From the IMG/VR virus record IMGVR_UViG_2698536312_000002: a stretch of DNA of 18,845 nucleotides, one strand, 5' to 3'. The notes below the pieces were generated by a model. It was given only the letters and a program-made list of their open reading frames with translations. It was not told the origin of the DNA and made no database searches. The stretch is from a virus (lineage: Duplodnaviria > Heunggongvirae > Uroviricota > Caudoviricetes). Shown here in pieces: positions 1 to 18,845 of the stretch. Numbering within the stretch: position 1 is the first letter of the stretch; each line of letters begins with the position of its first letter. Both the position numbers and the translations under genes were made by a program.

Positions 1-2156
1 CTGAAAATAGCCCGGCGTCAGCTCAATCCGCGACGGTGCTGCCGGTGCGGCAATCCGGAAGGTGGTGGTGGCAGGTTCACCCTGCTGGCCATAGCTGTTT
101 ATCGCCCGCACCGTCAGGGTGTATTCCCCGAGCGGCAGGCCGCTGAAACGGTGCTCCGTGTCTGCGGTGATGGCGGTGGTCACCAGTCTGGCATCCGTTC
201 CCTTACCACTGGTCAGGCGCAGACTGAAGCGCACACCCTTCACCACCCGCGGCGTGTCCCATTTCGCCTGCGCCAGATACTGGCCGTCAGGTGCTGCACT
301 GCCGGTGGGATGACGCTGTTCAGGGAACCTGACTGCGGCTCAAAGCGGGCACCGTTATCCACGATGGCTTCTTTTTCCAGTACGTGCTGCACCGCCGTGA
401 TGGCAAAGGTGCCGTCCGTGTTTTCCCGGACGGAGACACAGCGGAACAGGCGACGGCGCAGTGACGGCAGGGAGAGTCCCCACACCCCGTATGTCTCCAC
501 ACCATCAGGCAGGGTACTGACCTGTATCCGGTCCGGCGCGGGGTGTTCGGTGATGTCCACACTCACCGGCTTACCGCTGCCGTTAATCAGGTTCACCGTG
601 GCGGCACCGGTCTCCGGAAGTGTCACTTCACGGTCCAGCGTCAGAGTGCGGGTGGCAGCATCAATGGACAGGACACGTCCGCCGGTCAGGGTCCCGGCAT
701 AGTCGTTATCACAGATTTCAATGATGTCACCGGGTGTGTGCCGCAGCCCCTGAGACCCGAGCGTGAAATCCACCGTCTGCGTTTCCAGCAGTTCGGTCTT
801 TATCACCCACAGTCCGGCACGGTGGGCCTGACCGCGGCTGGTACAGCCGAACGCGTCCATCTTCAGCAGGTTGCGTCCGTAGCGCAGTATGGCTTCCGGG
901 TCTTCCACCAGTTCCGTGGAGGTCTGCCAGCCGTTCTGCGGGTCGGTATAATTCACCTCCACCGCCGTGTGCCGGTCCTTCAGGGCACTGAAGCTGTAGC
1001 GGAAACCCACGCCGTTATCATCCACCACCACATCGCTGTTGGTGTACGGCCACACCACATCCGACGGGCGGTCCTGAACAAACGTCAGCGTCTGGCCGTT
1101 CCATACCGGCATACAGCGCATCGCCGAGCAGAAATCACTGAGCACGTCCCATGCCTTACGCTGTTGTGCCAGGTACGCATTGAAGGTCATCCGCGGCTCG
1201 GTCTCCCCGAAACCATCCGGGACCGTCTGGTCGCAGTACTGCCCGATGGCATACAGCGCCCACTTGTCCACATCCGCCGCCCCCAGACGTTTTCCCATGC
1301 CGTAGCGCGGGTGAGTCAGCATGTCCCACAGACACCAGGCCGGATTGTTGCTGTATGCCGGTTTCAGGCTGCCGTCCCAGATACCACTGTACGTGCGTTT
1401 TTCCGGGTCATAGTTTGACGGCACCTGGATGATGCGACCGCGGATATGGTAGTTCACCGTCATCTGCTGGCCGCCGAACTGCTCCGCATCCACCTGCAGC
1501 CCCACAATGGCCGTGTTCGGGTAGCACTGTTTCACATCGATGATTTCGGTGTATGACGACCACAGCGTCTTATTCTGCAGCTGGTCCGTGGTGCTGTCCG
1601 CTGTCTCCCGGACCATCCGGATGTTAAAAGGACGGGGAGGCAGATTATCCAGAATCACCGACGCCAGAAACTGCGAGGTGGTCTTGCCGTTAATGGTGAC
1701 ATCCTTTTCTGTCACCCAGTTACCGTTACGCTGTAACTGAATCAGCAGGCGGACGGATGTCGGGTTTCGGTCACCCTTTGACGTGGTCTGCACCAGTGAC
1801 TGCACCCCGAAGGTAACCCGCAGGCGGTCAATGTTCGCGGACGTAATGGTGCGCGTCACCGGTTTTGCCTTCGTCACTTCCACGCCCAGTCCGGTTTCAG
1901 CACCGGAGGACTCAAAGCCTTCCGGTGGTGTCTGCTCCTGCTCCCCGGCGCGTCAGACCGCCGTCACACCGTGTATCACGGGATTACCGTCCGTGTCCGT
2001 CAGCGGGGTTTTGTTCACCAGGATACTCTGCAGTCCCTTCACCGGACCTTCTATCGGTCCCTCACCAATCGCATCAATCACGCTCATCATCTGCGTGGAT
2101 TTGAGATTATCCTTCGCCTCACGAGGCGTGTGTGCCTTACCGCCACCTTTTCCCAT
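1..2156 (-). pseudogene. J: Host-specificity / tail tip protein J (lambda gpJ homologue); 5-prime portion only, gene continues past the left window edge; reading frame interrupted
   Basis: Translation matches recalled lambda J over its N-terminal and central regions (e.g. PVTRTITSANIDRLR, FRIAAPAAPSRIELTPGYFQ). GGGGAAGG Shine-Dalgarno lies just upstream of the ATG at 2154-2156. An in-frame TGA sits at 1953-1955 and the frame changes near 280-290, after which the J-like translation continues in another frame to position 1. Confidence 0.85.
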
Positions 2157-2259
2157 ACAGCCTTCCCCTGAATAAATTAACCGCCACTTGCCATTCCGTA
2201 CAGAAGTCGGATATCCTTCGCCCGAAAAGCATGAAACACATTTCTGCCATGCTAAAGAG

Positions 2260-2299
2260 AAACCCCGGTATCAGCAGATACCGGGGTTTTCTTTCATGC
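2260..2299. terminator. Intrinsic-terminator-like hairpin, possibly bidirectional, in the I-J intergenic region
   Basis: Perfect inverted repeat aaaccccggtatc / gataccggggttt around a 4-nt loop, preceded by an A-rich tract and followed by ttttctttc on the plus strand; the minus strand also has a U-rich tail. Confidence 0.5.
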
Positions 2300-2361
2300 C
2301 CACCGATAATCCTGTTGGTTAAAACCGGTAATGGCATAAAAATTCTGAATATCTTCACATT

Positions 2362-2389
2362 TTCACAAACTGACTGTGGCGCGTATAAT
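2362..2389 (+). promoter_or_regulatory. Sigma70-like promoter: -35 TTCACA (2362-2367), 16-nt spacer, -10 TATAAT (2384-2389)
   Basis: Read directly from sequence; 5 of 6 match to the -35 consensus and 6 of 6 to the -10 consensus with 16-bp spacing. It points rightward, opposite to the late operon. Confidence 0.45.
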
Positions 2390-2395
2390 TTCTCT

Positions 2396-2492
2396 GCGTT
2401 AATTTTTTTGTCGTGATATAAGAATAATTCCTTACACTTAATCTTCGTAACTCTCCCGCAGTTCCTGTCCGCGATCACTGCGGGATTTTTTT
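2396..2492 (+). ncRNA. Candidate small non-coding RNA (about 95 nt) defined by the promoter and terminator in the I-J gap
   Basis: Predicted start about 7 nt downstream of the -10 element; the transcript is AU-rich, contains no ATG and no credible ORF, and ends at the intrinsic terminator at 2454-2500. Inference only, no expression data. Confidence 0.35.
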
Positions 2493-2500
2493 ATTCTTTT
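2454..2500 (+). terminator. Rho-independent terminator on the plus strand
   Basis: 8-9 bp GC-rich stem (tcccgcagt / actgcggga) with a 14-nt loop, followed by a T-tract (attttttttattcttttt). The complementary strand has no U-tract after the stem, so it is unidirectional. Confidence 0.5.
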
Positions 2501-3180
2501 TACCCCTGCCGCCCGATAACCACGACCTTTCCGCCCCCGCCTTCATCACGGGTGCTGATGTCCTGGGATATACGGCGGGAGCCAACCAGCATTTCCCCGT
2601 AAGGCACCGGCATCGGGTTCCCCTGGGCAATCATGTTATCCAGTGAGGAAAAGTACGTGTTCTGTCTGCCGTTATCCGTTGCGCGGTAATCCGGTGTTTT
2701 TGCCTTCGGGGCCAGCATCTGGGCCACACCGCCCAGAATCATGCTGGCTCCAAGTGAAAACAGCATCGTGGTGGCAGAAAAACCACCGGCTGCCAGGGCT
2801 GAACCCCATAACGCCATTGATGCCCCGGCAGTGAAGAAAGAGCCCACGATGGCTGCCGCCCCCAGCACAATCTGCAGTCCACCCTTTCCGGCCCCGGCCA
2901 GTCGCGGCACAATGTGGATGACCGTTCCCTCACCCAGCTGTTCGTGAAGACGGGCGTACACCGCCTCCGGTGCCGTGTCATAACCGGCAATACGTATCTG
3001 GTACCAGCCTTCGTTCATCTGACGGCGAAAGCCCGGCATCTGCATCGACAGGGCGCGAATGGCTTCCGCTGCCGTGTTCACATACAGGCTGAGGCGGCGG
3101 CCAAATCGTTGTAAATCCCCGTGAAGGCAGATGCGTGCCAGTGGCGGTGACGCCAGACTGAATGCGTTCGTCGTTGCCAT
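2500..3180 (-). CDS. I: Tail assembly protein I (lambda gpI homologue)
   Basis: 226-aa ORF matching recalled lambda I (ARICL.GDLQRFGRR, QNTYFSSLDNM); overlaps the K 3-prime end by 103 nt as in lambda. Confidence 0.9.
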   Translation of the reverse strand: MATTNAFSLASPPLARICLHGDLQRFGRRLSLYVNTAAEAIRALSMQMPGFRRQMNEGWYQIRIAGYDTAPEAVYARLHEQLGEGTVIHIVPRLAGAGKGGLQIVLGAAAIVGSFFTAGASMALWGSALAAGGFSATTMLFSLGASMILGGVAQMLAPKAKTPDYRATDNGRQNTYFSSLDNMIAQGNPMPVPYGEMLVGSRRISQDISTRDEGGGGKVVVIGRQG

Positions 3181-3821
3181 TTTTCGGAATACCTCTCCCG
3201 TTTACTCAGTTGTTCAGGCAGATGGTGAAGCAGCTCACCGTTGCCGCAGTAAATGGCGGCATGGTTCGGTACCGAAGCACCAAAGCAGCACAGCAGAATA
3301 TCGCCCGCCTGTGCAGAGGACAGGGGCACCCGGTAAAAGCCGGTGACCGCCATATTGTCCAGGTAAAGGTTCTGACCGTTGCGCCACCAGTCATCCTCGC
3401 GATGAAAATCCGGCATTTCAGTCCCCGCCAGATGATAAGCATCCCGGAACAGCGTGTAACAGTCCGTCACCCCGTGCTCAAAGCGCCGTCCTGTCAGATG
3501 TGGCACACAGCGGAATTTGTGAATGTCACCCCGGCAGACCAACCACCAGGGCAGTGCGCTTTTTATCTGCAACCGCCGGTCAGCCTCGCTCAGCCAGGGC
3601 AGCCCACCGGGATGACTGTGGACCAGTGCCACAATCTCCCCCTGCATCTCTGCCCGCAGCCAGTCTTCCGGTGCGATACGAAAATACGCCTCCGGCTCTG
3701 CGGAAATATTCACACAAGGGATATACCGCTCCCCCTCCGGCGTGCTTATCACGAAGCCGCACGACTCCGCAGGCGCACACCGCCGGGCATGTGCCAGAAT
3801 CGCTGATTCAGTCTGTGTCAT
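3078..3821 (-). CDS. K: Tail tip assembly protein K (lambda gpK homologue)
   Basis: Start chosen at the MTQTES methionine (ATG 3819-3821), 10 nt after the L stop. The track ORF extends further upstream only by reading through L out of frame. Contains an HSHP motif. Start site is uncertain. Confidence 0.75.
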   Translation of the reverse strand: MTQTESAILAHARRCAPAESCGFVISTPEGERYIPCVNISAEPEAYFRIAPEDWLRAEMQGEIVALVHSHPGGLPWLSEADRRLQIKSALPWWLVCRGDIHKFRCVPHLTGRRFEHGVTDCYTLFRDAYHLAGTEMPDFHREDDWWRNGQNLYLDNMAVTGFYRVPLSSAQAGDILLCCFGASVPNHAAIYCGNGELLHHLPEQLSKRERYSEKWQRRTHSVWRHRHWHASAFTGIYNDLAAASACM

Positions 3822-3831
3822 AAACCGGGAT

Positions 3832-4530
3832 TTACTGCGAAAGTTTATTAATGGAAAGGAAACCGCCAAAATTGCCGACATTCCTGCGCAGTTCACACCC
3901 GCGCATGCACTTGCTGCATCTGTCCTTACGGATATCCGTGGTGGGGTTGTCGAACTCATCCGCCACCGCAGGACCGTTATACCCGCATTCATCTCCCCGG
4001 TAATCCCACATACAGGTGTTCGCCAGCATGATGCGACCGGGAAACAGCGCCCCGTCCGTCTCGGTCGGTGTAGCCAGCACAAACGAGGCCGTCATGGCTG
4101 TCAGCTGCGACATCTGCTCCACCACCCAGCGGTCACTCAGCTCCTGCTCCGGGTCCGCCTCCGGATTGCCCGCAACGAAATTCACCGCATCCAGAAAACG
4201 GGCATACACCCGGCGGCGGACCACCGTGGCCCCCACCAGACTCTGCAGGTCTTCCGCCATCCCGGTGACCAGACCGAACAGATTGGACACCGTCAGCGAC
4301 GGTCTGGCACTGCTGCCCCGGCCGTTCATCTCAAAGCCGCTGCCGTCAATCGGGTATGCCTCATACTTACGCCCCTGCCAGGTGACCGGCTCCCCTTTTT
4401 CATTCAGCTCATTACAGAAAAAATACCGCTCACCACCCTGTACCGTCAGGTCGATTTCCCAGAGTACCACCCGCGGTGACTGCTCTGACTTAACCGACTC
4501 GTTCAGACTTTCTTCGCGAATATCCTGCAT
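3832..4530 (-). CDS. L: Tail tip protein L (lambda gpL homologue)
   Basis: 232 aa, the lambda L length; matches recalled lambda L (MQDIR..., FLSINKLSQ). Start overlaps the M stop by 1 nt. Confidence 0.9.
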   Translation of the reverse strand: MQDIREESLNESVKSEQSPRVVLWEIDLTVQGGERYFFCNELNEKGEPVTWQGRKYEAYPIDGSGFEMNGRGSSARPSLTVSNLFGLVTGMAEDLQSLVGATVVRRRVYARFLDAVNFVAGNPEADPEQELSDRWVVEQMSQLTAMTASFVLATPTETDGALFPGRIMLANTCMWDYRGDECGYNGPAVADEFDNPTTDIRKDRCSKCMRGCELRRNVGNFGGFLSINKLSQ

Positions 4531-4859
4531 CAGTTCACCACCTGCTTAAACTCCGCGCTGAACTCAACGCGCAACATCCCGACCCGCGCAGACCACCCGG
4601 CACAGGTCACCTTTATCTGCCGGTATGCATAGGGTGGCTTCCACAAAAATGCCTTCCAGCCACCGTGCTCTGCCAGGAACGCTTCCAGATGCCGGGCCTC
4701 CTCCCGGGTCACGGAAAGCGTCACCCTGTATGTTTTCAGGTCAGCATTCAGCCCTGCCGCCATACGCTGTGAGTACCCGTCACCAAAACGCACTTCACGC
4801 ACCGATGGCTGCGAGTTCACCTCCATATCCGGCTTCACTTTCCAGCGAAAGGTTTTCAT
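4530..4859 (-). CDS. M: Tail tip protein M (lambda gpM homologue)
   Basis: 109 aa, the lambda M length; 4-nt overlap with the H stop. Confidence 0.9.
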   Translation of the reverse strand: MKTFRWKVKPDMEVNSQPSVREVRFGDGYSQRMAAGLNADLKTYRVTLSVTREEARHLEAFLAEHGGWKAFLWKPPYAYRQIKVTCAGWSARVGMLRVEFSAEFKQVVN

Positions 4860-7417
4860 CCACCGCTCCCTGATAACATACCGCCATCACGCAACTGCAG
4901 CCGGAGTTCATCCTGTGCCCCCTTGCGGGCCATCTCATACACCGCTTTCATCAGCTGCGGCCCTGCCCGCCCGTTGGGGCCGTCGTTCTGAATCACCACG
5001 TGATTGTTCTGATTAAAATTAATGCCTTCAGCCCGCCGCATCTGCGCCGGACTTCCGGCACCGCCCACATAACCACCTTCCGCATAGCCGCGCATCAGCC
5101 GGTAGAGATTCCCCACGCCAATCCGGCTGGTTGCCTCCTTCGTGAAGACAAATTCACCACGGTGAACAATCCCCGCTGGCTCATATTTGCCGCCGGTTCC
5201 CGTAAATCCCCCGGTTGCAAAATGGAATTTCGCCGCAGCGGCCTGAATGGCTGTACCACCTGACGCGGATGCGCCGCCACCAACAGCCCCGCCAATGGCG
5301 CTGCCGATACTCCCGACAATCCCCACCATTGCCTGCTTAAGCAGAATTTCTGTCATCATGGACAGCACGGAGCGGGTGAAGCTGCGCCAGTTCTGTTCAC
5401 TGCCGGTCAGCATCGCCGCCATATTCTGTGCAATACCATCAAAGGTCTGCGTGGCTGCACTTTTAACCTGTGACATACTGTCCGTGGCGCTCTCTTCCCA
5501 CTCACTCCAGCCGGACTTCAGGCCTGCCATCCAGCTCCCGCGAAGCTGGTCTTCAGCCGCCCAGGTCTTTTTCTGCTCTGACATGACGTTATTCAGCGCC
5601 AGAGGATTATCGCCATACTGTTCCTTCAGGCGCTGTTCCGTGGCTTCCCGCGCTGCCTGCCGGTCAGTCAGCCCCCGGTTTTTCGCATCAATGGCTGCCC
5701 GTTTTGCCCGTTGCTGCTGTGCGAATTTATCCGCCTGCTGCGCCAGCGCATTCAGGTGCTCCTGATACGTAACCTTGTCACCAAGTGCAGCCAGCTGGCG
5801 TTTGTACTCCAGCGTCTCGTCTTTATGCGCCAGCAGGGATTTCTCCTGTGCGGACAGCTGGCGACGTTGTGCCGCCTCCTCCAGTACCGCGAACTGACTT
5901 TCTGCCTTCCACAAATCCCGGCGCTGCTGGCTGATTTTCTCATTCGCTCCGGCATGCTTCTCCAGCGTCCGGAGTTCTGCCTGAAGCGTCAGCAGGGCCG
6001 CATGAGCACTGTCTTCCTGACGATCGCCCGCATACACCTTCACGCCGGACTGTTTCGGCTTTTTCAGCGTCGCTTCATAATCCTTTTTCGCCGCCGCCAT
6101 CAGCGTGTTGTAATCTGCCTGCAGGATTTTTCCGTCTTTCAGTGCCTTGTTCAGTTCTTCCTGACGGGCGGTATATTTCTCCAGCGGCGTCTGCAGCCGT
6201 TCGTAAGCCTTCTGCGCCTCTTCGGTATATTTCAGCCGTGACGCTTCGGTATCGCTCTGCTGCTGCGCATTTTTGTCCTGTTGACGCTGTTGATCTACCC
6301 TCTTTTGGGCTGCATCCCGCTCCAGGCGTTTTTTTTCACGATCATCCCAGTAACGCGCCCGTGCTTCATCGTTAACGAAATAATCATCCTTGCGCAGATT
6401 CCAGATGTCGTCTGCTTTCTTAAACGCAGCCTCTGCCTTAATCAGCATCTCCTGCGCGGTATCAGGACGACCAATATCCAGCACCGCATCCCACATGGAT
6501 TTGAATGCACGTGCAGTCCTGTCTGCCCAGGTCTCCAGCGTGCCCATGTTCTCTTTCAGGCGGCGGGTCTGGTCATCAAACCCTTTCGTTGCGGCCTCGT
6601 TCGCCGCCTGCAATGCCCCGGCTTCATCGCCGGAACGCTGCAACTGAGCAACATACGCAATCTGCTCCGCCGTCACGTTATGGAACTGGCGTGCCATCGC
6701 CGTCAGCCCCGACGTCGGGTCTGTGGTCAGCTTCCCGAAGGCTTCAGCGACCTTGTCCACCTCCACGCCGGATGCAGAGGAGAAACGCGCCACACTCTGG
6801 CTGATGGACGCAATCTGAGCCTCACCGCTTACCCCCGCCTTAACCAGTGCGCTGAGTGACTCGCTGGTCTGGTTAAACGTCAGCCCTGCCGCCTGCCCGG
6901 CTCTGGACAGGACCAGCATACGATCTGCCGTCAGTCCCGCCTGATTACCGGAAAGGACCAGCGTTTTGTTGAAATCGGACAGGGTTGAGTTGCCCTGATA
7001 CCAGGCATACGCCAGCGCACCGGTCGCCACCGCCAGCGAGGTGGCCCCCACCATCGGCAGGGTGATCGCGCCGGCAAGCCCCCTGAACATGGGGATCATC
7101 CCGCCGAAGGAGTCCTTAACCTGACCACCCTGTTGCAGCAGGATCAGCCAGGGATTCTGCCCCCCTGCAAGCTGCGTGGCCACGTCGGTGAACTGTGCAG
7201 GCAGCATACGCATGGCGGCTTTATACTGCCCGACGGAAATCCCCGCTTTCTGTGCAGCCAGCGCCTGTCGGCTCAGCGACTGTTCAACGACTGCCGCTGT
7301 TTTTTTCGCATCACTTTCCGTACCGGAAAAATGACGCCTGACTCTGGCCATCTGCTCGTCAAATCTGGCCGCATCCAGACTCAAATCAACGACCAGATCG
7401 CCTACCGGTTCAGCCAT
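4856..7417 (-). CDS. H: Tail tape measure protein H (lambda gpH homologue)
   Basis: 853 aa, the lambda H length; long coiled-coil-rich central region and a glycine-rich C-terminus typical of tape measure proteins. Confidence 0.9.
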   Translation of the reverse strand: MAEPVGDLVVDLSLDAARFDEQMARVRRHFSGTESDAKKTAAVVEQSLSRQALAAQKAGISVGQYKAAMRMLPAQFTDVATQLAGGQNPWLILLQQGGQVKDSFGGMIPMFRGLAGAITLPMVGATSLAVATGALAYAWYQGNSTLSDFNKTLVLSGNQAGLTADRMLVLSRAGQAAGLTFNQTSESLSALVKAGVSGEAQIASISQSVARFSSASGVEVDKVAEAFGKLTTDPTSGLTAMARQFHNVTAEQIAYVAQLQRSGDEAGALQAANEAATKGFDDQTRRLKENMGTLETWADRTARAFKSMWDAVLDIGRPDTAQEMLIKAEAAFKKADDIWNLRKDDYFVNDEARARYWDDREKKRLERDAAQKRVDQQRQQDKNAQQQSDTEASRLKYTEEAQKAYERLQTPLEKYTARQEELNKALKDGKILQADYNTLMAAAKKDYEATLKKPKQSGVKVYAGDRQEDSAHAALLTLQAELRTLEKHAGANEKISQQRRDLWKAESQFAVLEEAAQRRQLSAQEKSLLAHKDETLEYKRQLAALGDKVTYQEHLNALAQQADKFAQQQRAKRAAIDAKNRGLTDRQAAREATEQRLKEQYGDNPLALNNVMSEQKKTWAAEDQLRGSWMAGLKSGWSEWEESATDSMSQVKSAATQTFDGIAQNMAAMLTGSEQNWRSFTRSVLSMMTEILLKQAMVGIVGSIGSAIGGAVGGGASASGGTAIQAAAAKFHFATGGFTGTGGKYEPAGIVHRGEFVFTKEATSRIGVGNLYRLMRGYAEGGYVGGAGSPAQMRRAEGINFNQNNHVVIQNDGPNGRAGPQLMKAVYEMARKGAQDELRLQLRDGGMLSGSGG

Positions 7418-8248
7418 ACCGGACTCCTCCTGCGATCCCTTCTGATACTGTCATCAGCATTACGTCATCCTCCGTCATGTCCGCCACATCCGGGGAAGCG
7501 GGGATAACTTCATTCCCGTCCGGGCCAAAGCGGACACCTCCGGCAAGCCCTGCCGCTTTCTGCATCAGCACATCATCTTCAGGCTCTTCGTCAGCCTCGC
7601 GCCGGTTCAGCAGACTGAAATCCAGCGGATGCATCTCCGGATCGCTGAAAAACAGGCTGAGCACGGTGTACGTCAGCCCGGAAAAGTGCATATCCAGCAG
7701 AACATCATGAAAATAATGGGTACTGTAAAAGCGGTGCCAGTCGGCATACTCCGTGGATGACATCCCGGCAAGCATGGCGCGCCAGTCGGGTCGCCCCATC
7801 TCACGCGCCAGTTTCAGGGCAAAACTCAGCTCACCGTCGAACACTTTCCCGCAGAAACAGGCTCTGCAGGCCCGGCGTCCTCTGCCTGTTCAGGAGCATC
7901 ATTCACCACAAACTCATACATACCGGACAGCCGGTACACCACGTTTTCAGCATGAGAAATTGCCTCTGTGGGCCAGGTGGTAAGCACTTCCTGCTCAATC
8001 TGTTTAACGGCTTCATTCATGGACGGCATCTGCGTCTTCTTCGGATGGTTATGCCACAGGGACATCGCAACCACAAAAGCGCCGGTTCTGATGGCGTCTT
8101 CCACAGTAAACTTCCGGTTGCTGTCTGACTCCGCCTGTTCTGCCTGCCGTTTCATCAGGTCGAGATGCTCAATACGCTGCAGGGCTGACAGTTCAGAAAG
8201 CGTGACGGTCACACCGTTATGTTCAAATGATTCGGTTTTCAGGAACAT
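7410..8248 (-). CDS. T: Tail assembly chaperone G-T fusion, made by a programmed -1 ribosomal frameshift near the end of G
   Basis: The G frame ends at 7826. The -1 frame is open from the slippery site through to 7410, 2 nt before the H start. Slippery heptamer GGGAAAG is at 7844-7850 on the minus strand. Confidence 0.75.
7826..8248 (-). CDS. G: Tail assembly chaperone G (lambda gpG homologue)
   Basis: 140 aa, the lambda G length; GGAGAG Shine-Dalgarno upstream of the ATG at 8246-8248. Confidence 0.9.
   Translation of the reverse strand: MFLKTESFEHNGVTVTLSELSALQRIEHLDLMKRQAEQAESDSNRKFTVEDAIRTGAFVVAMSLWHNHPKKTQMPSMNEAVKQIEQEVLTTWPTEAISHAENVVYRLSGMYEFVVNDAPEQAEDAGPAEPVSAGKCSTVS
7844..7850 (-). 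promoter_or_regulatory. Programmed -1 frameshift slippery heptamer G GGA AAG (G to G-T)
   Basis: Heptamer is in X XXY YYZ phase in the G frame, 5 codons before the G stop; shifting -1 reads GGG AAA G and continues into the T ORF. Confidence 0.75.
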
Positions 8249-8263
8249 CGCTGACTCTCCGGA

Positions 8264-9004
8264 TTAACTGGCGGTGACGTTGATTTCTGCAACCGCAGCA
8301 AACTCACCATTACCAGATACGACCGGAATGTTGACCTTGCCTGCAGCAACACCTTTCACGGTGATGGTCATACCACTGACCGACACGGTGGCTTTTGTTT
8401 TATCCGCAGACACCGCACGGAAGCTCTTGTCGGTTGCGCCATCCGGCTGGAATGCCACGGTCAGCGTGGTGCTCTGCCCTTTCACTACGGAAGCACTGGC
8501 GGGTGTCACCGTCATGCCGGTCGTCGCCGTCACCGTGCTGCGATCTTCTGCCATCGACGGACGTCCCACATTGGTGACCTTCACCGTGCGGGTAATCACC
8601 TCCTTCGCCGTCACCGCCTTACCGATACTGCTGACCCAGCCACGGAACACATCGACCGTGCCGTTCGGGAAGCGGATTTTATAGGCACGGGTATCACCTT
8701 CATTAAACCACGCCAGCAGCGCCTGCTGCCCCTGCTCTCCGGGCATCCACGCCAGCGTGAAGCTGGTATCTCCGGCAGATTTCTGCCCCTGCCCGGTCGC
8801 AGTCCAGTCTGCATCTTCATCATCGAGATAGCTGTCGTCATAGGACTCAGCGGTCAGTTCGCCGGGCGTCAGGTCTTTAACTTTTGCCAGACGCGACCAG
8901 TCAACGTCTGAAAGCGGGTTCGCATAAGGGTCACCGCTCCCCTTATAAACCCACAGGGTGGTCCCGGCACCTTTCACCGGCATTGTAGGATTTGGTACAG
9001 GCAT
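8264..9004 (-). CDS. V: Major tail tube protein V (lambda gpV homologue)
   Basis: Start taken at the MPVPNPT methionine (ATG 9002-9004), which has a GAGGA Shine-Dalgarno 7 nt upstream and lies 7 nt after the U stop; 246 aa, the lambda V length. Confidence 0.9.
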
Positions 9005-9011
9005 AGCGTCC

Positions 9012-9407
9012 TCACATTTCATAGATAATGACATAAGTCAGATCGGCTGAACTCCACAGGCCCGCATCATCGTCGCGCCGGTAGTCATAGCCGCTGGCCA
9101 CCATACTGGTGATCAAATCTGACAGTGCCGGGATATCGCTCATCACCGGATAAATCCGGGACTCCATCCACGAATCCAGCTCTGAATCCGGCACCTGAGC
9201 AGGCAGGAAAACTTCAATATGCAGCTCCGCCTGCCAGGTATCGCTGTCCAGCTCTTCGCCCGTGTATTCAGCGCCGGTGAGATAAACGGCAATTGCCGGA
9301 AAATCTTCCTCATCAAAAACAGCGGGGCGACCATCAAAAAGCGTCGCCCCGGTGTCATGCTTCTCCAGTGCATCCAGTACGGCTGCACGGAGTTCAGTAT
9401 GTTTCAT
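9012..9407 (-). CDS. U: Tail terminator protein U (lambda gpU homologue)
   Basis: 131 aa, the lambda U length; start overlaps the Z stop (ATGA). Confidence 0.9.
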
Positions 9408-9982
9408 CGCTTTATTACCATTCTCAGTTGATGCTGCAGCGCATAGCCCAGCTCTTTCGGAAGACGTTCACGCCGTATCCGTTCAATATTCTGTTTAAAC
9501 GCCGTGGTCAGCGGCACCGCCATCGGGATTTTCACCACATCAATGGGGTAACGGTTTTTCCCGGCCACACGCTGCATAACATGCCACCGGCCGTTTTTCA
9601 GTTGCTGAATAAACGCGCCGGGAATACGACGGTTACCCACCACAAGCACGCTGCCGCCACCTTTCAGGGATGAACGCTGCCCCTTTTTATGACGCCTGCG
9701 GCGGGACAGGACAACCCGCGCATTACCCAGCTTGATTACGGGCAAATCCCCCCGGTTAACTTTGATTCTGGCCTGCGGATTTTTGACCGTGGCCCTTTTC
9801 AGCCTGGCCCTTTCCTTTACCAGTTTCCGGCGTACCTTTGTCTCACGGGCAACCTGTGACGCAGACTGCGATATCGCGGATGAAGCAACGCGGTTAATGG
9901 CCATTGCGGCGGCACCGGGCACCGCCGTTTTGCTGATACGGCTGAGGTTTTCAACGGCCTGCTCAAGACCTTTTATGGCCAT
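9404..9982 (-). CDS. Z: Tail completion protein Z (lambda gpZ homologue)
   Basis: 192 aa, the lambda Z length; basic C-terminal half. Confidence 0.9.
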   Translation of the reverse strand: MAIKGLEQAVENLSRISKTAVPGAAAMAINRVASSAISQSASQVARETKVRRKLVKERARLKRATVKNPQARIKVNRGDLPVIKLGNARVVLSRRRRHKKGQRSSLKGGGSVLVVGNRRIPGAFIQQLKNGRWHVMQRVAGKNRYPIDVVKIPMAVPLTTAFKQNIERIRRERLPKELGYALQHQLRMVIKR

Positions 9983-9993
9983 ACATCCCCCTT

Positions 9994-10347
9994 TCAGCGG
10001 CGACGGTTAACGGCAGGCGGTACGCCCCGTCCAAGCCAGAGATGACAACTTCCGCCATCATCCGGCGAAACCCGATCTACCCAGAAATTTTCCTCACCGA
10101 TGGTCAGCGTGTCTCCACGCCGCAGCTGCCGCACCTCATCAGTCCGGACAAACAGGGACGGGCTGGAGCCTTCAACGCGCACGCCCTGTCCGGCATAGCT
10201 GATATTTTCAGGGTCATCAAAAACACCACGTATCACCGCACCTGACTGCTCACCGGATGTCATGGTGGCTGACGTTCCCATGTACCCGCGTATCGTTTCA
10301 TCGGCGCGGGCAATGGCAGCATCGAACAGGTTATCGAAATCAGCCAC
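9994..10347 (-). CDS. FII: Head-tail joining protein FII (lambda gpFII homologue)
   Basis: 117 aa, the lambda FII length. Confidence 0.9.
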   Translation of the reverse strand: MADFDNLFDAAIARADETIRGYMGTSATMTSGEQSGAVIRGVFDDPENISYAGQGVRVEGSSPSLFVRTDEVRQLRRGDTLTIGEENFWVDRVSPDDGGSCHLWLGRGVPPAVNRRR

Positions 10348-10358
10348 AGCGCCTCCCG

Positions 10359-10757
10359 TTATTGCATTCTGGCCAGGCCGCGCTCTGTCATTTCGGCTGC
10401 CACACCGGCAGAGACACGAAACGCCGTTCCCGGCAGCACAAATGCCACAGGTTTATCCCGCGTGGCGTGAAGTGCATCAGTATGCAGCGTCACCAGTGCC
10501 ACGACCGTGACCAGTTCAGCCGTATCCTGAATCACGGTATCCGGCTGCGCTGATACCACCTCATTTTCATGCCCGGTCAGCACATTTTCCCGGCTGAGAG
10601 GGGTGTCCTGACCGGCAGTTTCATCCGTGTCATCAAGCTCTTCTTCCAGCTCTGCCACACGAAGCGCCAGTTCTTCTTTCGTTCCCGTCAAACTGACATC
10701 GCGGTTCAATTGCTCACCCAGCTCCTGAAGACGGGCAATCAGTTCATCTTTCGTCAT
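10359..10757 (-). CDS. FI: DNA packaging / head assembly protein FI (lambda gpFI homologue)
   Basis: Start at the MTKDEL methionine (ATG 10755-10757), with a GGAGGA Shine-Dalgarno 5-6 nt upstream; 132 aa, the lambda FI length. The longer track ORF starts inside the upstream hairpin. Confidence 0.85.
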   Translation of the reverse strand: MTKDELIARLQELGEQLNRDVSLTGTKEELALRVAELEEELDDTDETAGQDTPLSRENVLTGHENEVVSAQPDTVIQDTAELVTVVALVTLHTDALHATRDKPVAFVLPGTAFRVSAGVAAEMTERGLARMQ

Positions 10758-10768
10758 GAACTCCTCCA

Positions 10769-10796
10769 CAGAGAGAAAATGGCCCCGAAGGGCCAT
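10769..10796 (-). terminator. Stable hairpin with a UUCG tetraloop followed by a U-rich tract, directly after the E stop codon
   Basis: Minus-strand RNA reads AUGGCCC-UUCG-GGGCCAU then UUUUCUCUCU, then the FI Shine-Dalgarno; 7-bp stem closed C(UUCG)G. Confidence 0.4.
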
Positions 10797-10798
10797 GA

Positions 10799-11824
10799 TT
10801 ACGCCAGTTGAACGGACACGAACTCATCAGGATCAGCCAGCAGCATCAGCGGTGCTGACTGAATCATGGTGAACTCACGCGCCGGATCGCCGGTGGTCAC
10901 CCAGTTTTTCGGGTAACGGGCAGAGGCGTTAATGCCTTCGCGCTGTGCGTCCGCATCCTGAATGCAGCCATAGGTGCGCAGACCGCGAGCCTGAGTGTTC
11001 CCCAGCACCATCGTGTTGTCCGGCAGGAAGTTCTTTTTGACGCCGTTTTCCACGTACTGTCCGGAATACACGACGATGGCCACATCGCCATACATTCCCT
11101 TATAGGACACCGCTTTGCCCAGGTCTTTTACCGCTGTCTCCAGCTCGGAATGAGAGCCGCGACGGGTATCCAGCTTCTCCTTGACGGCTTTGAAGGAACG
11201 GAACAGCGCCCAGCCTTTCGGGTCAAACACGATGATATTCACCACACCGCTGGCGTTCAGCGCGTAGGCTTCGATATCGTCGGTCGGGTCATACGTGGAC
11301 TTGTCACGCTTGCTCCACTCCGTGACGCCGGACTGTGTGATGTTGTTCGCCGCACTGCGGCCCATATCCACCTCAACCGGATCGAAGGCTTCACCGGTCA
11401 TGGTGTATTTGCCCTTGAGCACGGCAGAAACTGCCTGCATCTCTTCGACCTGAGCAATGGCCAGCTCTTCGTCACGCATGTTCTGCATGATGATGCGACG
11501 GCGGCGGTAAGCCGGGTCCGCCAGATTCTGCGGATCTTCATCCGGCAGGCGACGCAGGGTCATCTGCGGATTCACCTCATGCTTGGGTTTGACATATCCC
11601 GGCGTAAATTCAGAGGTGGAGCCGCCACGGGAACGGATAACCTCACCGGAAACAATCGGCGAAACGTACAGCGCCATGTTTACCAGTCCCGGAATTTGTG
11701 AGAGATAGACTTTCTCCGTAGTGAAGGGATAGCTCTCACGGAAAAAGAGACGCAGAAACAGCGGATCAAACTTAAATTTCTGCTCATTTGCCGCCAGCAG
11801 CTGGGCGGTTGTGTACATCGACAT
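10799..11824 (-). CDS. E: Major capsid protein E (lambda gpE homologue)
   Basis: Start at the MSMYTT methionine (ATG 11822-11824); 341 aa, the lambda E length. The upstream extension in the track runs through the D-E hairpin. Confidence 0.9.
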   Translation of the reverse strand: MSMYTTAQLLAANEQKFKFDPLFLRLFFRESYPFTTEKVYLSQIPGLVNMALYVSPIVSGEVIRSRGGSTSEFTPGYVKPKHEVNPQMTLRRLPDEDPQNLADPAYRRRRIIMQNMRDEELAIAQVEEMQAVSAVLKGKYTMTGEAFDPVEVDMGRSAANNITQSGVTEWSKRDKSTYDPTDDIEAYALNASGVVNIIVFDPKGWALFRSFKAVKEKLDTRRGSHSELETAVKDLGKAVSYKGMYGDVAIVVYSGQYVENGVKKNFLPDNTMVLGNTQARGLRTYGCIQDADAQREGINASARYPKNWVTTGDPAREFTMIQSAPLMLLADPDEFVSVQLA

Positions 11825-11837
11825 AAAAAAATCCCGT

Positions 11838-11858
11838 AAAAAAAGCCGCACAGGCGGC
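11838..11858 (-). terminator. Intrinsic-terminator-like hairpin with a U7 tract in the D-E intergenic region
   Basis: Minus-strand RNA reads GCCGC-CUGU-GCGGC then UUUUUUU, inside the 55-nt gap between D and E. Confidence 0.45.
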
Positions 11859-11879
11859 CTTTAGTGATGAAGGGTAAAG

Positions 11880-12212
11880 TTAAACGATGCTGATTGCCGT
11901 TCCGGCAAACGCGGTCCGTTTTTTCGTCTCGTCGCTGGCAGCCTCCGGCCAGAGCACATCCTCATAACGGAACGTGCCGGACTTGTAGAACGTCAGTGTG
12001 GTGCTGGTCTGGTCAGCAGCAACCGCAAGAATGCCAACGGCAGCACCGTCGGTGGTGCCATCCCACGCAACCAGCTTACGGGTGGAGGTGTCCAGCATCA
12101 GCGGGGTCATTGCAGGCGCTTTCGCACTCAATCCGCCGGGCGCGGTTGCGGTATGAGCCGGGTCACTATTGCCCAGCGGCTGGTAATGGGTAAAGGTTTC
12201 TTTGCTCGTCAT
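11880..12212 (-). CDS. D: Capsid decoration protein D (lambda gpD homologue)
   Basis: Start at the MTSKETF methionine (ATG 12210-12212), 9 nt downstream of AAGGG; 110 aa, the lambda D length. Confidence 0.9.
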
Positions 12213-12221
12213 AAACATCCC

Positions 12222-12827
12222 TTACACTGGTGTGTTCAGCAAATCGTTAACGGCATCAGATGCCGGGTTACCTGCAGCCAGCGGTGCCGGTGCCCCCTGC
12301 ATCAGACGATCCAGCGCAGTGTCACTGCGCGTCTGTGCACTCTGTGGTGCTGCGGCCAGAATACGGCGGGCCGTTTCCACGGTCATACCGGGGGTTTCGG
12401 CCAGCACGCGTGCCTGTTCTTCGCGTCCGTGAGCCTCCTCACAGTTGAGGATCCCCATAATGCGACTGTTTTCTGCCGCAACCGCTGCGGTGATCTGCGC
12501 GTTCACGTCCGGCTGCGCCGCGCTGGCGTTCTCGCCCTCCGTCGCTTGCACCACGCCAGTAACGTCAGCCTGCGAAGCAGTGGCTGAAACAGTTGTTGAT
12601 TGAGTCTCTTTGGTCATTCGCCCTCCTGAGAGACGGGATTTACGTGCATCCAGTGCATCACGCATGACGGTGATCGCATCGGTACTGTTAACAAGTTCAT
12701 CAGCCAGTCCGGCATCAATGGCCTCCTGACCGCTGTACACTGCAGCCTCGGTATCCAGCACAGCCTGCACGGACAGGCCGGTATATGCCGACACCTTCTG
12801 TGCAAACATCCGGCGGGTTGCATCCAT
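12222..12827 (-). CDS. Nu3: Scaffolding protein Nu3, internal in-frame start within the 3-prime part of C
   Basis: Methionine MDATRRMF lies 201 codons before the C stop, the lambda Nu3 arrangement; this part of the frame is intact. Confidence 0.65.
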   Translation of the reverse strand: MDATRRMFAQKVSAYTGLSVQAVLDTEAAVYSGQEAIDAGLADELVNSTDAITVMRDALDARKSRLSGGRMTKETQSTTVSATASQADVTGVVQATEGENASAAQPDVNAQITAAVAAENSRIMGILNCEEAHGREEQARVLAETPGMTVETARRILAAAPQSAQTRSDTALDRLMQGAPAPLAAGNPASDAVNDLLNTPV

Positions 12828-13502
12828 CCGGGACTGCAATGTTTCCCGGACATCATCCGGTAGATGGCTGTAGGGGTTGCCATCCACCTTATGGCTGCCG
12901 CTGTAAATCAGCGTGATTTCCACGCCCTGTTTCTCCAGTGCAGCGCCGTAATTACTGTGAGCCATCATGACGCCGATGGAGCCTGTCCGGGCGGTCTGCG
13001 TGACCAGACGCCGGGAGGCGGCACTGGCAAGCAGCTGACCTGCGCTGCAGTTCATGTCATTGGCCAGCGCCCATACCGGCTTTATGTCACGCACACGGGC
13101 GATGATGTCAGCGCAGTCAAATGCTCCCGCCACCATTCCGCCCGGTGTGTCCATATCGAGCAGAATGCCGTCCACCATCGGGTCGCTGGCAGCCTGTTGC
13201 AGACGGGCGATAATGCCGTTGTAACCGGTCATCCCCGAGTACGGCTGACCAGCGTGCCGGACACCGGCAGCACGGCGATGCCGTTCATTACCTGATAACT
13301 GCGGGCCTGTCGTGGTCCGTCATCATCACCGGATAACGCCAGCGCCGCGGGTGCCTCTCCGGCAGTCAGGCTGTCGCCGGATACTGCATCCGTCAGGCAG
13401 CTGATCCCAAGCTGGCCTGCAAGCGCACAAAAGAAAACCCGCGCATAGGCGGGTTCAAGCATCAGCGGCTCATTAAAAGCCATGCTGGCAATATGCGGGA
13501 GA

Positions 13503-13522
<20 letters not shown>
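12222..13522 (-). pseudogene. C: Head maturation protease / scaffold C (lambda gpC homologue), with a frame break near 13232-13250
   Basis: N-terminal part (GTG 13520-13522, AGGAGG upstream, overlapping the B 3-prime end) reads VTAELRNLPHIASMAF...VSGTLVSRTR then stops at 13229. The C-like translation resumes in another frame at QPYSGMTGYNGIIARL. Relative to recalled lambda C, about 6 codons plus 1 nt appear missing at the junction, consistent with a roughly 19-bp deletion between short direct repeats (agccgtac). Confidence 0.8.
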
Positions 13523-17203
<3,681 letters not shown>

Positions 17204-17229
<26 letters not shown>

Positions 17230-17749
17230 TCAGCAACCCCGGTATCAGTTCATCCAGCGCGGCTGCTTTGTTCATGGCTTTGATGATATCCCGTTTCAGG
17301 AAATCAACATGTCGGTTTTCCAGTTCCGGAAAACGCCGCTGCACCGACAGGGGGATCCCGTCGAGAATACTGGCAATTTCACCTGCGATCCGCGACAGCA
17401 CGAAAGTACAGAATGCGGTTTCCACCACTTCAGCGGAGTCTCTGGCATTTTTCAGCTCCTGTGCGTCGGCCTGCGCACGCGTAAGTCGATGGCGTTCGTA
17501 CTCAATAGTCCCTGGCTGGAGATCTGTCTCGCTGGCCTGCCGCAGTTCTTCAACTTCCCGGCGCAGCTTTTCGTTCTCAATTTCAGCATCCCTTTCGGCA
17601 TACCATCTTATAACGGCGGCAGAGTCATAAAGCACCTCATTACCCTTGCCACCGCCTCGCAGAACGGGCATTCCCTGTTCCTGCCAGTTCTGAATGGTAC
17701 GGATACTCGCACCGAAAATGTCAGCCAGCTGCTTTTTGTTGACTTCCAT
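17204..17749 (-). CDS. Nu1: Terminase small subunit Nu1 (lambda gpNu1 homologue)
   Basis: 181 aa, the lambda Nu1 length; N-terminal MEVNKKQLADIFG DNA-binding region; lies immediately next to cosB. Confidence 0.9.
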
Positions 17750-17926
17750 TGTTCATTCCACGGACAAAAACAGAGAAAGGAAACGACAGAGGCCAAAAAG
17801 CCCGTTTTCAGCACCTGTCGTTTCCTTTCTTTTCAGGGGGTGTTTTAAATAAAAACATTAGGTTACGGCGAAGAAGAACGGAAACGCCTTAAACCGGAAA
17901 ATTGTCATAAATAGCGAAAACCCGCG
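17750..17926. promoter_or_regulatory. cosB terminase-binding region with inverted R elements
   Basis: agaaaggaaacgacag (17773-17788) and its inverted copy ctgtcgtttcctttct (17814-17829) flank a spacer; a third related element lies next to the Nu1 start. The sequence is near-identical to the recalled lambda left end. Confidence 0.7.
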
Positions 17927-17938
17927 CGCCTTCCGCCC
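17927..17938. other. cosN position carrying a variant 12-mer (minus-strand GGGCGGAAGGCG instead of lambda GGGCGGCGACCT)
   Basis: Flanks match lambda on both sides (cccgcg on the cosB side, cgtaacctgtcgg on the right-end side), but 6 of the 12 cohesive-end positions differ. Confidence 0.5.
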
Positions 17939-18046
17939 CGTAACCTGTCGGATCGCCGGAAAGGACCCGCAAAATGATAATAATTATCATCTACATGTCA
18001 CAACGTGCATCTACGCCATCAAACCACGTCAAATAATCAATTATGA

Positions 18047-18133
18047 NNNNNNNNNNNNNNNNNNNNNNNNNNNNNNNNNNNNNNNNNNNNNNNNNNNNNN
18101 NNNNNNNNNNNNNNNNNNNNNNNNNNNNNNNNN
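18047..18133. other. Assembly gap of 87 N, flanked on both sides by an identical 53-bp sequence
   Basis: catgtcacaacgtgcatctacgccatcaaaccacgtcaaataatcaattatga occurs at 17994-18046 and again at 18134-18186, which looks like an unmerged contig overlap. Confidence 0.9.
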
Positions 18134-18277
18134 CATGTCACAACGTGCATCTACGCCATCAAACCACGTCAAATAATCAATTATGACGCAGGTATCGTAT
18201 TAATTGATCTGCATCAACTTAACGTAAAAACAACTTCAGACAATACAAATCAGCGACACTGAATACAGGGCAACCTC

Positions 18278-18306
18278 ATGTCAACGAAGAACAGAACCCG
18301 CAGAAC
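18278..18306 (+). pseudogene. Truncated 5-prime fragment (10 codons, MSTKNRTRRT) of the RHH-like small ORF, ending at an ambiguous base and a cosN 12-mer
   Basis: ATG at 18278-18280 followed by codons identical to the start of the complete ORF at 18527; the sequence breaks at n (18307). Confidence 0.5.
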
Positions 18307-18308
18307 NG

Positions 18309-18320
18309 AGGTCGCCGCCC
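18309..18320. other. Canonical lambda cosN cohesive-end 12-mer (minus-strand GGGCGGCGACCT) at the start of right-end copy 2
   Basis: aggtcgccgccc is followed directly by cgtaacc (the lambda right end) but preceded by the truncated ORF rather than cosB. Confidence 0.6.
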
Positions 18321-18526
18321 CGTAACCGGTCGGATCGCCGGAAAGGACTCACGAAATGATAATTATTATCATCTATATAAGGTTTATCACAACATGTGTG
18401 TACGCCATCAAACCACGAGAAATAATCAATTATGACGCAGGTATCGTATTAATTGATCTGCATCAAATTAACGTAAAAGCAACTTCAGATAATACAAATC
18501 AGCAACACTGAATATGGGGAAACATT
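18321..18526. repeat. Lambda right-end segment, copy 2: diverged from copy 1, leads into the complete RHH-like ORF
   Basis: Same block order as copy 1, with substitutions and a short insertion (atctatataaggtttatcacaacatgtgtg). Confidence 0.7.
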
Positions 18527-18712
18527 ATGTCATCAAAGAACAGAACCCGCAGAACAACAACCCGCAACATCCGATTTCCAAACCAGATGATTGAACAAAT
18601 TAACATCGCTCTTGATCTGAAAGGTTCAGGAAACTTTTCAGCGTGGGTTATTGAAGCCTGCAGAAGAAGGCTGTCAACAGAGAGTTCGGGTATGAATTAC
18701 ATAATTAAGTAA
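18527..18712 (+). CDS. Small ribbon-helix-helix-like protein (61 aa), homologue of the small ORF at the lambda right end
   Basis: ATG with GGGGA about 8 nt upstream. The pattern RNIRFPNQMIEQINIALDLKGSGNFSAWVIEACRRRL fits a beta-strand plus two helices as in Arc/CopG-type repressors. Function unknown. Confidence 0.65.
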   Translation: MSSKNRTRRTTTRNIRFPNQMIEQINIALDLKGSGNFSAWVIEACRRRLSTESSGMNYIIK

Positions 18713-18845
18713 CATGGTGTTCACAGAACACGCAGTTACCGGACACATCAGTTTTCCATTCGCTCCCTGGCAGTACAGGCTTCCCCTCTGACGGGATAGC
18801 CTGAAAAAATAACACAGAAAATTATTTGTTATAATTAATATAACT

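Follow-up and report, generated by a model that had tools for sequence, protein, structure and literature searches.

PasB was described by Hfq RIL-seq in EPEC O127:H6 strain E2348/69 (Pearl Mizrahi et al. 2021, PMC8550237) as an 83-nt small RNA (sRNA), validated by Northern blot, that is encoded in prophage PP6 between E2348C_1436 and E2348C_1437 (NC_011601.1, 1466343..1466261, minus strand; Table S6). Its level is strongly reduced in the delta-hfq mutant (log2 fold changes of -6.8 and -2.4) and is higher in the non-activating condition (LB, overnight static) than in DMEM; with 37 RIL-seq interaction partners, PasB ranks 15th by interaction number, and no common target motif was found by its describers (PMC8550237). 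A terminator U-tract of at least four U served as a criterion for an sRNA in that study (Table S6 legend, PMC8550237). Earlier, Hfq-CRAC had yielded the Hfq-crosslinked EcOnc22 on the plus strand of prophage Sp15 of E. coli O157:H7 Sakai, an RNA of about 85 nt on Northern blots that is destabilized without Hfq and has the homologues EcOnc23 in Sp14 and EcOnc24 in Sp11 (Tree et al. 2014, PMC4104026, Table S2). AgvB and AsxR resemble the element described below in being Hfq-binding prophage moron sRNAs of pathogenic E. coli, from families that combine a conserved 3' part with a variable pairing part, but they are encoded near the lysis and stx region and target other sRNAs (GcvB and FnrS).

The window, that is, the whole stretch of 18,845 bases that was analyzed, is the late (head and tail) region of a lambda-like prophage, with its genes on the minus strand. 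The gap between the tail assembly gene I and the J-like tail tip gene spans 2157-2499 (343 bp). On the left it is bordered by the start codon of J (2154-2156, minus strand), from which the translation, read down from 2156, begins MGKGGGKAHTPREAKDNLKSTQ..., and on the right by the I gene of the ORF list (2500-3180, minus strand; stop codon at 2500-2502), an identical copy of which carries the RefSeq annotation 'tail assembly protein'. The G+C content is 41.7% in the gap and 35.4% in its right half, against 60% in each of I and J. In phage lambda, the flanking genes are homologous to those of the window and are similarly ordered, but the I-J gap is only 60 bp long (I ends at 15444 and J starts at 15505) and lacks the sRNA unit; no lambda record is among the best 30 phage matches listed for the spacer. 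The initial annotation, which had described a 343-bp, AT-rich insert and had put the lambda gap at about 60 bp, is thus borne out on both points.

The right half of the spacer carries a compact transcription unit on the plus strand. Its sigma-70 type promoter (2362-2389) consists of the -35 element TTCACA (2362-2367), a 16-nt spacer and the -10 element TATAAT (2384-2389), an 11/12 match that justifies its earlier description as near-consensus and rightward-pointing. Scanning of positions 1800-3000 returned 3 promoter-like sites, compared to 0.7 +/- 0.7 in shuffled sequences. Across alleles, the -10 element is kept as TATAAT, AATAAT or CATAAT, and the -35 hexamer is variable. Directly upstream of the -35 element and overlapping it lies an A/T-rich block, ATAAAAATTCTGAATATCTTCACATTTT (2336-2363, plus strand).

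From the promoter-derived start, the predicted sRNA, an allele of the PasB/EcOnc22 family as argued below, extends over 97 nt (2396-2492, plus strand). The published 5' end of PasB, which comes from RNA-seq coverage, corresponds to window positions of about 2409-2411, which leaves an uncertainty of about 15 nt in the start; the sRNA would be about 83 nt long if it began at the PasB position. The interval 2396-2492 contains no AUG, and its sole GUG and UUG open frames of 2 codons, in line with the absence of a start codon asserted previously. A small-protein reading of the locus was considered and rejected, given that there is no AUG in the transcript and that the six-frame ORFs over the gap (113, 94, 44 and 20 aa) are unsupported. 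The interval folds with -19.4 kcal/mol (z -2.1), modestly better than its shuffles. Direct reading of the sequence reveals the ARN triplets AAG-AAU-AAU at 2420-2428 (plus strand), a possible Hfq distal-face site, given that the ARN motif has been tied to Hfq (PMC4104026). The E2348/69 allele has AAC-AAA-AAC-AAC in the equivalent place, with different letters, and a purine-rich A-R-N run of varying letters precedes the seed in most alleles.

The unit ends with an intrinsic terminator (2454-2492, plus strand), in which CCCGCAG (2456-2462) pairs with CTGCGGG (2479-2485) and is followed by U7 (2486-2492), 7 nt before the I stop codon. The terminator scan reported a stem at 2468-2484 with a T-run; when 2396-2492 is folded, the stem extends over 2454-2485, with U7 directly after it. 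On the opposite strand, an A-run precedes the hairpin and no U-run follows it, which makes the terminator unidirectional, as originally annotated. A search for the terminator sequence as text in the literature returned no match.

The unit occupies the same slot as PasB. In RefSeq, the neighbors of PasB are a tail assembly protein gene (ending at 1466255) and gpJ (starting at 1466496); thus, both units lie in the I-J gap of a lambdoid prophage and are transcribed against I and J, and the distance of the 3' end from the I stop codon is 6 nt for PasB and 7 nt for the window unit. Aligned to the 83-nt PasB, the window sequence is identical in 65 of 89 columns, including all of the last 25 nt (3' arm and U7), and over the promoter and the region upstream of it, 68 of the 75 columns with a base in both sequences are identical. 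The PasB Northern probe maps to window positions 2465-2487 with 3 mismatches. The upstream block, the -10 element and the initial transcribed sequence are near-identical between the two, and the RNA body diverges. In both, an unstructured body is followed by a single terminator hairpin; the terminator loop of the window allele is 5 nt longer, its J-proximal half of the spacer is a longer, different module with a different hairpin, and its predicted seed is UCCUUACACUUA compared to UCCUUCACAUUG in PasB.

A covariance model built from 12 alleles, with window-type alleles excluded, matches 2396-2492 on the plus strand over all model positions (77.8 bits, E=3e-14). The second-best match of the model in the window, at 11825-11912 on the minus strand between the head decoration and major capsid ORFs, scores 15.5 bits (E=0.15) and is most likely merely a terminator-like hairpin. 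The window unit shares with the PasB/EcOnc22-24 family its homology, the location between I and J, and a promoter and a terminator with a U-tract of its own; its predicted seed and, by duplex predictions, its target set are not those of E2348/69 PasB. A differing seed marks a distinct allele and is no argument against membership in the family. Judged by its sequence, the window unit is a divergent allele of the PasB/EcOnc22 sRNA family, and from this kinship we infer its expression, seed and mode of action.

The same locus was already represented in the 2014 data set. The published EcOnc22 coordinates fall between two Sakai genes, ECs_2944 for host specificity (J) and ECs_2945 for tail assembly, and the Sp15 gap (NC_002695.2, 2902691-2902930) contains a PasB-like promoter, body and terminator on the matching relative strand. 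The probe used for EcOnc22/23/24 matches the Sakai I-J gap exactly over 23 nt on the right strand, and the first 10 nt of the probe as printed mismatch Sp15. In the current RefSeq record, the EcOnc22 peak coordinates are about 120 bp off the gene, so it is the probe sequence, the strand and the neighboring genes that support the link to PasB; by these marks, EcOnc22/23/24 are the same locus and family as PasB. This identity is not stated in Table S6 of PMC8550237 or in a recent preprint on PasB (bioRxiv 10.64898/2026.05.13.724894). The Sakai EcOnc22 allele and the window allele both have UAAUCUUC, the terminator stem and U7; the Sakai allele differs in having UCCAUAACGUUAAUCUUCAUCG, a diverged promoter spacer and CTGCATTA at the start.

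Whether the element belongs to a known family had been left undecided in the initial annotation, and the two routes to an answer diverge: the literature provides the family, PasB/EcOnc22, and Rfam does not. At the gathering score, the search produced 0 matches in the 18,845 bases of the window; with E values up to 10, positions 2100-2560 gave just sub-threshold matches to hairpins, of which the best (27.3 bits against a gathering score of 48) covers only a terminator-like hairpin. There is no Rfam family for PasB/EcOnc22. AgvB and AsxR (RF02702 and RF02703) are absent from the matches up to E=10 in 2100-2560. Identity with these two RNAs was rejected: their genes are located downstream of PR', are 51-60 nt long and show no sequence relation to the window unit.

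The nucleotide search that had been proposed as a check showed the spacer to be widespread. By BLAST, the full 343-bp spacer is present in 1662 of the 5426 complete E. coli genomes, with copies of at least 99% identity in 633 chromosome or plasmid records and no annotated RefSeq feature beneath them; the right half (2336-2499) is present in 1847 of the genomes, in up to 9 copies per genome. In Stx1a- and Stx2c-converting phages, the right half is about 95% identical. The unit lies between I and J in every locus inspected, including those of eight further alleles, and of the prophage loci with a gene for a close relative of the window I protein, all 77 that were examined have the complete arrangement of promoter, RNA and terminator. 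Conservation in 1847 genomes together with the 77/77 loci is the best evidence that the unit exceeds chance. A promoter pattern search of species-representative genomes, a narrow test because the exact pattern was required, matched only E. albertii, which fits a restriction of the unit to Escherichia. In Escherichia albertii NBRC 107761 (NZ_BBMY01000220.1), the spacer is almost identical to that of the window, J-proximal module included, so the window allele crosses a species border within the genus.

Alleles gathered in three ways, by BLAST, by the promoter pattern in IMG/VR and by the I protein, comprise 44 distinct RNA sequences. Their consensus fold consists of an unstructured body of about 60 nt and one terminator hairpin with a variable loop; the 7-bp stem CCCGCAG/CTGCGGG is invariant and accordingly lends no covariation support. 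Diversity was calculated per 10-nt block in the I-anchored sample (37 haplotypes picked by I protein). It amounts to 0.00-0.11 in the 30 nt upstream of and overlapping the -35 element, 0.17-0.39 in the RNA body, 0.03-0.10 in the terminator and 0.00-0.10 in the adjacent I coding sequence. The low value for I arises partly by construction because the loci were chosen by I similarity; this choice has no bearing on the higher diversity of the body relative to the promoter and terminator of the same unit. The block at 2336-2363 is the most conserved part of the spacer and is near-invariant in the allele alignment, and this conservation next to a variable -35 hexamer suggests that it is possibly an UP element or a regulator-binding site.

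The distribution of PasB was recently surveyed within Escherichia by blastn with a word size of 28, and PasB was reported to differ by just a few nucleotides (Zhu, Shabalina and Storz, bioRxiv 10.64898/2026.05.13.724894). The longest exact word shared by the window sequence and the 83-nt PasB is 25 nt, so the survey should not seed on the window allele, and the low diversity reported probably reflects the word size.

Variation among the alleles centers on the core of the predicted seed. The predicted seed of the window RNA, UUCCUUACACUUAAUCUUCGUA (2428-2449, plus strand), is composed of UCCUU, a conserved anti-Shine-Dalgarno motif, and AAUCUUC around an allele-specific core. Both UCCUU and (U/G)AUCUU(C/U) are conserved in the body and flank the variable core, which is CACAUUG in E2348/69, AACAUUG in O157 and ACACUUA in the window; AAAGUUA, ACAGUUA, AACGUUA and others were also found.

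In the portion of the RIL-seq tables consulted, PasB is represented by 53 rows (52 from the non-activating condition), nearly all of them with mRNAs, in CDS or 5'UTR segments, and PasB is almost always the 3' member of the chimeras (PMC8550237). The partners in these rows include E2348C_2648, the napF 5'UTR, map, yhhX, hflX, the fabR 3' end and bfpB, as well as the raiA and tolC 5'UTRs and espC (PMC8550237). The 2026 preprint proposes that the PasB seed lies just upstream of the terminator (bioRxiv 10.64898/2026.05.13.724894). Duplexes were predicted for the six top partner segments in 24-nt local windows, as full-length RNAduplex yields unrealistic end-to-end duplexes. Four of the six are predicted to pair with one PasB segment, CUCCUUCACAUUGAUCUUC, and the other two pair elsewhere. 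In napF, the Shine-Dalgarno sequence and the start codon, GUG, both lie within the predicted duplex (-26.6 kcal/mol), and the duplex with the fabR 3' end involves AAUGUGAAGGA at the ribosome-binding site just upstream of yijD (-17.3 kcal/mol). A shared PasB segment that is predicted to pair at ribosome-binding sites fits both the seed placement of the preprint and ordinary translational repression.

At the napF, yijD, yhhX and map sites, the window allele is predicted to pair with only -10.5 to -12.1 kcal/mol, compared to -17.3 to -26.6 kcal/mol for PasB. Its own seed core and this weaker predicted pairing suggest that the window allele probably controls other targets than PasB; by these duplex models, the window RNA most likely works like PasB but on other targets. 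If targets are allele-specific, the partners of the window RNA would share a motif complementary to UCCUUACACUUAAUC (UAAGUGUAAGGA-like), as opposed to the AAUGUGAAGGA-like sites of PasB.

The half of the spacer next to J forms a module of its own, which in the window type is 197 nt long and includes a second hairpin at 2260-2299, on the J side of the sRNA promoter. Its arms are 2260-2272 and 2277-2289, and its loop is AGCA. This hairpin is stable on both strands (-27.2 kcal/mol, z -6.4, on the plus strand; -28.3 kcal/mol, z -5.1, on the minus strand), and an A-rich run to its left and a U-rich run to its right make it terminator-like in either direction, in agreement with its initial description as probably bidirectional; it was not among the hits of the simple terminator scan. 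In one related locus, precisely the 47 bp with this hairpin are absent, a clean deletion between TTTCT repeats. The short J-proximal module, as in E2348/69, contains a different hairpin, preceded by an A-run that gives it a late-strand terminator reading, and this hairpin shows one compensatory change (GGCACC/GGUGCC to GGCAUC/GAUGCC). Strong late-strand terminator-like hairpins were observed in both kinds of module (for these hairpins and the deletion: window 2260-2299; locus L001, around 1930-1960; locus L149).

In a third type of module, a sodC-like (Cu/Zn superoxide dismutase) gene with its own terminator is located upstream of the sRNA promoter in the same orientation; it was seen in the IMG/VR prophage loci L205 and L168, where the I-J gaps measure 851-903 bp. 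The sodC-like gene and the other modules identify the I-J junction as a slot for moron insertion and cargo.

The J gene of the window (1-2156, minus strand) is a pseudogene: codon 68, which specifies F in lambda J, is here an in-frame TGA (1953-1955), and the reading frame changes around position 240. In ATCC 25922, the identical spacer adjoins an intact gpJ, and in O157 strain 4276, the O157-type allele lies beside a frameshifted gpJ. The presence of the sRNA unit next to a broken J in the window and in strain 4276 indicates that the unit persists in defective prophages. In the ATCC 25922 region covered (NZ_CP009072.1, 3948539-3972881), the prophage with the identical spacer (3960539-3960881) abuts potB, with a truncated tail fibre assembly gene adjacent, and in the same tail region, an Ail/Lom-family gene and a class I SAM-dependent methyltransferase gene are found among the tail fibre genes.

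Taking these observations together, we consider it highly probable that the right half of the spacer is an autonomous moron sRNA gene of the PasB/EcOnc22-24 family, whose product is Hfq-dependent and pairs in trans in the lysogen. The promoter at 2362-2389 would fire rightward, against the silent late operon, and the resulting RNA, of about 83-97 nt, would end at the terminator and U7, at position 2492. Its A/U-rich, largely unstructured body with the ARN triplets, the predicted anti-Shine-Dalgarno seed at 2428-2449 and the 3' hairpin with its U-tail form the layout of an Hfq-dependent base-pairing sRNA; of the sequence features tied to Hfq, the window allele has the U7 tail and the ARN triplets. 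In the lysogen, the RNA would be bound by Hfq and would then pair in trans with mRNAs of the host and of mobile elements, in many cases at ribosome-binding sites, so that translation would be repressed. The window copy keeps the upstream block and the terminator of the family and has its own seed core, and its target set would probably be different. Homology, synteny and the anatomy of promoter and terminator are established for the window copy itself; expression, Hfq dependence and mRNA partners are known from other alleles, the bodies of which differ in about a quarter of the positions. The initial proposal of a moron-type, Hfq-dependent prophage sRNA is therefore supported through homology and synteny with PasB and EcOnc22-24.

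Because a late-strand terminator is invariably placed between J and the sRNA gene, a minor explanation by action in cis survives, under which the RNA could cut or destabilize the late transcript between I and J, or transcriptional interference could occur, and the expression of J and the downstream tail fibre genes would thus be tuned, with the 2260-2299 hairpin acting as a late-strand terminator and any trans interactions being secondary. The geometry is suggestive: in its I-J stretch, the late mRNA contains the perfect complement of the RNA, the promoter faces the late operon head-on, the RNA runs toward I without leaving the late transcription unit, and the sRNA unit is tightly linked to the tail module (77/77 loci), in which both kinds of J-proximal module contain a hairpin with a late-strand terminator reading, one of them with a compensatory change. 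However, about 240 nt separate the RNA from the start of J, too far for it to mask the J ribosome-binding site, and it is kept where J is dead, in the window and in O157 strain 4276. In lambda biology, the Q-modified polymerase is expected to read through intrinsic terminators, which also counts against a role of this kind. Furthermore, the EPEC RNA was detected in uninduced lysogen cultures and has many trans partners, and an action in cis puts no constraint on the letters of the body, which leaves the conserved UCCUU and AAUCUUC and the variation of the seed core unexplained. As a whole, the cis explanation appears unlikely.

It is very improbable that the spacer serves only as punctuation, with terminators or insulators at a tail-module junction, or is an inert insertion remnant with an unused promoter-like site. 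Although the spacer does contain two strong hairpins and the I-J junction accepts other cargo, such as the sodC-like gene, so that remnants could accumulate at this insertion hot spot, the upstream block and the -10 element are among the best-conserved parts of the spacer, the promoter has an 11/12 match, expression is documented for two other alleles that share this promoter, and at least 99% identity is kept across 633 records.

Hardly credible, finally, is the anti-sRNA alternative of the initial annotation, a sponge that titrates a core sRNA in the way of AgvB and AsxR: such anti-sRNAs exist in EHEC prophages (PMC4104026), ARN triplets are present as in AgvB, and one PasB row in the portion of the RIL-seq data consulted has a non-mRNA partner, an intergenic RNA next to pasA, but the window unit differs from AgvB and AsxR in location, length and sequence and has no Rfam match, and the remainder of the 53 rows in that portion are nearly all with CDS or 5'UTR segments of mRNAs.

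As a family of trans-pairing prophage sRNAs, the element and its kind are already known from the work of 2014, 2021 and 2026; what is new with respect to these three sources (PMC4104026, PMC8550237 and the 2026 preprint) is the window allele and the recognition that EcOnc22-24 and PasB are one family. The sRNAs that were named independently as EcOnc22-24 (2014) and PasB (2021) are thereby tied to a third allele that is very common in extraintestinal E. coli (633 records), and a stretch of DNA in about a third of complete E. coli genomes that has neither a RefSeq feature nor an Rfam model is recognized as a regulatory RNA gene. In practical terms the advance is modest: the family is defined and an alignment suited to Rfam is available, with no new mechanism. 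We give an even chance to the broader proposition that the I-J slot holds one sRNA scaffold, with a conserved upstream block, the UCCUU and AAUCUUC motifs, an invariant terminator and a swappable core, in at least 44 alleles, and that the window allele is an unstudied regulator with targets of its own that was missed by the survey. The EPEC partners in the portion of the RIL-seq data consulted include napF, tolC and raiA along with the virulence genes map, bfpB and espC. If alleles differ in their targets, strains with different tail modules would differ in how host genes are controlled post-transcriptionally.

Follow-up and report, generated by a model that had tools for sequence, protein, structure and literature searches.

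A natural alternative cosN allele beside a lambda-type cosB and the probable scaffold origin of an apparent second right end in a lambdoid prophage

The lambdoid prophage carried by the IMG/VR record IMGVR_UViG_2698536312_000002 (the whole stretch of 18,845 nucleotides analysed here, hereafter the window) presents, next to a lambda-type cosB, a 12-mer that departs from the cosN of lambda, followed further right by a canonical cosN 12-mer and a second copy of the right-end segment. This raises the question of whether the prophage has a mutated packaging site and a duplicated right end, as a previous sequence-only reading had considered, or whether these peculiarities have separate explanations. 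Our analysis indicates that, very probably, two unrelated things adjoin at this locus, a natural cosN allele and a scaffold join that makes the 'second right end'.

Organization of the cos region

The features of the region are the following, from left to right:

15304..17229, minus strand: terL (A), large terminase subunit, 641 aa, intact (from the ORF list, and full length in the TerL comparison)
17204..17749, minus strand: terS (Nu1), small terminase subunit of the lambda type, 181-aa ORF (Pfam Phage_Nu1, E 2.4e-101)
17750..17926, minus strand: cosB of the lambda type (alignments to lambda DE3, PhiR34_1 and Kati)
17874-17889, minus strand: R3 site, AGGCGTTTCCGTTCTT, identical to lambda bp 50-65
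17927..17938, minus strand: variant cosN 12-mer, GGGCGGAAGGCG, which differs from lambda at bp 7, 8, 9, 10 and 12
17939..18046, no strand: right-end copy 1, block 1 (end of contig A), collinear with strain 582 and lambda
17962..17968, minus strand: cosQ of copy 1 (minus-strand sequence GGGTCCT), at the same distance from the nick as that of lambda, -30 to -24
18047..18133, no strand: 87-N scaffold gap with an exact 53-bp duplicate on both sides
18134..18306, no strand: right-end copy 1, block 2 (contig B, 173 bp), which ends inside a YlcI/YnfO-type ORF
18307, no strand: single N at the join of copy 1 and copy 2
18308..18845, no strand: right-end copy 2 (contig C), which belongs to another lineage of lambdoid prophages
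18309..18320, minus strand: canonical cosN 12-mer, GGGCGGCGACCT, part of copy 2
18527..18712, plus strand: complete ORF of the YlcI/YnfO family in copy 2, 61 aa (Pfam PF13132, DUF3950, E 9e-19)

The left arm of the window is of the lambda type and is encoded on the minus strand (A, Nu1, then cosB), and to the right of the variant cosN the sequence is that of a lambda-like right end in reverse complement, including a cosQ (GGGTCCT). The alignment of the complete cosB with that of lambda shows about 8 mismatches in 177 bp, and the R3 site is identical, so that the previously noticed juxtaposition of a variant cosN and a lambda-like cosB is confirmed. The variant 12-mer and its flanks read ACG^GGGCGGAAGGCG^CGC on the minus strand. 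The changed 12-mer had been correctly located on this strand, with a count of six changes out of 12; the number of changed positions is five, C11 being kept.

All the changes fall within bp 7-12, as in right-half variants of cosN, and the left half (GGGCGG) and the bases beside both nicks are those of lambda, which are conserved in lambda-like cos sites. An R3 site at bp 50-65 is found beside a terS of the Nu1 family and a terL, and a 7-bp cosQ is located about 17 bp upstream of cosN (17962-17968, minus strand). By all sequence-level tests, the locus is a lambda-like cos and a member of the known natural right-half cosN variants.

Distribution and expected function of the variant cosN

The deposited phages that are closest to the window (PhiR34_1, Kati and lambda DE3) have the canonical 12-mer. 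GGGCGGAAGGCG with the same flanks is present in the finished E. coli chromosomes 582, ETEC1721, Z1323CEC0019 and AVS0969. A 42-bp probe designed such that each 28-mer in it spans the 12-mer matched 158 of 5426 complete E. coli genomes (about 3%), at 153 chromosomal and 16 plasmid places. These plasmids are 36-62 kb in size, mostly around 46 kb, and the one that we examined, pEC21Z144-46K, matches PhiR46_1 and YDC107_1 across the cos region. PhiR46_1 and YDC107_1 are the two phage records that carry the variant allele, and both correspond to N15-like linear plasmid prophages: telL and telR sites are annotated in the record of PhiR46_1, whose GenBank host field is ECOR13, and YDC107_1 is classified as a Ravinvirus.

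The variant cos 25-mer GGGCGGAAGGCGCGCGGGTTTTCGC was found in 78 IMG/VR contigs and, among GTDB species representatives, in one Escherichia sp. only. We also scanned IMG/VR with the lambda-type cosB context, leaving the six variable bases open. Among the first 120 matches listed, these bases are CGACCT in 112 cases, AAGGCG in 7 and CGACCG in 1; the variant allele represents about 6% of the lambda-cosB-type cos sites in this sample of listed matches, in which we saw no intermediate between CGACCT and AAGGCG. A literature search retrieved no relevant paper for either the 12-mer or the PhiR phage series. Natural cosN variants have reportedly been surveyed by Vahanian et al. in 2017.

Judging from this distribution, GGGCGGAAGGCG beside cosB is a natural alternative cosN allele of lambda-type packaging modules. 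Its presence in 158 of the 5426 genomes and in 78 IMG/VR contigs rules out a private mutation. An error of sequencing or assembly in this draft deserves practically no credence: the region does belong to a gapped draft of low contiguity, but many phage records and independently finished genomes contain the same 12-mer with the same flanks, and an error is rejected because the finished genomes hold this very allele.

One 56-kb metagenomic viral contig (IMGVR_UViG_3300045988_113976, loci L046 and L054) contains the variant cos 25-mer twice and may be a concatemeric or longer-than-unit-length assembly of a variant-cos phage.

Several observations bear on the functionality of the allele. The right ends that adjoin the variant cosN belong to at least 8 different sequence classes. 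The cosQ GGGTCCT and the ACG at the nick are kept in at least 8 right-end classes in which the sequence between them has diverged, a pattern that would be expected under selection for function. This cosQ is present at the same offset in 59 of 87 variant loci, most of the others showing a 1-nt shift of the offset. A full-length TerL is encoded at 47 of 52 variant loci (90%), compared with 46 of 59 canonical loci, and four TerL linked to the variant show 100% identity over 630 aa with TerL linked to the canonical 12-mer. A search for residues that discriminate the two cosN alleles in 94 TerL sequences retrieved none (best frequency difference 0.27). With no separating column and four TerL identical across alleles, co-variation of TerL with the cosN allele is rejected. 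The best whole-window match (95.2%) is AVS0969, in which the head and tail genes are all annotated as intact, and the allele is thus seen in this gene-complete prophage as well as in YDC107_1 and in PhiR46_1, for which the GenBank field names a host.

A terminase positioned on cosB would be expected to nick on either side of the variant 12-mer, producing 12-nt 5′ cohesive ends with the sequence GGGCGGAAGGCG in place of GGGCGGCGACCT. Because the left half, C11, the bases beside both nicks, the spacing between cosN and R3, cosQ and the GC content (10/12) are all unchanged in the variant, the allele is expected to be packaging-competent and to represent no lesion.

It seems very unlikely that the variant 12-mer is a loss-of-function cosN, which would make the prophage and its relatives uncuttable and unpackaged. 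The number of changes could suggest so, since five of the six right-half bases are affected, more than in the published tested variants with which we compared it, but the published asymmetry of cosN is that right-half changes are tolerated (PMC4669245). The prophage of the window is in any case defective in C and J, and that of Z1323CEC0019 has a large deletion; against these signs of decay, the 158 genomes and the 78 viral contigs hold the allele unchanged across many genomic backgrounds, and it occurs in gene-complete prophages such as that of AVS0969 and in N15-like phage-plasmids, including one phage record with a propagation host. The adjoining cosQ is conserved, and TerL is intact in 90% of the variant loci. 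The packaging defect that, in the previous reading, a mutated cosN would add is therefore unsupported: the allele is natural and widespread, changes at bp 7-12 are reported to be tolerated, cosQ, R3 and an intact TerL are kept, and some TerL are identical across alleles. The annotation should be corrected in that the cos of the window appears neither mutated nor packaging-dead.

The defects of the prophage lie elsewhere. Lesions in C and J had already been pointed out, and we confirmed them as frameshifting deletions of 19 bp and 22 bp, respectively; the prophage is defective because of these small deletions rather than because of cos. By comparison with AVS0969, the C (Nu3) gene (minus strand, 12225-13522) has lost 19 bp at around position 13241, where a short GGCTG repeat flanks the deletion. 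The resulting frameshift affects the head protease/scaffold gene, which tblastn splits into frames -2 and -1. In the J gene (minus strand, 1-2156), which is cut short by the left edge of the window, 22 bp are missing at around position 283 between two CCGTCAG direct repeats, again by comparison with AVS0969, and the tail-tip gene is frameshifted after about residue 627.

The apparent second right end

To the right of the variant cosN, an exact 53-bp direct duplicate borders the 87-N run on both sides (17994-18046 being identical to 18134-18186); both the gap at 18047-18133 and this duplicate had been overlooked before. Together with the second N join, they imply that the region consists of three sequence blocks joined by Ns and is therefore no continuous sequence. 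Once the duplicate is merged, contigs A and B follow the sequence of strain 582 collinearly, which makes the 87-N gap spurious.

Copy 1 ends after 9 codons and 2 nt of the YlcI/YnfO-type ORF (ATG at 18278); its truncation in this ORF had been recognized, although placed after 10 codons. The N at 18307 is followed by one base (G) and by the canonical 12-mer (minus strand, 18309-18320), in agreement with the order reported earlier, and the literal junction reads ...CCCGCAGAAC-N-GAGGTCGCC. The canonical 12-mer would be expected by chance only 0.01 times per window, as estimated from shuffles. The two copies of the right end share 87.2% identity (205 of 235 columns, a 7-nt indel included), close to the approximately 90% previously estimated, and copy 2 contains the complete ORF that had been described (61 aa, 18527-18712), whose homologues are named YlcI/YnfO family protein in RefSeq. 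The final 20 nt of contig B recur in contig C at the homologous place (18536-18555).

Copy 2 matches with 99.6% identity over 538 bp a segment present in many E. coli, including BEN2908, ML35 and VR50; the 25 best complete-genome matches listed each show 2-3 nt differences in 538 (99.4-99.6%). In these and other strains, the canonical cosN of the copy-2 type adjoins a different cosB, and the Nu1-family terS found beside it is only 56% identical to the Nu1 of the window. This identifies copy 2 as a right end that belongs to a separate prophage lineage. We found no deposited phage that covers a cos region of the copy-2 type. A cos of the type present in PICIs (cosQ-cosN followed by rpp) was also considered and discarded, there being no rpp gene on the cosB side of copy 2.

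The cosQ of copy 2 (18344-18350) has the minus-strand sequence GAGTCCT (plus strand AGGACTC, with the T at 18349) instead of the conserved GGGTCCT, which is retained in 116 of 119 canonical loci sampled. This change is one of two differences from BEN2908 in a base-by-base comparison, and could be either a termination-defective mutation or a base error.

No complete E. coli genome (0 of 5426) and no GTDB species representative holds the literal junction as one collinear piece. A coverage of at least 80% of the junction was reached at 11 places, all of them in two pieces with the normal order of cosN followed by the ORF and a span of 241 bp. We also compared 207 cos sites of the lambda-cosB type, gathered from all loci retrieved and including the window. 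A second cosN-like site within 2 kb was seen in the window only and at none of the other 206 sites.

The pattern of the sequence in this region points to the right-end duplication being, most probably, a scaffolding artefact. Positions 17939-18845 would correspond to three short-read contigs put together by a scaffolder. Contigs A and B would truly overlap by 53 bp, yet have been set apart by the 87-N gap. Contig C would come from the right end of a second lambdoid prophage, or else be a collapsed repeat extended into that prophage, and the sequence common to both right ends would account for its placement behind contig B with a single N; a scaffolder that links repeats and finds no terminal overlap would leave the pattern seen between B and C. 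The real locus would then most likely resemble that of E. coli strain 582, with a single right end. The region resembles known short-read scaffold joins in three respects: a sized N gap separates contigs that truly overlap (here by 53 bp), a single N separates contigs with a common internal repeat, and the junction is without support in finished genomes. Ns are thus found at joins whose contig ends overlap or share repeats, and the junction is not reproduced in independent assemblies. Two observations complicate the details of this scenario. The overlap of A and B (53 bp) and the end of contig B 20 nt into the stretch shared with contig C argue against one k-mer size, and a collapsed model with a single right end, in which A and B are joined to copy 2 at the 20-mer, finds no complete genome above 96.8%.

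The main alternative, which we regard as improbable, is a genuine rearrangement, in which a partial second right end with its canonical cosN would lie in, or be fused to, the YlcI/YnfO-type ORF of copy 1; it could have originated from tandem or adjacent lambdoid prophages by a subsequent deletion. The sequence as given does read so, but the join falls on an N, and the nearby 87-N gap with its overlapping ends shows that this stretch was scaffolded. Lambdoid right ends are mosaic, and that of Z1323CEC0019 switches within the same 600 bp, but no such duplication exists at the other cos sites among the 207, and the junction is absent from all 5426 complete E. coli genomes and from the GTDB representatives. 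The prophage of the window is decaying through small deletions in C and J, but neither homology nor microhomology matches the exact breakpoint of the supposed rearrangement. In addition, the start of copy 2 lies one base beyond the 12-mer and hence is no terminase-cut end, a single base being weak evidence. Of the three possibilities raised by the sequence-only reading, a rearrangement is therefore disfavoured, and a chimeric join between two lambdoid prophages is favoured by the 99.6% match of copy 2, the N and the 0/5426 result.

Two more specific origins of the junction were examined. A mature virion end as the source of copy 2 is unlikely, the extra base matching an uncut prophage or concatemer (weak evidence, as it concerns one base). 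Microhomology-mediated recombination was discarded, since the shared AACCCGC is 6 nt away from the breakpoint, so that a different product would result from it. With the scaffold join as the preferred reading, the annotation should also be corrected in that the window would have no duplicated right end.

Right ends elsewhere provide two further observations. Z1323CEC0019 (L006, 3040-3500) is a natural mosaic in which the variant cosN is accompanied by a cosQ region like that of copy 1, and which turns copy-2-like about 150 bp in, its YlcI/YnfO protein (WP_001329960.1) being the same as in BEN2908. Recombination between the two families of right ends therefore takes place within a short stretch. 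In AVS0969 (L010, 21960-22010), the homology of the right end to lambda stops directly after cosQ (GGACCC), with unrelated sequence beyond, and this break marks a sharp module boundary.

Possible cohesive-end types and comparison with known phages

The five clustered differences between the two alleles, and the lack of intermediates among the IMG/VR matches listed, raise the possibility of two discrete types that would not anneal to each other. More precisely, GGGCGGAAGGCG might be a second discrete cohesive-end compatibility type in Escherichia lambda-type modules, one that limits productive exchange, a proposal that is speculative and that we ourselves consider doubtful. If it is true, this compatibility type would span chromosomal lambdoid prophages and N15-like plasmid prophages, with TerL, TerS and cosB as for the canonical end. 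Packaging that starts at one allele and finishes at the other would leave a chromosome whose ends mismatch at 5 of 12 bases and which should be unable to cyclise. In this way, the dimorphism could partly hinder productive recombination or cross-packaging among phages that are otherwise nearly identical. A common alternative sticky end that differs by five bases also offers a natural test case for the cohesive-end mismatches that are tolerated.

The layout and spacing of the locus are the same as in the cos of lambda (cosQ-cosN-cosB, with Nu1 and A). The window shares with lambda the R3 site, the cosQ GGGTCCT at -30 to -24, the GGGCGG left half, C11 and the CG beside both nicks, as well as a Nu1 gene (Pfam Phage_Nu1) with an adjacent A gene of 641 aa. 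The difference resides in bp 7-10 and 12 of the cohesive end, which are AAGG.G in the window and CGAC.T in lambda.

Differences at bp 7-12 are common in lambda-like phages (Feiss et al. 2015, PMC4669245). Compared with lambda, cosN is changed at bp 9 and 12 in N15 and at bp 8, 9 and 11 in gifsy-1, and cleavage of cos is not measurably affected by right-half changes: C11G is neutral, unlike the harmful G2C, and cosN-lambda and cosN-N15 serve lambda TerL equally well (PMC4669245). The cohesive end of mEp213/LLS is GGGCGGCGCGCT (PMC12315714), and that of N15 is GGGCGGCGTCCG.

In N15, gifsy-1 and mEp213/LLS, the changes are restricted to bp 7-12, like those of the window allele, which shares T12G with N15. 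The window allele has five changes, whereas these described examples have two or three. The lambda terminase is not specific for one cosN, and here too identical TerL adjoin both alleles. That the two alleles share terminases agrees with published work, in which the right half of cosN is regarded as able to vary freely.
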